Notes: generated by a model not told the origin, from the sequence alone. A stretch of 64,000 bases of DNA from Candidatus Binatia bacterium (GCA_963664015.2 CAXXLF010000001.1:384001-448000); one strand, 5' to 3'; positions 1-64,000 are shown, counted from the stretch's first letter. Made by a program: numbers and translations.

Positions 1-581
1 GATCGCGGAACATGGATTCCTGGGTAAATCAACGCGACCCGCCCTTCCTTGCACCGAAAGTGAACAAGCTTGCTACGAGTGAACTCACTGATGGTTACAA
101 CCCGTGCTGCGTTCGAAATGATGAGACTCATGAGCCATTTATGACACCTTAACCCAAAAAGCCGCTTACGGAGACTTATGGTCAGCTCCTCCCCATAGGT
201 TACCACCGCGTATGGGACCCCCAAGATTCGATGGATCAGATACCCTGCGAGACCGGCAGGAGCCACCTGAAAGCACATCACGACCTTGAGAGATTTCCTG
301 AACCGGTAAGCCCAAAACAGCGGGATCAATGCCATCTGAAGATACAGACAAATACTGTACCCCTTCCTTAAAAACCTATTTTTGATTTGGAAGTTAGTAT
401 AAAAAACCCGCATTATTCGGACAAACGCTCCGGGTCGTTCCGACCCAAAGGGGCAGAGGACCAGCACCGCGCTGGGAATACCAAGGATTGCATGGTACGT
501 ATAGGCAGTTGCACCACCTTTTAGAGGTGGCAATGCATCCGTTACGGCAAGAATTTCGGGGGATGAGTTTCTAGAAACCAT
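1..581 (-). CDS. GT4-family glycosyltransferase, N-terminal part (runs off the left edge; absent from the ORF track)
   Basis: Manual translation from ATG at 581 is open to the window edge: MVSRNSSPEILAVTDALPPLKGGATAYTY...GVPYAVVTYGEEL...AARVVTISEFTRSKL...LIYPGI. The PPxxGG and (V/T)ISxFT motifs are typical of a GT4 N-terminal domain. Confidence 0.8.
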   Translation of the reverse strand, partial: MVSRNSSPEILAVTDALPPLKGGATAYTYHAILGIPSAVLVLCPFGSERPGAFVRIMRVFYTNFQIKNRFLRKGYSICLYLQMALIPLFWAYRFRKSLKVVMCFQVAPAGLAGYLIHRILGVPYAVVTYGEELTISLRKRLFGLRCHKWLMSLIISNAARVVTISEFTRSKLVHFRCKEGRVALIYPGIHVPR

Positions 582-619
582 AAAGCCGTTCCACTAGGTG
601 GTGCTGCCCAGATCGATTT

Positions 620-2617
620 CTATGCGCAACTCGCAAGCTGAATCCCAGTATGACAAGACCCTGTTGCTGTGGGACCCCGACCTTCCATCATCGCGTCAAT
701 AACCAACGCCACCCTGCCCGACGCATTTCCGTCCATCCCTGCGGTTTGATAAGCAAGAAATTCCTTCCGGCCCAACTCCAGCTTTGTTCGCACAGTTGGG
801 TCATGAAGTGCGCTCTCGATTGCAGGTGCTACATCCTGGACCGAATAGGCTCCAAGAGCAGCCCCGAATTTGACGTAGGGGATAATATCCTCTTCGCCTG
901 TCAGGTTAACGATCACCAGCGCCTTGCCAAACACAAGGGCATCTACGCCGGTCTGCGACCATCGCGTAATAAGAAGGTCGGAGGCCAGGATAAACGAATA
1001 GATGTCCGATTCCGCTTCAGCGATAAACAGGTTACGCGTACCGAGTTTTTGCAGCAGCTCCCTATGCATAGAGGGATCGTCATTTTGCGGGTGTGGTTTC
1101 ACAACCAGGTAACACCCGTTGATCTGCGAGACCGCTTTATAAATCGCCTCAGCTTCCCCAGCATAGGCTGCATCCTCTGAACCCAGAACCTTCCCCCCCT
1201 TCCACCGAACCTCCCTTGTTGCAGCTGAAGCGTAGACCACGAGCCGGTAACCGGCCGGGATGCCGAATTGGCCAAAGATCCTCTCACGAGCGCGTTCCGG
1301 GGAGCGTTGGAGAAGGTCATCGTATTTGGGCTGGCTTGTCATGACCAACGTGGAGCTGGATACCCACCCCACCCTGGCAAGATTGTCGACGGCCGCTCGA
1401 CCTTCGACGGTCATGACGTCGGTACCGATAGGAAACCGCCACAATGGATGTAAATCGACAATCCCATGATAAATACATAGGGAGCGAATCCCGATATTTC
1501 TGCCCATCTGGTAGAAGGCTCGAAAGGTTCCACTTCTTTCGTTTGTGCCAACGATCAGCTTTGGCTGCCGGACCTCAATAGCGCGCCGCGCGATCTCAAG
1601 GTTCCGCGCACCTTGCGCTAGTGTCATCCAAAAGAACTGCACCCCCTCCTCGGCAACTTCCCACAGGTTGCCTCCGCCATGGCTAAAGACCTGCCGCCGT
1701 GTCGACGACCTGTTCATCCCGTTTCTGAAACAGCGCCAGCCCCAAAACAGGCTGATTGTAGTTGCAAACACCCGTAGTGATCCGCTCAGGGTGAGATACC
1801 CCTCCCAGCGGCAATAGGGAAGTCTGGCTCCCTGCAGGTCCTCCTCTCCCTGGGGTCCGATTTGTAATACCACATTTCGCCACCGCCCCTCTTGGCCCAG
1901 CCGCTTGAGAACGGGTATCAAAGCCTCGGCGTTCCGTACTGTGTGATTCAATGCAAGGATGTCGACGGTGTCCGAAGCCGCCTTATTTGAGCTATGCAAT
2001 CGAGTCAGCCGAAGCTTTATTAGAAATGTCTTCACAACACTCAAAAGCGGTATGAGAACCGCAATCAACCTCGTTCGCAAGCGCCCTTTTGCATTACCGC
2101 ATATGCACTTGATAGATCTCTCGGCTGCCATGCATAATATGAGCCTGCAGAGCAACCGATCGTATTGAAAGCCTTTGAATGTTACCAGTGGCCCGATAGC
2201 GGCATCACAATAGATACGGTCCGGCCGTTCCATTTCAAGGATGGATCGGGCGAACTCCATTTGGCTTACCATTCGTTCAAAGCCGTATACCAACAAGTCC
2301 ACCCTGTGAAGATCCCAGAGCGATATTCCGGAGTGAAGCGTCAGAGAGCGGATCGTGCTACCCCGCGGCAATTCAAGGGACTCGATCCGTTCCAACATTT
2401 GCATCCCTGCCGTTGCCGCACTGTATCGCTGCGAAGCTGGAAGAACGTAGTCGCCGTAGGTTTTATAGGGAATTCCGTGGCGGGCCAACACCTCGGCGGA
2501 CAGGGAATCAATAGCCAGAATAACAAGACTAGCCTCTGGATAATTTCTTCGCAGTTTCCCGTGCTTGCGAATCAGGTTCCGGCTGATTATATCGTCTACA
2601 ATCCACAAGACCTTCAT
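620..2617 (-). CDS. GT-B-fold surface-glycan protein; candidate CMP-nonulosonate (sialyl-like) transferase
   Basis: 665 aa. C-terminal GT-B-like domain with HG, VVKPHP and SDLLITRWSQTGVDA motifs resembling capsule/TagF/sialyltransferase-like proteins. Function inferred from context. Confidence 0.55.
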   Translation of the reverse strand: MKVLWIVDDIISRNLIRKHGKLRRNYPEASLVILAIDSLSAEVLARHGIPYKTYGDYVLPASQRYSAATAGMQMLERIESLELPRGSTIRSLTLHSGISLWDLHRVDLLVYGFERMVSQMEFARSILEMERPDRIYCDAAIGPLVTFKGFQYDRLLCRLILCMAAERSIKCICGNAKGRLRTRLIAVLIPLLSVVKTFLIKLRLTRLHSSNKAASDTVDILALNHTVRNAEALIPVLKRLGQEGRWRNVVLQIGPQGEEDLQGARLPYCRWEGYLTLSGSLRVFATTISLFWGWRCFRNGMNRSSTRRQVFSHGGGNLWEVAEEGVQFFWMTLAQGARNLEIARRAIEVRQPKLIVGTNERSGTFRAFYQMGRNIGIRSLCIYHGIVDLHPLWRFPIGTDVMTVEGRAAVDNLARVGWVSSSTLVMTSQPKYDDLLQRSPERARERIFGQFGIPAGYRLVVYASAATREVRWKGGKVLGSEDAAYAGEAEAIYKAVSQINGCYLVVKPHPQNDDPSMHRELLQKLGTRNLFIAEAESDIYSFILASDLLITRWSQTGVDALVFGKALVIVNLTGEEDIIPYVKFGAALGAYSVQDVAPAIESALHDPTVRTKLELGRKEFLAYQTAGMDGNASGRVALVIDAMMEGRGPTATGSCHTGIQLASCA

Positions 2618-2620
2618 AGT

Positions 2621-3946
2621 CTACAATTCAAGTCTTTCTGAAAGCTCAGATCGAAAGAGACGTGCCGGATCGTAAGCTCGGAGCGCGTCTCTGAACACTC
2701 CGTATTGAGGGTAGCAATCACGGACCATGGAGCAGGGCAGTCGCGAGTCCTTGATTACATTTGGGATGCCGCCGTTTTTAGCCGTCAGTTGATCCAGGAA
2801 CGGTAAAAACTCCAGCCCGGCCTTGGATCGCACCAGATACAGCGTGACACAAACCCCGTTCATATCGAAGCGAAGATGGCGCTGGTTTCCCTTGAAAAGC
2901 TTGATTGATAATAAGACCGCCGGTGCTTTTTTCTTGACGATGCTGCCTTGAAGCTCATCGAGAAATCCGTCGACCCTTCCGTCGGGCACCAGCACCTGAT
3001 ATTCTGCAAAGCCGCGCTTCCCGAAGAAGTAAAAAATTTCCGGGCGGCGCGCAAAAGGGAACAGGGAATCGAACAAAGGCAGTTCCCCGCGCTCCGGCCG
3101 GGCACGCTCCCAATGCCAGTAAAGAGAATTTAACGCTCGAGTTGTAAGACGGTTCCATAGCGATATGGGGAGCCTTGCCCTTGACGCCGCGGTGAGCAAG
3201 CAATATCGGGGCGGGAGATTCTCGTGAAAGGGAGTCCCGGGCACAAAGGATCCCTCATAAATTATGCCTCGACCGAAGGTTCGAGCCACCGGCGCGGCGT
3301 CGTGCCATGTGTAAGTAAAAGCCTTGCGGCCCCCTGAAGAGCGGACGAGCGCTAACGCTTCTTTAACACTACCAACCGAGGTCCGTTGCATTGACAACTT
3401 TAGACCGGGAAGCGGCTCAAGCCGCAGAGTGACTGTAAGAATTACCCCTGTCAGCCCATACCCTCCGCACGTTAGATCAAACACGGATGAGTCATTTTCA
3501 GGGTCCACTCGAAGGGTTCCATGTTTTGGATGAAAGAGTTTGAGTCCGATGACATGCCGAACGATCGTGCCGGACAGGGCTGGATTCTTACCGTGGACGT
3601 TCACGGCAATACAACCTCCTATCGTAATGGCCGGGTATCCCGGCTGGACCGGCAGCCATAGGGCAGAAGGCGTCGTCAGGGTCATCAGCTGGTCAAGCGT
3701 CATGCCGGCCTCGACCTCGATCAATCGGGCCGCAGGGTCGAAACGGACCAGCCGGTTGAACCCGGTCATGTCGTGCACAACACTCCCTGCTCCGAAGCTA
3801 GCGGCAGCATAGGAGTATCCTCCGCCGCGTGCGATCCTCGGCAGGTCGCCCAAATCTGTCTTGATCAGTTCGTTATCGTCAGGACGTTGAACTCTGGCCT
3901 GAGCCTCAAAGCCGCCGTCAAAGGACACTAAATCAACTGTTTCCAA
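2621..3946 (-). CDS. FAD-binding oxidoreductase, DprE1-like
   Basis: ARGGGYSY, PVQPGYPAITIGGCIAVNVHGKN and GGYGLTGVI motifs, plus C-terminal KDSR...DP..LFRSELSERL, as in decaprenylphosphoryl-ribose oxidase family members. TTG start is uncertain. Confidence 0.8.
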   Translation of the reverse strand: METVDLVSFDGGFEAQARVQRPDDNELIKTDLGDLPRIARGGGYSYAAASFGAGSVVHDMTGFNRLVRFDPAARLIEVEAGMTLDQLMTLTTPSALWLPVQPGYPAITIGGCIAVNVHGKNPALSGTIVRHVIGLKLFHPKHGTLRVDPENDSSVFDLTCGGYGLTGVILTVTLRLEPLPGLKLSMQRTSVGSVKEALALVRSSGGRKAFTYTWHDAAPVARTFGRGIIYEGSFVPGTPFHENLPPRYCLLTAASRARLPISLWNRLTTRALNSLYWHWERARPERGELPLFDSLFPFARRPEIFYFFGKRGFAEYQVLVPDGRVDGFLDELQGSIVKKKAPAVLLSIKLFKGNQRHLRFDMNGVCVTLYLVRSKAGLEFLPFLDQLTAKNGGIPNVIKDSRLPCSMVRDCYPQYGVFRDALRAYDPARLFRSELSERLEL

Positions 3947-4070
3947 CCGGTCCCTGTCCGTCGCACGATATACGGAGTATGAAATCTCGACTTTCTCGGA
4001 ATTGGGATTAATGGATATTCTTGAATGGAATACAGTAAACTTCTACGGAACCCTCCGCGAATTCCCCTAT

Positions 4071-5105
4071 TTACTCTTCCGGCAACTGTGCTTTAACCAC
4101 AAATAAAGGCCGCTGCTTAACTTCTTCATAAATCCGCCCGATGTATTCTCCCACAATACCGAGACACAGGATATTGAAACCCAAGAGAAACGTGACAAGA
4201 AGGTTTATCTGGGTCAGCCCCGGAGGAAGAATGCCCGGTACCGTGGCTAATCCGAGCCAATTAAAAATCCAGAAGATTCCCTGGAGAATACCAACAAAAA
4301 ACGACAGGGAGGCCACGAAAAAGCCCGAGAACGTCATAAAACGGAGCGGGGCGATCGAATAGGAGAGCAAGCCATCGAGGGCGAGTCCGATCATTCCGCC
4401 CAGCTTAAATTTACTCTCTCCCCCCTTACGGCTCTGCCGTTCGTGTTCGACGCCCGTTTGCCGGAATCCCGACCAGGAACGTAATCCCCTTATGAACCGT
4501 TGACGCTCGGGCAGCGAGTTAATACAATCGACTACCATCCGGTGCATCACACAAAAGTCGCCGGCATCAATGGGAACGGTAATTTGAGCAGTCGCCCTCC
4601 ACAAACGGTAAAAGGCCTTGTAGGCAACCCGCTTGGCAAGGGAGTCCTGACGTTTGGTTCGAATTCCGTAAACGACCTCGTAGCCCCGCCGGGCCTTAGC
4701 GAGCATCTCCGGAATAAGCTCCGGCGGATCTTGCTGGTCTCCATCCATAACGACAACCCATGTCCCACGCGCGTGGGCGAGACCGGCGCTGATACCGCCC
4801 TGGTAGCCGAAATTGCGTGAGAGCTGGACCATCTTGATCCTCTGGTTCTCTCCATGCAGTCGACGCAGGATTACTTCGGAATCGTCGATACTCCCATTTT
4901 CGACATACAAAATCTCATATCGATCGATTCCGAGTTCCGTGCACACCCTTTCGAGCCTCCGACTCAAGGGCTCGAGATTCTCGGCCTCATTAAACGCCGG
5001 TATTACGAATGACAGCTCTAACCCCGTTCCGTCGGTTATCACTGGATTCGTCACCCGCGCATGGAATTGACGGAGGGCTTCCTGCTGGCTACCTGCTTCG
5101 TCCAT
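4071..5105 (-). CDS. GT2 polyisoprenyl-phosphate glycosyltransferase (GtrB/ArnC-like)
   Basis: SFVIPAFNE, LSRNFGYQ, MDGDQQDPPE, DAGDF, two C-terminal TM helices and GEYIGRIYEEVKQRP. Confidence 0.9.
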   Translation of the reverse strand: MDEAGSQQEALRQFHARVTNPVITDGTGLELSFVIPAFNEAENLEPLSRRLERVCTELGIDRYEILYVENGSIDDSEVILRRLHGENQRIKMVQLSRNFGYQGGISAGLAHARGTWVVVMDGDQQDPPELIPEMLAKARRGYEVVYGIRTKRQDSLAKRVAYKAFYRLWRATAQITVPIDAGDFCVMHRMVVDCINSLPERQRFIRGLRSWSGFRQTGVEHERQSRKGGESKFKLGGMIGLALDGLLSYSIAPLRFMTFSGFFVASLSFFVGILQGIFWIFNWLGLATVPGILPPGLTQINLLVTFLLGFNILCLGIVGEYIGRIYEEVKQRPLFVVKAQLPEE

Positions 5106-6102
5106 TTACTCTCTTCCGTGCAATGATCGTTCGGTAAAGCCCTTTACATATCCCTGCCCGGCACAGCAACCTGTCAAGTTTGACCAATGCATGAGCTTGC
5201 ACGTGGCGATAAACCTCCGGACCTTTAAGCGTTAACAGAGGATGCGTAGCAAAAGCATTGAAGCGGACGTCTTCCAATACCTCGAACTTCCCATACAACA
5301 GCGGTGAGATTTCCTGGGTACTAAGGGCCTCCATGGGAGATATCCCTTCAGGGAGATCAGTCTGATCAAGCTTTGATAGTCGTCCTAAAATTAACATGAG
5401 TTTCTGCCGATAACTCCTGTGATAACTGGGCAGAAGCATCGAAAACGCCCTTTGAAGGCACCTCTCCAGCCGCCCCTGAGGGAGGTCGTCCAGGGTTGCC
5501 ACTATACCGTCCGGCTTCAATCCCACCCATGCACGCTCCATAAACTGGCTGAGGTTGGGTAAATGATGAAAAGCGGACCAGCCACACACCGCATCGTAAC
5601 GTTCTCTTCCCAGGTCAATTTCCGTAACATCCTGGACATGGTAGTTGACCTTCCCAAATCCCTCCCGGTATGGGTTGTCCTCCAACATACGCCTAGCGAC
5701 TGCAATGGCCTCCGACGAAAGGTCATAGGCATCTACGATCATCCCTCTCCGTCCGAGCTCCAGTGACAGCCAGCCTGGACCACATCCAATGTCCAATACA
5801 CGACCTCCTGGGCGACTTGACACCCAATCGATAAAGCGCGTGCGGTATTTTTCGTCCAGGATATTGTTAACCCGCGGATCGATCGCCCCTTGTCCTGACA
5901 AAATCGGAACTGAAAGTCGAGCCCGTCGGATATCCGCTTCCAGCGGAATACGCTCTCCAGCGGTCCTTTCCAATGCTTTTCGATCCCAATAATGCGCCTC
6001 TCCTCGCTTCAATGCCGATTCCGATTGGAGCACGGGACTCTGAACTTTCATTCCCCCGGCCATGCCATTACTTTCACCGTTCCCAATTTTTGACAATTCC
6101 AC
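5089..6102 (-). CDS. Class I SAM-dependent methyltransferase
   Basis: VLDIGCGPG motif I, AFHHLP, LKPDG. Confidence 0.85.
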   Translation of the reverse strand: MELSKIGNGESNGMAGGMKVQSPVLQSESALKRGEAHYWDRKALERTAGERIPLEADIRRARLSVPILSGQGAIDPRVNNILDEKYRTRFIDWVSSRPGGRVLDIGCGPGWLSLELGRRGMIVDAYDLSSEAIAVARRMLEDNPYREGFGKVNYHVQDVTEIDLGRERYDAVCGWSAFHHLPNLSQFMERAWVGLKPDGIVATLDDLPQGRLERCLQRAFSMLLPSYHRSYRQKLMLILGRLSKLDQTDLPEGISPMEALSTQEISPLLYGKFEVLEDVRFNAFATHPLLTLKGPEVYRHVQAHALVKLDRLLCRAGICKGLYRTIIARKRVNGRSR

Positions 6103-6114
6103 AGCAACATTCCC

Positions 6115-7950
6115 TTATTTCACGCTGGCCATCCTGCGAAATTGCAGGTTGGACTCGATCAATTCATCGTAGGTTCCCTGCCCCGCAATTTGCCCCTTTT
6201 CAACAATGTAAATGAGGTCGCACTGCTTGACCGTTGACAGACGGTGAGCAACGATAATGATCGTCTTCTTACGGGCGAGATTATGAACGGCCTCCATAAT
6301 AATATGTTCCGTAATGGTATCAAGCGAGCTTGTTGCTTCGTCCAGAATGAGCACCGCCGGTTCGCGGTACAACGCGCGAGCAACGCCGATTCGCTGCCGT
6401 TGTCCTCCGCTGAGCCGCACACCACGGTCCCCAACCAGCGTCTGGTAGCCTTGCGGTAATTCATGTTGTACAAAGTCATGCAAGTTCGCAATCTTATTCG
6501 CCCGCACGACAGCCTCCTGGTCGATATCTTGATCAGGAACCCCAAAAGCGATATTTCGATTGACCGTATCATCGGCGAGATAGATCTGCTGCGGCACATA
6601 TCCGAGACTCCGATACCAACCGTGCACGTTCGCAGGGGAAATTTCGATTCCATCCACCGTGAGACGACCATCCTTAGGGGTGAGAAGCCCGAGAATAATA
6701 TCGATAAGCGTTGTTTTTCCCGAGCCTGTGGACCCTACAAAACCCACTGACGTATTGGCCTGGATTCGCAAGCTGATTTCCCGAGTCACAAACGAACGCG
6801 AATTCGGATAGGTGAAGGTAACCCTATCCATTTCGATCATCCTGCTAGGAACAATGGGTTCGATTCCCGGGTTGTAGTTCTCACAGGGCACCTCACTCGT
6901 TACGGCCGATAAATCAGCGTAAAGAAGTTCAATCGTCGACAGGTTGTATCGCACTTGAGTCACACCGGCAAAGACGCTCTGGACCGCTGGAATAAGCCGG
7001 TAACCGGCAAACGCGTATAGAGACACGAGGGGGATGATCTCGCTCGCCCCCTTTTCCATCCTGATCAGGTAAAGCACGATTAATAAAATCCCCCCGAATG
7101 CAATCCCTTCCATCGCATAACGGGGCAAAATTCCAAACGCCTGGCCAGTCGCCTCGTGTTTAGCAAAAAGTTTCGACGGCACCGAATAACGGCGCAGGTA
7201 GTCCGCCTCCCGACCAAGGAGCTTCAGCTCCTTAATGCCACTGATCGCCTCGTTTGCCAGTTTGAATCGTTGCGTGGTGGCATCAAACGACTCGCGTCCA
7301 ATCCGGGCCAGCTTCCACCGAATAAACCAAAATAGAGCTGAATAAACCCCACCCAACGCCACAACTACCGTTAGGGCAACCACCGGATCAACGGCGATCA
7401 ATAGCGCAAATATAAAGATAATGACTGCCACCTTGACCAACATTCCCATAAAAGGTATTGCGATGCCGCCGACGAAGCGATTGACCTGATTAATCGTATT
7501 CTTAATCAATTCCGACCCGTTCCGATTGAGAAAGAATGAATAAGGTTGGTCCAAATACTTTTTCAGCAGTCGCTCCGACAAAACATGCCCGCGCATATTG
7601 GTGAAACGTAGAAGCAGCCACATTGTTCCCGCGGATACCATGTTGCTGATAAGAAGCAATCCAAGTACGCTTAGCCCAAGCCAAAAGAGGAAATCCTGTA
7701 CCTCGCGAAATTCGAAATACGAATAAGCAAAGCTCAGCCACTTGTTATCATTAACCGCCCCTGGGTTAGTCATGACAGCCATGAATGGCATAATTGAGGC
7801 GATCCCTAACGTTTCCACCAATCCCATGGTGAGAACTCCAAGACAAAGCCATGCCATCTGGAATCGCTCCTGCTTGGAGAAAAGCGTGCTAAAGATTTTC
7901 TTTGTATTTCTAAACACTGATTGCGTCCTAAGCTCTACTGGAGAGGCCAA
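6115..7950 (-). CDS. ABC exporter, TMD+NBD fusion (PglK/MsbA-like glycan flippase)
   Basis: N-terminal TM helices; Walker A GSTGSGKTT; LSGGQRQR signature; Walker B ILDEATS; AHRLST. Confidence 0.9.
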   Translation of the reverse strand: MASPVELRTQSVFRNTKKIFSTLFSKQERFQMAWLCLGVLTMGLVETLGIASIMPFMAVMTNPGAVNDNKWLSFAYSYFEFREVQDFLFWLGLSVLGLLLISNMVSAGTMWLLLRFTNMRGHVLSERLLKKYLDQPYSFFLNRNGSELIKNTINQVNRFVGGIAIPFMGMLVKVAVIIFIFALLIAVDPVVALTVVVALGGVYSALFWFIRWKLARIGRESFDATTQRFKLANEAISGIKELKLLGREADYLRRYSVPSKLFAKHEATGQAFGILPRYAMEGIAFGGILLIVLYLIRMEKGASEIIPLVSLYAFAGYRLIPAVQSVFAGVTQVRYNLSTIELLYADLSAVTSEVPCENYNPGIEPIVPSRMIEMDRVTFTYPNSRSFVTREISLRIQANTSVGFVGSTGSGKTTLIDIILGLLTPKDGRLTVDGIEISPANVHGWYRSLGYVPQQIYLADDTVNRNIAFGVPDQDIDQEAVVRANKIANLHDFVQHELPQGYQTLVGDRGVRLSGGQRQRIGVARALYREPAVLILDEATSSLDTITEHIIMEAVHNLARKKTIIIVAHRLSTVKQCDLIYIVEKGQIAGQGTYDELIESNLQFRRMASVK

Positions 7951-7971
7951 GCGATACCGATCGACTCTAGC

Positions 7972-9312
7972 TCACTCCACCCATTCTCTATGCTTCCGTA
8001 AAAACGCAGCACTCACACGCGCATCAATGCTGCTCTGAAGCCCGGCTACCCCAAATTTTGCCCAAAACTCTCGTTGCAACTCCTCATCCTCTTCAGTAGT
8101 TTCCCAGGCCCCATCCAGACGATCATCCATTTCCATTGCAATCGCAGTAATTTCATCGGGACTATTCTCGACTACCTCGACGCCTAGCTCTTCATACTCC
8201 TCGCTCCTATAAAACGTATCGGCCCCGTATTGAAGAGACTCACGTAACGTTAAGATCCTTCCAGCCTTGCGCCACCTAAGCCTCTTTGGGATAAATATGT
8301 TCCCTGGCGCAATCGTCAATAAGTTATCCAATCCGATTGGAACAAAATTTACGTAGCCTAAAGGCCGACGAAACAATTTTGGCACAGCACACATACCCGA
8401 CGTATCGCATAAGAAAAATCTGCATTCCGCGACTAGGTAAATATCCATAAACTCCGACCTAAATCTGCTTGCATAATCGATAATTTGGGGGTGGTTCTCC
8501 TTTAGACATTCTGCCACCGAAGCGCCCATCCTAATCACGTAGTACCCGCGTCTCACCAACTCGTAAGCTGCAGGAATATAATTATCAATGGAACCGTCCC
8601 GGTAATCATGGTAGCCGAAATCCAAACTACGATAAGCAGGGAGACTTTTGAGGTAAGAAGAATCCCGGGCAAGAAAACAGATATACGGACACGTTTCGTT
8701 TATCCCGATTTTCCCTCGTTCGACGAGTCCTCGAAGCTTCTCTTCCGGCGTAAAATGAATTTGAATTTTAGACCCTGCGCGCAGCCTTTTTCGATCCACA
8801 TCCGAATTGAAAGGAACTTCATGGGTCGCATATCCCGGCAACAAGCGGTTAACTCTCCTCAGATATCGGGCAAGCGTGCAGATTTTAAGCTCGCGGGCCC
8901 ACATTTTTCGAAGTTGATCGTTGCAGATAGGCTTTTGGAGAGAAAAAATATCTACGCACCTTGCACTCTGTATATCTGCATCCTTTTCAGATAAGTACAG
9001 TTCAGTATTCGCGGTAAAATGGCCGATTCGATTACTCAGGAGGATTCCGAAACGTATCAAAAACAACGGCTTTATTAGCCGAATTACCACAATGACGAGC
9101 AAGAGCGGTACCAGTCCGATCGCTAGAACGAGCCATTCTCTCAAAGGCCAGTTCCCAACCGTATGTCTGGCCTCGACAAGCATTTTTACATGGCCTGCAA
9201 ATCGGTGCGATTTCTCTCCGAACAGTCCACGCAAGAAGGAACCAGCCTTTTCAGCAATCACTGCAGTCCTCAACCACCGTTTAATGGTTACGTTCAAATT
9301 CCAATAGGACAC
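7972..9312 (-). CDS. TIGR04372-like putative glycosyltransferase
   Basis: RIGHF, ARDSSYL, YHDYRD, VIRMG, SEFMDIYL, SG...F.RP and VENSPDEI motifs. Paralogous to 21803..23410. Confidence 0.75.
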   Translation of the reverse strand: MSYWNLNVTIKRWLRTAVIAEKAGSFLRGLFGEKSHRFAGHVKMLVEARHTVGNWPLREWLVLAIGLVPLLLVIVVIRLIKPLFLIRFGILLSNRIGHFTANTELYLSEKDADIQSARCVDIFSLQKPICNDQLRKMWARELKICTLARYLRRVNRLLPGYATHEVPFNSDVDRKRLRAGSKIQIHFTPEEKLRGLVERGKIGINETCPYICFLARDSSYLKSLPAYRSLDFGYHDYRDGSIDNYIPAAYELVRRGYYVIRMGASVAECLKENHPQIIDYASRFRSEFMDIYLVAECRFFLCDTSGMCAVPKLFRRPLGYVNFVPIGLDNLLTIAPGNIFIPKRLRWRKAGRILTLRESLQYGADTFYRSEEYEELGVEVVENSPDEITAIAMEMDDRLDGAWETTEEDEELQREFWAKFGVAGLQSSIDARVSAAFLRKHREWVE

Positions 9313-9418
9313 TGGTCAGTTTCTTTGCTAATTCTATTAATGTGAGCGGCCTCCCTGGCTCGGCCTTGAGCCTTTTCCCCGCTTGCATTTCCCTTACCTG
9401 CGCAAGGGAAGAGGTAAC

Positions 9419-11389
9419 CTACCGACCCTGTACCAGAATTTGTTGATTCCGATCCGTAATGGTGTCCGGTGTCGGCGATTCATCTCTCTTCAGCTTCACG
9501 ATAGTGCGGAGCGACCTATCGTTGCGACGCTCAGAAAGGATCTCGTCGGTGATCGGCTGCGGCAGCTTGTGGTCGTTATACAGATTCCGTGGTCTTAGCC
9601 GTACCCCGAAAATCCGAGCTAACACCCGACAGGCTTTCACTACCAAGAACTCCAAGTAGAGAAGATTTCTCATGGTAAAGTAAACCACCACCCGGGGTAG
9701 CTTTGCCACTAGTGGTCTCCGCGTGAGTTTGTTGTTGAGGGTTGTTATAGGATGCCGCGACGCTTTCAATGTCCTGTATGCCAAATCACCCATCGCAGGG
9801 TAGAGTCTCTCCCTCTCCCGCCGTTCTAAATCAACACCATGAATCTCGGCCGGAAGCCTATCGGTCCGAATTTCCAAATTCGAATGGGTAACACGATCCG
9901 TCCCCAGCGACCTGCTGTAATAGGTGCGGGTCGCTTCGTACAAGATGAGGAAATCCCAGAATAAAAGGTCCCTCAGGGAACTACCATTTATGTTAATGTA
10001 ATTGCTTTTGTCGGCACCTAGGTCGGAAATCGCAATTAGATACTTTTCCTCATCATCCACCGTCGTACCGATTACACCCACATGTTGCCCATATTCGTAC
10101 AACGGTGTACCAGGCAATGGTAACGCATAGAAGACCGCAAGCCCCATTTCCGCCGGGGGAACTCCCCCCATACGCGCCATGTTTCCCAGAAACTCCCCAG
10201 TCTGCCTAGCCGTTTCGTCATTCTCTCCGGGCATCCCCGTCATAACTGCAAGCGGCGAATACATATCGTTCACATAACAGTGTCGAACTGCCTGGTACAC
10301 TTGCTCAACCGTAAAATTCTTTTCCATCAAATCCAGAATCATCTGGCTACCGGATTCAATACCAAACTTTAGCGCAGAGCAACCGTGCTCCTGATAGAAC
10401 TTGACATCATCACCGTCGATAGATAGGCATCGTACCCCACCAGCCATCCAGAGCATATCGTGGCGTTTCATCATCCTTGCGACTTCGTACGCGTGTTTTT
10501 TATCGGCACCGAAATTCTCATCGGAAATCTGTATGAATCCGACATTATACTTTTCTTTTAGCTCCTCGAGATGTTCATCGAGGGTCGTCACACTGTTTCT
10601 CCGAAAGCCCCGTATGGAGCGTTGGCAAAAGGTGCAGCGAGCGACACACCCCTTCGTTGTCCACAAGGCCGCCATCTTCGGTCGACGGTCCGGTTCAAAA
10701 GTCCTTGGATCACTCTGGAACCACGAAGACGGCGCCGCATCTCGGAAATAGTACTCCAAAGCTTCCGGTTTTGTCTTAATGCCTATTTTCAGTAGCTCAT
10801 AATCCGGGTAGGGATTTTCGGTGGCTGGGATACTCTCCGGATACCCGCTAAACTGCATTTCTCCATTGGGATCGAGGTAGGTAAGGCCCTTTATCTTTGC
10901 TAATTGAGAATATTCCCATTCTCTGCCGTATTGCCCTCGGTATCCAAGAAACTCTACCCAAGGGATTTCACCATCCCCTTGGATGCAAATATCAACCTCC
11001 GTCTTATGAAGAACAACTCGCGCGCTAGCCGAAAGGCTACCGCCCAGAATAATCCAAGCGTTCGGGCATTCTTCACGGGCGATGGCCGCAATCCGTTTCA
11101 CAATTCCGTAAGTAGTAGATACCGTCGCACTAAGGCCGAGAACATTAGGATTATATTCCCTAAAATACGCGCGAATCTTCTCATCAGATGAGTCGAGCAT
11201 GTCAATATCATAAAAGTCATATTGCTCCCGTGTGTATCCATGCTTCTCCATCCATTTGATAAGCGACACGATAGCAATCTTCGGCACGATCGGTAGGTCT
11301 TTTGCACCTCGTGGTATTCCGCTGTCAAGAGGGATCGTACATAAGAGTATCCGTGCTGCACTCTCTTCATTCGATAATTGTAACATCAC
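9419..11389 (-). CDS. B12-binding radical SAM enzyme (class B methyltransferase-like)
   Basis: N-terminal cobalamin-binding-like domain (GLSATVST...ILGG...GDGE), CVARCTFC as CxxxCxxC, DENF, FGIESGS, GMPGE, PLPGTPLY. Confidence 0.9.
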   Translation of the reverse strand: MMLQLSNEESAARILLCTIPLDSGIPRGAKDLPIVPKIAIVSLIKWMEKHGYTREQYDFYDIDMLDSSDEKIRAYFREYNPNVLGLSATVSTTYGIVKRIAAIAREECPNAWIILGGSLSASARVVLHKTEVDICIQGDGEIPWVEFLGYRGQYGREWEYSQLAKIKGLTYLDPNGEMQFSGYPESIPATENPYPDYELLKIGIKTKPEALEYYFRDAAPSSWFQSDPRTFEPDRRPKMAALWTTKGCVARCTFCQRSIRGFRRNSVTTLDEHLEELKEKYNVGFIQISDENFGADKKHAYEVARMMKRHDMLWMAGGVRCLSIDGDDVKFYQEHGCSALKFGIESGSQMILDLMEKNFTVEQVYQAVRHCYVNDMYSPLAVMTGMPGENDETARQTGEFLGNMARMGGVPPAEMGLAVFYALPLPGTPLYEYGQHVGVIGTTVDDEEKYLIAISDLGADKSNYININGSSLRDLLFWDFLILYEATRTYYSRSLGTDRVTHSNLEIRTDRLPAEIHGVDLERRERERLYPAMGDLAYRTLKASRHPITTLNNKLTRRPLVAKLPRVVVYFTMRNLLYLEFLVVKACRVLARIFGVRLRPRNLYNDHKLPQPITDEILSERRNDRSLRTIVKLKRDESPTPDTITDRNQQILVQGR

Positions 11390-11447
11390 GTTCCTCCAAA
11401 AGGTTTAAATCGTTGCTAACCAAACACTCCATACTTGATACATACAC

Positions 11448-12212
11448 CTAAGCCCCATACGCTTTGCCTTCGCCAGCATCGATCGGGACCATACATCCAC
11501 CCATCATAGAAGCATCTTCAGAACACAGTAACAGTAGGATGGGAATTAGCTCTTTCGCTTCACCCATCACCTTTCGGGGCAACCGTTCTTGAACGAACCG
11601 CTGGTAGGCTACCGCGTTATTCTCCTCAAGTCTTTCCATTGCATTCCCCGGCCCTGTGAACCCCCCCGGAAGAATCCCAGTCGCAACCACATTGAAGCCT
11701 GCCAACTCCCTCCCCAGCGTCCGCACATACGCCGCTAGCCCGGCCTTTGCAGTGCTGTAACCAACAGACCCAACCCCTTCACTTGAGGCAATTGATCCGA
11801 CGTGGACGAGGTTCCCTGAGCGTCTTGCCTTCATATCAGGCACGAGAAGCCGGTTAATCTCAGCTACGGAACCCAGATTCAGAGAAAACAATTTTAGAAA
11901 TTCGTCGGATAATAGAAGGGGATCACGAAAACCCATCCCTCCACCGGCGGCGTGTAACACAACATCGATACCCCCCAGGAACTCCAGGGCGCGTTCAACT
12001 CCCTTCTGGAGTTCGTCCACATCCAATAGATCCACCGCGAGAGTTATATGTTCTTGGGAAGATGGGCAGATGCGCCGCACGGATTCCAGCATATCACGGG
12101 AGCGAGCCATCAAAGCCAACCTCGCCCCGTGCTCTGCAAATACCGGCGCTGCCACTGCACCCAATCCCTTCGATGCTCCGGTAACTAAGATGCGCTTATT
12201 TTTTAGCCTCAA
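11448..12212 (-). CDS. Short-chain dehydrogenase/reductase
   Basis: TGASKGLG Rossmann motif; YSTAK catalytic YxxxK. Confidence 0.9.
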   Translation of the reverse strand: MRLKNKRILVTGASKGLGAVAAPVFAEHGARLALMARSRDMLESVRRICPSSQEHITLAVDLLDVDELQKGVERALEFLGGIDVVLHAAGGGMGFRDPLLLSDEFLKLFSLNLGSVAEINRLLVPDMKARRSGNLVHVGSIASSEGVGSVGYSTAKAGLAAYVRTLGRELAGFNVVATGILPGGFTGPGNAMERLEENNAVAYQRFVQERLPRKVMGEAKELIPILLLLCSEDASMMGGCMVPIDAGEGKAYGA

Positions 12213-12231
12213 CGTCCGACATCCCTAAGGA

Positions 12232-12921
12232 TCACGCGCCCTTTGTCAGCGGGGCAAGCTTCAGGGTCTGGGCATTGGTGAAAGTGTAATCACCCGTATA
12301 TCCCACATGGTCGAGGACCCCTACCCACTCTTCCGGACGAAGAATGGTTGTTCCCAGCAGAGTCCAATAGCTAAACAAACGGAAATCTTCTTCCGTGATG
12401 TAAGAGGCTAAAGTCACAAAGCTCTTCCCCTTGCCCACCCGTTGGATTTCTTTCAGCGACTGGATGGCATCCGTCAGGTTAAGAAAATAGACCACGCCAA
12501 TGGCTACAACGAAATCGAATTCTTTATCTTGAAACGGCAAGGATGTGAAAGGAGCTTTTTGGATAAACGGTTTTACCGAAGTCATGGCATTAGCAATGGC
12601 ATAATCCGAAAGGTCCGTCCCGCGGACCTTCATCGTTGGCTGGAGCTGCAGGAAGTCGTGCAGCAAGAAGCCCTTCTCGCATGCGACCTGCAAGACGGCG
12701 GCGCCGTCACCAAGTCCGTACTCCCGGCACATATTCCTTGCTATGGGAAGCCAGCGCCCGTCATACGCGTAGCCGCCATAACCGCAGTTTCGATCGCCGT
12801 CATAAAACTCTTTGTCTCGATATGTGGCGATGATCCGGTGACGGATTGCCCTCAAATTAGGGCCCACAACTCGCGGCTGTTTCGGCTCAGGATAACCTTC
12901 AAGGGCGTTGAACCTGCGCAA
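12232..12921 (-). CDS. Class I SAM-dependent methyltransferase-like protein
   Basis: FYDGDRNCGYGGY, VLQVACEKGF (variant motif I), LPFQDKEFDFV, EIQRV. Confidence 0.75.
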   Translation of the reverse strand: MRRFNALEGYPEPKQPRVVGPNLRAIRHRIIATYRDKEFYDGDRNCGYGGYAYDGRWLPIARNMCREYGLGDGAAVLQVACEKGFLLHDFLQLQPTMKVRGTDLSDYAIANAMTSVKPFIQKAPFTSLPFQDKEFDFVVAIGVVYFLNLTDAIQSLKEIQRVGKGKSFVTLASYITEEDFRLFSYWTLLGTTILRPEEWVGVLDHVGYTGDYTFTNAQTLKLAPLTKGA

Positions 12922-12925
12922 TCGC

Positions 12926-13783
12926 TTACCCCCTACTCTCTTCTAACTTTACCGCATATCCAGTATGGCGATCCTTTACTTCATCACTGGCATTACTGTA
13001 CATAGTGAGAAACCATCTGCCATCCGTTTGCGATTCGTCAGGGATCTTGTGTACATCACACGGCTCCACTCCGTGCGCAACCGTTGCATAACCGATTCCC
13101 ATGTCACCAACCTCAATCTCGTCCTCAAGGAAGACCCTCCTGTCGGCTTTCCCCATAAGGTAAAAACCCCCTCCTTCGAAATCCGCACCCCGCTGGCTCA
13201 TATAACCGGAAATAAACACCCTCTGATGCTTATACGGGTCCGAATGGGTCTCCAGCATCCCCACTTTTGGGGTATAGCGGAGCACCTGAATACGGTCGAT
13301 GACTCCGTCTTTGGGCGTGTTCTTTTCGTATTCCTCCCATCCGAATCCACCAAGAAACTTGAACGGCCGCCATCTTGGCATAACAACAGGGAAAAGTTTT
13401 AGTGGATCATCATTCCAGGGAAAGAAATAAGCCGCGTGCTTGACCATCATGAAACTGTATTTTTTCCCCAATTCCTCATCGATGATCCGGTGAAAATCCG
13501 GGCTCCCTTCCAGCATTTTATAAAATGCCTGCGGCCGGCTGTTCCAATACTCATGGACCCGGTTCTTGAGCTCGAGCATGAATTCTCGAGTGAAAGCCCT
13601 TTTGACAAGGTACACATCTCCGGCATAAAGGGATTCAATCACTTGTTTTACAAAGCCAGGAGCCTGTTCACGGATCTGTTGGCTGAACTCTTCAAAATCC
13701 ACTTTATGAATTTTTCTAAGTAGCCTTGGCTGAGGGCTATTGCTTTCTAATTCTTCCCAAACAGCCTTGTATTTGTTCTCCAT
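12926..13783 (-). CDS. 2OG-Fe(II) oxygenase-like protein
   Basis: HxD (HSD), DFEGGGF, distal His (AHGV) and Arg (GRW), spaced as in the 2OG-Fe(II) facial triad. Confidence 0.65.
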   Translation of the reverse strand: MENKYKAVWEELESNSPQPRLLRKIHKVDFEEFSQQIREQAPGFVKQVIESLYAGDVYLVKRAFTREFMLELKNRVHEYWNSRPQAFYKMLEGSPDFHRIIDEELGKKYSFMMVKHAAYFFPWNDDPLKLFPVVMPRWRPFKFLGGFGWEEYEKNTPKDGVIDRIQVLRYTPKVGMLETHSDPYKHQRVFISGYMSQRGADFEGGGFYLMGKADRRVFLEDEIEVGDMGIGYATVAHGVEPCDVHKIPDESQTDGRWFLTMYSNASDEVKDRHTGYAVKLEESRG

Positions 13784-13814
13784 AACGATAACTGTCCTTT
13801 TAACTCAGAATTTG

Positions 13815-14462
13815 CTACGGCAAAATACCACGGATAACGGAAAGACCACTCAACTCTTCGAATCGTTCCACTATTTCATCAGCCTCAGTTAAGTACCCTC
13901 GCCCCAGCGTCGTGCACACCGCAATGCAATAGGATCGCGCACTTTTGGCAGCCTGGATCCCAAGCGGCGCGTTCTCAACGACTACACAATCTTCAGGATT
14001 GAGTCCCAATGCCCCGGCTCCTGCTAGGTAGGGGTCCGGATGCGGCTTTCCTCTCTGGGTCATGTTGCCGGTCACTATCGTGGTAAACTTCTCCAAGAAA
14101 TCGCCGGGAACGGATTTCTCTAGCCTGCCCCGTAACCCTGCCGTGACAATCCCCATAGGAACTCTCCCATGAGCAAGCGAGTCGACGAGCTCTTCCACAC
14201 CGGGATAAAATGAAAAACGATGATGCTTGAGGTACCACTCGTCCTTTAATTTGGCCAACTCGACAACGTCAGGAGGGGCAAGACCGTTTATCGTGAAGAA
14301 ATGCGCTGCAACCTCTTTCATGGGAAGACCCTCGAACGGTAAATAATCATCAGCCTTCAGGTCTATGCCGTACCCCTTCGTGACGGCTCTCCACGCTTCG
14401 AGGTTGTCTTCCATGGTCCGAGCCAGCGTCCCGTCGAAGTCGAAGAGAATACCTCTATACAT
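13815..14462 (-). CDS. HAD-family phosphatase (beta-PGM-like)
   Basis: FDFDGTL, GKPHPDPYL, VVENAPLGI. Confidence 0.9.
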   Translation of the reverse strand: MYRGILFDFDGTLARTMEDNLEAWRAVTKGYGIDLKADDYLPFEGLPMKEVAAHFFTINGLAPPDVVELAKLKDEWYLKHHRFSFYPGVEELVDSLAHGRVPMGIVTAGLRGRLEKSVPGDFLEKFTTIVTGNMTQRGKPHPDPYLAGAGALGLNPEDCVVVENAPLGIQAAKSARSYCIAVCTTLGRGYLTEADEIVERFEELSGLSVIRGILP

Positions 14463-14530
14463 ATGAGAAACGCCTCACTAGAATTGGCCTGGCCGAAAGG
14501 ATAGAAACCCCATCCGATACTTGTCGACTT

Positions 14531-15049
14531 TTAACGATACTTTTCAACCTGTGCGAAGGTTTCTTTCATCCACGGTCCGACGTACTTGTAATGCGGGCAC
14601 GTAACCAGACGCTCGTCAGTCACGTAAGCCGCATCGACGTAAGTCGCGCCGGCATTTTCGATATCGTCTCTGATGCTATAATAGCCGGAGACCCTCTTTC
14701 CCTTGACAACTCGCGCAGATATCAACAACTGGCTCGCGTGACAAATCGCCGCAATCACTCGACCCGAGGCATAAAAGTCAGCAATGAATTTAATGATTTC
14801 CTTGTCCTGCCTCATATATTCCATCGCCTTGGCACCGCCCGGGAGGACGAGGAGCTCATAGTCCCCGACTTTCAGCTCGGGAATATCCTTCGTGGGCTCG
14901 ACCTTCACGCCTATGATACCCAACACCATTTCCTTGCCGCGCACCGCTACATCCACCTCATAACCCTCTTCCTGAAGTCGATAGTACGGGTAGATGTATT
15001 CGTGGTCCTGAACCAATTTACCGGTCATTATCAGAGCCTTTTTATTCAT
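14531..15049 (-). CDS. DJ-1/PfpI family protein
   Basis: QDHEYIYP, LPGG, and AAICH nucleophile elbow. Confidence 0.9.
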   Translation of the reverse strand: MNKKALIMTGKLVQDHEYIYPYYRLQEEGYEVDVAVRGKEMVLGIIGVKVEPTKDIPELKVGDYELLVLPGGAKAMEYMRQDKEIIKFIADFYASGRVIAAICHASQLLISARVVKGKRVSGYYSIRDDIENAGATYVDAAYVTDERLVTCPHYKYVGPWMKETFAQVEKYR

Positions 15050-15073
15050 TGCTTGCCCCTTTATTCCTTCGAT

Positions 15074-16876
15074 TTATATTTTGTTTATGATACTCAGGTT
15101 CTCTTCGACTTCTTTCGGATCTAAAAAGGGATAACTGTCTTCGAGCGCCGTTTGCTTCATGGTCCCATCCCTATTTCTTCGATTAATTGCTTTGGGCGCC
15201 TGTATCTGATTGTGGTCCATCATGATTTCACAGAGGACCGGTCCCTCGTGGCTCACAACTTCTTCAATATGCCTCTTCAGATCCTGATGGGATTTGAGAC
15301 GGACCCCTTTAAAACGGTGGGCTTCAGCAATTTTCATAAAGTCCGGAAAGGAGAGTCCCGATTCCTCATTGCTCCCCATAACCCGCCCCTCAAATCCGAG
15401 TTCCTGGGTCTGCTTGATGCTGAGATAGCCACCGTTGTTCAGGACAAACAGTTTGACCGGGAGACGATGGTGCATAATGGTAGCCATTTCCTGAATTGTC
15501 ATGAGAAGCCCACCCTCTCCGGCAATGCAAACCGTCCGCTTTTTCCCACTGCCGAAACAGGCTCCAACGGCTGCCGGCAGGCCCCAACCCATGGAGGCGA
15601 GACCACAATTAGTAAACACCCTCTGCCCTTTTTTTACTCGGAACGCCTGATGGGTATTCTGAAAGGCAAATCCCATATCTGTAACTACGATGTCGTTGGG
15701 TGTTAGGACGTCCGAGAGGACGTCGATAAAATGATAGGAGTTCACACTACCGGCTTGTTCCCGATATTCAGGCAAGACAACCGGATATTTCCGCTTCCAC
15801 TGCTGACACTGTTCGAGCCAGTGGCCCCATTGTTGAATATCCAGGTTCTCTTGAGAGAGCTGACGGCTCAATTCTTGCAAGAACAGTTTTGCGTCGGTTT
15901 GGATTTTCAGATGGAGATTGACTGTATCTTTATTCAACTCCGCCTGGTCGATATCGACCATGATTACTTTAGCATTCCGCGCATAATCTTTTGCATTATA
16001 GCCGGTTTGCGCAAGCGAAAGGCGTGTACCGATTGCCAAATATAGATCGGAGGTTTGCACTGCAAAGTTGGCTCCTCGTTGAGCAAAGGTCCCTGGACGA
16101 CCTACATAGAGCTCATGATCCCAAGGTACCATATCGTTTGCATTTCTTGCAGTCACAAAGGGTAGCCGGAATTTCTCCACGAGTTTGGAGAATTCCTCTC
16201 CGGCACTGGCAATCCGCACTCCCTGCCCGATGTGGACCAGAGGGCGTCTGGCGGATTTTAAAAGTTTCACGACCTGGGCTACTTTTGATCCCAGATCGGG
16301 ATCCAAGTGCACCTCATATTCTTTGGGGTCGAATCCTCTTAGTGAAGCCGGATCGACAATAGCGTTTTGGATATTGGCCGGAATATCAATCCAGGTGGGT
16401 CCAGGCCGGCCATGAGTTGCCAAATACACGGCCTTTTCCAGATGGCGTCGGATTTCTTGAGCATCCTCCACCATGACAGCATATTTGGTGATGGGTCGAA
16501 CGATATCGACAATGTTTATTTCTTGAACTCCCATCGTTCTCAATCCGGGGTGTTTGCTGATGGTTTGGGCAAGAAACACCTGGCCTGAAATCATCACGTG
16601 CGGGACATGATCCAGCCAGGACCCCGCAACACCCGTGATGGCATTCGTTCCTCCTGGACCTGTAGTGACCAGAGTAACCCCCAGCCCCTGCCGGACACGA
16701 GCGTATGCCTCCGTTGCCATAGAGGCTGCCTGCTCATGATGGCAGGCAACATATTTCATCTTTTTAGCTGCGCCTAAAGCGTCGCATAGAAAGATCGATC
16801 CTCCACCTGAAACGGTAAAGATGGTATCCACCCCTTGATTTTCAAAAAATTCGATAACGTAATCGGAAACGCGCAT
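15074..16876 (-). CDS. ThDP-dependent enzyme (acetolactate-synthase-like / YerE-like carboligase)
   Basis: HHEQAA catalytic Glu, TTGPGGTN, GRPGP, ASMGWGLPAA, and a GEGG...LNNGGY ThDP/Mg motif. Confidence 0.9.
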   Translation of the reverse strand: MRVSDYVIEFFENQGVDTIFTVSGGGSIFLCDALGAAKKMKYVACHHEQAASMATEAYARVRQGLGVTLVTTGPGGTNAITGVAGSWLDHVPHVMISGQVFLAQTISKHPGLRTMGVQEINIVDIVRPITKYAVMVEDAQEIRRHLEKAVYLATHGRPGPTWIDIPANIQNAIVDPASLRGFDPKEYEVHLDPDLGSKVAQVVKLLKSARRPLVHIGQGVRIASAGEEFSKLVEKFRLPFVTARNANDMVPWDHELYVGRPGTFAQRGANFAVQTSDLYLAIGTRLSLAQTGYNAKDYARNAKVIMVDIDQAELNKDTVNLHLKIQTDAKLFLQELSRQLSQENLDIQQWGHWLEQCQQWKRKYPVVLPEYREQAGSVNSYHFIDVLSDVLTPNDIVVTDMGFAFQNTHQAFRVKKGQRVFTNCGLASMGWGLPAAVGACFGSGKKRTVCIAGEGGLLMTIQEMATIMHHRLPVKLFVLNNGGYLSIKQTQELGFEGRVMGSNEESGLSFPDFMKIAEAHRFKGVRLKSHQDLKRHIEEVVSHEGPVLCEIMMDHNQIQAPKAINRRNRDGTMKQTALEDSYPFLDPKEVEENLSIINKI

Positions 16877-16894
16877 TAACCAAATTTCTCCGTG

Positions 16895-19489
16895 TTAGTC
16901 CTCTTGGATAAGGTCGATCATCATGTTTTCTCGCAATGTCTTGCGGTCCAAGAACGGATACATATCTTCCAGGGGCTTGGCAACCCATTTTTGATCATCT
17001 CGGATGGTAAAACCAGGACGTGGAATTTTGTCTTGGTCATCCTCAACCTGAATTTCACAAACCGCAGGACCCACTACTTTTAGCCATTCCCGGAGCGTTG
17101 AAGAAAGTTGACTGGAGTGGGTTACCTCAAAGGTTGGAATTCCAAATGCCCTGGCAATTGGAATCAGCGGAGCGGATCCTAGACGGATCTCATGATCGGT
17201 TCCCACAAAGCGAGCTCCAAAATAGTCTCTCTGGATGTTTCGAATAATGGAATGTCCCCTACTTTTAAAAATGAGCACTTTGATCGGCAACCGATAATCG
17301 AGAATGGTTTGAAGATCCTGAATACTGATCTGAAAGCCGCGGTCCTCGCAAAGACAAACCACCGGTTTGCGATCTATGGCCACGCTGGCGCCGATAGCCC
17401 CTGCCAGCGCAAAACCGGGCAGTTCTAATCCTGTGGAGCTGATGAGCCTTTGGCCCGACTTAAAGCGAAAGGCCAAAAGGGTGTAGATCAAGGTCGCACC
17501 CCCATCGGCCACAATAACATCATTTTCATCCAGTTCAGCAGACAGAATGCGGAGGAGAGGGAGGGGATATATCAACCCATCCTCCATTTTATTCAACGGA
17601 AGTGACGGACCCGTATAGGAATCTGGAGGAAACATGACTCGCCACTCACGGCAGCTTGCTATCCAGGGGGAATAGGAGGGAAGGGCAGCAGATACAAGCG
17701 CCAGACACTCGCGGATAAACTGTCCCGCATCCAGGGCAAGAGGAAGATCCGGTTTTATTGTCGGCTTTTCAAGCTCGTTGGGATCGATGTCGACCACAAC
17801 TTTTCGGGCGCCTCGCGCAAAGGCGCAGGTGTTACGACCGATCAGAGGGATGGAGAGGCGTGAACCGATACTAATCAACAAGTCACAGTTCTGAATGACA
17901 AAATTAGCACTTCGCTGTCCATAGGTGCTGGGCCGGCCAAAAAAGTAAGGGTGATCATCCGGTACAAGGTCAGCGCCACGCCGACTGGTGACCACGGGTA
18001 TCTTAAGCTGGTCGATCAACTCCAAAAACTCTTTGGCCGCCTTCGCGCTGCGGATTCCGCTTCCGGCCAAAATAACCGGACGGGATGCCTGCTTGAGAAA
18101 ATTAATCACCTCAAGAATTTGTTGGCGAACTTCGTTGGCTGATCCCGTGCAATCCGAACCCAATTCCTTGGGATCAAAATGTTTGAGATCTTCTTCGTCA
18201 ATAACCATTCCCTGGATATCGATCGGGAGGTCGACCCAGACAGGCCCTGGCCTCCCCTGGGTGGCAAGATAAACAGCCTTCTCCAGGTGATACCGGATCA
18301 TCGTCGGATCGGTGACCTTGATGGCATACTTTGTAATTGGATTGATCAGATCGACGACACTCAACGCCTTATTACCCAATTGCCGAACTCGGCCATCAGT
18401 ATCCTGATCGGTTCGTGCCTGACCGGAAATTACCAGCGCGGGGACGGAATCCACCCAGGCATTTGCCACTCCAGGAACAGTATTCGCGGCCGCGGCCCCT
18501 GACGAGACCACCAGAGCCCCTAAGCCCGAGCGCATTTTACAAAACGCTTCGACGGCAAGAGAAGCACTCTTTTCATTCTGGGTGTAAACAAAACTCAACC
18601 CCTCATGCCTCCCAATGGAGTCGAGTAAATGAACATTGGCCTCTCCCGGCACAATAAAGATCGGGTTTATATTTTTCTCGCTCAAGAAGGAAGCAACACA
18701 ATCTGAAACCTTGAGAATACGGTCGATTTTCCTGATGATTAGTATTTCCGTATTAGGACAGACGTCCATTTGGTCAAATTGCTTAAGGTCCTTGACCGTC
18801 ATCGTATCCCCCACTTCGATAACCGAATGGTTGGAAGGACTGAGAAACTGCCCTTTGAGAATGCAGATGACATCTTCCGGCTTCAGCAGTTCCAGGATTT
18901 CGTCCAGAACTTTCTCATCGGTCAGCTTTTTGAATGTCATAGAGCATTGCCCGAAGCGTTTTTTGAGATTGTGCTGAATTCCCGGGTTCTGAAACGAGAT
19001 GTAGTTATAGTTTTGGGTATTCAAGGAGTGCTGATCTTCTGTTTCGTACCCCTTTCCTTTACGCCCGTATTTGTCCATGAGCCGTGCCAGATCGCGTTTA
19101 TTGACGGGGGTTTCGATTTCCATAACAAAGGCGCCGGTTTCCGAAATGGCTGCAGTCTGGTGAAAGACTCCCTTATCGATGAGCAACCCCTCTCCGGCAG
19201 ACCGATCCAAGCCTTTCGATATTGTGGAGCAGTTTACTTTTCCTTCTAACACAACCAGGGAGGTCTTCTTCGTTGGATGGCAGTGCATTGAAGTTTGAGC
19301 GCCACACCTCACATAGAGGATCCAGACAGCGATCGATTCATTGGCAAAGATTAGGTACTCGTAGCCCCAGGGTTTTTTGACGACCACCTTTGAATAGTCA
19401 TAAAAATCGTCTTTCAGGTCTTCGAGGTCAACCTGCAGATTTGCCAATGCCTCCGTGTCATTGTCTGTTTTGATCAATCGCCTAATCAT
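16895..19489 (-). CDS. Cupin + ThDP-enzyme fusion with degenerate ThDP/Mg-binding motif
   Basis: N-terminal KPWGYEY...SMHCH...FHQ cupin. C-terminal ~600 aa is paralogous to 15074..16876, but GDG...NN is replaced by EDRG...FKS. Confidence 0.85.
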   Translation of the reverse strand: MIRRLIKTDNDTEALANLQVDLEDLKDDFYDYSKVVVKKPWGYEYLIFANESIAVWILYVRCGAQTSMHCHPTKKTSLVVLEGKVNCSTISKGLDRSAGEGLLIDKGVFHQTAAISETGAFVMEIETPVNKRDLARLMDKYGRKGKGYETEDQHSLNTQNYNYISFQNPGIQHNLKKRFGQCSMTFKKLTDEKVLDEILELLKPEDVICILKGQFLSPSNHSVIEVGDTMTVKDLKQFDQMDVCPNTEILIIRKIDRILKVSDCVASFLSEKNINPIFIVPGEANVHLLDSIGRHEGLSFVYTQNEKSASLAVEAFCKMRSGLGALVVSSGAAAANTVPGVANAWVDSVPALVISGQARTDQDTDGRVRQLGNKALSVVDLINPITKYAIKVTDPTMIRYHLEKAVYLATQGRPGPVWVDLPIDIQGMVIDEEDLKHFDPKELGSDCTGSANEVRQQILEVINFLKQASRPVILAGSGIRSAKAAKEFLELIDQLKIPVVTSRRGADLVPDDHPYFFGRPSTYGQRSANFVIQNCDLLISIGSRLSIPLIGRNTCAFARGARKVVVDIDPNELEKPTIKPDLPLALDAGQFIRECLALVSAALPSYSPWIASCREWRVMFPPDSYTGPSLPLNKMEDGLIYPLPLLRILSAELDENDVIVADGGATLIYTLLAFRFKSGQRLISSTGLELPGFALAGAIGASVAIDRKPVVCLCEDRGFQISIQDLQTILDYRLPIKVLIFKSRGHSIIRNIQRDYFGARFVGTDHEIRLGSAPLIPIARAFGIPTFEVTHSSQLSSTLREWLKVVGPAVCEIQVEDDQDKIPRPGFTIRDDQKWVAKPLEDMYPFLDRKTLRENMMIDLIQED

Positions 19490-19546
19490 GCTTCTAAACC
19501 GCTCAGGTAAAATCCTATAGATGGAGCTTGCTTTCTTCGGTATTTG

Positions 19547-20653
19547 TCATAAAGTCCCGTAAAACCCCCGAATCGAGCTTACAATATAATCAATCTGCTC
19601 GAACGTCACATGATGATGAGCGGGAAGGGTAATAACTTCTTCCGCTTGTCGCTCGCATACCGGGAAGTCCCCGGGCTTATGTCCCAACTCCGAAGCCGCC
19701 CTTTGAAGATGGATCGGAATTGGATAATGAACTTTGGCCTCAATACCGTGAGCGATCAGATGATCTAAAAGCTGATCTCTCTTCGTCGCGCAGGCAAGGT
19801 ATATTTGGTATATCTCGCGATATCCCGGTGGTCGGTAGGGGATCCGAATGAACCGGCCCAGATCGCTAAGGCCGGCATCGAGTCTGCCCGCGTTCCGAAT
19901 ACGGGTCTCCAGTGAATCGTCGATATTATCCAACAAACGGCTTGCAACGACTGCCTGCACCGGCTGTAGCCTGTTATTGACACCCCAAAATTCAACGTGA
20001 TCGCGATCCTTCAGCCCGTGGTTATGATAGAGGCGCAAGTAGGCTGCTGCTTCGTCATCATCGGTTACGACAATACCTCCGTCGCCCCACACGTTAAGAG
20101 GCTTGAGCGGATGCATACTAAAAGCGTTGACCTTGCCGAATGTTCCCACACTGCGTCCGTTCACTCTGGCACCCACAGCGGCGCATGCATCCTCTACGAC
20201 CGGCACCCGGTACTGCGCCGCAATAGACACTATGGCTTCGATATCCGCAGGACATCCGGCCCAATGGACAGGTAAAATAGCCCGCGTTCTGGGGGTGATG
20301 GCCGTTTCAATTTTACTCGCGTCCATCTGATAGCGTTCGTCGCAATCCACAAAAACCAGTTTGCCCCCTGCCGCGACCACCGCACCGGCGGTCGCAATAA
20401 AGGAATTCGGCACGGTGATGACCTCATCGCCCGGCATTACACCGACCGCTTTCAATGCCAAAATAAGTGCGTCGGTACCCGTGTTCGTACCTATGGCGTG
20501 TTTCACGCCAATGTAACGAGCGAATTTTCTCTCGAATTCCTCAACGAACGGCCCCAGCGTAAACTCTCCGGTCTTTACCAGACGCCGTAGATCATCGAAA
20601 TAGGGTTCAGCGTCGGCGAACTGTTGATCCAGATACGAATATTTAACCTGCAT
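19547..20653 (-). CDS. DegT/DnrJ/EryC1/StrS PLP aminotransferase
   Basis: GTDAL, EDACAA, FSMHPLK (PLP Lys), GDGG, HYPIPIHLQ. Start taken at MQVKYS. Confidence 0.9.
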   Translation of the reverse strand: MQVKYSYLDQQFADAEPYFDDLRRLVKTGEFTLGPFVEEFERKFARYIGVKHAIGTNTGTDALILALKAVGVMPGDEVITVPNSFIATAGAVVAAGGKLVFVDCDERYQMDASKIETAITPRTRAILPVHWAGCPADIEAIVSIAAQYRVPVVEDACAAVGARVNGRSVGTFGKVNAFSMHPLKPLNVWGDGGIVVTDDDEAAAYLRLYHNHGLKDRDHVEFWGVNNRLQPVQAVVASRLLDNIDDSLETRIRNAGRLDAGLSDLGRFIRIPYRPPGYREIYQIYLACATKRDQLLDHLIAHGIEAKVHYPIPIHLQRAASELGHKPGDFPVCERQAEEVITLPAHHHVTFEQIDYIVSSIRGFYGTL

Positions 20654-20666
20654 GGCTTCCCTGCTC

Positions 20667-21785
20667 TCAAGTACGGTCTTTATAGAAGTCGGCAATCAGT
20701 TCAACCACGCGGTCCTGCTGGGACTCGGTGATGCTTGGATATAACGGCAGGCTCAGGATGCGGCTCACGTAGCTCATGGTCATAGGAAAATCTGACGAGG
20801 AATAGCCCAGGGAAAGTGCAGCCGGCTGGAGATGAATGGGGGTCTCGTAGTGGACGAGCGCTTCCACACCATTGTCGTTCAGATATCGCCTCAACTCATC
20901 TCGCCGGTCGACCTGGATAACGTAGGTTTGATAAACGCAGTATTCTCCCGGCCCTTCGTCGGGCACACCAACGTAAGGTCTAAGCATGTCGTTATAGCGG
21001 AAGGCCAATTGCCTTCGCGTCTCGGTCCATGCGTCAAGGTACCGCAGCTGGACCCGCAGCATGGCCGCATGAATTTCATCGAGCTTGCAGTTAAAACTCC
21101 AGGAATCGCACCGATCTCGATTAACCAGCCCATGATTGCGTGCTTTGAGCATCTGGTCGAATAGGTCTTGACGATTCGTAGTCATCATACCACTGTCTCC
21201 GAACGTGTGAAGATTCTTCAACGGGTGCATGCTGAAGCAGGCCGTATCACCCCAGCCACCAACCGGCTTTCCATCCAGGCGCGCGCCCACGGCCTGGGCG
21301 GCGTCCTCGACCACGAACAAATGATGCTGCCCTGCTATTTCGAGGATCTCGGGCATTCGCGCTGGTCGCCCGGTCAGATGCACCGGCATCACCCCCTTGG
21401 TGCGGGGCGTAATGGCGGCCTCGAGCTGCTCAGGATCCATATTCCCGTCGGGCCTGATGTCTGCAAAGACGGGCCGTGCGCCGGTCAAAGCGATCGACGA
21501 GGCGGAGGCAATAAAGGAGTTCGGCGCAGTGATCACCTCATCGCCCGGTCCCACTCCCAGGCACCGTAGAACCAGATGCAAAGAGCACGTTCCGTTTCCT
21601 ACCCCAGCGGCGAGCTTGACCCGGCAATAATCTGCGAACTCGCGTTCGAAGCCGGCAACTTCCGGACCCAGAATATACCGGCCGCCGTCCAGGACACTCT
21701 CGACCGCGGCCATCAGTTCCTTTTTGATATCACCAGCTTCCCTGGCGAGTCCGGTGTACGGTATGGAATAAACGATATTGCTCAT
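20667..21785 (-). CDS. DegT/DnrJ/EryC1/StrS PLP aminotransferase
   Basis: EDAAQA, FSMHPLKNL (PLP Lys), LSLPLYP. Confidence 0.9.
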   Translation of the reverse strand: MSNIVYSIPYTGLAREAGDIKKELMAAVESVLDGGRYILGPEVAGFEREFADYCRVKLAAGVGNGTCSLHLVLRCLGVGPGDEVITAPNSFIASASSIALTGARPVFADIRPDGNMDPEQLEAAITPRTKGVMPVHLTGRPARMPEILEIAGQHHLFVVEDAAQAVGARLDGKPVGGWGDTACFSMHPLKNLHTFGDSGMMTTNRQDLFDQMLKARNHGLVNRDRCDSWSFNCKLDEIHAAMLRVQLRYLDAWTETRRQLAFRYNDMLRPYVGVPDEGPGEYCVYQTYVIQVDRRDELRRYLNDNGVEALVHYETPIHLQPAALSLGYSSSDFPMTMSYVSRILSLPLYPSITESQQDRVVELIADFYKDRT

Positions 21786-21802
21786 AGATCAGTGCTTGCC
21801 TT

Positions 21803-23410
21803 TCAAGTCTGAGCCGAATTCGACAAGGGGTATCGGCGAGTGTGGCCATCCGTATGTAGCCCCCGCTCATCAGCGGGTGGTAGCAGTGATACGTACTTAC
21901 GGAGAAAGCCACGGCCGATGCGACAATTGATAGGAAAATCCTCAAGGCCGTACATCGTGCCCTTTTCCGCCGTTAAATCCTTAAATCGCTCTTGGAGCCG
22001 CTCATCCTCCGCTGAATAGACGAGCCTCCCATCCAGCCGGTCCAGCATTTCCGTGATCAGATCATTGATCTCCTCAGGCGAATTCTCCACTACTCCTATT
22101 CCCATATTGTCAAACTGATGCTGCATCACGTTGGTGCTGACGGGAGGCGACATCAACCCCTCAAAGCTCATATATTGCAGGCTTTCCAACGAGCGACAAA
22201 GTTTTGGAATAAACAGGTCTTGACTTGAAAAAAGCAGGGCACAGGTTGGTAAAAAATTTGTCAGGACATAAGGAACACCGAAGGTAGCTGCCACTGCACC
22301 CAGACCAGACGAATTGTTAATAAAAAACCGAGACTCGGCACAGAGAAATACATCCATCCAATCGCTACGGAACTCGCTGTTAGCGTAATCGATCACGTGT
22401 TCCATTACGGGGAGGCGTTTCATCGTGGGATTTCCCATCCGGATTACCCACCCACCTCGATCCACAATGCTCTTCACGGCCAAGAGATACGTCCCTATGT
22501 CCGCGTTCCGAAACAAGTCCTGGATGCCCTCGCCATCCTTGAACCCCGCTTCCCGAACGTGTAGACCGACAAACCAGGAACCTTTCGGCACGCCCATCGT
22601 TTCGAGTCGGTCCCAGCCGCGCTCGTAGTCGTTTTGGGAAAGCTTTAGCAGCGGTGGACGCTTTTCCTCTTCCCATTGTTTGTAGAGCATTGCCGCGGCA
22701 GAAGGATGAAACATGAGATTCTCATTACAGATCACTCCGAGGCCTAATGGGTCTTCCAAATATCTTGCTAAGGGTAAGAGTTTTTCAACTGCAGTAGGAT
22801 CAGTGATTACCGTCACGTATTCGCGCCAATAGTTAAGGAAATGAAGGTTGGGAACACTCTGGGTTCCTTTGACCAATAGGATCGGTTTAGCTTGGCCCCT
22901 AAGTCCGAGTATATATGCCTTGACATAGGTATCTAGGAATGACATGGCTCCAATCGTGCTCATCGCTACAACCGGTGAAATAAACCGGAGCCCCAGTCGG
23001 TCGAGCTGATGCCGTTCGGCCAAACTTCGTTGCGCGTCGAGACCTCCCTGAAGCAAGCGAATCGAGTTGTCCAGATTACCCATGGAAAATAGAAGAGAGG
23101 CGCAGCGCTGATAGGCTTCCAGTGACATGGGCTGAAGCGCAATAGTCTTCTCGAAACAATCAACGGCTCGACGGCCGACATTGCTCGCCTTCCTCCCATC
23201 ATGACCCCGCACGGAGACCATCCAGGCATACTTTTGGGCGAGCAGATTTCCCAGCGCGTAGTATCCCGCGATCCGGTCCGGCCTACTATAGATTCCAATC
23301 TCATAGGCGACCGGGATCACACTCAGCCTGAACCACCGGTAGAGGTAAAGCAGAGCCCTGAGCTTTCCCTCTTTATGCGAGCGCACCCACTCGAGCAGAG
23401 CCCTGATCAT
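21803..23410 (-). CDS. TIGR04372-like putative glycosyltransferase with N-terminal TPR-like region
   Basis: LHVREAGF, FRNADI, VIRMG, SDWMDVFL, SSGL...FGVP, VENSPEEI. N-terminal helical repeats (AVDCFEKTIALQP...AYQ). Confidence 0.75.
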   Translation of the reverse strand: MIRALLEWVRSHKEGKLRALLYLYRWFRLSVIPVAYEIGIYSRPDRIAGYYALGNLLAQKYAWMVSVRGHDGRKASNVGRRAVDCFEKTIALQPMSLEAYQRCASLLFSMGNLDNSIRLLQGGLDAQRSLAERHQLDRLGLRFISPVVAMSTIGAMSFLDTYVKAYILGLRGQAKPILLVKGTQSVPNLHFLNYWREYVTVITDPTAVEKLLPLARYLEDPLGLGVICNENLMFHPSAAAMLYKQWEEEKRPPLLKLSQNDYERGWDRLETMGVPKGSWFVGLHVREAGFKDGEGIQDLFRNADIGTYLLAVKSIVDRGGWVIRMGNPTMKRLPVMEHVIDYANSEFRSDWMDVFLCAESRFFINNSSGLGAVAATFGVPYVLTNFLPTCALLFSSQDLFIPKLCRSLESLQYMSFEGLMSPPVSTNVMQHQFDNMGIGVVENSPEEINDLITEMLDRLDGRLVYSAEDERLQERFKDLTAEKGTMYGLEDFPINCRIGRGFLRKYVSLLPPADERGLHTDGHTRRYPLSNSAQT

Positions 23411-23871
23411 CGACCGCGCTCATCCTTTCCCCGCAGATTGCTTGCTTTCCATTCCTCGGCAGAGAATGACCCATTCGCTGACGCTGCGATTGCCATGTCC
23501 CACAGATCCAGCAAATAAATCGGGATTGGGTACCTGGGCGCCTCTTCTCGCAGAACAAATTTAAGCGCCTGTCCTTCCATGCAACGTATGGCTTGATGTC
23601 TGTCATAGCGTGCCCAAAACATCGTGCAGCGACAGTCGGAGTCGTCCTCGTCATCGAACGCAAACAACCAACGCAAATCGTCGCAGTCGTACTCCGTTTC
23701 CTCCCGCAGCTCGCGTCGCGCGCAGGCTTCGATCGTCTCGCCGGGATCACTATGTCCTCCCGGCATAACCCATATCCCGGCATGTCGAAGCCCAGGCTTA
23801 TCGTCACGGTGCTGAAGAAGCGCCGCTCCGTCATCCCGAAGGAGTATGATTCCAGCAACTTCCGCTCTCAT
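23407..23871 (-). CDS. Nudix hydrolase
   Basis: Nudix box GGHSDPGETIEACARRELREET; ATGA-type overlaps with both neighbours. Confidence 0.9.
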   Translation of the reverse strand: MRAEVAGIILLRDDGAALLQHRDDKPGLRHAGIWVMPGGHSDPGETIEACARRELREETEYDCDDLRWLFAFDDEDDSDCRCTMFWARYDRHQAIRCMEGQALKFVLREEAPRYPIPIYLLDLWDMAIAASANGSFSAEEWKASNLRGKDERGR

Positions 23872-24764
23872 CTTCGCACTTTTACCATATCGCTACGGGT
23901 TTCCCGGAGTCCATCTTCAAGGGTCGTGAACGAAACAGTCGGAAACGCCTTCAACATGGCGGTAATGTCAAAATGCTTGTGAGTAATAGGCCCCCCACGA
24001 GGCAGGTACTCAATTTTCACAGTTTGGCCAACTGCCCGGCACACGAGTTCGGCAACCTCCGCGAAACTGTATGCCCGTCCGGTTGCCAGGTTCAGCGTAC
24101 CGGCGCTCACGTGCTCCGCGCACAGCCTTATAAGTCTGCAGACGTCGCCCACAAATATATGATCGCGCGTCTCTTCCCCTTGACCGAAAAGCGAGATGGT
24201 CTCTTGGGAAACAGCAGTCCGTAGAAAACGGTTCGGCCCGTATCCGTTGTGGGTGTCGCCTAACCCGTACACTCCGCAGGGTCGTAAAACCGCCAGTGGG
24301 ACCCCCGCCTTGCCCGCCGAATGGGACATCATTTTCTCCCGGGCCAGTTGAGCCAGACTGTAGAGACCAGCAGGTTCGCAGGGAGAATCTTCCCGAACCA
24401 GTGAGATCCCGTCTTTGTAAACCGCATCCGAGCTGAGGTAAATGAGGTGGGCACACCCATGGCGTTCGAGAAAGAGACCGACATTCTCCGCCATAGTCAG
24501 ATTCTTCATCAGTGTCGGAAGGTCGTCCCCTTTGTCCCGGGTAAGACAGGATGCGAATACCAGGGTGTCCTCGCGCCGCACCGTCTCCGCAAGCATCCCG
24601 ACCGCCCCCGAAGCCGTGAGGTCGAGGCTGGAGGAAGACATCCCGCAGGCTTCGATCCCCGAACGCTCGAATTCCTTGACCAGATGGGTGCCGATAAAAC
24701 CGGACCCGCCAAGGACAACGACTCGACGCGGATGAACGGCAGTTAGATGAACGTGTTCGAGCAT
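23868..24764 (-). CDS. NAD-dependent epimerase/dehydratase (extended SDR)
   Basis: GGSGFIG, SSDAVY, YSLAQ (the YxxxK Lys is replaced by Gln), RPCGVYG. Start taken at MLEHVH. Confidence 0.8.
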   Translation of the reverse strand: MLEHVHLTAVHPRRVVVLGGSGFIGTHLVKEFERSGIEACGMSSSSLDLTASGAVGMLAETVRREDTLVFASCLTRDKGDDLPTLMKNLTMAENVGLFLERHGCAHLIYLSSDAVYKDGISLVREDSPCEPAGLYSLAQLAREKMMSHSAGKAGVPLAVLRPCGVYGLGDTHNGYGPNRFLRTAVSQETISLFGQGEETRDHIFVGDVCRLIRLCAEHVSAGTLNLATGRAYSFAEVAELVCRAVGQTVKIEYLPRGGPITHKHFDITAMLKAFPTVSFTTLEDGLRETRSDMVKVRR

Positions 24765-26065
24765 TTTGATGCCTCCTGCGGTGGGGATCCAAGGGTACAA
24801 TAATTAAACCCAGATGCACTTACGGCTCGGCGGCTCCAGGCCCCGGAGGGATCTATAATCACCGGTTGCGCCATGGCTTCTTTCACGTCCCTAGTGGCGA
24901 TCGCAGCGAATTCATCCCAGCCAGTCATGATGACCAGGGCATGCGCCCCCTGGCAAGCATCGAGCGCCGTCTCAGTCTGATCCACACCCGGATACGGCTC
25001 GCCCAGCCTCGCCCTCGGATCGTACAATCGAACCGTCTGACCGGCCAGAGCCTCAATGAGGCCCAGGGTCGGCGAATTTTTAATCGACCGGGTATCGGGC
25101 TTGTAGGCCAATCCCCACACCGCAATAATAGACGTTGGCTCGCAGCTCAAGGTCCATTGGTGTAGTTTTCGTAAGGCCCAATCGCGACGGTAGCGGCTGT
25201 TTGCTATAAACGCCGAGGCCACGCATTCCTCAGCGCCGTATTCTGCCGCGAGATCCTTGACCGTCACCAGGTCCCGCTCAATGTTTCCCCCGGCAATACC
25301 CAGCCCCGGTGCCAGGTAGGCATGGGGACCGATTCGCCGGTCCAGCCGTAACGCGGGTACGATCTCGGTCCACTCGGCCCCGACACCCTCGCATATCTCC
25401 GCGAGGGTGTTGGTTGCGCTGAGAGAAGCCGCCAAAAAGATATTGATGGAAATCTTGGCAAGTTCGGCGCTTTCGTATCGCATGGGAAGGACCGGGCAGC
25501 CGAACGCCGCAAGGACCTCGGCGTAAGGTTTTGGCAGCTCCGCCTTGGGATCCTCGCATCCGACAATGAAGCGTTCCGGACCCAGCGCCCGTTCCACCGC
25601 GCGCCCGAAGATAAGCGTCTCCACCTGATAAAATACCCGGAGCCGCCGCCGATCAAGCACTGACCGCAACTGGGAACTGACGCGCCGTGTAAACCCCGGC
25701 GGCACCTGACTTAAGACCACGAGGGTCGAGTCCGGTTTTCCATATTTTACGACCGATTCGATTAATTGCGCAAGGCCGGACAGGTCGCTGCGGTTCTCTC
25801 GATCCGTAGGAACATCGAGGGAAAAATAGATAACGTCACATTCGCCCAGCACCGTTGGATCGGTTGTGAATCGCAGGCGTGCCCTGCCGTTAACGAGGAG
25901 CTCGGGCAAGCCTGGCTCAAGGACGGGAAGGCGGTCTAGCGCAAGTTCGCCGCACAGATCGGAACGTTGATCATAGGCGATGACTTCGAAGCCTTTCGAT
26001 GCCGTCGCAATGCTGGAAACGATTCCGAGATGGGAGAGCCCGGCAAATCCTATCTTTGAATTCAT
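24743..26065 (-). CDS. UDP-glucose/GDP-mannose dehydrogenase-family protein lacking the catalytic Cys (LmbL-like)
   Basis: GLSHLG, EPGLPEL, DVPTD, SAELAK, DRRIG, WGLAYKPDT. The usual GGxCxPKD reads GGNIERD. Confidence 0.8.
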   Translation of the reverse strand: MNSKIGFAGLSHLGIVSSIATASKGFEVIAYDQRSDLCGELALDRLPVLEPGLPELLVNGRARLRFTTDPTVLGECDVIYFSLDVPTDRENRSDLSGLAQLIESVVKYGKPDSTLVVLSQVPPGFTRRVSSQLRSVLDRRRLRVFYQVETLIFGRAVERALGPERFIVGCEDPKAELPKPYAEVLAAFGCPVLPMRYESAELAKISINIFLAASLSATNTLAEICEGVGAEWTEIVPALRLDRRIGPHAYLAPGLGIAGGNIERDLVTVKDLAAEYGAEECVASAFIANSRYRRDWALRKLHQWTLSCEPTSIIAVWGLAYKPDTRSIKNSPTLGLIEALAGQTVRLYDPRARLGEPYPGVDQTETALDACQGAHALVIMTGWDEFAAIATRDVKEAMAQPVIIDPSGAWSRRAVSASGFNYCTLGSPPQEASKCSNTFI

Positions 26066-26979
26066 CCGCTGCCTATTTTTCGCGCTAGACCATTCAAGAC
26101 CGAATTGACCCAGAAGGCATTCTTGAGGACCGATTCACCGGTTGCGCACAGACCCTTGAAGTGCTGGTATTCCGCCGCCCATGTGGGATCCGGACATTCC
26201 ACCGTAGCCGTCTCCTCGTCGGGTTTTCCGCTTGGGAGGGCGCGCTTGCGGACCGTGAAGGAACTTGGACCCCATTTGCACAGACCATGGATGTGTGCAG
26301 ATCCAAATTCTCCGAAGACGTCCACGGTGAAGGTGTTTCGCCAGGAGAGCAAGCTAGCTTCCATTTCCACCACGGAGGCACCGGTCGAGCCGAACAGCAC
26401 GTGATCGAGGGAATGGTTCTCGAAGCGGTTAAAACTCCATGGCTCGAACTGCTCAAGACTGTCGCCGAAAAGAAACAGAGCCATGTCGAGCAGGTGGGAA
26501 CCAAGGTCGGGCAAGACGCCGAGTCCTTTATCTCTCCAGAGAGAAAGCTTTACGTCACGCGCCGTCCCGTTCCCGTAAAAAAACCGGGCAAGATAAACGG
26601 TGCCAAGCGCGCCTGAATCCAACAGCTCTTTCAAACGTACGACATGAGGCTCGAAACGATGATTATAGGCCGTATAACAAGTCACCCCTGATGCGCAGGC
26701 CAGCCGCTCCAACCGATAGAGCGACTCCTCGTTTTCCGATAGCAGGGGTTTTTCGACGAGGACGTGCTTTCCGTGCCCAAGCAAGTACTCCAGAAGCCCG
26801 ACTTTCACCGCATCGGGCGTACAGACGAGAGCGGCATCGAAACTCTCGAGGGGAACCTCCTCAATGTTACGAAACCGGGCCTCGGGGTTGACCGGATCGA
26901 CCGTTGCTACGGCGTCGGATTTTACGATTGTGAAGCGCTTGGCCCCCTGTATCCCGAGACCGACGATGACAACCTTCAC
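26062..26979 (-). CDS. Gfo/Idh/MocA oxidoreductase (LmbZ-like)
   Basis: VGLGIQG, HVLVEKP, YNHRFEP, DLGSHLLD. Confidence 0.85.
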   Translation of the reverse strand: MKVVIVGLGIQGAKRFTIVKSDAVATVDPVNPEARFRNIEEVPLESFDAALVCTPDAVKVGLLEYLLGHGKHVLVEKPLLSENEESLYRLERLACASGVTCYTAYNHRFEPHVVRLKELLDSGALGTVYLARFFYGNGTARDVKLSLWRDKGLGVLPDLGSHLLDMALFLFGDSLEQFEPWSFNRFENHSLDHVLFGSTGASVVEMEASLLSWRNTFTVDVFGEFGSAHIHGLCKWGPSSFTVRKRALPSGKPDEETATVECPDPTWAAEYQHFKGLCATGESVLKNAFWVNSVLNGLARKIGSG

Positions 26980-28526
26980 AAGTACAAGACCTGTTTTTCG
27001 ACCGCGTTCACTTTTTTCAAAACCTCTTCCGGCGCCACGGGGTTGTTGCCGTCATGCTCGCATGCCACGGCCGCAGCCAGCGATCCGAGGATCGAGGCGA
27101 CGACATCCGACTTCACTGCAACCATAGCCAACGTGGCATAGGATAACAGCGCATCTCCCGCGCCGACAGCATCAACGGGCGTTTCTACAAAACTGTCGAT
27201 GGCAAAGAACGCGCGCTGTGCGCCTTCTAAGTGCGGCCGGTACGTAATAATGCCCCTCTCCCCAAGCTTCATGATCAGATATTTGCAATTGGCCCTTTTA
27301 TAGAGCTCCTCCGCCAGCGGTCTTATCACCGAGTCCTGGTCACCCAACGCAAACCGCGCCTCACGCTCGTTGGGGGTGATCACATCGAACCCCTTGAATT
27401 CCAGAATGTTGCCCCAACGGTTGGCGACCTGACTGTCCGCAATCCTTAGGGCATCCGGTGATAGACCATCGAGGAAACGGGGAATCGTCCGAGCACTGAA
27501 GATACCGTGGCGAAAGTCGCTGAAGACGAAGGCATCGACTGTCCTGGAAGACAATGAGGCTTTCAACTGCTCCAATACCCGGTCCGAGATTGGGCGGTTG
27601 TCCAGCTTATCCACTTTGAGCATCCGGTAGCCGTCCGCTATATACATATTTTTATGGGTGGTCGGGCGTGAGTGATCGATGGAGACATAGGATTCGATAC
27701 CGTGAGACTCCAGATCCTCAAGAACCAAGTCCTTTAAATCGTCATTGCCCATGACCGTGGAGAAGCAGACCTGCGCGCCAGCCCGCCGGATATGTTTTGA
27801 GACCACCGCAGCTCCGCCGGAAAAGTCAACCTGCTTCTCATACTTCACGCTGAAGGTCGGCGTCTTGGCGGTGCCGCCGATGAGCGAACAGTAGGTATAG
27901 GAGTCCACTATGGTATCGCCCAAGACGTGGACCCGCATATCCTTGAACTTATCCAAGGCCCCCCGCAGATCATCAAACGTAACCCCTTCCGCCTCCATGA
28001 GGGGGAGCAGTTTTTCGGCGGCGATGCGCGGCGGTGCATGATCGATAAGCACCGACGATGAATAGACGACGTCTCCGGGAGTAAAGATGATCTCACCGCC
28101 GTACGACTCGATGAGTTTAACCTCTTCCTCGGTTCGAGGATACAGACCCTCCTTGAAGTATTCATAGCCCTTGGCAAAGTAATCGGGCTGCAAGAGTTTA
28201 AGGTTGTCCAGTGGAGTCGGTTGGGTGTCGATAATGACGTAGTCGACCATCTCCAAAGCGGCCAGATTCATTGCGCGCAATTGCTCGGGAACAAAAGGTC
28301 GGAAGTTGGCCTTGGCAATGTGGCCGTCGCAGGTAAGGCTGGCGATGAGGATGTCGGCTTTCTCCTTGGCGTACATGAGGTGCCGGATGTGGCCGGGGTG
28401 GACGATGTCGAAGGTGCCATGGCACATGATGACCGAGCTGGCCCGAGGCCTGGGTCCGATGATCTCCCTGAGGGCATCCACCGTCTTGATCTTGCGGCGA
28501 TAATCGCCGCTGGTTCCATTCGCCAT
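26976..28526 (-). CDS. Bifunctional nucleotidyltransferase (N-terminal) + PfkB sugar kinase (C-terminal), HldE-like with reversed domain order
   Basis: HGTFDIVHPGH (HIGH-like) at the N terminus; TPNEREAR and DAVGAGDALL PfkB motifs at the C terminus. Start taken at MANGTS. Confidence 0.9.
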   Translation of the reverse strand: MANGTSGDYRRKIKTVDALREIIGPRPRASSVIMCHGTFDIVHPGHIRHLMYAKEKADILIASLTCDGHIAKANFRPFVPEQLRAMNLAALEMVDYVIIDTQPTPLDNLKLLQPDYFAKGYEYFKEGLYPRTEEEVKLIESYGGEIIFTPGDVVYSSSVLIDHAPPRIAAEKLLPLMEAEGVTFDDLRGALDKFKDMRVHVLGDTIVDSYTYCSLIGGTAKTPTFSVKYEKQVDFSGGAAVVSKHIRRAGAQVCFSTVMGNDDLKDLVLEDLESHGIESYVSIDHSRPTTHKNMYIADGYRMLKVDKLDNRPISDRVLEQLKASLSSRTVDAFVFSDFRHGIFSARTIPRFLDGLSPDALRIADSQVANRWGNILEFKGFDVITPNEREARFALGDQDSVIRPLAEELYKRANCKYLIMKLGERGIITYRPHLEGAQRAFFAIDSFVETPVDAVGAGDALLSYATLAMVAVKSDVVASILGSLAAAVACEHDGNNPVAPEEVLKKVNAVEKQVLYL

Positions 28527-29536
28527 TAGCTTTTCTCCGCTGAAAGTGAGGTGAACCAGGCTTTTGTTGCAGCCCGGACTGACGCTGCATCCCACAGCGG
28601 CGCGTTACGCCAGTAATCGATGTGTTCCATCATGGTTGCCACACCCTGCTCAAAGGAGATTGCCGGGGACCAGCCCAGCTGGGCGGTGATCTTAGAGATG
28701 TCGGCCCACGTACAATCGGGCTCCCCGGGCCGCTTGGGCAAATGCACGACATCCTCGCCACCCAAGAGTTCGACCAACCTGTTCACGGACTGAGGCGAAC
28801 CGGCACCGAGGTTATACACTTCTCCTTTACAGGTGGATATGGCCGCAAGCCAGAAGGCCCGCGCCACGTCCCTGGCAAAGACAAAATCCCGTGTTTGCGT
28901 TCCGTCCCCGACCAAGGTGAACGGCTTGCCGGCCAATTTCTGCTTGAGGAAGACACCGAAAACGGCCCCATAGGCCCCGCTGGTGCGGGACCGAGGACCG
29001 TACACATTGAACATACGAATAGATATCACAGGCAAGCGGTAAACCTGACCCCAATGGAAGACCGCCTCCTCTCCCAGATACTTACTGAGGGCATAAGGGT
29101 ATTGGAGGCTGATGGGGGCACTCTCTGTCGTCGGCAATTCCGTCGCTATCCCGTAACAAGACGAAGAAGCCGCATAGAGAAACTTTGCTACTCCCGCAGC
29201 CCGTGCGCCTTCCAATGCATGGACTGTCCCCATCACATTTGCGGAAAGATAATCGGCCGGCCGCTCGATGGAGGGGACAATATCTCCCATGCCGGCAAAG
29301 TGGAACACATAATCGGCATCCTTGAATAGACTGTCGTTCGAGCTCACTTCACGCAAATCGCGGGTGTCGATCCTCAAATTGGCGTTGGTCCTGTGGTGGG
29401 CCAAATTATCAAGGCGCCCGCTTGATAGGTTGTCGATCCCGTGTACACGGAGACCCTCCGCAAGAAGCAAATCGACCATATGGCTGCCAATGAATCCGGC
29501 CGCGCCCGTGACGACCCCCAGGGAACTCGTTTTCAT
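28526..29536 (-). CDS. NAD-dependent epimerase/dehydratase
   Basis: TGAAGFIG, AASSSCYG, YALSK, FNVYGPR. Confidence 0.9.
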   Translation of the reverse strand: MKTSSLGVVTGAAGFIGSHMVDLLLAEGLRVHGIDNLSSGRLDNLAHHRTNANLRIDTRDLREVSSNDSLFKDADYVFHFAGMGDIVPSIERPADYLSANVMGTVHALEGARAAGVAKFLYAASSSCYGIATELPTTESAPISLQYPYALSKYLGEEAVFHWGQVYRLPVISIRMFNVYGPRSRTSGAYGAVFGVFLKQKLAGKPFTLVGDGTQTRDFVFARDVARAFWLAAISTCKGEVYNLGAGSPQSVNRLVELLGGEDVVHLPKRPGEPDCTWADISKITAQLGWSPAISFEQGVATMMEHIDYWRNAPLWDAASVRAATKAWFTSLSAEKS

Positions 29537-30531
29537 TTCAAACCGAACCTCTTGACGGATTTAACGTTGTAATAACGGTCGTCGGTCAAGCTGTTGGGCA
29601 GCTTCCCAGTCTTGAAAGCCGCGCACAGGTCGCGGACCGCGTCTTCGACGGAGCGTTCGGGAATATATCCAAGTTTCTCGGCAATCTTACGGGAGGATAC
29701 ATGATAGGACCGCAAGTCATTGCTCGGGGTCGTCTCGATCTTGATCGGTGCCTTTTCCGGCAGTTCCCGATCGATGACTTTGCGAACCATTTCTGCAAGC
29801 TCGGAAACCGTATGGTTCTGGTAGGCGGCGTTGAAGATCTCCCCTGCAATCATCTGGTCCGGCAATTGCAGCAACTGCACATAGAGCTCCGCAATGTCCT
29901 CCACGTGAATGTTGGGTCGCTTTTGAGATCCGCCGAAAACCGTGATTTTTCCCTGATTGACGGCCAGGTTGGTCAGGATATTCACCGTGAGGTCCAACCT
30001 CATTCGCGGAGAATATCCACAGACAGTAGCCGGACGGATGACCACGGTGGTGAACTCGGGTGATTGATGCCGCAGGAGAATGGGCTCCGCAAGGCCCTTG
30101 TATTTGTTGTAGTCGGTCAGGGGAACCAGGGGAAAGTCCTCCGTGACTTCCGGTGCGTCGCTGACGCCGTAAACCGAGCTGGTCGACGCATAGATAAACC
30201 GCCTGACCCCGGCCGACTTGGCTGCCACCACCAGCGGCTCAAAGCAATCATAGTTGATGGCCTTACTTAAAGCCGAGTCCAGCTCGAAACTCGGGTCGTT
30301 GGAGAGACATGCCAAATGAATAACACTCTGAACACCTCGGACCGCATGGGAAAAGCTGGAGACGTCACGGATATCGCCGGTGACCACCTTGAGGCTCGGA
30401 TGAGACGGCAGGCCCTCCGCCCCAAACAACATCAGATCATAGACCACAACGGAATAACCGGAAGCCAGTAGTTTAGGAACCAGGACGCACCCCACATAGC
30501 CGGCGCCACCGGTTACAAGCACAGTTTCCAT
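29533..30531 (-). CDS. NAD-dependent epimerase/dehydratase
   Basis: TGGAGYVG, STSSVYG, YNKYK, RPATVCGYSPRMRLDL. Confidence 0.9.
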   Translation of the reverse strand: METVLVTGGAGYVGCVLVPKLLASGYSVVVYDLMLFGAEGLPSHPSLKVVTGDIRDVSSFSHAVRGVQSVIHLACLSNDPSFELDSALSKAINYDCFEPLVVAAKSAGVRRFIYASTSSVYGVSDAPEVTEDFPLVPLTDYNKYKGLAEPILLRHQSPEFTTVVIRPATVCGYSPRMRLDLTVNILTNLAVNQGKITVFGGSQKRPNIHVEDIAELYVQLLQLPDQMIAGEIFNAAYQNHTVSELAEMVRKVIDRELPEKAPIKIETTPSNDLRSYHVSSRKIAEKLGYIPERSVEDAVRDLCAAFKTGKLPNSLTDDRYYNVKSVKRFGLK

Positions 30532-30555
30532 TGATATCCTTTCTCCCAGACTTTT

Positions 30556-31272
30556 TTAAATGGAGTACCCGGCCTTGACCGCATCTTGCCGGAACATCTC
30601 TACCGTTTCGAGCGAGTAAACCAATAGGTCCTTACCGATGGTCGGCAATTTGGCGAGGAGATCATTGGTGACCGTGATAATATGGCAGCCGATAGCATCG
30701 GCCTGTAGAATATTCAACACTTCTCGGGGGCTAGCCCAGATCAATTCAAAATTGGGGTAGGGACGAAGAAGGTCGACACATTCCCTCATCAGCGGAATTG
30801 GGTCTCGACCGGTGTCCGCCACGCGGCCTGCAAACACAGAAATGAAGCTAGGCGTCTCGGGCGAAAGACAATCCGCTACCTGAGCAACCTGCCCCGGTGT
30901 CATCAAGGCTGTGACATTCAGTTTCACTCTATCCTTCGAAAGGCTCTTCATCAACGTTCCCGAAAATTCACCTCTGGTATTCGTAACCGGGATCTTCACG
31001 TAGACATTAGGTCCCCATTCAGCAATAAGGCGGGCCTGCTTCTCCATGTCCCCGAACTCGTCGGAAAATACTTCGAAGGAGACCGGCCGGTCCGTAATCA
31101 CGCGCAATACCTCCAGGGCAAAAGCCCGATAGTCCTTTACATCGGCCTTGCGCATCAGAGTCGGATTCGTCGTGAAGCCTTTAATGGAGGGATTCTTCGC
31201 CATCGCAAACATACCGGCAAGATCCGCCCCATCAGCAAAAATCTTAGTTTTCAAGTTAGCAATCGCATGCAT
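30556..31272 (-). CDS. tal: Transaldolase family (small TalC/FSA type; LmbR-like)
   Basis: FADGA, GFTTNPTL, YVKIP (Schiff-base Lys), NVTA, SVFAGR, WASPRE. Confidence 0.9.
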   Translation of the reverse strand: MHAIANLKTKIFADGADLAGMFAMAKNPSIKGFTTNPTLMRKADVKDYRAFALEVLRVITDRPVSFEVFSDEFGDMEKQARLIAEWGPNVYVKIPVTNTRGEFSGTLMKSLSKDRVKLNVTALMTPGQVAQVADCLSPETPSFISVFAGRVADTGRDPIPLMRECVDLLRPYPNFELIWASPREVLNILQADAIGCHIITVTNDLLAKLPTIGKDLLVYSLETVEMFRQDAVKAGYSI

Positions 31273-31293
31273 ATTACACTCACCGTGCATTCC

Positions 31294-31824
31294 TCAGAGC
31301 ATTGACGTAACAATCAACTGAGCCGCCTCAAACAGGGACGCCACTACGGCATCCGGATCCTTGGCCGTCCGCTCGGCATAGCCGTCTCCCACTAAAAGGG
31401 TCTTGCACCCGGCGGCGCGCCCAGCCTCTATGTCGCGCCAACGATCACCGACCATATACGACATACTTAAATTCAACGACCACTTTTCAGCGGCATCTAA
31501 GAGCATACCCGGTTTAGGCTTCCGGCACTCGCAGCCGTCGTCATCAACGTGATAGCAAACCTTTATCTCATCAATCGGAAGAACGCTCAAAATCTTTTCA
31601 TGCATGGCATCAACGACTTCTCGCCGTACTAAACCTTTTGCCACATCAGGTTGGTTGGTCACCACGATAACCCTAAGACCAGAACACCGAAGCGTGTGGA
31701 CCGCCTCCCTAACTCCCGGCAGGAATTCAAATTCCTCAAGGACAGTGGGCGCATACGGGCGACCTCCGCGCAACACAACGCGGTTGATCACGCCGTCACG
31801 ATCGAGGAAAACTGCCCGATTCAC
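31294..31824 (-). CDS. gmhB: GmhB-like sugar bisphosphate phosphatase (HAD-IIIA)
   Basis: FLDRDGVIN, VTNQPD, CECRKPKPGM, GDRWRDIEAG. Confidence 0.9.
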   Translation of the reverse strand: MNRAVFLDRDGVINRVVLRGGRPYAPTVLEEFEFLPGVREAVHTLRCSGLRVIVVTNQPDVAKGLVRREVVDAMHEKILSVLPIDEIKVCYHVDDDGCECRKPKPGMLLDAAEKWSLNLSMSYMVGDRWRDIEAGRAAGCKTLLVGDGYAERTAKDPDAVVASLFEAAQLIVTSML

Positions 31825-32441
31825 TCTGTTTTGGTCGTCCTGGCTTCAACCAACCCTTCCCATTTATAATTTCCCAGCATGAGATCAGGGTGCGAAACCA
31901 GACAATGCCAAACCACCGCCTGAAAGGACTCTGAGTGCGGAGTTACATGCGCCGGATCTACCGTCGGCAGGACAAGGACCTCATCACCAACCTTACGGGT
32001 ATATCCTCCGTCACGCCCCACGATGCCATAAATGACCACTCCACGGCGCTTGGCCTCATCCAAACCTCTCACGATATTTGGGCTCACGTTCTTATCCGCA
32101 TCCCCACCACCAACGGAGAGCACTAAGATAGCATCCTTTTCATTGGCCTTGCTCGTTTGCAGCCATGCCTCGAAGACCGAAGCCCAACCCTCGTCATTGG
32201 TTCTAGCGGTCAATTCGGCTACGTTATCGCAAGGACTGTATGCTTCAATACCAGCAAGCTTCCGGAAATCGCCTGCAGCATGACTACAATTTGCGGCGCT
32301 CCCGCCGACCCCAAGCAAGAAGAGCCGCCCGCCGCGCGCGCGGAGACTGACCAGCCCCACCACCATCCGGTCTAGGATTTCATAGTCGATCGCGAGGGCG
32401 ATCTGAGCAGCCTGTTCGAGATACTTCTGGGTGTGAGACAT
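31821..32441 (-). CDS. gmhA: SIS-domain phosphosugar isomerase (GmhA-like)
   Basis: GVGGSAANCSH, ELTARTNDEGW, LSVGGG, SPNIV, ESFQ..VWH. Confidence 0.85.
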   Translation of the reverse strand: MSHTQKYLEQAAQIALAIDYEILDRMVVGLVSLRARGGRLFLLGVGGSAANCSHAAGDFRKLAGIEAYSPCDNVAELTARTNDEGWASVFEAWLQTSKANEKDAILVLSVGGGDADKNVSPNIVRGLDEAKRRGVVIYGIVGRDGGYTRKVGDEVLVLPTVDPAHVTPHSESFQAVVWHCLVSHPDLMLGNYKWEGLVEARTTKTE

Positions 32442-32458
32442 TTCTGTAACGGGAGATT

Positions 32459-33655
32459 TTAGACCGCATTACGGGCTTTTTGGAAGACCCCGATCACCCG
32501 CTCCTGGTCGCAACGGCTCAAGTTGACCGAACTGGGGAGGCTTAATGAGTTGCGGTAAATGTTCGCCGCATTATCACACCGATAAGACTGGCATCCTTTA
32601 TGCGCCGGAGATAGATGTAGTGGCTGCCAGAGCGGTCTCGTTTCGACCCCAAACTTCGCAAAGCAGTTCATCAATCCGTTTCGATCCATTCCAAAACGTC
32701 CGCCATCGACTAAAACCGTATACATCCAAAAGGTGCCGGCGGCCCAGGGGGCCTCAGACATACCAGTCACACCAGGGATCGCAGGCAAGGCCATCATATA
32801 AGCTGAGGCGATGCTACGCTTAGCGGCAACGTAGTCCACTAATTTTTCCATCTGGGCACAGCCCAATGCGGCCTGGACATTGGTAAGCCGGTAGTTAAAC
32901 CCGATTTCATGATGAATATATTCGACGGGATCGTCTTTGGCCTGCGTTGTAAGGTATTTGGCCCTGCGGGCCCACTCGGCGCTCTCCGTAATTAACATTC
33001 CGCCGCCACCCGTCGTTATAATTTTGTTCCCATTAAAGCTGAGACAGGCAATATCCCCGAGACAACCGATCATTCGTCCTTTATAGCGCCCCCCCAGGCT
33101 TTCGGTGGCATCCTCAATAACCGCAAGCTCGTATTTGTGAGCCGCTTCCATAATGGGGTCCATGTCACAGGGATGACCGAGGATGTGAACCGGGAGGACG
33201 GCCTTGACTCTCCGGCCCGTTCTCTTATTGCGGAGCTCATGATTGTGCCACCGGCATTCGTTGTTCAGAAAATCCAGCAGCTTGTCGGGATCCATTTGCC
33301 AGTAATCAGGTTCGGCGTCCATGAAAACCGGCCAGGCCCCTATATATCGGGCCGCATTCGCAGGGGCGATAAAGCTCAACGCCGACATGACGACCTCGTC
33401 ATCGGGTTGGACACCCGCCACTACCAATGCGACATGAAGAGCCGCCGTCCCGCTCACCGTTGCCACCGAATGACTTGCACCCAGATAACCGGCCACCATT
33501 CGCTCGAAGCGATCGACGAAAGGACCCACGGAGGACACGAAATTCGTATCGAGACACTCCTTCACGTAATTCCATTCGTTGCCCCGGATCATCGGAACGC
33601 AAAGCGGTATCGGGCTCTCCGTGGCGGAAGAAAAAGGCTCAGGTAACGTAGACAC
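32459..33655 (-). CDS. legC: LegC-like PLP aminotransferase
   Basis: IPLCVP, VSSVGPFV, SGTAALH, EDATESLG, SFNGNKIITTGGGG. Confidence 0.85.
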   Translation of the reverse strand: MSTLPEPFSSATESPIPLCVPMIRGNEWNYVKECLDTNFVSSVGPFVDRFERMVAGYLGASHSVATVSGTAALHVALVVAGVQPDDEVVMSALSFIAPANAARYIGAWPVFMDAEPDYWQMDPDKLLDFLNNECRWHNHELRNKRTGRRVKAVLPVHILGHPCDMDPIMEAAHKYELAVIEDATESLGGRYKGRMIGCLGDIACLSFNGNKIITTGGGGMLITESAEWARRAKYLTTQAKDDPVEYIHHEIGFNYRLTNVQAALGCAQMEKLVDYVAAKRSIASAYMMALPAIPGVTGMSEAPWAAGTFWMYTVLVDGGRFGMDRNGLMNCFAKFGVETRPLWQPLHLSPAHKGCQSYRCDNAANIYRNSLSLPSSVNLSRCDQERVIGVFQKARNAV

Positions 33656-34625
33656 CGGGCCGGTACCTTTCTATATTTCTTTCCATCCACTGGATAGTGA
33701 GCCTCAGACCCTGCTCGAGGCTTACTTCCGGCGCCCACCGTAAAATCGTCCTGGCCAGAGTATTGTCGGCAAGCAACCGTTGAACTTCACTGGGCTCGGG
33801 GCGGAGACGCGCAGGGTCCGTGCGAACGACGATATGCTTGCCCATCAGGGAACCGATCAGCTGAGCCAGCTCACCGATACTGATCTCCCGTCCGGAACCC
33901 AGATTGATGGTCTTGCCGACGGCCTCAGGCACAGAAGCAGCCTTAACGAAACCATCCACGATATTGGTGACAAAGTTCAGGTCCCGCGTAGGTTCTAGAC
34001 TTCCGAGGCAAACAATGTCTCCCATGAGACACTGCATAATGATCGTCGGAATCACTGCGCGCGCCGATTGTCGCGGGCCAAAAGCGTTGAAGGGCCGCAC
34101 TGTTACAACCGGCAGGTCGAAGGCCAAATGAAAAGCCTCCGCCATCTTATCCGCCCCGATTTTCGATGCCGAATACGGCGATTGCCCCTTCAGCGAATGC
34201 CCCTCATTGATAGGAACAAAGCTGGCAGTTCCGTACACTTCGCTGGTCGACGTGTGAACCACGCGTTCGACACCGAGATCGTGGGCCGCCTGGAGGATAT
34301 TAAGCGTTCCTTCGATATTGGTCCTGACATAGGACAGAGGTGCATCATACGAGTAAGGGATCCCGATAAGTGCCGCTAGATGAAAAACAATCTGCATTCC
34401 CTGCATCGACCGGCGAACACAATCACCATCCCTGACGTCACCCAAAACGACCTCAATCTTGCTTTTCAGGTCGGACGCCTCCAAACATCCCCAGGAATTG
34501 TCGGATCGGTAATGGACCAAAGCGCGTGCGTCGGCCCCTAACTCGACAAGTCTCTCCGTCAGGTGACTTCCGATAAACCCGCCGGCACCGGTAACCAAAA
34601 CTCGTTTTCCACGAAGTCCAGACAT
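33639..34625 (-). CDS. legB: LegB-like NDP-GlcNAc 4,6-dehydratase
   Basis: TGAGGFIGSHL, HLAALIGIPYSY, TSTSEVYG, QSPYSASK, GPRQSARAVIP. Start taken at MSGLRG. Confidence 0.85.
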   Translation of the reverse strand: MSGLRGKRVLVTGAGGFIGSHLTERLVELGADARALVHYRSDNSWGCLEASDLKSKIEVVLGDVRDGDCVRRSMQGMQIVFHLAALIGIPYSYDAPLSYVRTNIEGTLNILQAAHDLGVERVVHTSTSEVYGTASFVPINEGHSLKGQSPYSASKIGADKMAEAFHLAFDLPVVTVRPFNAFGPRQSARAVIPTIIMQCLMGDIVCLGSLEPTRDLNFVTNIVDGFVKAASVPEAVGKTINLGSGREISIGELAQLIGSLMGKHIVVRTDPARLRPEPSEVQRLLADNTLARTILRWAPEVSLEQGLRLTIQWMERNIERYRPGVYVT

Positions 34626-34633
34626 AAAATAGG

Positions 34634-35671
34634 TTAGGAACCTCCTTGCTGCGCCTTCTTTAATTGCTCGCGCTGTCCGATATCCATCCATTCCTCCTGA
34701 ATCTCGAAAGCACCGATCGCCTCGCCGCGTGCCAAACATTGCTCAAAAAGATCGGTGATAGGGAGAAATCTCTTTGGGACGCTCTCAACGACCTCGGGAG
34801 AAAGAACGTAAACTCCTGCATTGATGACTTGTTCTAAGACTGGTTTTTCTTCAAAACGCTGAACGCGATCGCCGTCCAATTGCAGGCATCCAAAGGGAAC
34901 CTGATGGGAGTAACGCCGGACACCCAGTGTAGCGCGAAATTTCCCGTTCGTATGGAAATCCAGCATACTCTCTAAATTCACCTGGGTTACAAGATCTCCG
35001 TTAAGAATCACCAAGGGATTCTGCGGCCTTTCCCGCAACAAGGCCAATGCCCCTCCGGTCCCCAGGGGCTCGGCCTCACGTAGGTATTGGATGTCGCACC
35101 CGAACCGTGTGCCGTCTCCAAAATGCTGCTCAATCATGCATCCCATATAGTGGATAGCAAAAAACACTTTTTTGATTCCGAAACCCAGCAGGTGCAAAAG
35201 CAAGCGTTCTAGAATCGGCCTACCTGCAACCTTGATCATTGATTTGGGAAGGTGTTCCGTAAGCGGATGAAGTCGTGATCCTCTGCCGCCCGCCATAACA
35301 ACGGCCCAATTGGGACGCTCAACCGTACCAATAATCTCACGCAATAAATGCAAGCCCAAAATCCTTCCCGCCCTGTCGACAATGGGCACCTGGGTCAACT
35401 GCCGAGCCTGCATTAAATCGAGTACTTCCGCACGACCCGATTCGGGACCGACCACTGCAAAATCTCGCTGAAGGTGGGGGACCGATGGCGAATCCAAAGA
35501 GGCTCCGTTTAATAGCGCGCGACGAATATCACCATCGGTGAGCGTACCGATTAGAAGAGATTTTTTATCTACGACTAACACGATGCCCGCCGAGTTTCGG
35601 TCAATACAGGCCATCGCCTCTCGTATGGAATTGTCAGCTGGGACACATATAGCCGAAAGATCTGTAATCAT
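34634..35671 (-). CDS. CBS-domain nucleotidyltransferase (PtmE-like)
   Basis: N-terminal CBS pair (GTLTDGDIRRALL), then MAGGRGSRL, PLGTGG, NGDL, EEKP, WMDIG. Confidence 0.85.
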   Translation of the reverse strand: MITDLSAICVPADNSIREAMACIDRNSAGIVLVVDKKSLLIGTLTDGDIRRALLNGASLDSPSVPHLQRDFAVVGPESGRAEVLDLMQARQLTQVPIVDRAGRILGLHLLREIIGTVERPNWAVVMAGGRGSRLHPLTEHLPKSMIKVAGRPILERLLLHLLGFGIKKVFFAIHYMGCMIEQHFGDGTRFGCDIQYLREAEPLGTGGALALLRERPQNPLVILNGDLVTQVNLESMLDFHTNGKFRATLGVRRYSHQVPFGCLQLDGDRVQRFEEKPVLEQVINAGVYVLSPEVVESVPKRFLPITDLFEQCLARGEAIGAFEIQEEWMDIGQREQLKKAQQGGS

Positions 35672-35793
35672 CGAAATTCAGAGACGATACGCCTCTCGAT
35701 CAAAAATGACTGAATGATAAGAGTCGCGACCGAATAGGACCGGGTGTCACTTAAGTTTGGGATGAAGATGCAAATAAAGCCAGGGTCAACAAG

Positions 35794-36996
35794 TTAGGAG
35801 ACTTGGTTTCGTAGGCTCCACTTACTGTTAACCCGCTCCCAAAGATGGGGGGAGCGATAGAGGTCAACGATACGATGAAATTCCTGGTCCGAAATACCAA
35901 CATACTCCAAACATTTTTGAAAATGGTGGCTTGGAAACTCACCATCGAATCGTCGAATCAGATTAACGGCTTCTTCTCGCGTGAGGTGACCGTCGCGCAC
36001 TTCGTGTGCCGCATCTGAAGTGCACCGGCCGACACCGAACTTTATAAAGGCAAGATAATAATGCCAGCCGTCTAACTTATCGTCCAGGCTTGCATACTTA
36101 GAATAAGTCCCCTCCGAACGCCCCTCGGAGTTGGCTTGGAACCCTGCATGTTCGGTGGCATAATAATAATTTTCCTGAGGCACCCATTTTTGGTAATAAG
36201 AGAACCAGTGCATCTGGACGCCTCTACCCCGCAGAGCTGAAATCTCCGGCGGCTGGTAGAAGGTTAAATCGCTAGGAGACTGATCCCCATCACTCAGTAA
36301 CCCTCGTTGCTGTCCCCATTGAATCAGATCATGTACAGTCACACCCTTGAAGTAAACTTCCGCCCAATCTTCCAAAGGCATGCTCGAGCTATAATTATGC
36401 TTTGAAGCGCCCCCATATTCCGCTTCGCCGTTCTCTCCAAAAAAGACCAACTGGATGTCGTGTTGAAGCGCAACGTGGAACGCAAAACACATCTGGCCAT
36501 AGATAAACGGGAGAAACACGTCACCCACAGCCTCGAAAGCAACGCGAGCCAACTTACGATGCAGATGGCCATTAGGCGATCCCTTTATATTTGTAAAGCC
36601 TGAAAGGACGAAATTTTCGTAGTTGATCCGGCCGATATCCGTATACATAAAGGGTGCCCAGGTCACTGTCAGCGGGTGCATACGGAAAACATGTTTGAGC
36701 TTATGAGCTACCATGGTGGAATCCTTGCCCCCGCTGCAAGGGACAATAACGTCATAACGACCGTCGCTACGGCGATATTGATCGCAGAGTCTCCTCAATT
36801 CCTCTTCGCGATCTCCCCAAACAATCCGATGCTGTTTTTCCTGCGCGAAACGGCAGGCACTGCACACGCCGTGTTCATCAAAGGTGATACGCGGCCTCTG
36901 ATTTGACATAACGCAACTTCGACAAAAACGCACCTCCCTGGGTTGATTATGAAGTTGACTGTCGATCGTATCCCGGATTTTATCCATGGCACTCAA
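35794..36996 (-). CDS. N-acetyl sugar amidotransferase (WbuX/PseA-like)
   Basis: CRSCVMSNQRP, CSAC, SGGKDS PP-loop, YASLDDK, KFGVGR. Confidence 0.9.
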   Translation of the reverse strand: MSAMDKIRDTIDSQLHNQPREVRFCRSCVMSNQRPRITFDEHGVCSACRFAQEKQHRIVWGDREEELRRLCDQYRRSDGRYDVIVPCSGGKDSTMVAHKLKHVFRMHPLTVTWAPFMYTDIGRINYENFVLSGFTNIKGSPNGHLHRKLARVAFEAVGDVFLPFIYGQMCFAFHVALQHDIQLVFFGENGEAEYGGASKHNYSSSMPLEDWAEVYFKGVTVHDLIQWGQQRGLLSDGDQSPSDLTFYQPPEISALRGRGVQMHWFSYYQKWVPQENYYYATEHAGFQANSEGRSEGTYSKYASLDDKLDGWHYYLAFIKFGVGRCTSDAAHEVRDGHLTREEAVNLIRRFDGEFPSHHFQKCLEYVGISDQEFHRIVDLYRSPHLWERVNSKWSLRNQVS

Positions 36997-37687
36997 CTCC
37001 CTTTGAAGTTAGGACCGAATGTGTCAGATTGCGATAAATTTGCAGGCCCGCCACCCCACTCCGTTCGGGATGGAACTGGCAGGCAAAGACGTTTCGCCTT
37101 TGGAGACTTGAGCAAAATTCGATATGACCGTAACGAGAGGTGGACAGAACAACGGAGGGGTCCGTAGGGCGAACGTAAAAGGAATGAACAAAATAAAAGA
37201 ATTCTCCTTCCCCCAGCCCCCCTAAAGGTGTGTCGATCCAGACATCATGTTCGACCGTCCCACAGTCTGAGCGAAAAATTTGATTCCACTGCACTTGGGG
37301 TACTTTAAGGACGCGATTTCCCTCGGAAGGAGACTCAAACGGTAATACCGAGCCCTCAATGATATCCAAGCCTCGGTGAAGACCGAACTCGGAACTCTCA
37401 CTCATCAGCAACTGGGTCCCGAGGCAGATGCCTACCAATGGCTTACCGGACTCGGCGATGTCCTGCAAGACACTGACCAGATTGAGCCGGCGAAGCGTCG
37501 CCATAGCATCACCGAAAGCTCCAACACCGGGAAGAATAACCACGTCTGCCTTAAGAATGTCCTCCTTTTGGGAACTCATAACCACATCCATGCCGGCGTA
37601 CTCGCAGGCGCGCCCTACATTAAAAAGATTGCCGAGACCGTAGTCCACGACCGTAGCCTTAACTTTTCCCCCTGGGGGCCCCATCAT
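36980..37687 (-). CDS. hisH: HisH-like glutamine amidotransferase (glycan-locus paralogue, WbuY-like)
   Basis: DYGLGNL, LPGVGAF, GICLG, YFVHS, QFHPERS. Confidence 0.9.
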   Translation of the reverse strand: MMGPPGGKVKATVVDYGLGNLFNVGRACEYAGMDVVMSSQKEDILKADVVILPGVGAFGDAMATLRRLNLVSVLQDIAESGKPLVGICLGTQLLMSESSEFGLHRGLDIIEGSVLPFESPSEGNRVLKVPQVQWNQIFRSDCGTVEHDVWIDTPLGGLGEGEFFYFVHSFYVRPTDPSVVLSTSRYGHIEFCSSLQRRNVFACQFHPERSGVAGLQIYRNLTHSVLTSKGVECHG

Positions 37688-37718
37688 GATGCCTCAACCT
37701 TTGGAAACCCGCCGAAAG

Positions 37719-38576
37719 TTACCGGCGGCAACTGGTACCGTGCCCGATGAGGTATTCCTTGATCTCGGGAAGCGTAGTCTCTTTGAGGTTACGAAAACTA
37801 CCCCTGCTACGCAGGTATTCGATATTCCCTTCTCTAGCAAAATCGCTTTCCTGATACTCGTTTTGCTTAAGGTATTGATAGTGAATCAGGGAACCGATAC
37901 AAACGGCATCCGCACGCCCCTCAACGACTGCTTCCTGAATATGGGATAAATTGCCGGCTCCTCCAGCTGAGATCACCGGGATGGGAACCGAGTCGGCAAC
38001 CTTTCGCGTCAACTCCAGCTCAAACCCCCTCCCGGTACCATCCCGGTCGATAGAGGTGAGCAAAAGCTCTCCAGCACCCAAATCCGCCGCCCGCTTCGCC
38101 CAATCTACAGCATCCAGGCCAGTACTCTGTCGCCCATAATCCACGTAGGCCTCGTAGGTGCCGTTTGGTTTTCGGATCGCCTCGACCGAAACGACGATCG
38201 TCGACGAACCGAAAGTCTGCGAGGCTTCCCGAATCAGTTCAGGTCGGCTTATCGCCGCCGTATTCATAGAAACCTTGTCTGCCCCGGCTCGCAAGACCCT
38301 GCGTATGTCTTCGACACTCCGCAATCCTCCGCCGACGGTAAGAGGGATGAAAATTTTCGCCGAAGTACGTTCTACTATGTCGAGTAGGCTATTCCGTCCG
38401 TAAAGACTGGCGACGGCATCGATATAAATCAACTCATCGGCGCCATCCACGTAATAGTGGTGGGCAAAATCCTCAGGTTTGCCCAAGACCCTTAGCCCTT
38501 CGAAATGAACACCCTTCACCAGATTGGGTCCTTTGATATCTAGACGTGGAATAATACGGATATTCACTTTTAGCAC
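37719..38576 (-). CDS. hisF: HisF-like cyclase (glycan-locus paralogue, WbuZ-like)
   Basis: RIIPRLDIKGPNLVKG, GADEL, TVGGG, GADKV, TSIDRDGT. Confidence 0.9.
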   Translation of the reverse strand: MLKVNIRIIPRLDIKGPNLVKGVHFEGLRVLGKPEDFAHHYYVDGADELIYIDAVASLYGRNSLLDIVERTSAKIFIPLTVGGGLRSVEDIRRVLRAGADKVSMNTAAISRPELIREASQTFGSSTIVVSVEAIRKPNGTYEAYVDYGRQSTGLDAVDWAKRAADLGAGELLLTSIDRDGTGRGFELELTRKVADSVPIPVISAGGAGNLSHIQEAVVEGRADAVCIGSLIHYQYLKQNEYQESDFAREGNIEYLRSRGSFRNLKETTLPEIKEYLIGHGTSCRR

Positions 38577-38614
38577 CTCGGTTTATTTGTGAATCGGGCA
38601 AGCGTTCTGCTTCC

Positions 38615-39277
38615 TCAATGATTCAAAACTCGCGCCGGCACACCCACCACGACGGTCCAAGGGGCCACATCCCTGACCACAACAGCCCCCGCGCCGACGA
38701 TGGCTCCTTCGCCAATCGATACACCATTGAGCACGGTTGCACCGGCCCCCACATGGGATTGACGCCCCAGGGATACCGCTCCCCCTAAACGGGCTCCGGT
38801 TGCAACATGAGCGTGATCACCCACGGAGCAGTCGTGCTCTACGATCGCCCCCGTGTTTACAATAACGTTTACACCCAAAACAGCGCCAACATTGACCACG
38901 GCACCGGGAAAGACGACCGATCCTCCTCCTACCTTGGCCAAGGAGGAGCAAATCGCAGAGGGATGAGAAACTGTCAGTGGAGTTAACCCGTTGCTCGATG
39001 CCAGCTCAAAAATTTGGCGACGCGGCGCATTGTTTCCTACACCACCGACCCCGACCACAAAATATGGGATCCCCTGCTTTGCCAGCATCGGTAAGAGATC
39101 GTCTCCACCCTGGATAGGGACACCCGAGAGGTCTTTACCCCACAGAGTCGTATCACAATCAAGCACAACATATGGTTTTGCAACCCTACTGGCCCTTATA
39201 CAATCTATAAGCACGCGAGCATGCCCACCACCACCCAAAACTACACAAAGAGAGTCATGGCTCGAATCCACGGACAA
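38615..39277 (-). CDS. neuD: NeuD/PglD-like hexapeptide acetyltransferase
   Basis: GGGGHARV, IVNTGAIVEHDC, hexapeptide repeats, VVGVPAR. Confidence 0.9.
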   Translation of the reverse strand: MSVDSSHDSLCVVLGGGGHARVLIDCIRASRVAKPYVVLDCDTTLWGKDLSGVPIQGGDDLLPMLAKQGIPYFVVGVGGVGNNAPRRQIFELASSNGLTPLTVSHPSAICSSLAKVGGGSVVFPGAVVNVGAVLGVNVIVNTGAIVEHDCSVGDHAHVATGARLGGAVSLGRQSHVGAGATVLNGVSIGEGAIVGAGAVVVRDVAPWTVVVGVPARVLNH

Positions 39278-39297
39278 GTCCTTTGAATATTCCCTGT

Positions 39298-40461
39298 TCA
39301 GGTTGAGATTGGAACGTCCAAGAAGGTTTTGACCAATAAGCGATTATCCAAAGTCGTTTCCTTGAGATGTCCTATAATGATCCTTGCCGCATCCCCGCTG
39401 CCGTAGGGGTTTTTCATACCACGCAAACCGCCGCGGAATTCTGGGGAAACCGCACTTCTAATCCCATTGGCGATTTCATCGTGCCCATTCCCCACGTCGA
39501 TCACATTGATCGCCCGAATCCGACCCCGCTGGCGGCCACCGATGTTTACAACCGGGAGTTCAAAGGAGGGAGCTTCGATGATTCCACTCGATGAATTTCC
39601 AACCATCACAGCGGCTACCGACATCAGGCTAAAGTACGCATGGGATCCTAGATTGGCAAAGAATCTAGCATGAGGATTGGAGCTAACAAAATCTACTATC
39701 AGGCGTGTTATAATCCGACCATTAGTATCCGCATTGGCCATAGTAAATACCATAGGCATGTCAAAAGTACTCAAAGCCAATAGGAGTTCTCGCACCTGCC
39801 TTTCAGCCTCCTCGTACTCCAGCGAAACAGGATGGTAGGTCACGAGAAGGGGAGGTTTATTTAAGCCGATGCCAAGCCGCTCCTCAAGCTCGGCATGGGT
39901 CAAGAGTGTGGTATGACGAATATTATCGAGGCCGGGAGAACCGGACACGATGACTCGCCAGGGTTCCTCGCCCATTTGGCCCACACGCCTGCCGTATTCC
40001 CTATTCGCCACGAAATGCAAATGACTCAGCTTTGTAATAGAATGGCGCAATGCATTGTCAATCGCCCCCTCGGTAATTTCTCCTCCGTGAATGTGGGCAA
40101 CCGGGATTTTGAAAGGGAGTGAGGCCAGAACCGCAGCATGCATTTCAAATCGATCTCCTAATACAAGTAAGATATCGGGCCTAAAACGTGCGTAGGATTG
40201 TGCGAATCCTATTGTTCCCAAACCCATAGACTTTACAATAGCTTCGGGTGTGTCGGAAGAAAGCAACATCTCTATACGGTCACCAATCTCAAAGCCATCG
40301 GCCTCAATGGAATGGACCGTCAATCCAAACTCCGGTGACAAATGCGTCCCGGAGACTAAAAGATGAAGATGGAGGTCGGGGTCTTCCCGAATCTTTCTCA
40401 ATATTTGGAGATAGAAACCATAATCGGAGCGGCCAACGGTGACGATGCCGATGCTTCTCAC
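39298..40461 (-). CDS. neuC: Hydrolysing NDP-N,N'-diacetylbacillosamine/GlcNAc 2-epimerase (NeuC/LegG)
   Basis: RSDYG, GTHLSPEFG, LGDRFE, HIHGGE, GNSSSGIIEAPS. Confidence 0.9.
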   Translation of the reverse strand: MRSIGIVTVGRSDYGFYLQILRKIREDPDLHLHLLVSGTHLSPEFGLTVHSIEADGFEIGDRIEMLLSSDTPEAIVKSMGLGTIGFAQSYARFRPDILLVLGDRFEMHAAVLASLPFKIPVAHIHGGEITEGAIDNALRHSITKLSHLHFVANREYGRRVGQMGEEPWRVIVSGSPGLDNIRHTTLLTHAELEERLGIGLNKPPLLVTYHPVSLEYEEAERQVRELLLALSTFDMPMVFTMANADTNGRIITRLIVDFVSSNPHARFFANLGSHAYFSLMSVAAVMVGNSSSGIIEAPSFELPVVNIGGRQRGRIRAINVIDVGNGHDEIANGIRSAVSPEFRGGLRGMKNPYGSGDAARIIIGHLKETTLDNRLLVKTFLDVPIST

Positions 40462-41513
40462 GCCAGCATCTCTAAAGTTAGTAGCGTCCCCGCTGGAATA
40501 TCCTGTATTGCCTTCCGGCCGAGCAGGCGTGAGAGTACCACTGGAGGAAGGCCCGTTCCAGGACGCATGAAAGCTATCAGCTCTTCCGTCAATACGGTTC
40601 CTTCGGCAATATGGTGTGCAGATACGATGCTCTTACGCGAAACCATGGCCGTGTCAATCTCGCAGGGCGCCGGCTCCTTGCGTCCATGCCCAAGCGCAGC
40701 CTCGACCGTACGGATTCCCTGCACCAAAGCCGTCATCCCATTTGGTTCCAGAGAAACCTTGTGGTCCGGGCCCGGCAAATTCCGATCCAACGTAAAATGC
40801 TTCTCAATCACGCAGGCCCCCAGGGCCGTGGCGGCCAAGGCAATCTGATCCCCCAGGGTGTGATCTGAATACCCGACCGGAACACCAAAGGTTTCTGCCA
40901 GAGTCAGCATGGCACGTAGATTCACCTGAGTGGGGTCCGCTGGATAAGCACTCACGCAATGGAGTAGAACCAATTGGGTATTTCCCGCTTTACGTATCGT
41001 AGTAACCGCTGATTCAACCTCCCTCAGTTCCGACATCCCGGTAGAAATGATCATTGGCCTACCTTTCCGCGCCACATGTTCAAGGAAAGAAATGTTGGTA
41101 ATTTCTCCCGACGGGATTTTAAAGGCCTGAACGCCAAGCTCTTCCAGGAAATTCGCACTTTCCTCATCGAATGGAGTGGATAGAAACAGTATGTCCCGTT
41201 CCCGGCAACGCTCCCGCAACACCCGGTGCGCCTCCGGAGAGAGCTCTAGCCGTTTCAGTAGTTGCAATTGAGATTCATCAAAACCGGCCGCTGGCTTTTG
41301 GTATTCCGCCAATGGCGCGGCTGCTGTGACGATTCTTTCCGCCCGAAAGGTTTGGAACTTGATGGCATCCACTCCCGCCGTCTTGGCAGCATCAACCATT
41401 CTAGAAGCCAACTCCCAACTACCATTATGATTGACGCCCGCCTCTGCAATGATGAAGCAAGGTTGACCAGGGCCCACTTTTCGACCTGCTATATCAATAG
41501 AAGGAGGAACCAC
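40458..41513 (-). CDS. neuB: Nonulosonic acid synthase (NeuB/LegI) with SAF domain
   Basis: IIAEAGVNHNG, KFQT, STPFD, KIPSGE, HCVSAYP, GYSDHT, EKHFTLD, C-terminal RPGTG. GTG start inferred. Confidence 0.92.
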   Translation of the reverse strand: MVPPSIDIAGRKVGPGQPCFIIAEAGVNHNGSWELASRMVDAAKTAGVDAIKFQTFRAERIVTAAAPLAEYQKPAAGFDESQLQLLKRLELSPEAHRVLRERCRERDILFLSTPFDEESANFLEELGVQAFKIPSGEITNISFLEHVARKGRPMIISTGMSELREVESAVTTIRKAGNTQLVLLHCVSAYPADPTQVNLRAMLTLAETFGVPVGYSDHTLGDQIALAATALGACVIEKHFTLDRNLPGPDHKVSLEPNGMTALVQGIRTVEAALGHGRKEPAPCEIDTAMVSRKSIVSAHHIAEGTVLTEELIAFMRPGTGLPPVVLSRLLGRKAIQDIPAGTLLTLEMLA

Positions 41514-42198
41514 GTTGATCCTTGAGAATAAGCTCGGCCAAATAGAACTCCCATGGGGTATCAATATCCAGCGATTTTTCCGGAGGCATGAGATACCCAA
41601 ATGTCCGCTCTGGGAAAAAGGTCTTTTCCTTTAAAACGACCGATGATCTGACTAGATAGATAGCACCATTCAGTTGATACACAGGCCTTGCGTCCTGTCG
41701 CCGGGAGGGTCCAGCTCCAGTTTGCCAAGGTAACAACTCTCTATTGGGACCTAAATTTTTAAACCATTGAAATGGGTGGGAAGTTTCACAAACACTTACA
41801 ACAGCATCTGCCCTCTTATCTCTCTGCAGAGCAATAGCCGCTTCTATATCTTCAGCCGACCGTAAAGGAGAGCTCGGCTGAAGCAACAGCACGAATTCCA
41901 CCTGAGAACGCTCGTTTTGCTGCAGCCAGCTTAACGCATGTAACGCTACATCTTCCGAACTAGCAGTATCGGAAGCTAACTCGAGGGGGCGAAGAAAGGG
42001 TACTTGCGCGCCGTTTTTCCGGGCAACCTGGGCAATTTCCTCATCATCGGTCGAGGTCAAAACAAGATCCACACTCCGAGCTGCCAACGCAGCTTCGATG
42101 GTCCAAGCAATCAACGGCTTACCCGCTAAAAGTTTTATATTTTTACGAGGGATGCCCTTGGACCCTCCTCGTGCGGGAAGCACAGCGACTATGCTCAT
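41494..42198 (-). CDS. neuA: CMP-nonulosonate synthetase (NeuA/LegF)
   Basis: PARGGSKGIPRKN, STDD, LQPSSPLR, NGAIY, DIDT. Confidence 0.92.
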   Translation of the reverse strand: MSIVAVLPARGGSKGIPRKNIKLLAGKPLIAWTIEAALAARSVDLVLTSTDDEEIAQVARKNGAQVPFLRPLELASDTASSEDVALHALSWLQQNERSQVEFVLLLQPSSPLRSAEDIEAAIALQRDKRADAVVSVCETSHPFQWFKNLGPNRELLPWQTGAGPSRRQDARPVYQLNGAIYLVRSSVVLKEKTFFPERTFGYLMPPEKSLDIDTPWEFYLAELILKDQRGSSFY

Positions 42199-42262
42199 TC
42201 CAATCTACAAAGCATCCTACGACAGGATCGTGTTGCGAAAACTCGATTTTGCAAGATGGCCT

Positions 42263-43027
42263 TTACTGCTCTGAGTTTTCCGTAGAAGCGTTCCTGAGAG
42301 CGCCGAGAACGATCCTGGAAAATAGCCAATCCGGCAAGACACGGGTCAATTCAAAGCAGAGCCTCAGGTGTCTAGGAACCGTAACACAGGCTACCCGATG
42401 TTCGATAGCAGCTAAGATCTTTCCTACTGCTCTTGCTTCCGACATAGTAAAGATACCGCGCGACCCGAGCCCCATACCCGTGTTAACCGCCCCTAAATGA
42501 ATAACCGTGAACGCCATGCCGTTCCGTTCATGCCTTCCTCGAAGGGATTCGAAAGATCGATCGAGAGCGGCCTTTGAAGCGCTATAGGCAACCCAGCGCG
42601 CATCTCCTCGATACGCAGCCAAGGAAGAAATGGCCACAAACTGCCCTACCTTACGACGTTGGAAGATCGGCAGGAAAGATTCCACCCATACGAGCGCCCC
42701 AAACAGATTAACCTCTAAGATGTGCTTAAACTCTGCCAGTATAAATGGTTGCCCGTAACGTTCGGGATTAATCGCAGCATTAAGGATAATGATGTCAGGT
42801 ATATAATCGCACCGAGCCATCGCGTGAACTGTCTGATGGACATCATCCGCCTTCACTACATCACAGACGGAAAAGAAAAATTGCTCACAACCGAGCTCAT
42901 GCTGCAGCTCGAATAGTTCCTCTTGCCTGCGAGACACACCCCAAACCTGATGGCCGCGACCGCATAGTTCTCGTGCGAGTGCCCGCCCCAACCCCCCAGA
43001 TGCACCTGTAACCAGGTATTTGGCCAT
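42263..43027 (-). CDS. Short-chain dehydrogenase/reductase
   Basis: TGASGGLG, LNAA, ISS, YSASK. Start taken at MAKYLV. Confidence 0.85.
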   Translation of the reverse strand: MAKYLVTGASGGLGRALARELCGRGHQVWGVSRRQEELFELQHELGCEQFFFSVCDVVKADDVHQTVHAMARCDYIPDIIILNAAINPERYGQPFILAEFKHILEVNLFGALVWVESFLPIFQRRKVGQFVAISSLAAYRGDARWVAYSASKAALDRSFESLRGRHERNGMAFTVIHLGAVNTGMGLGSRGIFTMSEARAVGKILAAIEHRVACVTVPRHLRLCFELTRVLPDWLFSRIVLGALRNASTENSEQ

Positions 43028-43280
43028 GTGAAAAATGATTCCGAAAAGTTTTAAACGATAGCCACAGATAAAAGCCCGCTGGTGTCGTACCATTTAACAC
43101 AGAATAGACATCGAGTGGGACCCATTTCCCAATTCCCTATCATTCCATCACAGCACGCCACGATACAACCTTTGATCTACCAAGAGCCGAGCAACGCAGG
43201 CTTTGGAAATGTCGGAGCCTCAACATTCATTAAACTGACTCACCGGATCCACCAGTAGGACTCGGCATCCATGCGACCAA

Positions 43281-44285
43281 TTAAGCTGCGCTTGCCTTCA
43301 GTTGATCTTTAGGTGTTTCCCTGACCTTTTTCAGGTCGCTGTCTACCATTTCCCTCACTAGTTGTTCGAACGACATGTCATAGGACCAACCAAGAATTTC
43401 TTTAGCCTTTGACGCATCACCGATTAGCCGATCCACCTCCGACGGCCGGTAAAGCGTTGCGTCTGTTTCCACGTAGTTACAATAATCGAGGCCCACGTGA
43501 CCGAACGCAATCTCACAAAGTTCCCTAACACTGTGGGTCTCCCCCGTAGCCACGACGAAGTCTTCTGGCCGATCAAACTGCAACATCCTCCACATCGCTT
43601 CTACATATCGCGGGGCGTGCCCCCAATCTCTCCTTGCTTCCAAGTTCCCAAGGACAAGTTTTTGTGCCTTACCTGCCACGATTAGCGCAACATGGTATGA
43701 AATCTTCCTTGTAACAAACTCAAACCCCCGCCGGGGGCTTTCGTGATTAAAACAAATTCCCGTTACGGTAAAGAGGTTATATGCCTCGCGGTAGTTACGT
43801 GTAAGCTCGAACCCTGTGCACTTCGATATTCCATAAGCTGATCGCGGGTGAAACGGAGTGGTTTCCCTCTGTGGTGTCTCTGCGACTTTGCCGAATATTT
43901 CGCTGGATCCTGCGAAATAGAACTTTGCCTCCGGACAGGCCTCTCGAAAACTGCTCAAGATATAGTGCGTACCATTGATATTGGTATTCATGGTAGAGAA
44001 TTCGTCCTCAAAGGAATAACTCACGAAACTCTGAGCCGCAAGATGATATATTTCATCCGGTTTTATCCGGTTTAATACTCTAAAGATGCTTGGATAGCTT
44101 TCCATCGATGCTGCATGTAGATTTAGCTTGTCTTTGATATGATTTATTCTCCACATCCGGTGTAAAGGATCTTCTAAGGCAACGCGGCGTACGATACCGT
44201 GTACCTCATACCCTTTCTCCAAAAGCAATTCAGCCAGGTAGGAGCCGTCCTGTCCGGTTATTCCCGTAATTAATGCCTTCTTCAT
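43281..44285 (-). CDS. gmd: GDP-mannose 4,6-dehydratase
   Basis: KALITGITGQDGSYLAE, HLAAQSFV, FNHESPRRG, FVTRKI, RDWGHA. Confidence 0.95.
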   Translation of the reverse strand: MKKALITGITGQDGSYLAELLLEKGYEVHGIVRRVALEDPLHRMWRINHIKDKLNLHAASMESYPSIFRVLNRIKPDEIYHLAAQSFVSYSFEDEFSTMNTNINGTHYILSSFREACPEAKFYFAGSSEIFGKVAETPQRETTPFHPRSAYGISKCTGFELTRNYREAYNLFTVTGICFNHESPRRGFEFVTRKISYHVALIVAGKAQKLVLGNLEARRDWGHAPRYVEAMWRMLQFDRPEDFVVATGETHSVRELCEIAFGHVGLDYCNYVETDATLYRPSEVDRLIGDASKAKEILGWSYDMSFEQLVREMVDSDLKKVRETPKDQLKASAA

Positions 44286-44417
44286 TTAAAAGGTCCTTCG
44301 ATTATGAAGATCGGTTAGACTTAATAAGGCAAGTGTCCTTATTTTACAAGCGGGCATTCGAATTGCGCCATTGCCTGTTAAAATAATCATTCAACTTTGC
44401 TTCCCTTTTACCGATTG

Positions 44418-46634
44418 TTAAAGCCGGCCAAAAAACCCATGGAATCGCTCAATCATGAAATCAATCATTTCCTCCGTCAGGCCGGGATAGACACCGACAA
44501 AGAAGGTGTCCCGCATGATGACATCGGATTGCCTCAAGTCGCCGGGAACCCGACACTCAATCCGTGAAAATCCCGGCTGGCGCAATATATTACCACCAAA
44601 GATAGCCCGGGTCTCGATCTTCGCCCCTTCCAACCATTGCACCAACTCCCTCTTGGAGAGAGGCTCTTTCACGGTTATGGGGAATCCAAACCAGGCCGGC
44701 TCGGACCGGGTATCCCACATGGGAAGGACGATGAAGTCTTGATATCGCTCTAGGGCCTTATACAGTCTTGTGAAATTTTCCTTCCGCCTGGCCACAAACT
44801 CAGGAAGACGATCGGCCTGACGAACGCCTATAGCCGCCTGGAGGTCCGTTGGTTTCAGATTGTAGCCGATCTGGGAATAAATGTATTTGTGATCGTATCC
44901 TTCGGGCAACTCGCCCGACTGCCAGCCAAAACGCATGGAACAGGAATTAGACTCTCCGGGGGCACACCAGCAGTCTCTTCCCCAATCGCGGAGCGAACGG
45001 ATAATCTTGGAAAGCCTGGGGTTATTTACGACAACCCCTCCCCCCTCACCCATGGTAATATGATGGGCCGGAAAGAAGCTCAGAGTTGCCACATCGCCGA
45101 AGGTTCCAACCAGTTTTCCACGAAACACCGAACCTAAAGCATCGCAAGTATCTTCCACAAGGAACAAATGGTGCCGGCGGGCGATCTCACCAATGAGGTC
45201 CAGGTCGCAAGGGTTTCCTAGAGTATGCGGGATAACCATCGCCCGAGTACGGGGCGATATAGCTGATTCGATGAGATTAGGATCGATATTATAGGTCCCG
45301 ATCTCGGCATCTACGAAAACCGGGATCAGTCCATTCTGCACGATCGGCGATAGAGTGCTGGGAAAGGTTACTGCCGGAGTAATTACCTCGTCCCCTTTTT
45401 CCAAATGACCGTCCAGGTCGGGGGACATCAGCGACCCGATAGCAATCAAGTTTGCCGAGGATCCGGAGTTCACGAGAATGAAGTCTCGCGAGCCGAAAAG
45501 GGATCTCATCTTTTTCTCAAACAGGTCACCGTAGGGGCCAAGGGTAAGCCAAAAATCCAGAGCGCTATCGACGAGACTTATCATTTCTCGCTCGTCAAAC
45601 ACCCTGCCCGAATAGGAAACCGGTGTCGAAAACGGGATAAACTTTTTCTCCCGGTGAACCAATTCATAATATCTTTTTACCCTGTCAAAAATCTCGCTAG
45701 AGATACGGGCCGGCTCTCCCTTCCTCTCCGTTTTTGTATAGGTAATCTGCACATCAGCCCGCCACTGTCTCCGAAGACGCTTCAGCGCTTCTGAAAGGGG
45801 CATGGGCTCCGTACCTAATAGTGAAGTTAACTTGTCAGTTTTAAGACCACCCTGAAGAGGCCGCCTGGCCCTCTGCCCCAATCCTGCCGTCGGAACTCCG
45901 ACAATCAATTCCGGATTCAAACCAAATACTTGAGCCAGGCTTCTTCCTAAATCTACACGAGTAAGGCGATCTTGCCCGACGACATTGACTACCCCCTTTG
46001 TTCCCTGCTGAACTAAACGGAGGCTAGCCTCTGCCAGGTAGTCCACTAATGTAGGATTACCGATCTGGTCGTCAGGCACACTGATTCTTTTCCCCGCCTG
46101 CAGTGCATCATAAACCTGCATTGCAAAGTTTTTAGAGCGTCGTTCCCAACCGTAAACCACAGTCGTGCGCAAAATAAGAAAATCTTCCAAAATATCACAA
46201 ATGATATTTTCAGCTTCAAGCTTGGTCTTGCCATATACGTTCGTAGGGGTCCCCACTGACTGCTCATCGTAAGGGCCGTCCTTCCCGTCGAAAATGTAGT
46301 CCGTTGAATAGAAGACAAGCTTGGACCCACAGCGAGCTGCTTCGCGAGCAATGTTCGTTGCCCCTTCGACGTTGATCCGAGTGGCCTCCTCCGGGTGCTC
46401 CTCACAATAATCCACGCTGGTCAAAGCCGCCGTCAAAAACACCACATGCGGAGAGACTTCACGGAACCAATCATGAACCCGAGAGGTGTCTGTGATGTCC
46501 ATCTGGGTCGAACCGTCGACGGGATGAGTCCGTGAGATTCCCATAACTTGATATTGGTTATTTTCGAGAACACGCATCAGAGCCCGGCCGACCAATCCCG
46601 AAGCCCCGATCACGGCGGCCGTTGGGCTATCCAT
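44418..46634 (-). CDS. rfbH: Fusion: RmlD-like NDP-4-keto-sugar reductase + CDP-4-keto-6-deoxyglucose 3-dehydrase (RfbH/DdhC)
   Basis: N-terminal ~290 aa: GASGLVG, STDYIFDG, YGKTK. C-terminal part: NSGSSANL, SFFPAHHITMGEGG (His in place of the PLP Lys, as in E1), GRDCWC...C Fe-S motif, YDHKY. Confidence 0.9.
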   Translation of the reverse strand: MDSPTAAVIGASGLVGRALMRVLENNQYQVMGISRTHPVDGSTQMDITDTSRVHDWFREVSPHVVFLTAALTSVDYCEEHPEEATRINVEGATNIAREAARCGSKLVFYSTDYIFDGKDGPYDEQSVGTPTNVYGKTKLEAENIICDILEDFLILRTTVVYGWERRSKNFAMQVYDALQAGKRISVPDDQIGNPTLVDYLAEASLRLVQQGTKGVVNVVGQDRLTRVDLGRSLAQVFGLNPELIVGVPTAGLGQRARRPLQGGLKTDKLTSLLGTEPMPLSEALKRLRRQWRADVQITYTKTERKGEPARISSEIFDRVKRYYELVHREKKFIPFSTPVSYSGRVFDEREMISLVDSALDFWLTLGPYGDLFEKKMRSLFGSRDFILVNSGSSANLIAIGSLMSPDLDGHLEKGDEVITPAVTFPSTLSPIVQNGLIPVFVDAEIGTYNIDPNLIESAISPRTRAMVIPHTLGNPCDLDLIGEIARRHHLFLVEDTCDALGSVFRGKLVGTFGDVATLSFFPAHHITMGEGGGVVVNNPRLSKIIRSLRDWGRDCWCAPGESNSCSMRFGWQSGELPEGYDHKYIYSQIGYNLKPTDLQAAIGVRQADRLPEFVARRKENFTRLYKALERYQDFIVLPMWDTRSEPAWFGFPITVKEPLSKRELVQWLEGAKIETRAIFGGNILRQPGFSRIECRVPGDLRQSDVIMRDTFFVGVYPGLTEEMIDFMIERFHGFFGRL

Positions 46635-47097
46635 GCCTCAAGCTCCAATCGTAAGGGATATCTTTAGTAAAGGGATCCAAACGATTAATTTCTGCCGGAT
46701 CGTGCGGCTCTGTGGCGCAGTTCGCCACGATAGCACGTCTGGTCCCCACCCCTTTGAACCCATTCCAAATATTAGGGGGAATGGTAATCAAAGAACATGC
46801 GTCTTCGCCTACGAAAATTTCTTGGATTTCTCCCTTTGAGGAAGATTCCTGGCGATCATCATACAGAACCAGTTTGATGTTTCCGCTAACAACCGCATAG
46901 TTCAGCGTCATCTTTTTGTGCAAATGCCAACCCTTTATTACACCAGGATAAATCACCGAGAAGTAAATCTCCCCGAACCTTTCAAACCAAGAATCATCCC
47001 GCCTGAGCATGTGCATTACCTTACCACGCTCATCCATGATCTGTTTTAATGGATGAATGGAGATATCTTCAATCACTGCGCCTGTTCCTTTCGGCAA
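46627..47097 (-). CDS. dTDP-4-dehydrorhamnose 3,5-epimerase-like cupin
   Basis: DERG, KGWHLH, YDDR, IPPNIWNGF, IPYDW. Confidence 0.85.
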   Translation of the reverse strand: MPKGTGAVIEDISIHPLKQIMDERGKVMHMLRRDDSWFERFGEIYFSVIYPGVIKGWHLHKKMTLNYAVVSGNIKLVLYDDRQESSSKGEIQEIFVGEDACSLITIPPNIWNGFKGVGTRRAIVANCATEPHDPAEINRLDPFTKDIPYDWSLRHG

Positions 47098-48064
47098 AAA
47101 ACCTACTATACCAGGTGATGGTTTCGTCCAGCCCTTCGTCTAGATTATATCTCGGTATCCAACCTAAGAGGCGACGTGACTTCTGGCTGGAAAGATACTG
47201 CCTCCTGATTTCACCAGAGGTGGTTCCCAATATCTCCGGTTTTAAATCCTCCCTTCCCATTCGTTTAAGAATCTTGTCAACCAAAGCCAACACGGTTATT
47301 GGCTCCTCATTGCTAAAGTTCAACGCTAGACCGGCAACTTCACTGGAAAGATCTATATGCTCAGCCAAGCTCAGATAGGCATCTACGGCATCGGCAACAT
47401 AAAAATAATCCCTCACATACTGCCCGTCGCTCCGGATGACCGGTTGGGTTCCCTGGAGCACCGCTTCAATGGTACCGGGAATTATGCGATTAAAGTTGAG
47501 GTCCCCGCCACCATAAAGATTACCGCAACGGGTTATACACACAGGGAGATTGAAGTTTTTATGATAGGCCCGCGCCAACAAATCACCGCTCGCCTTTGTG
47601 ACATCGTAAAAGTTTGTTGGGCAAAGGGCCATTTCCTCTCGATAGGGAAGCTCCTCGTGCTCGCCATACGCCTTGTCACTGGAAGCAACGATGATTCTTT
47701 TAACCCAGGGAGAATTTCGGGTCGCCTCTAAAAGCGACCAGGTACCTCGGATATTGGACTCAAACGTGGAAATCGGTGAGCGGTTAGCTGTAGGTACGAT
47801 TGCCTGGGCGGCAATATGAAAAACGGCGTCGATCTCGTATTCGTTCAGCGTCCTTTCCAAGAGCGGCACATCCGTAACCTCCCCCCGAACCACAATTACC
47901 CGGGAGTCCAACCCCAGTAAATAAAAGTTGGACATTGGAACGCGATCTCGAACCAAGCCCACCACAAGAGCGCCTTTTTGGACAAGGCTTTCCGTCAACC
48001 AGGGGCCCAATAGGCCGGTACAGCCGGTCACGAATACCCTTTTTCCCTGCCAGAAACTACCCAT
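47069..48064 (-). CDS. rfbG: CDP-glucose 4,6-dehydratase-like
   Basis: FWQGKRVFVTG, HIAAQ, ASSDKAYG, YDVTK, RCGNLYGGGD. Start taken at MGSFWQ. Confidence 0.85.
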   Translation of the reverse strand: MGSFWQGKRVFVTGCTGLLGPWLTESLVQKGALVVGLVRDRVPMSNFYLLGLDSRVIVVRGEVTDVPLLERTLNEYEIDAVFHIAAQAIVPTANRSPISTFESNIRGTWSLLEATRNSPWVKRIIVASSDKAYGEHEELPYREEMALCPTNFYDVTKASGDLLARAYHKNFNLPVCITRCGNLYGGGDLNFNRIIPGTIEAVLQGTQPVIRSDGQYVRDYFYVADAVDAYLSLAEHIDLSSEVAGLALNFSNEEPITVLALVDKILKRMGREDLKPEILGTTSGEIRRQYLSSQKSRRLLGWIPRYNLDEGLDETITWYSRFFAERNRRSD

Positions 48065-48863
48065 GGGATACGTTTTTAAACGCCATTTCCTGATCCGGGA
48101 ACATCCAACCAGGGTGACCGGTGGCCCACTCATGATTTAGGGCTTCAAAATCCCGGTAGGTATCCATACATTTCCAGTAACCTTCATGTTTATAAACAGC
48201 CAATTGTTTGTCTTGAGCCAATCTCTTCAAAGGTTCCTTTTCCAAAATACAATTATCATCGAGGTAGTCAAAAACTCCCTTCTCAAAGACAAAAAACCCG
48301 CCATTAATCCAACCATTCTGAATCTGCGGCTTTTCCCGGAATGACTTTGCCAGATCGCCATCCACCGATAGTTCTCCGAAACGCGCTACCGGTCGCACAG
48401 CCGTGACGGTTGCGATTTTTCCTTGCTCACGATGGAAATTAAGAAGGCTGTTAATGTCGATGTTTGCCAGTCCATCCCCATAGGTTGCCAAAAAGGTATT
48501 TCCAGTTATATATTTCTCAACTTCCTTGATCCTTCCACCGGTCATGTTGTTAAGACCCGTTTCCGCCAAGGTAACCTGCCAATCGCTTTCATCGTGAACG
48601 ACCCCATGCCGAATGACCTCTTTTGTACCAAGCCGAATCGTGAAATCGCTGTTAAGCAGATCGTATCCCAAGAAATAATCCTTGATAACATCTCCTTTAT
48701 ACCCCAGACAGAGAACAAACTCCCTAAGCCCAAAACGAGAGTAAATTTTCATGACGTGCCATAAGATCGGTTTGTCCCCCACGACAATCATGGGTTTTGG
48801 TTTGAATTCGGTCTCCTCTCTCAACCTAGTACCAAGCCCACCGGCTAGAATGACAACTTTCAT
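48057..48863 (-). CDS. rfbF: Glucose-1-phosphate cytidylyltransferase
   Basis: VILAGGLGTRLREET..KPKPM, LGYKG, TGGRIK, TYGDG, INGGFF, GYWKCMDT. Confidence 0.93.
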   Translation of the reverse strand: MKVVILAGGLGTRLREETEFKPKPMIVVGDKPILWHVMKIYSRFGLREFVLCLGYKGDVIKDYFLGYDLLNSDFTIRLGTKEVIRHGVVHDESDWQVTLAETGLNNMTGGRIKEVEKYITGNTFLATYGDGLANIDINSLLNFHREQGKIATVTAVRPVARFGELSVDGDLAKSFREKPQIQNGWINGGFFVFEKGVFDYLDDNCILEKEPLKRLAQDKQLAVYKHEGYWKCMDTYRDFEALNHEWATGHPGWMFPDQEMAFKNVSHG

Positions 48864-49076
48864 TGAAAAACTCCTTGTTGACAGTTCACTCTTGAGATAG
48901 GTTACAGCATTACAGACGTGGCACAGCTAGCGGCCTGACTTTTGGCAACTCACTATCTGCAGTTCACGATCCACAGTTAATTGTCAACTAATCAAAAATG
49001 ACTATAAACCAATCAACTTACGGGGCACCGGCCACAAACCACGTGCCATTAACCATTGACGAATGACCGCTGACTT

Positions 49077-49238
49077 TCAACCATTTAAAATTCCCTTTGT
49101 CCAATCTCGATTGTCCTGATACCAACCGACCAGGTTTGCCAGACCCTCGTCGAGAAAGGTCGTGGACTGCCACTTCAGCAAATTTTTTTCCTTGGAGATA
49201 TCCGCCCAGGTAGCAAGCACGTCCGCCGCATGGCGAGG
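49077..49238 (-). pseudogene. 3' remnant of a second NAD-dependent epimerase, paralogous to 50046..50207
   Basis: Translates PRHAADVLATWADISKEKNLLKWQSTTFLDEGLANLVGWYQDNRDWTKGILNG*. About 85% nucleotide identity (hand alignment) to the 3' end of 50046..51086. No start codon. Confidence 0.85.
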
Positions 49239-49600
49239 AATCTGGTTGATTGGGTTTCTTGAGTTGATAGCGCTAGTTGAGTTTTTTGAGTTAGTCGAGT
49301 CCGTTGAGTGGCTTCTCAGGTTGATTCGGTTTCTTTAGTTTACCTTCCGCCTCAGGAGGATCGGGCTGAGGTCTGTCTGGTTCGAGAGATCCGACTCCAG
49401 ATGTCGGAGGTCAGAAAGCCATCGGATCTAGAACGGTTCGCGCAAAGGGCGCCAAGTTAAGAGAGAATAAAATAGTTTTTTTCTTTGCGAGCTTCGCGCC
49501 TTAACACCAAAAACTTCATTTAGCTTGTCAAATAGTCGTTAGGCCGAGTCATTATTTTCTATTCGCCATTCGCGGACTTATGATCTCTGTTCTCTGACAT
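49239..49600. repeat. Intergenic mosaic of degenerate 9-mer, 7-mer and CGCAAAG/CGCCAAG inverted repeats
   Basis: A TTGAGTT-type 9-mer run, TTCCGCCTCAGGAGGATC, GATGTCGGAGGTCAGA...TGATCTCTGTTCTCTGAC and CGCAAAGGGCGCCAAG...CTTTGCGAGCTTCGCG. Confidence 0.75.
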
Positions 49601-49846
49601 TTGGGAGCCAGATGATTGCTAGCGAATTCCAGATAAGCTTCCGCCATATCTGCATCCCCAGGGTTATGAGGACGCAGCAAGTTGCACTTCTGCAGATATA
49701 TGTGATTTGTGCTCAGTAGGCTCGACCGTCTGGATTGAAGGTCTACTAAATTTGCCTATATAACCGGTCTAATTGTTCGGTTTATAACGTATTTTCGGTA
49801 TTTTGTCTATAGAGACTATCTTATTTCTAGCTGGTTTCTCTGGCCT

Positions 49847-49911
49847 GCGCCGTGAAATAATATCTCCGATTATTACCTTATCAACCCCCTCTAGCCACTA
49901 TTTCACCGGGC
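49847..49911. repeat. Hairpin element CCGTGAAATA-N39-TATTTCACCGG
   Basis: Inverted arms at 49847-49859 and 49899-49911. Same left flank (GTTTCTCTGGCCTGC) as the copy at 63023-63084. Confidence 0.75.
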
Positions 49912-50045
49912 GAACTGGCTGCTGCTTACTGTCGCCTGCCCTCTGCTGTGTTAGCGCTTTACCCTCCGCGCTATGCTCTTTGCTACCTCCTGCCAGCTGC
50001 ATCATTGATCTCCCACTTCTGTCCTAGGACATCGACGATAGTATA

Positions 50046-51086
50046 TTATTTGGTCACTATCTCCATTGTCCAATCTCGATTGTCCTGATACCAGCCGACC
50101 AGGTTGCTCAGCCCCTCCTCGAGAAAGGTCGTGGGCTTCCAATTCAGCAGTTTTTTAGCCTTGGAGATATCGGCCCAGGTTGCTAGGACATCCGCGGGAT
50201 GTCGAGGCTTATATTGGATTTTTCCAGATTTCTTCACCAGCCCTTCAATCAACCTAATGGCCTCATTCAAAACTACCGGTTTATCGGAACCGAGGTTGAT
50301 AATCTCGAATCCCAACGGCTTGAGGGAAGCCACCGTTCCCCGCGCGATATCGTCGACGTAGGTAAAATCCCGCGACTGCTTGCCATCTCCAAAGACAGTG
50401 ACCTCTCGGCCTTCGTTGATCCACTGAACGAATCTAAAGAGGCTCATATCCGGCCGGCCTCCCGGACCGTAGACTGTAAAGAATCGAAGAACTGCCACAT
50501 CGATCTTATGAAGGTAATAGTATGTATAACAGAGCGCTTCAGCCGCCTTCTTTGAGGCTGCATAGGGAGAGAGGGGTTGGTCGGTGGGGTCGGATTCGCG
50601 AAAAGGTTTATTTAGTTTGTTTGGTTTATCTAGTTGCTCTGGTTTGTTTAGATTGTCTAGTTGCTTCGGTTGGCCATAGAGGCTGGAGGTCGATGCGAGG
50701 ACAAATTTGTTCACGCCGAATTCGCGGCATAGGTCAAGGAGGTTGAGACATCCCCCGATATTGGTCTCGTAGTAAATCCAGGGGTTATCGACGGACGGTC
50801 GGACACCGGCGCGGGCGGCGAGGTTGATTACAGCGTCAAGAGGCGAATGGCGAATAGCAAATAGCGAATGGAATAAATCCTTGAGTGCGGCCCGGTCACA
50901 GATGTCGAGGCGATGGAAGTCGAAGCCGGGTTTGCCCTGGAGCTGGGCGAGGCGCCAGTCTTTGAGACGGACATCATAGGCATCGTTAAGATTGTCAACT
51001 CCAATGACATGGTGGCCATCCTGAAGTAACAATTCACAGACTTTCGAACCGATAAAACCGGCGGAGCCGGTGACGAGAATGTGCAT
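50046..51086 (-). CDS. NAD-dependent epimerase (UDP-glucuronate 4-epimerase/WcaG-like) with two repeat-derived in-frame insertions
   Basis: TGSAGFIG, NLAARAGVR, ASTSSLYG, YAASKK, RFFTVYGP.GRPDM. Insertions HSLFAIRHSP and QPKQLDNLNKPEQLDKPNKLNKP. Confidence 0.9.
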   Translation of the reverse strand: MHILVTGSAGFIGSKVCELLLQDGHHVIGVDNLNDAYDVRLKDWRLAQLQGKPGFDFHRLDICDRAALKDLFHSLFAIRHSPLDAVINLAARAGVRPSVDNPWIYYETNIGGCLNLLDLCREFGVNKFVLASTSSLYGQPKQLDNLNKPEQLDKPNKLNKPFRESDPTDQPLSPYAASKKAAEALCYTYYYLHKIDVAVLRFFTVYGPGGRPDMSLFRFVQWINEGREVTVFGDGKQSRDFTYVDDIARGTVASLKPLGFEIINLGSDKPVVLNEAIRLIEGLVKKSGKIQYKPRHPADVLATWADISKAKKLLNWKPTTFLEEGLSNLVGWYQDNRDWTMEIVTK

Positions 51087-51529
51087 GGTGTTTATTGGGT
51101 TTCTCTAGTTTATCTAGTTCGTTTAGTTGATTTGGTTTCTTTGGATTATTTAGTCTCTTCGGTCTATCTGGTCTATTCAGGCACTCACGTCTAATCAGTC
51201 TATGTGGTCTGTCTGGTTGATCTTCCGCCAGAGGCGGATCAGCCCCCGCCTAAGGCGGGTCCCCCTCAGGAGGATCGAGCGGAAGTTTGTCTCGTCTCTT
51301 TAGTCTATCTAGTTCTTCCCGTTCGTTGAGTTCCTTGGGTTTTTTTAGTTATCGATTTTCTCTAGTTTGTCGAGTCTCTTGAGTTCGTTGTGCTCTTTGA
51401 GTTGGTGTGGTCCGCAGTCAGGAGTTCCGTGCTGGTTTTTCGATTAACTGTTAACCATTGACTATTAACTACTTTCTGATCTCTGACCTCTGACCTCTGG
51501 TACCTGCCATTTGCTATTGGCCAACTAAC
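51087..51529. repeat. Layered intergenic repeat cassette (7-mers, 90-bp core, 9-mers, REP-like palindromes)
   Basis: Read on the minus strand: CCAATAGCAAATGG, CAGAGGTCAGAGGTCAGAGATCAGA, TTAATAGTCAATGG, the core at 51379-51468, 9-mer runs, and a CCGCC-N3-GGCGG triplet at 51220-51276. Confidence 0.85.
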
Positions 51530-52063
51530 CTACCGTCTTCCGATCATTTCCTGATTCAAGACCAATCGGGTCTGGCGCCCTAGGAGATCGAGCAGAACAG
51601 CCACTCGCTCCGAACCCTTCATCTCACTCTCGAAGAGAGCTTCGAGGCTTGCCATCGGCCCTTCCTTGATCAGAACGGTCTCACCGGCCAGGTATGGCCG
51701 GGGTTTGTAATCTGCCACACCATCGGGGCAGCGCTTCCGGAGATCGGCGACCACTTCCTCCTCTACTTCCGTAATGTTGTTTCCGAATCTTACAAAGTCC
51801 TTAACCCCTGGAGCATACCTTGCGGCCTTGCCGGCAACAAAAAGATCCAGTCGACAGAACAGATATCCGGGAAAGAGCGGATCCAACACCTTTTGAAACC
51901 GGCTCCCTATCCGGCGCCGCATACGAACCCACGGCAAAAAGACCTCCAGGTCAAGATCCATATACCTCCTCTCAACGGTCTTTTCTTTTTTGACCTTGGT
52001 CTGGACTACATACCAACGAAGCCCGGTGTTAAATACTGCGCGACTTTTGCTGCTATCCTTCAT
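51530..52063 (-). CDS. rfaH: RfaH/UpxY-like NusG-paralogue transcription antiterminator
   Basis: WYVVQTK, VFLP, PLFPGYLF, PGVKDFVRFG (NGN domain); KOW-like GETVLIKEGP...LLDLLGR. Sits at the head of the glycan operon. Confidence 0.88.
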   Translation of the reverse strand: MKDSSKSRAVFNTGLRWYVVQTKVKKEKTVERRYMDLDLEVFLPWVRMRRRIGSRFQKVLDPLFPGYLFCRLDLFVAGKAARYAPGVKDFVRFGNNITEVEEEVVADLRKRCPDGVADYKPRPYLAGETVLIKEGPMASLEALFESEMKGSERVAVLLDLLGRQTRLVLNQEMIGRR

Positions 52064-52073
52064 AAAGCAAATC

Positions 52074-52836
52074 CTAATTAATGGCTCCAAAGAGACCTAT
52101 TTCCGTAACTAAAGTCTCCACTCTATCCGGGAACCTTCCGTCCTGTATGCGTTTTTCCACCTTACCTACCGCAATGGCTACAGCGCCGGCCTTGACACCG
52201 AGAAGGGTCCCGATCGACAGCAAAGTAAGCTGGGTTTCTTTTCTGATTAAATACATGGTGAGGTGCTGCGCGATAGCCTTACGACTCCTCTTCTGCATCT
52301 CTCCATCCCCATCCAAACCCATGGTAAGGCTGATCTGCCGGATAATGTCTTTGGCTTTTATAAGATCGGCGCCGTCGATTTGAGGCCGGTTGGATGATAC
52401 CATTCTAGGAGCACCGAGGGTGGGGTTTATCCCATTTTTATTCTCTTTGAGTACGGGGACCCACCGGCATAGACGGTGAATCTGGCCGGTAAAATTAATG
52501 AGTTGATCCTTGGGCAAAAGCAGGCTTTTATAACGCCCATCAAAGAGGGTGCCACTCCTCTTGTAACGTCGGTTAAAATAGGCGACATAGCTCGTGCCTA
52601 ATCCCTGCATGAACCTGCCGATATTCGTCCTTGGAGTCTCCAAAATTATCTGGAGATGGTTGGTCACGAGGATATATCCGTAAAGGCGGCAACCCAATCG
52701 TTTTCTGTAGCGGTTTAAAAGATCTATGTAATAGGATTGATCCTTAGTAATCACGGAAGATCGCTTGACGATTGTTGCATTCAACCGTGATACAGTACAA
52801 GGCATTTTCAAATTGAGATTTGAGCGTGCGTGTCAT
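52074..52836 (-). pseudogene. Degenerate RAYT/IS200-like Y1 transposase with C-terminal DnaA-domain-IV-like HTH; frameshift near 52750
   Basis: MTRTLKSQFENALYCITVECNNRQAIFRD in one frame joins KDQSYYIDLL...VTNHLQII...YFNRRYKRSGTLFDGRYKS in another. HUH His reads Gln and the catalytic YIH reads QIH. C-terminal AQHLTMYLIRKETQLTLLSIGTLLG. Confidence 0.75.
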
Positions 52837-53109
52837 TGCTTTACAAAGGTAATAAGAGCAATGAAGACACTGTAAGGTACTGTAATGGTAACAAATGTCA
52901 AGTAAAAACATTAAAAGCCTGCCCCCTTTGTCACGAACCTTTAATATCAATGAATAGAGCGCTAACCCTAAGGCTGTGGGTAAATTACTAACAGTCCGTG
53001 CGTAACGGATTCTAAGTATTTAGAATGTTGGAACTCTTCGCTAGTTTTACTAAAAAGGAATGACTATTATTTCAGAAGAGATTTTTATTTTATCTGTAAG
53101 GGTATTTTT
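52837..53109. promoter_or_regulatory. AT-rich divergent promoter region (glycan operon / aroE-like)
   Basis: Lies between divergent genes. Minus-strand TTGACA at 52901-52896 is followed by tandem TTACAGT repeats; the -10 element is weak. Confidence 0.4.
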
Positions 53110-54228
53110 TTGGCTTCAGTTACCGACACGATCGAATCCCTCCAGGCCTGCATCGACAACCCCCTGGACCGGAATCTAATCGGCAAGAATATGATTGCGG
53201 GGATCGTTGGCGATGCCCCGTCCCATTACGCCAAGAGCCCGCCGATCTGGAACGCCGCTTTCCGTCGACTTGGAATAGACGCACTCTATCTTCCCTTTGA
53301 TGTCCAAACCTCGCGGCTCAAAGACCTCGCGAGCGTCCTCAAGGACTCGGAGCGGATCATGGGAGTTAACATCACGGTACCTTACAAGGTCCAAATATTG
53401 GATCACCTGGATGGACTGGAGGAGAAAGCCGATCAGATCAAGGCTGTCAACACGGTGGTCCGGACCGAGGATGGACGCCTCTTGGGATCCAACACGGATG
53501 GCAGCGGCTTTTTGGATAGCATCCGGTCACCTCGTTACAGGCAGGAGGGGGCGTTTATGGAGACTCTTGACGGTATCGATGTCCTGATGATCGGTGCCGG
53601 GGGATCGGCTCGAGCCTTGGCCTTTTATCTCGCGGAGACCATGGGATCCGGGAAACTCCTGATCTGTAACCGTACAGCAAAGGCGGCCGAATCCCTGGCA
53701 CGGGAAGTGTCACAGGCATTCGGTAACGCTCAGGCTATCAAAGAAAATGAAATCGCTGTCTGGGCACCCAAGGTAGGTTTGATCGTCAATTGCTCGACGC
53801 GAGGCCAAGGAGGTATTCGAAAGATGGTCGACGGTCGAGTCACCGTCCTGGAGCCTTTTTCGGCTTTGGCGCCTGCTAATCCGGCCGCTTTCCCGGAATC
53901 GACTCTTTCAAATCCGGATTTTTATCGGGATTGGCTGAAAGCGTCCCAATCGGACGTCGAGGCTAATCAGGAGGCATCGCTCAGCCTAGCTCGTTCGATT
54001 CCATCTCACGTGGCCTTTTGCGACTTGATCTATTATCCGGAAGAGACGGTTTTTTTACGCCACGGTCGCCTAACCGGCCATCGGACTCTGAATGGCAAGG
54101 GCATGAACGTAGCTCAGGCTGTAGCCGCGTTTTTCAACAAGGTGTGTCGATCTTATCTGCGAGATCAAGGGAAAGACGATCCCGCGACCTATCAACTGGT
54201 GATCGACGCTATGACCGAAGCCTGGTGA
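53110..54228 (+). CDS. aroE: Shikimate dehydrogenase-like protein (long variant)
   Basis: SPPIWN, GVNITVPYK, AVNT, NTDGSGF, IGAGGSARA, NRT, DLIYYPEET.FL, NGKGM. Confidence 0.85.
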   Translation: MASVTDTIESLQACIDNPLDRNLIGKNMIAGIVGDAPSHYAKSPPIWNAAFRRLGIDALYLPFDVQTSRLKDLASVLKDSERIMGVNITVPYKVQILDHLDGLEEKADQIKAVNTVVRTEDGRLLGSNTDGSGFLDSIRSPRYRQEGAFMETLDGIDVLMIGAGGSARALAFYLAETMGSGKLLICNRTAKAAESLAREVSQAFGNAQAIKENEIAVWAPKVGLIVNCSTRGQGGIRKMVDGRVTVLEPFSALAPANPAAFPESTLSNPDFYRDWLKASQSDVEANQEASLSLARSIPSHVAFCDLIYYPEETVFLRHGRLTGHRTLNGKGMNVAQAVAAFFNKVCRSYLRDQGKDDPATYQLVIDAMTEAW

Positions 54229-54358
54229 GCCCCGTACCGTAGACTCGAAAAGTACAGCCCCCCCTTATGGTAATAGACGGCAGATTTTCACTACTCGTCG
54301 GACCGTAGTGGCGAAGGCTCCGACACCCTAATCCTGGATCTTTTTTCCGGATCGGTGC

Positions 54359-55156
54359 TCATCTATTATGAGGTGCTTTACGGTACTGGGTAATTGAGGG
54401 CCAAATCATGGAAATGCCGAACAAGACCAAGAGGAAACTAATCCACTGGGCCTGGGTCATGCCCAGGCCCAGTACTGGGTTGATGCGCCAAAACTCAACC
54501 ATGAAGCGAGCTGCCCCTGCAAGGACCAGATAGAGCCAAAAGATTATACCGTACGGAAGATTTTTCTTTCGTATAGACCACAAGATTCCGAAGATCACCA
54601 GAGATTGAAAAAATTCATAGAGGGGTGTCGGGTGAACGCTGACTCCGGGAGGATAAGGCACACCCGTCAGGGGATGGACCCAACCAATGATGGCCTTCGT
54701 ATAGGCGACGGCCCAGGGTAAATCCGAAACGGTGCCCCAGTCCCCATCTCCCGCCAAATGGCAACCTATCCTTCCAATACCGTATGCGATGGCTAAAGCC
54801 GGTATACAGATATCCGCCGCCTGGAGCCAGGGGATCCCGTTGCGCCTCACGATCCAGGTTACCGCCAACACCCCACCTAACAGACCGCCATACCAGGTAA
54901 AACCCGCACCGCTGATTATAAAATCCAGTGGGGACTGAATAAACCGGTTCCAGTCCTCAAAGATAAAGAAGATCCTCGCACCTAATAGTCCACCCACGGC
55001 CCCGGCGATGACCAGCGTCGATGCCAGTTCCGGATCGTATCGGTAACGTTTCAGCTCCAGCCAGACGATCCATCCGGCTACCATCGCGGCAATCGCCATG
55101 AGAGTCCCGAAGCTGTAGACGGTCAACGGGCCTAATTTGAAGATAATGGGGTACAT
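54359..55156 (-). CDS. lgt: Prolipoprotein diacylglyceryl transferase
   Basis: MYPIIF..GP, GARI, WYGG, IGRIGC..GDGDWG, HPTPLYE, RFMVEFWR. Confidence 0.93.
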   Translation of the reverse strand: MYPIIFKLGPLTVYSFGTLMAIAAMVAGWIVWLELKRYRYDPELASTLVIAGAVGGLLGARIFFIFEDWNRFIQSPLDFIISGAGFTWYGGLLGGVLAVTWIVRRNGIPWLQAADICIPALAIAYGIGRIGCHLAGDGDWGTVSDLPWAVAYTKAIIGWVHPLTGVPYPPGVSVHPTPLYEFFQSLVIFGILWSIRKKNLPYGIIFWLYLVLAGAARFMVEFWRINPVLGLGMTQAQWISFLLVLFGISMIWPSITQYRKAPHNR

Positions 55157-55479
55157 GGGACAGTTATTAGTTATTGGTCAATAGTAAAGGGTGAATGGTA
55201 AATAGTTAGTCAAGGGGAAATCGTGAAGCATCAATAGTTATTGGTCAATCGGGAACAGCAAATAGCGAATCGTGAAAAGCAAATAGTCAATGTTTAATAG
55301 TACCTGCCGGGAACTGGAGTGTAAAGCTTTAGGGTGAAGGCGTTTGTTGGGTTATTTGTGTTTATTGAGTTCGTTGTGCTCTTTGAGTTGGTGTGGTCCG
55401 TAGTCAGTAGTTCCGTGCTGGTTTTTCGATCAACTGTTAACCATTGACTATTAAGGATTCACGATTTACCAATCTATGC
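55157..55479. repeat. Layered intergenic repeat cassette including 90-bp core (55365-55454)
   Basis: TTATTGGTCAATAG and GCAAATAGCGAATCG 7-mer runs. The core matches 51379-51468 at 87 of 90 nt. Confidence 0.85.
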
Positions 55480-55920
55480 ATGCGTCTTGTTATCCAGAGG
55501 GTCAGCCAGGCCAAAGTTACGGTCGATGGACGCGAGATCGGCAACATTGCCCAGGGCCTTTGCCTGTTCCTGGGTATTGCCAAGGGTGATAATAAGCAGA
55601 ACGCCGATTATCTAGCCCAAAAGTCTGCAGAGCTGAGGATCTTTGAGGATGACACTGGGAAATTCAACCGGTCGCTGTCGGAAATAGGTGGTGAGGCCCT
55701 GGTAGTATCACAGTTTACCCTTTACGGCGACTGCACCAAGGGACGTCGCCCCTCCTTCAGTCATGCGGCACCCCCTGACGAAGCAGAGGTCCTATACAAC
55801 TATTTCGTCGATCAACTGCGCGATAAGGGGATAAAGATAGGGACCGGCCAATTTCAGGCAAAGATGGAGGTTTCCATCGTAAACACTGGACCTGTAACTC
55901 TTATTTTGGATAGTAAATAG
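55480..55920 (+). CDS. dtd: D-aminoacyl-tRNA deacylase
   Basis: MRLVIQRV, LRIFED, SQFTL, GRRPSF, N.GPVT. Confidence 0.95.
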   Translation: MRLVIQRVSQAKVTVDGREIGNIAQGLCLFLGIAKGDNKQNADYLAQKSAELRIFEDDTGKFNRSLSEIGGEALVVSQFTLYGDCTKGRRPSFSHAAPPDEAEVLYNYFVDQLRDKGIKIGTGQFQAKMEVSIVNTGPVTLILDSK

Positions 55921-56226
55921 CCGTTAACCAGACGTCGGAGATCAGAGATCGGCAAGTAGTTAATAGTCAATAGTTATTGGTTATTTGTCAATGGTTAACA
56001 GAACAGAAACCCAGATCCTGGCACGTAACAATGAGCCCAACTTAGCCGCGTTCAACTAGATAAACCTCAGGCGGATCCACCAGAGGCGGACCCGCCTTTG
56101 GCGGGGACTGATCCGCCTCTGGTGGAAGATAGACCTGATAACCCCAAAAACCCAGCAAACCCGAGAAACTGAACGAACTAAACCAACCAGATAGACTAAA
56201 AAACGAAATCAACCAGAGCAACCGCC
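55921..56226. repeat. Layered intergenic repeat cassette with REP-like palindrome cluster (56065-56130)
   Basis: CAGACGTCGGAGATCAGAGATCGG, TAATAGTCAATAG, CCGCC-N3-GGCGG units (inverted copy of 51220-51276), then 9-mer runs. Confidence 0.85.
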
Positions 56227-56679
56227 ATGCACGTCGTCCTATACCAACCTGAGATTCCGCCCAATACGGGATCGATCGCTCGCCTGTGTGCCGCAACCAA
56301 AACACCACTCCATTTGATTGCACCCCTGGGCTTCAAGATTGATGATAAGCACCTCAAACGAGCCGGCCTCGATTACTGGAGATTTGTCGACCTAACCCTT
56401 CATGATTGTTGGGAAGAATTCCTTGCAAAAAGTTGCGATCAACGATTGCTCTTTTTTTCCAAGAAAGCCAGTAAATCGTATACCCAGGCGATCTATCAAG
56501 ACAGCGATTCTCTCATCTTTGGCCCGGAGACTCGAGGTCTCCCCGAAGACCTGCTGGAAACGCATAAAGATCAGGCCTATGTCATTCCGATGATGAGCAA
56601 GGACGTCCGTAGCCTCAACCTTTCCAATGCCGTCTCCATTGTTCTCTACGAAGCGTTGCGACAGAAAGGAAAACTATAG
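56227..56679 (+). CDS. trmL: tRNA (cytidine/uridine-34 2'-O)-methyltransferase
   Basis: LYQPEIPPNTG, RAGLDYW, FGPETRGLP, IPM, RSLNLSNAV..YEALRQ. Confidence 0.95.
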   Translation: MHVVLYQPEIPPNTGSIARLCAATKTPLHLIAPLGFKIDDKHLKRAGLDYWRFVDLTLHDCWEEFLAKSCDQRLLFFSKKASKSYTQAIYQDSDSLIFGPETRGLPEDLLETHKDQAYVIPMMSKDVRSLNLSNAVSIVLYEALRQKGKL

Positions 56680-56889
56680 TCGGCTGCTGAAAAAGACGCA
56701 TATGCCAACAGGCTGCTTCAAGCAGACGCCTATGATAGTGGCGGTTAATCGGCCGGGATAATTTTCTCGCTCTAAGCAGAGTCACTCCAACGTACCGCCT
56801 AAGTACGCCTCCGCTCGTCGATCTTTCGCGCGCCTCGCCTCTGAAATTTTTTTGAACAGTCTGGAAACAGAGTTTTTCAAACCCACTAG
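56677..56889. mobile_element. MITE-like non-autonomous element
   Basis: Left end TAGTCGGCTGCTGAAAAA. Right-hand complements TTTTTGAACAGTCTG (56849-56863) and TTTTTCAAACCCACTAG (56873-56889). Internal CGTAC-N7-GTACG stem. No credible coding capacity. Confidence 0.55.
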
Positions 56890-56958
56890 GTCTGAACCAC
56901 ATTCTTATCGGCGGACCGTGGGTCCGAATAATACGCCTTTAACACGCGTTCAAAGGGC

Positions 56959-56992
56959 TTGACGGGATGACCGAATGTGATTAATGTATCAC
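56959..56992 (+). promoter_or_regulatory. Putative sigma70 promoter overlapped by a GTGAT-N6-ATCAC palindrome
   Basis: TTGACG at 56959; palindrome at 56977-56992; GGAGG RBS at 57016-57020 before ATG 57030. Confidence 0.35.
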
Positions 56993-57029
56993 TCTAGTGA
57001 ATCCTAATAGAATTTGGAGGCGTTGTTCT

Positions 57030-58250
57030 ATGTTTACTAGGTTCCTTAAGCCGTTTCGGTTATCGCTGCTCGGTTTTATCATACCCCTTATTGCATTATC
57101 GGTAGTAACCCTGTCGGGTGCGGCTCAAAGTGGAAGAGCCTTTAATCTCATCCTCTCCTATACGGATGTGACCGTCGGCCCCGGTCAAGATTTCGAGATG
57201 GACGTTGACGTGGTCAATCCGGGGAAGGAGCCCGTCCTGGTCAAACTACAGACCGACTCGGTCCCTGGAGGCTGGGAAGCCGCCTTTCACTCCCGTTACC
57301 CTAGCTTTCCCGTGCGGTCGGTCATGGTGGAGGGAGAAAAATCCAAGACCCTGGAGTTCAAGGTCAAGGTCCCGGATAAAGTTGATGGCAAAACCTTCAC
57401 CATTAAAGTTTCAGCCAAAGACAGGCGGGGTGGCTCGGCACAATCCGAGACGATAACCTTTCGCCTAGTTGCCAAAAAGGTCGAAACTGGAGGGCTCAAG
57501 CTGGAAAGCCAATACCCGGAATTGACCGGTCCGACCAATCAAACTTTCAAGTTCAGCGTTGATCTCAAAAACGAAACCGACAAAGACCTCACCACAGCCG
57601 TATCGGGGCAAGCACCCTCCGGGTGGCGGGTCCTTGTAAAACCCCAGTTCGACGATAATATCCTCTCCTCCATCGCCCTTAAGAAAAGCGCCTCTCAAAC
57701 CCTGAGCGTGGAGATCGAAGCTCCGACGCTCGCCGAGGCCGGCGAATATCCCATTAGCTTCACGGCGCTATCGGGACCCTTCAAGGCCGAAAAGCAGTTC
57801 AAAGTGATATTGACCGGTACTTATGATTTCATCATGGGAGTGCCCACTCCGGGTGACCGGCTGGCCCTCAGGCTCAACACTTCGGTTAAAGTAGGCAAAA
57901 AATCCGACGTGGATTTCGTGATCGTCAATACGGGGACGGCTCCCCTTCTCAACCTAACCTTCAAATCTACTAAACCCGAGGGCTGGACTTTGGAGTTCGA
58001 ACCAAAGAAAATCGACTCACTCAAGCCGGGAGATTTCCGCCAGATCGTCACTTCGATTCAGACCGCTGACCGAACCATTGCGGGAGATTATCTTTTGAAC
58101 GTAACTTCAAAAAATCCGGACGCCACCAAGAACATCGACTTCCGAGTCACCGTAGCACCACCGACACTTTGGGGCTGGATTGGCGCCCTGATCGTCGCTC
58201 TCGTCATCCTCGGGCTATCAGCTGTCTTTTACCGTTTGGGCCGACGATGA
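57030..58250 (+). CDS. Exported/membrane-anchored protein with repeated Ig-like (NEW3/COG1470-like) domains
   Basis: Signal-like N terminus; three repeats with P.GW motifs (VPGGW, APSGW, KPEGW); C-terminal TM ending RLGRR. First gene of an ABC-2 operon. Confidence 0.75.
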   Translation: MFTRFLKPFRLSLLGFIIPLIALSVVTLSGAAQSGRAFNLILSYTDVTVGPGQDFEMDVDVVNPGKEPVLVKLQTDSVPGGWEAAFHSRYPSFPVRSVMVEGEKSKTLEFKVKVPDKVDGKTFTIKVSAKDRRGGSAQSETITFRLVAKKVETGGLKLESQYPELTGPTNQTFKFSVDLKNETDKDLTTAVSGQAPSGWRVLVKPQFDDNILSSIALKKSASQTLSVEIEAPTLAEAGEYPISFTALSGPFKAEKQFKVILTGTYDFIMGVPTPGDRLALRLNTSVKVGKKSDVDFVIVNTGTAPLLNLTFKSTKPEGWTLEFEPKKIDSLKPGDFRQIVTSIQTADRTIAGDYLLNVTSKNPDATKNIDFRVTVAPPTLWGWIGALIVALVILGLSAVFYRLGRR

Positions 58251-59206
58251 GCGCGATCATTGCAACTAAAGGTCTGACCAAGCGCTACCGGGACCTGATC
58301 GCAGTTAACGATCTCAACCTCGACGTTGAACAAAAAGAGATATTCGGGTTCCTCGGCCCCAACGGTTCCGGCAAGACGACGACTATCCTGATGCTCCTGG
58401 GGCTGACCGAACCGACGGGCGGTGATGCCACCGTCTGTGGTTTTAATCCAACCAGAAACCCGTTGGAGGTAAAAAGACGTGTCGGCTACCTTCCCGAGAG
58501 CCCGGGCTTTTACGAGGACCTTAGCGCCGAGGACAACCTGCTCTATATCGGTCGCCTGAACCGGGTCGATGGCATTGAGAACGGACATCGCATCGGGGAG
58601 GTCCTTGAACAAGTGGAACTCGCCGCCGAGAAGAATCGCCCGGTGAGAGAATTTTCCCGCGGTATGAAGCAGAGGCTAGGCTTTGCCGAGGTCCTGATCA
58701 AGGAACCTGAGGTTATCATACTGGATGAGCCGACACTCGGGATCGATCCCGATGGCGTCAACCGAATCCTTGACCTGATCCTCAGCCTCAATCGGGATCA
58801 GGGACTCACGGTCATGCTCAGCTCTCACCTACTCCACCAGGTACAGCGGATCTGCAACCGTATCGGAATCATCGTCAACGGCAAAATGATCGTCCATGGC
58901 ACGGTGGATGTGCTAGGCAAAGCCATCCTCAGAGAGCACCAGTGGAATTTCCTGCTCGAGGTTGCGGGTCAAACGGATCAGTTGCAGTCGGATCTCGAGT
59001 TGCTTCCCGGTGTCGGCAAGGTAGAGCCGCGCGTGAACGGTTGGTTCTTACGTTGCACCAAAGACGTACGAGCCGAACTGGTTTCCCTGGTTCAGGGAAA
59101 GGGCTGCTCACTACTGCAACTGCGCTCCGAGGACCCTACATTGGAGGAGATATATCTCAAATACTTTCGGGACGAGGGTAAACAGCCAGTTGCAAATAGC
59201 GAATAG
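58247..59206 (+). CDS. ABC-2 type ATP-binding protein
   Basis: GPNGSGKTT, FSRGMKQR, ILDEPT, SSHLL. ATGA overlap with the upstream gene. Confidence 0.92.
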   Translation: MSAIIATKGLTKRYRDLIAVNDLNLDVEQKEIFGFLGPNGSGKTTTILMLLGLTEPTGGDATVCGFNPTRNPLEVKRRVGYLPESPGFYEDLSAEDNLLYIGRLNRVDGIENGHRIGEVLEQVELAAEKNRPVREFSRGMKQRLGFAEVLIKEPEVIILDEPTLGIDPDGVNRILDLILSLNRDQGLTVMLSSHLLHQVQRICNRIGIIVNGKMIVHGTVDVLGKAILREHQWNFLLEVAGQTDQLQSDLELLPGVGKVEPRVNGWFLRCTKDVRAELVSLVQGKGCSLLQLRSEDPTLEEIYLKYFRDEGKQPVANSE

Positions 59207-59479
59207 TTGTTAGCCCGATGTCGGAGGTCGGCAAAAAATCAATAGTCATTGGTCAACGGCGAATAGAAAATAGTTAATAGTTATTAGTCAACAGTTAATC
59301 GAAAAACCAGCACGGAACTACTGACTACGGACCACACCAACTCAAAGAACCCAACAAAACAGATCAACCAAACAAACTAGATAAACTAAACGATCCCGAA
59401 AAACTCAAGAAACGCAATAAACTCGATCAACTCGACAAAGATAGAAGAGATAGACCAAGGATATAAGGACGGAGCTAAT
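59207..59479. repeat. Layered intergenic repeat cassette including inverted core copy (59290-59348)
   Basis: GCAAATAGCGAATAG (supplies the upstream stop codon), GATGTCGGAGGTCGG, TCAATAG runs, the core CACGGAACTACTGACTACGGACCACACCAACTCAAAGA, then 9-mer runs. Confidence 0.85.
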
Positions 59480-60376
59480 ATGGGTGTTGTTTTTTGGAAG
59501 GAACTTTCGGACCATTTCGGCAGTCGACGCTTTTTTATCCTGCTGATCTTAATACTGCTAACGGGGCTTTGGGCCGTTTTTAGCTCCGGCCAAGCCATCC
59601 GGGATCTGGCACAAGAGATTCCAACAGAGTTTGTCTTCCTGCTTCTTCTCACCGCCCAGCCGGGAACCGCTTTTTCATTAGCTGGCTTTTTGATGTTCTT
59701 TGGTCCCCTGGTAGGCATCACTCTGGGTTTTGACTCAATCAGTGGCGAATATGCAGGAGGGACCTTGAGCCGTGTCCTATCCCAACCTATTTACCGTGAC
59801 AATCTGATCACCGGGAAATTCCTCGCAGGGCTTGCCACGGTTGCGATCTTTTGGGCCGCTATTTTACTCATTGTAATCGGCTTCGGCATCGTGCTTTTGG
59901 GCTTTCCTCCAAATGCAGAGGAACTGTGGCGGATGCTGATCTTTACGGTAGCAGGTATCCTGTATGTAGGGTTCTGGCTCGCACTAGCCTCACTTTTCTC
60001 TCTACTCTTTAAACGCACGGTCACGGCAGCCTTGGCCTCCCTCGCTACGTGGCTGTTCCTTGCGGTCTTTTTCGGCATGATCGCTCAGGGCGTCGCGGCG
60101 CTCTTCAACTCGACCAATCACAACATACAGCTAATGATCAGCCGGATTTCACCCAATTTCCTGTTTGCCGATGCCATTCGCATTCTGATCGATCCCCGGG
60201 GCGAGATCCTCGAACGAGCGACTCGAGGCCAAGCCGCGGGAATCCTCCCCACCCCTCTGGACCTCGGGCAGAGTTTGGCGGTGATCTGGCCGCATCTGAC
60301 CACCTTGTTCGCCCTCGTCGCAATTTGTTTCGGGATTGCTTATATCAAGTTTATGCGGGAAGAAATACGTGCGTAG
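59480..60376 (+). CDS. ABC-2 type permease
   Basis: KELSDHF, GFDSISGE..GGTL.RVLSQPI.RD..I.GKF, about six TM helices. Confidence 0.9.
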   Translation: MGVVFWKELSDHFGSRRFFILLILILLTGLWAVFSSGQAIRDLAQEIPTEFVFLLLLTAQPGTAFSLAGFLMFFGPLVGITLGFDSISGEYAGGTLSRVLSQPIYRDNLITGKFLAGLATVAIFWAAILLIVIGFGIVLLGFPPNAEELWRMLIFTVAGILYVGFWLALASLFSLLFKRTVTAALASLATWLFLAVFFGMIAQGVAALFNSTNHNIQLMISRISPNFLFADAIRILIDPRGEILERATRGQAAGILPTPLDLGQSLAVIWPHLTTLFALVAICFGIAYIKFMREEIRA

Positions 60377-60409
60377 ACTGACCAGACAACAGACGTCGAA
60401 GATCAGGTA

Positions 60410-60790
60410 ATGCAGCTGAACTCGGCGAAGGACCTGGATGTTTATAAGAAAATCTACCAATTGGCTATGAAGGTCTTCGAAATGAGCAAAGACTTCGCCG
60501 CCGAGGAGAGATTTGCTTTAACAAGCCAAATTCGGCGGGCATCACGTTCTGTTTGCCTGAATCTACGTGAGGCCTGGGCAACGAGAAGGTATGAAGCGTA
60601 TTTTGTAAGTAAACTAACTGATTGCAACGGAGAAAACAGTGAGACGGATTCCGCTTTAGATTTCTCCAAATATTGCGGTTACATCACACGATAGCAACAT
60701 CATGAATTGGTGGCCCTTTGTCAACAAGTTGGCAAGATGCTCGGTAGCATGCTCAAGAATCCCGGGCCCTTTCTAACCTCCGAGCGCTGA
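60410..60790 (+). pseudogene. Four-helix-bundle protein (TIGR02436/IVS-protein/Avd-like) with in-frame TAG at 60692-60694
   Basis: KDLDVYKK...F..EERFALTSQIRRASRSV..NL.EAW..RRY...F.SKL.D..GE..ET. After the TAG the frame continues QHHELVALCQQVGKMLGSMLKNPGPF* as the expected fourth helix. Confidence 0.85.
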
Positions 60791-60908
60791 TTTTTTGACT
60801 TCTGACCTCTGAGTTCTGTCGTTCTTTACCCCTTTGCACGGGGCATCTATTTCCTGACTGATCTCCGATGTCTGACTTCTGATCTCTGCCCTCTGACCTC
60901 CGCCCCCT
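60791..60908. repeat. TCTGACC/TCTGATC 7-mer run, inverted relative to the run upstream of the four-helix gene; may act as a terminator between convergent genes
   Basis: TGACTTCTGACCTCTGA...CTGATCTCCGATGTCTGACTTCTGATCTCTG, against upstream CAGACGTCGAAGATCAG at 60390-60406. Confidence 0.7.
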
Positions 60909-61358
60909 CTAATTCCCTTCCAGGTTCTTTCGAATCGCCTCGACAAACTCGGCCATGACCTGGTCGGCTTTTCGCTTGATGATACTACCGCCGAGGGCGG
61001 CCATTTTGCCTAATATTTCCAACGAAACGGTTACCGACATGAGGGTTCCGGGGTCCTCGTCCTTCAGCTTCACCTCCAAATTGACCGTCATGAGACTGCC
61101 GACCTTGCTATCGTTACCCGTGGCGCGGGCCTTGATGAGGGCGAGCGGCACACTATTCTCCACCTCGATCTTCATCGGGAACTTTACCCGAAAAGGCCCC
61201 ACTTTCTCTTCCATCGTAGCAGTATAGACCTTTCCATTTTCGACCGTGCTGGCCTCTTTGCAACCGGGCACACAGGTGATAAATCGGTCCACATCCCAGA
61301 GAAACTGCCACACCTTTTCCCTCGGTGCGCTTATTGCTATATCCTTTTCAAATTGCAT
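60909..61358 (-). CDS. coxG: CoxG/SRPBCC family protein
   Basis: I.APREKVWQFL.D....CVPG, KVGP, GKMAALG..IIK.KAD. Confidence 0.8.
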   Translation of the reverse strand: MQFEKDIAISAPREKVWQFLWDVDRFITCVPGCKEASTVENGKVYTATMEEKVGPFRVKFPMKIEVENSVPLALIKARATGNDSKVGSLMTVNLEVKLKDEDPGTLMSVTVSLEILGKMAALGGSIIKRKADQVMAEFVEAIRKNLEGN

Positions 61359-61629
61359 TTCTCACTCCTTAAATAGTTAGAATTCGGAGGTTGGAAGTCA
61401 GAGATCAGTTGGAAAAAAGACAACTCGCACTGTGGGGGGACCAGTTGCGACCGAGACTGCTCAGCACGGCTGTGACGTCTACTCCACAGGGCAAGAGGAC
61501 GCCAAGTTTGAAAAATTGAACACATCTCTTTCTAAGCTTGGCGTCTTGGCGCGAGAAACATTAGTATTCCTGATCTCCGAACTCTGACTTCTGATCTCTG
61601 ATCTCTGGCTAACATCTATTTTCCATTTT
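61359..61629. repeat. Nested inverted-repeat spacer with hairpin element 61424-61495 (40-nt loop)
   Basis: Outer 7-mer inverted repeat (GTCAGAGATCAG / CTGATCTCTG); middle GACGCCAAG / CTTGGCGTC; inner CTCGCACTGTGG...TACTCCACAGGGCAAG. Confidence 0.8.
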
Positions 61630-62778
61630 CTAATGCCCCCCTGTCATCTCCAAATAACGCTTGAGGCGCTCCATACCGGCCTCGATGTTATCCACCGAAT
61701 TTGCATAACAAAACCTCAAGTAACCTTCCCCATTGGCCCCAAAGTCTATGCCCGGAGTCACCCCCAATTGAACCTTTTCTAGAATATCCATGGCCGTCTT
61801 GAGCGAATCCTCGCCTAATCGTCTGGCGTTGACAAAGACGTAAAAGGCGCCTTTCGGCTCGTGCTCGATGGTAAATCCCAATCGCCTCAGTCCGTCGATT
61901 AAGATCCGTCGTCTTTTATCGTAGATCGTCACCATCTTGGCAACCTCCGGTGCCGCCTCTTTGAGGGCCGTAATTCCGGCCCACTGCACAAAGGCGTTCG
62001 CCGAAATGAGCAGGTTTTGATGTACCTTTTGCACTGTCCGCATAAACCCTTTTGGTACAACGACATAGCCCAGGCGCCATCCCGTCATGGCATAGAGTTT
62101 TGAAAAACCGTTGAAGACAAAGGCCTGATCCGTGTACTCGAGAACCGAGTGCGCATCCTCTCCGTAGGTGAGACCGTGGTAGATTTCGTCGGATAGAATG
62201 ATGGGCCCCATTTGAGCAATCTTTGCCATTCTTTCGGGAGTGAGCAGCATACCGGTGGGATTGGCCGGTGAATTGATTAGAATCCCCTTAGTCCTGGAGG
62301 ACATCTTTTTTTCAATGGCCGCAGGATGCAACTGAAATCCATCGTCCTCGAAGATCTCGACCGCCACGGGGAGCGCTCCCCGGTCTGCAATCATATTGGC
62401 GTAGCAGGCATAACCGGGATCAGGCAGCAAGACCTCGTCACCGTCCTCGAGGAGGGTGGACAGTGTCAGGTAGATGCCCGGTGAGCTCCCGGCAGTCACC
62501 AGAATATTATCCGGTGACACCCGAACACAGTTGCCATTCCACAAATGCTCGCTAATAGCCTCCCGGAGTTCCAGTAGACCCAGACTATGGGTGTAATGGG
62601 TTTTGCCTTCCCGCAATGCCCGGATCGCTGCTTCCTTGATGACTTCCGGGGTGTCGAAGTCAGGCTCGCCTACCTCTAGATGGATAACGGGTTTGCCGGC
62701 GCGCTCCATCTCCTGGGCGCATTCCATGACCTCCATTACGAGAAAGGGGGTCATCGCGTTCGATTTACGAGAAATCAT
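61630..62778 (-). CDS. PLP-dependent class I/II aminotransferase (aspartate aminotransferase-like)
   Basis: LEVGEPDFDTP, THYT, NSPANPTG, SDEIY, NGFSKLYAMTGWRLG, PKGAFY. Confidence 0.92.
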   Translation of the reverse strand: MISRKSNAMTPFLVMEVMECAQEMERAGKPVIHLEVGEPDFDTPEVIKEAAIRALREGKTHYTHSLGLLELREAISEHLWNGNCVRVSPDNILVTAGSSPGIYLTLSTLLEDGDEVLLPDPGYACYANMIADRGALPVAVEIFEDDGFQLHPAAIEKKMSSRTKGILINSPANPTGMLLTPERMAKIAQMGPIILSDEIYHGLTYGEDAHSVLEYTDQAFVFNGFSKLYAMTGWRLGYVVVPKGFMRTVQKVHQNLLISANAFVQWAGITALKEAAPEVAKMVTIYDKRRRILIDGLRRLGFTIEHEPKGAFYVFVNARRLGEDSLKTAMDILEKVQLGVTPGIDFGANGEGYLRFCYANSVDNIEAGMERLKRYLEMTGGH

Positions 62779-63173
62779 TTGGAAGTTAGAGGTCAGAAAG
62801 CCAGAGATCAGACATCGGAATTCGGAGGTCAGAGGTCAGTTGGGAAAAAGATCACTCGCCCTGTGGAGTATTGATCTCAACGTAGGCCGAGTATACCCCC
62901 AAGGGCTTACTCCACGGGGCGAGCGCAAAGATGCAAAGGGCGCCAAGTTCATCGGGTTATTTGGGTTTGTTGGGTTGCTTGCGTTTATTGAGGCCATCTA
63001 GTCAGTCTCGTTTCTCTGGCCTGCCCCGTAAAATTGCACTGGGAAGACTCTCGTAGCTCTACCGGCGAGGTATTTCACTGGGCGCTATGCTCTTTGCGTT
63101 TTACCGTTGACGATTGACCGATAACCATTGACAATTAAGTACTTACTTTTTGCGATTCGCCATTTGCTATTGG
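62779..63173. repeat. Layered spacer with two hairpin elements (62855-62923, 37-nt loop; 63023-63084, 35-nt loop)
   Basis: CTCGCCCTGTGGAGTA...TACTCCACGGGGCGAG; GCCCCGTAAAATT...TATTTCACTGGGC; flanking 7-mer, 9-mer and CGCAAAG runs. Confidence 0.8.
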
Positions 63174-64000
63174 CTACCGGGAATCGGCCATACTGTCCCT
63201 AAGGTCTTTAAACTCTTTGCCAAGGTAATCCTTGAGTTTTTTCTTAACCCGTTCTTCGATTTGCCGTACCCGTTCACGACTGATTCCAAACTCCTCCCCT
63301 ATCTCTCTTAGGGTCGAGGGTTGGTCCGACAACAATCTCTGTTGGAAGATAAACAATTCTTTATCCTTCAGCCCTTTGGCAAACTGCTGGATCTTTTCCT
63401 TCAATACACTACGAAATTCCGTTTCCGCGAATATCTCCTCCGGATTCTGGTTCTCGTCGGCCAATAGGTGGAGAAGCGTCACGTCGCTATCACCCCCAAC
63501 GGGAACGTCGGTGGAGAGATCCCTATTGGATAGACGCTGATCCATCTCTATGACCTCTCCCTCTTTCACATCCAGACGCTGCGCTAAGAGCTTTGGCCCC
63601 GGCGTGTAACCTTCCGCTTCCAATTTCTCCTTTTCCTTCAAGAGATTGAAGAAGAGGCGCCGTTGCGCCTGAGTCTTTCCGATCTTCACCATCCGCCAGT
63701 TGTTCATTACGTAGCGAATGATATAGGCCCGGACCCACCAGACCGCATATGAAGGGAAACGTACGCCCCGATAGGGATCGAACTTTTTGAGGGCCTCCAT
63801 GAGACCGACGTTTCCCTCCTGGATCAAATCCAAAAGGCTTCGGAAGGCCTTTTCATATTCCCGGGCGATCATGACGACTAACCTGAGGTTTGACGTGAGC
63901 AGTTTATAGACCGCTTTGATATTACCGAATTCTTTATACTGGACTGCCAGATCGTGCTCTTCCTCGCGTGTTAATAAGGGGTAGCGACGGATTTCGGTCA
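63174..64000 (-). CDS. rpoH: RNA polymerase sigma-32 factor (N terminus beyond the right edge)
   Basis: Frame is open to the edge (EIRRYPLLTREEE...SNLRLVV). DLIQEGNVGL, FDPYRGVRF, RpoH box QAQRRLFFNL, and region-4 TLREIGEEFGISRERVRQIE. Confidence 0.9.
   Translation of the reverse strand, partial: TEIRRYPLLTREEEHDLAVQYKEFGNIKAVYKLLTSNLRLVVMIAREYEKAFRSLLDLIQEGNVGLMEALKKFDPYRGVRFPSYAVWWVRAYIIRYVMNNWRMVKIGKTQAQRRLFFNLLKEKEKLEAEGYTPGPKLLAQRLDVKEGEVIEMDQRLSNRDLSTDVPVGGDSDVTLLHLLADENQNPEEIFAETEFRSVLKEKIQQFAKGLKDKELFIFQQRLLSDQPSTLREIGEEFGISRERVRQIEERVKKKLKDYLGKEFKDLRDSMADSR

Follow-up and report, generated by a model that had tools for sequence, protein, structure and literature searches.

Four hairpins in the 64-kb window (i.e., the whole stretch of Candidatus Binatia DNA analysed here) have common arms and different loops, raising the question of what kind of unit combines a constant stem with an interior that varies in sequence and little in length. 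The preliminary description took them for dispersed units that might hold captured sequences, specify guide-like RNAs or serve as substrates of a single-strand (HUH) system. Direct reading of the sequence recovered the arms and differing loops at all four positions (Table 1), no. 2 being a decayed copy, and bore out the two pairs with near-identical outer flanks: nos. 1 and 4 have gtttctctggcctgc and gctatgctctt in common, and nos. 2 and 3 tcagttggRaaaaaga..actcgc and cgccaagtt. The flanks of no. 1 and no. 4 also recur at C1:451669. Hairpins nos. 2-4 are absent from the syntenic loci of two genomes of the same family (G007 and G009); empty counterparts of nos. 1 and 4 were looked for and none was found, because the flank motif is too common.

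Table 1. Positions of the hairpins and of associated features in the window.
Feature	Position	Strand	Details
Hairpin no. 1, diverged subfamily	49843..49915	.	outer gcctgc ... outer gcgaac; cores GCCGTGAAATA (49849-49859) and TATTTCACCGG (49899-49909); 39-nt loop 49860-49898
Y1-like + Bac_DnaA_C ORF, degenerate	52074-52811	-	only Y1-like ORF of the window
Hairpin no. 2, decayed copy	61424..61495	.	outer ctcgca ... gcaag; decayed left arm CTGTGGGGGG (61430-61439), right arm TACTCCACAGG (61480-61490); 40-nt loop 61440-61479
Target hexamer of hairpin no. 3	62854..62859	-	ACTCGC on +, GCGAGT on -
Hairpin no. 3, inserted unit (65 nt)	62860..62924	-	on -: GCTCGC + CCCGTGGAGTA + 37-nt loop + TACTCCACAGG; on +: core CCTGTGGAGTA (62860-62870), loop 62871-62907, core TACTCCACGGG (62908-62918), arm GCGAGC (62919-62924)
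End of host repeat M	62925..62950	-	..TTGGCGCCCTTTGCATCTTTGC on -; insertion takes place at the GCGAG adjoining on the 3' side
Hairpin no. 4, subfamily of no. 1	63019..63087	.	outer gcctgc ... gcgcta; cores CCCGTAAAATT (63025-63035) and TATTTCACTGG (63071-63081); 35-nt loop 63036-63070

Together with further copies, the window hairpins make up a family of about 24 in this 3.5-Mb genome, confirming dispersed units with a constant stem and a variable, length-limited interior. Arm pairs with at most two mismatches peak sharply at loop lengths of 37 (n = 7) and 38 nt (n = 10) genome-wide, with one to four pairs at each other length from 10 to 150 nt, i.e., a narrow peak rather than a broad spread; one 101-nt "loop" (C2:1116581) is a decayed tandem pair. 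The exact pattern occurs 4 + 4 times on the two strands of the genome, and its reversed control has no match in this or any other of the 61 genomes searched; in G001 the 11-mer occurs 40 + 38 times against 0 + 1 for its control. The recurrence of the hairpin thus exceeds chance.

The arms of about 11 nt first described correspond to the core stem (11 bp, CCCGTGGARTA paired with TAYTCCACGGG, around a loop of 33-40 nt), but the full stem is longer, reaching 17 bp with six outer pairs. These outer positions pair in 98, 91, 68, 88, 91 and 62% of 88 distinct copies, and beyond them pairing drops to 30-48%. The outer stem covaries (GCTCGC with GCGAGC versus GTTTAC with GTAAAC), and in 5 of 12 copies in G069 GCTTGC pairs with GCGAG through T.G. 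Folding yields one long stem, with arms that on reading are not self-complementary, and found no consistent substructure inside the loops; short-loop versions of the arms were not found in G000-G003. Comparisons of core with loop conservation are biased, because copies in other genomes were chosen by perfect cores.

Empty and filled sites show that the hairpins behave as mobile elements. The unit consists of one 6-nt arm, core, loop and core (61-67 nt) and directly adjoins GCGAG(C/T), a hexamer already present before insertion and complementary to the arm of the unit; its borders are known exactly from only three insertion contexts (host repeat M, an epimerase gene and an HdrA-like gene), in none of which a target-site duplication was found. 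The arm is GCTCGC or GCTTGC in the genome studied and in Verrucomicrobia, and GTTTAC in Bacteroidota/Ignavibacteria, where in Bacteroidota both flanks are repeats and the borders not fixed. In the M repeat, 27 empty copies read CTTTGC/GCGAG (slashes mark insertion borders), and eight filled ones carry (N)GCTCGC-core-loop-core, 64-67 nt, precisely at the CTTTGC/GCGAG border; tandem double units make up two of these eight. Hairpin no. 3 occupies such a filled copy (C1, minus strand, 446925), for which the empty copies read CTTTGC/GCGAGT. Among 29 orthologues of a Verrucomicrobia epimerase, 28 lack the insert, reading ..NCG CTC GCC AAA CCG.. (with CTCGC at the site in 8), and one is filled, reading ..GCTCGC/CCCGTGGAATA-38-TATTCCACGGG-GCGAGC/CAAACCG, a net gain of 66 nt with at most 3 nt of GCC ambiguity and no duplication. 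Similarly, the HdrA-like gene reads ..CTGGCCCGC/GAAGGG where empty (in G118) and ..CTGGCTCGC/core-38-core-GCAAGC/GAAGGG where filled (+66 nt). A hairpin with a class D loop also sits in the apical loop of 2 of 10 aligned copies of a PATE-like repeat of about 200 nt, at least three others being empty. Logan contigs break at the repeat and no excision joint was seen in them; one joint near hairpin no. 4, in a contig with 7 differences over 52 bases, is read as another locus.

We consider it likely that the hairpins are copies of a non-autonomous mobile element of very small size (61-67 nt) that inserts, without target-site duplication, 5' of an arm-complementary hexamer. It is probably REP/PATE-like and moves as single-strand DNA; of the readings first put forward, that of a HUH substrate agrees best with insertion that is target-specific and free of duplications, in the HUH/Y1 manner. 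It is the outer arm of 6 nt that pairs with the target; the loop does not. The sites show that the unit enters directly 5' of GCGAG(C/T), with G.T tolerated, and that arm and target together lengthen the core stem from 11 to 17 bp; the same target can be used twice, giving tandem units, and loops drift and can flip, whereas the core and the length of the loop stay constant. A class A loop occurs in both orientations relative to the same M flank, including in two homologous tandem composites. On the proposed mechanism, the single-stranded hairpin would be cut at the arm/target borders and perhaps closed into a circle, joined through core-GCGAGC-core as found between tandem units. By analogy with IS200/IS605 and REP-RAYT, the mover would be a HUH/Y1-type enzyme acting in trans, and the copies in this genome may be old relics left without an intact enzyme. 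An RNA stage or RNA function would account for the G.T pairs just as well.

A profile search of the genome gave no Y1_Tnp match over the cut-off and no intact Y1 transposase, the single weak and degenerate match scoring 22 bits against a cut-off of 23, with NHLQ in place of HUH. The linked RAYT gene that had been proposed as a check was not borne out: among the 115 loci listed, just one has a RAYT gene within 4 kb, and no neighbouring gene family recurs within that distance. The REPs that flank the RAYT genes of G001, G002 and G003 are different, short ones with stem bases resembling those of the hairpin element (ACCCC..GGGGT and CCGTGG..CCACGG), a link that is only suggestive. The IS200 copies of a Binatia relative (G004) were rejected, as their end hairpins are different. 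G069 has 11 perfect copies, and a search there for short RAYT/IS200 genes yielded none, but four TIRYT-like genes instead. We put forward only tentatively, and as a rather unlikely case, a self-guided minimal transposon in which the 6-nt arm picks the site by pairing with the target hexamer (wobble allowed) and the core, conserved across phyla, serves an enzyme other than a classical RAYT or IS200 TnpA, in keeping with the gene content of G069. On that reading, the symmetry of the inserted structure would allow either strand to be lifted, swapping arm and target and flipping the loop.

REPs are short (20-40 nt) imperfect palindromes, one end of which carries an unpaired GTAG or CGTC tag, their copies flank a single-copy RAYT gene of the same genome, and a REPIN consists of two inverted REPs, each a hairpin. 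Like REP/REPIN-RAYT systems, the element forms small dispersed palindromic hairpins that have no coding capacity and contain G.T in their stems; most copies separate co-directional or convergent genes, and others lie within genes, nested in other repeats or clustered. It differs in having no 5' GTAG tag (the flanks are GCTCGC or GTTTAC, and the only RTAG lies at the core/loop border), in not flanking a RAYT gene, in a defined target hexamer that pairs with its own arm, and in an 11-bp core spanning many phyla, whereas REPs are lineage-specific; nor is it a REP doublet, because its arms are not palindromes themselves. In described REP families, as far as the available text of two papers extends, the stem measures 6-13 bp and most loops have 2-5 nt, with a maximum of 27 nt (PMC3733652; PMC3116915), compared with a stem of 17 bp, a loop of 33-40 nt and a unit of 61-67 nt here.

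Insertion beside a short specific sequence without duplication is a likeness to IS200/IS605 and its miniature derivatives, PATEs (see PMC6006769), and a hairpin-dependent, single-strand route with a reusable target would be another. Whereas IS200/IS605 has a distinct hairpin at each of its two ends (left and right) and uses an internal guide to read a tetra- or pentanucleotide, the element has one hairpin, a hexamer that pairs (Watson-Crick/wobble) with the terminal arm, and no linked TnpA, its own genome having none by profile search. A PATE-like repeat bearing a pair of short direct hairpins is present separately in this genome. Rickettsia palindromic elements (RPEs) lie in frame within protein-coding genes that still look functional, a likeness to the in-frame copies described below, from which they differ in sequence, size and hosts, the hairpin element having a defined insert length (63 or 66 nt) and target. 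Small dispersed repeats of Nostoc, reportedly 21-27 nt long and cyanobacterial, resemble it as very small mobile repeats nested in hairpins of other repeats. Integron attC sites are marked by R''/R' boxes (RYYYAAC / GTTRRRY), by extrahelical bases and by an integron integrase in the vicinity; on reading, the hairpin sequences show neither R'/R'' boxes of the GTTRRRY kind nor bulges. The available part of PMC3733652 assigns RPEs to CGTC-tagged REP families and gives TIRtron/TIRYT a common GGGGWSAS motif. In the literature searched, the four 11-mers matched unrelated primers only, and the element was not found described in work on RAYT, REPIN, Verrucomicrobia or in-frame palindromic elements.

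The core occurs at at least 115 loci across many phyla, in MAGs labelled as at least eight, and its distribution among relatives is patchy, with hairpins in 4 of 61 and 3 of 121 genomes, each set within an order. Copies 85-92% alike to hairpin no. 3 were found in G006, G008 and G009. In Verrucomicrobia, copies of 63 or 66 nt lie in frame within genes: at 36 loci with the frame open throughout, loops measure 35 or 38 nt in 31, which gives inserts of 63 or 66 nt. Removing 63 nt from a rhamnosidase-family protein restores the length of its relatives, a comparison among orthologues about 50% identical in which the insert length fits and the target hexamer is not readable. The element also explains inserts of 21-22 residues in Verrucomicrobia proteins (LAPWN..YSTGRA, SPRGI..IPRGE).

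These copies bear on the possibility that the hairpins are a structured RNA or DNA signal useful to the host (a REP-like mRNA stabiliser or terminator), with mobility secondary. Such roles are known for REPs in the available text of PMC3733652, the stems contain G.T pairs, and 18 of the 24 copies in this genome lie between co-directional genes according to a crude ORF caller (e.g., thiS-thiG, cinA-thpR). However, in-frame copies within genes cannot be terminators, and the patchy distribution, a stem identical on both strands and a class A loop without constant orientation to transcription (2 versus 4 co-directional cases) likewise argue against such a signal. Nor does an Rfam family match, with none at the gathering score over the window and only chance-level matches at E up to 10 over 61300-63200. 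We regard a host signal as improbable.

An ordinary DDE-transposon MITE (i.e., terminal inverted repeats around a deleted interior) would account for 17-bp inverted ends, small size and many copies, but is very unlikely given that clean sites show no target-site duplication, that 6 nt of one "TIR" half are the pre-existing target, that conservation is confined to the innermost 11 bp while covariation affects the outer bases, opposite to the pattern of TIRs, and that no long-range arm pairs surround an ORF in G000-G003.

It seems just as hard to credit that the hairpins are miniature derivatives or trans-substrates of TIRtrons, whose Y1 transposase is fused to a DnaA-C HTH. The window does encode a Y1-like ORF with Bac_DnaA_C, the Y1 genes of G069 are only TIRYT-like, and the stem TATTCCAC bears a loose resemblance to the DnaA box TTATCCACA, one that may extend, for the arms, to parS half-sites. 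Yet the link was rejected on the grounds that the element's inverted repeats do not flank TIRYT genes, those in G003-G005 being flanked by GGGGTCAG-type TIRs instead of the core and the TIRYT loci of G069 carrying no hairpin arms. The window ORF was itself rejected as a partner, its homologues occurring in 53 of the 61 genomes of the order against hairpins in 4; because its HUH motif is lost and it is syntenic in G009, we take it to be a domesticated host gene.

Least credible is that the loops are captured foreign DNA or guide RNAs in single-spacer, CRISPR-like units, as the preliminary description had suggested from loops of spacer-like length (33-40 nt) within constant stems and mutually unrelated in the window. 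Although the four window loops are indeed unrelated, loops form sequence classes genome-wide that recur in related genera, and they match only loops of their own class within the genome: that of no. 3 belongs to class C and matches the loop at C1:76737/C1:76748 in 22 of 23 positions, and that of no. 2 carries the cgaccgagactg motif also present in class G. None of the four matched the phage or plasmid collections, that of no. 1 had no relative in its own genome either, and 2.9 million viral contigs gave only one match. A CRISPR-like unit needs direct repeats and spacers matching mobile elements, whereas the arms here are inverted and copies sit in frame within genes, so capture is largely refuted.

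As a mobile element, the hairpin would be one of the smallest in bacteria to follow a defined insertion rule, with a core common to distant phyla, a target apparently read by pairing with the element's own end, and the ability to reside in frame inside working genes. For annotation, it marks repeat-caused assembly breaks and spurious ORFs. It also offers a concrete substrate for finding the mover of REP-like DNA and, if it is truly self-guided, would represent a new and very compact way to programme DNA insertion.

All four hairpins that the preliminary description placed in the window are present in the sequence, and in the Candidatus Binatia genome G000 (3.51 Mb in 2 contigs, 53.5% G+C, the window being C1:384001-448000; its same-family relatives include one 6.0-Mb, 7-contig genome) the exact arm pattern was matched 4+4 times and a reversed-pattern control 0 times. 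The proposed constraint on loop length also holds: among genome-wide arm pairs with ≤2 mismatches to the motif and loop lengths of 10–150 nt, there is a sharp peak at 37 nt (7 pairs) and 38 nt (10 pairs), with 1–4 pairs at other lengths. G000 contains about 24 good copies, and loops range from 33 to 40 nt. The stem is longer than first described: across 88 copies with distinct loops, taken from 115 listed loci of other genomes, pairing extends over six more positions flanking the 11-bp core, at frequencies of 98, 91, 68, 88, 91 and 62%. These positions covary (GCTCGC..GCGAGC versus GTTTAC..GTAAAC), and further out pairing drops to 30–48%. RNA folds of the hairpins revealed no common loop substructure, and no Rfam family matched them. 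Hairpins no. 1 and no. 4 are members of a diverged three-copy subfamily, for which no empty-site counterparts were found.

One of the two outer arms is the element's own and the other is a target that was present beforehand, as is evident from comparisons of empty and filled sites. In G000, 27 copies of the host repeat M are empty, with GCGAG immediately after the repeat TTGGCGNNCTTTGCGNCTTTGC, and 8 are filled, with 64–67 nt exactly between CTTTGC and GCGAG in the order (N)GCTCGC, core, loop, core; hairpin no. 3 occupies one of these eight, two of which hold tandem double units. A Verrucomicrobia epimerase lacks the insert in 28 of 29 readable orthologues: The empty site reads ..CAG NCG CTC GCC AAA CCG.. 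(Q-x-L-A-K-P-F) and the filled site ..GCTCGC/CCCGTGGAATA-38 nt-TATTCCACGGG-GCGAGC/CAAACCG.., so the filled gene is exactly 66 nt longer and, a 3-nt ambiguity apart, contains no duplication; a pattern scan recovered five more filled orthologues. In an HdrA-like gene the arrangement is alike: the site is ..CTGGCCCGC/GAAGGG when empty and ..CTGGCTCGC/core-38-core-GCAAGC/GAAGGG when filled. Of 10 aligned copies of a ~200-nt repeat, 2 carry a class D hairpin in the apical loop and at least 3 others are empty there, and two genera of the same family have no counterpart of hairpins no. 2–4 in their syntenic intergenic regions. In Bacteroidota each flank is itself a repeat, so that the borders of the element cannot be fixed.

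The element thus inserts adjoining a hexamer able to pair with its arm, insertion is site-specific and duplication-free, and one target can be used repeatedly. G.T pairs between arm and target are tolerated (GCGAGT in G000), and in the Verrucomicrobia genome G069, GCTTGC is paired with GCGAG in 5 of 12 copies. Core and loop length are conserved and loop sequence is free, the contrast between conserved cores and drifting loops being biased in that copies elsewhere were picked by their perfect cores. M matches in G000 number 75 in all (TTGGCGNNCTTTGCGNCTTTGC, then GCGAG..atcttt, genome-wide); 6 carry hairpin 'X' (CTCGACTTTGCTCGGGACCCTGAGCCTGTCGAAGGGTGC; ~40 nt and unlike the element) at the same insertion site, and at least 2 a third kind.

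The movement mechanisms of IS200/IS605 and REP-RAYT provide the pattern for an HUH/Y1-type enzyme acting in trans, and by analogy such an enzyme would move the hairpin. The intermediate would be a single-strand hairpin cut at both arm borders and perhaps closed to a circle after excision, its junction (core-GCGAGC-core) being that found between tandem units. Seen from the same M flank, the class A loop occurs in either orientation, including in two homologous tandem composites, and loops therefore flip; this might proceed in place, between the inverted cores, or through mobilisation of either strand of the symmetric structure. Assembled sequencing-run contigs gave no read-level sign of movement.

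Loops had been proposed to be captured sequences or guides, a reading that did not survive comparison: within G000 they match solely other loops of their own class, those of hairpins no. 1, 2 and 4 have no match in that genome at all, and searches of phage and plasmid collections (E up to 1) returned 0 matches to any of the four window loops. A viral contig collection yielded a single hit. Other genera of the family share the loop classes of G000, as do other MAGs, a 'Candidatus Binatia' MAG among them. Loops are not spacers.

Features located in G000 and in Verrucomicrobia MAGs
Feature	Location	Basis or note
Loop class A	322205; 450112	within-genome loop comparison
Loop class B	766985; 2013735; 456200	within-genome loop comparison
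Loop class C	C1:76737; window hairpin no. 3	within-genome loop comparison
Loop class G	C2:909819-909878; C2:2034378-2034437	within-genome loop comparison
M, examples	C1:654216; C2:1205702; C2:1913894; window 62925-62950	script
~200-nt repeat	C2:249694-249882; C1:259008-259205; about 12 other loci	
Oligomer-run stretches	window 51087-51529, 61360-61420, 62780-62850, 62950-63020	
Long inverted pair	C2:4730-4819 with C2:118562-118652	script output
Y1-like ORF	window 52074-52811 (-)	adjoins 51530-52090 (-)
HdrA-like gene with two inserts	L184:516-5162; L226	Verrucomicrobia MAGs

In its behaviour the element is like REP/REPIN and IS200/IS605-derived miniature elements, and RPEs are likewise found in frame inside genes, but it fails the defining tests of REP/REPIN, IS200/IS605-derived elements and DDE MITEs: it lacks the GTAG tag of REP/REPIN, the flanking RAYT of REP-RAYT and the duplication of DDE MITEs, and has one hairpin rather than the two ends of IS200/IS605-derived elements. 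Its stem and loop fall outside the ranges of the families described in PMC3733652. No published description was found in open-access papers and preprints.

Among candidate enzymes, a RAYT gene, one of the kinds to be looked for near the hairpins, lies within 4 kb of only 1 of the 115 loci listed. The RAYTs of G003 and of G001/G002 (G001 being a Bacteroidetes MAG) have short REPs of their own on their flanks. The stem bases of these REPs (ACCCC..GGGGT, CCGTGG..CCACGG) are similar to those of the hairpin, a likeness that is no more than suggestive of a RAYT link. No short Y1 gene was found in G069. The single Y1-like match in G000, below cut-off, is a window ORF of 245 aa that matches Y1_Tnp weakly (~21 bits against a cut-off of 23), has a Bac_DnaA_C HTH and reads NHLQ at its HUH motif; a NusG-like gene and sugar-nucleotide genes lie immediately downstream. 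G009 has a syntenic orthologue of 53% identity, and so, apparently, does G030; the ORF has the look of a transposase that was domesticated and is catalytically dead. As the hairpin's enzyme it was rejected: 53 of the order's 61 genomes have homologues, and most of the 53 are without hairpins. A link to TIRYT genes was also discarded, the inverted repeats of these genes in other genomes being GGGGTCAG-type and unrelated to the core.

Scanning for the exact core with a 33–42 nt gap recovered at least 115 loci, and the matches listed carry the labels Verrucomicrobiae, Bacteroidetes, Ignavibacteria/Melioribacter, Deltaproteobacteria, Binatia, Omnitrophota, WOR-3, Lentisphaerae, Saccharibacteria, Parcubacteria and Limnocylindrales; Bifidobacteriaceae and Methanosarcinales labels among them may be binning errors. 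In G001 the arm was counted 78 times and the control once, and G069 has 11 perfect copies with strongly differing loops. Distribution among relatives is patchy: 4 of the 61 genomes in the order of G000 have the hairpin, all four from the family of G000, as do 3 of 121 genomes of one Verrucomicrobia order.

G000 has other repeats and oddities. The ~200-nt repeat has a short hairpin (CCAYGGGCTTACGCCCRTGG) at each end, the two in direct orientation, and there are 28 such hairpins in the genome; it resembles an IS200/IS605-derived PATE, although G000 is without TnpA. Some intergenic stretches are made up of runs of short oligomers (tcagagg-type heptamers; gtttgttgggtt / tagtctatc-type), and syntenic spacers of two other genomes, G007 and G009, have similar runs of different sequence. 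Roughly the first 140 kb of C2, which may be foreign or mis-binned DNA, has microsatellite-like runs (acacac.., gtgtgt.., ctctct..) and the long inverted pair, both unlike the remainder of G000.

A unit is 28 nt longer than its loop, so that 35- and 38-nt loops make frame-keeping inserts of 63 and 66 nt. Such loops account for 31 of the 36 loci in which the reading frame is open throughout, encoding LAPWN..YSTGRA or SPRGI..IPRGE peptides in an epimerase, an HdrA-like protein, glycosidases, kinases and others; a rhamnosidase-family protein without its 63 nt has the length of its relatives. The HdrA-like protein (~1550 aa) contains two hairpin inserts 60 residues apart, and in one orthologue the arm of the first is already mutated (LAPWNN to LAPRNN). 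Copies in G000 are intergenic, with 18 of 24 in gaps between co-directional genes (crude ORF caller; 19 of 24 if no. 1 is scored by the window's Pfam-supported genes), such as thiS-thiG and cinA-thpR. The two class G copies, which share one orientation relative to transcription, lie 18 nt upstream of the thiG start codon and 8 nt upstream of that of a 2H-phosphoesterase (ThpR/LigT-like), and may influence translation start.
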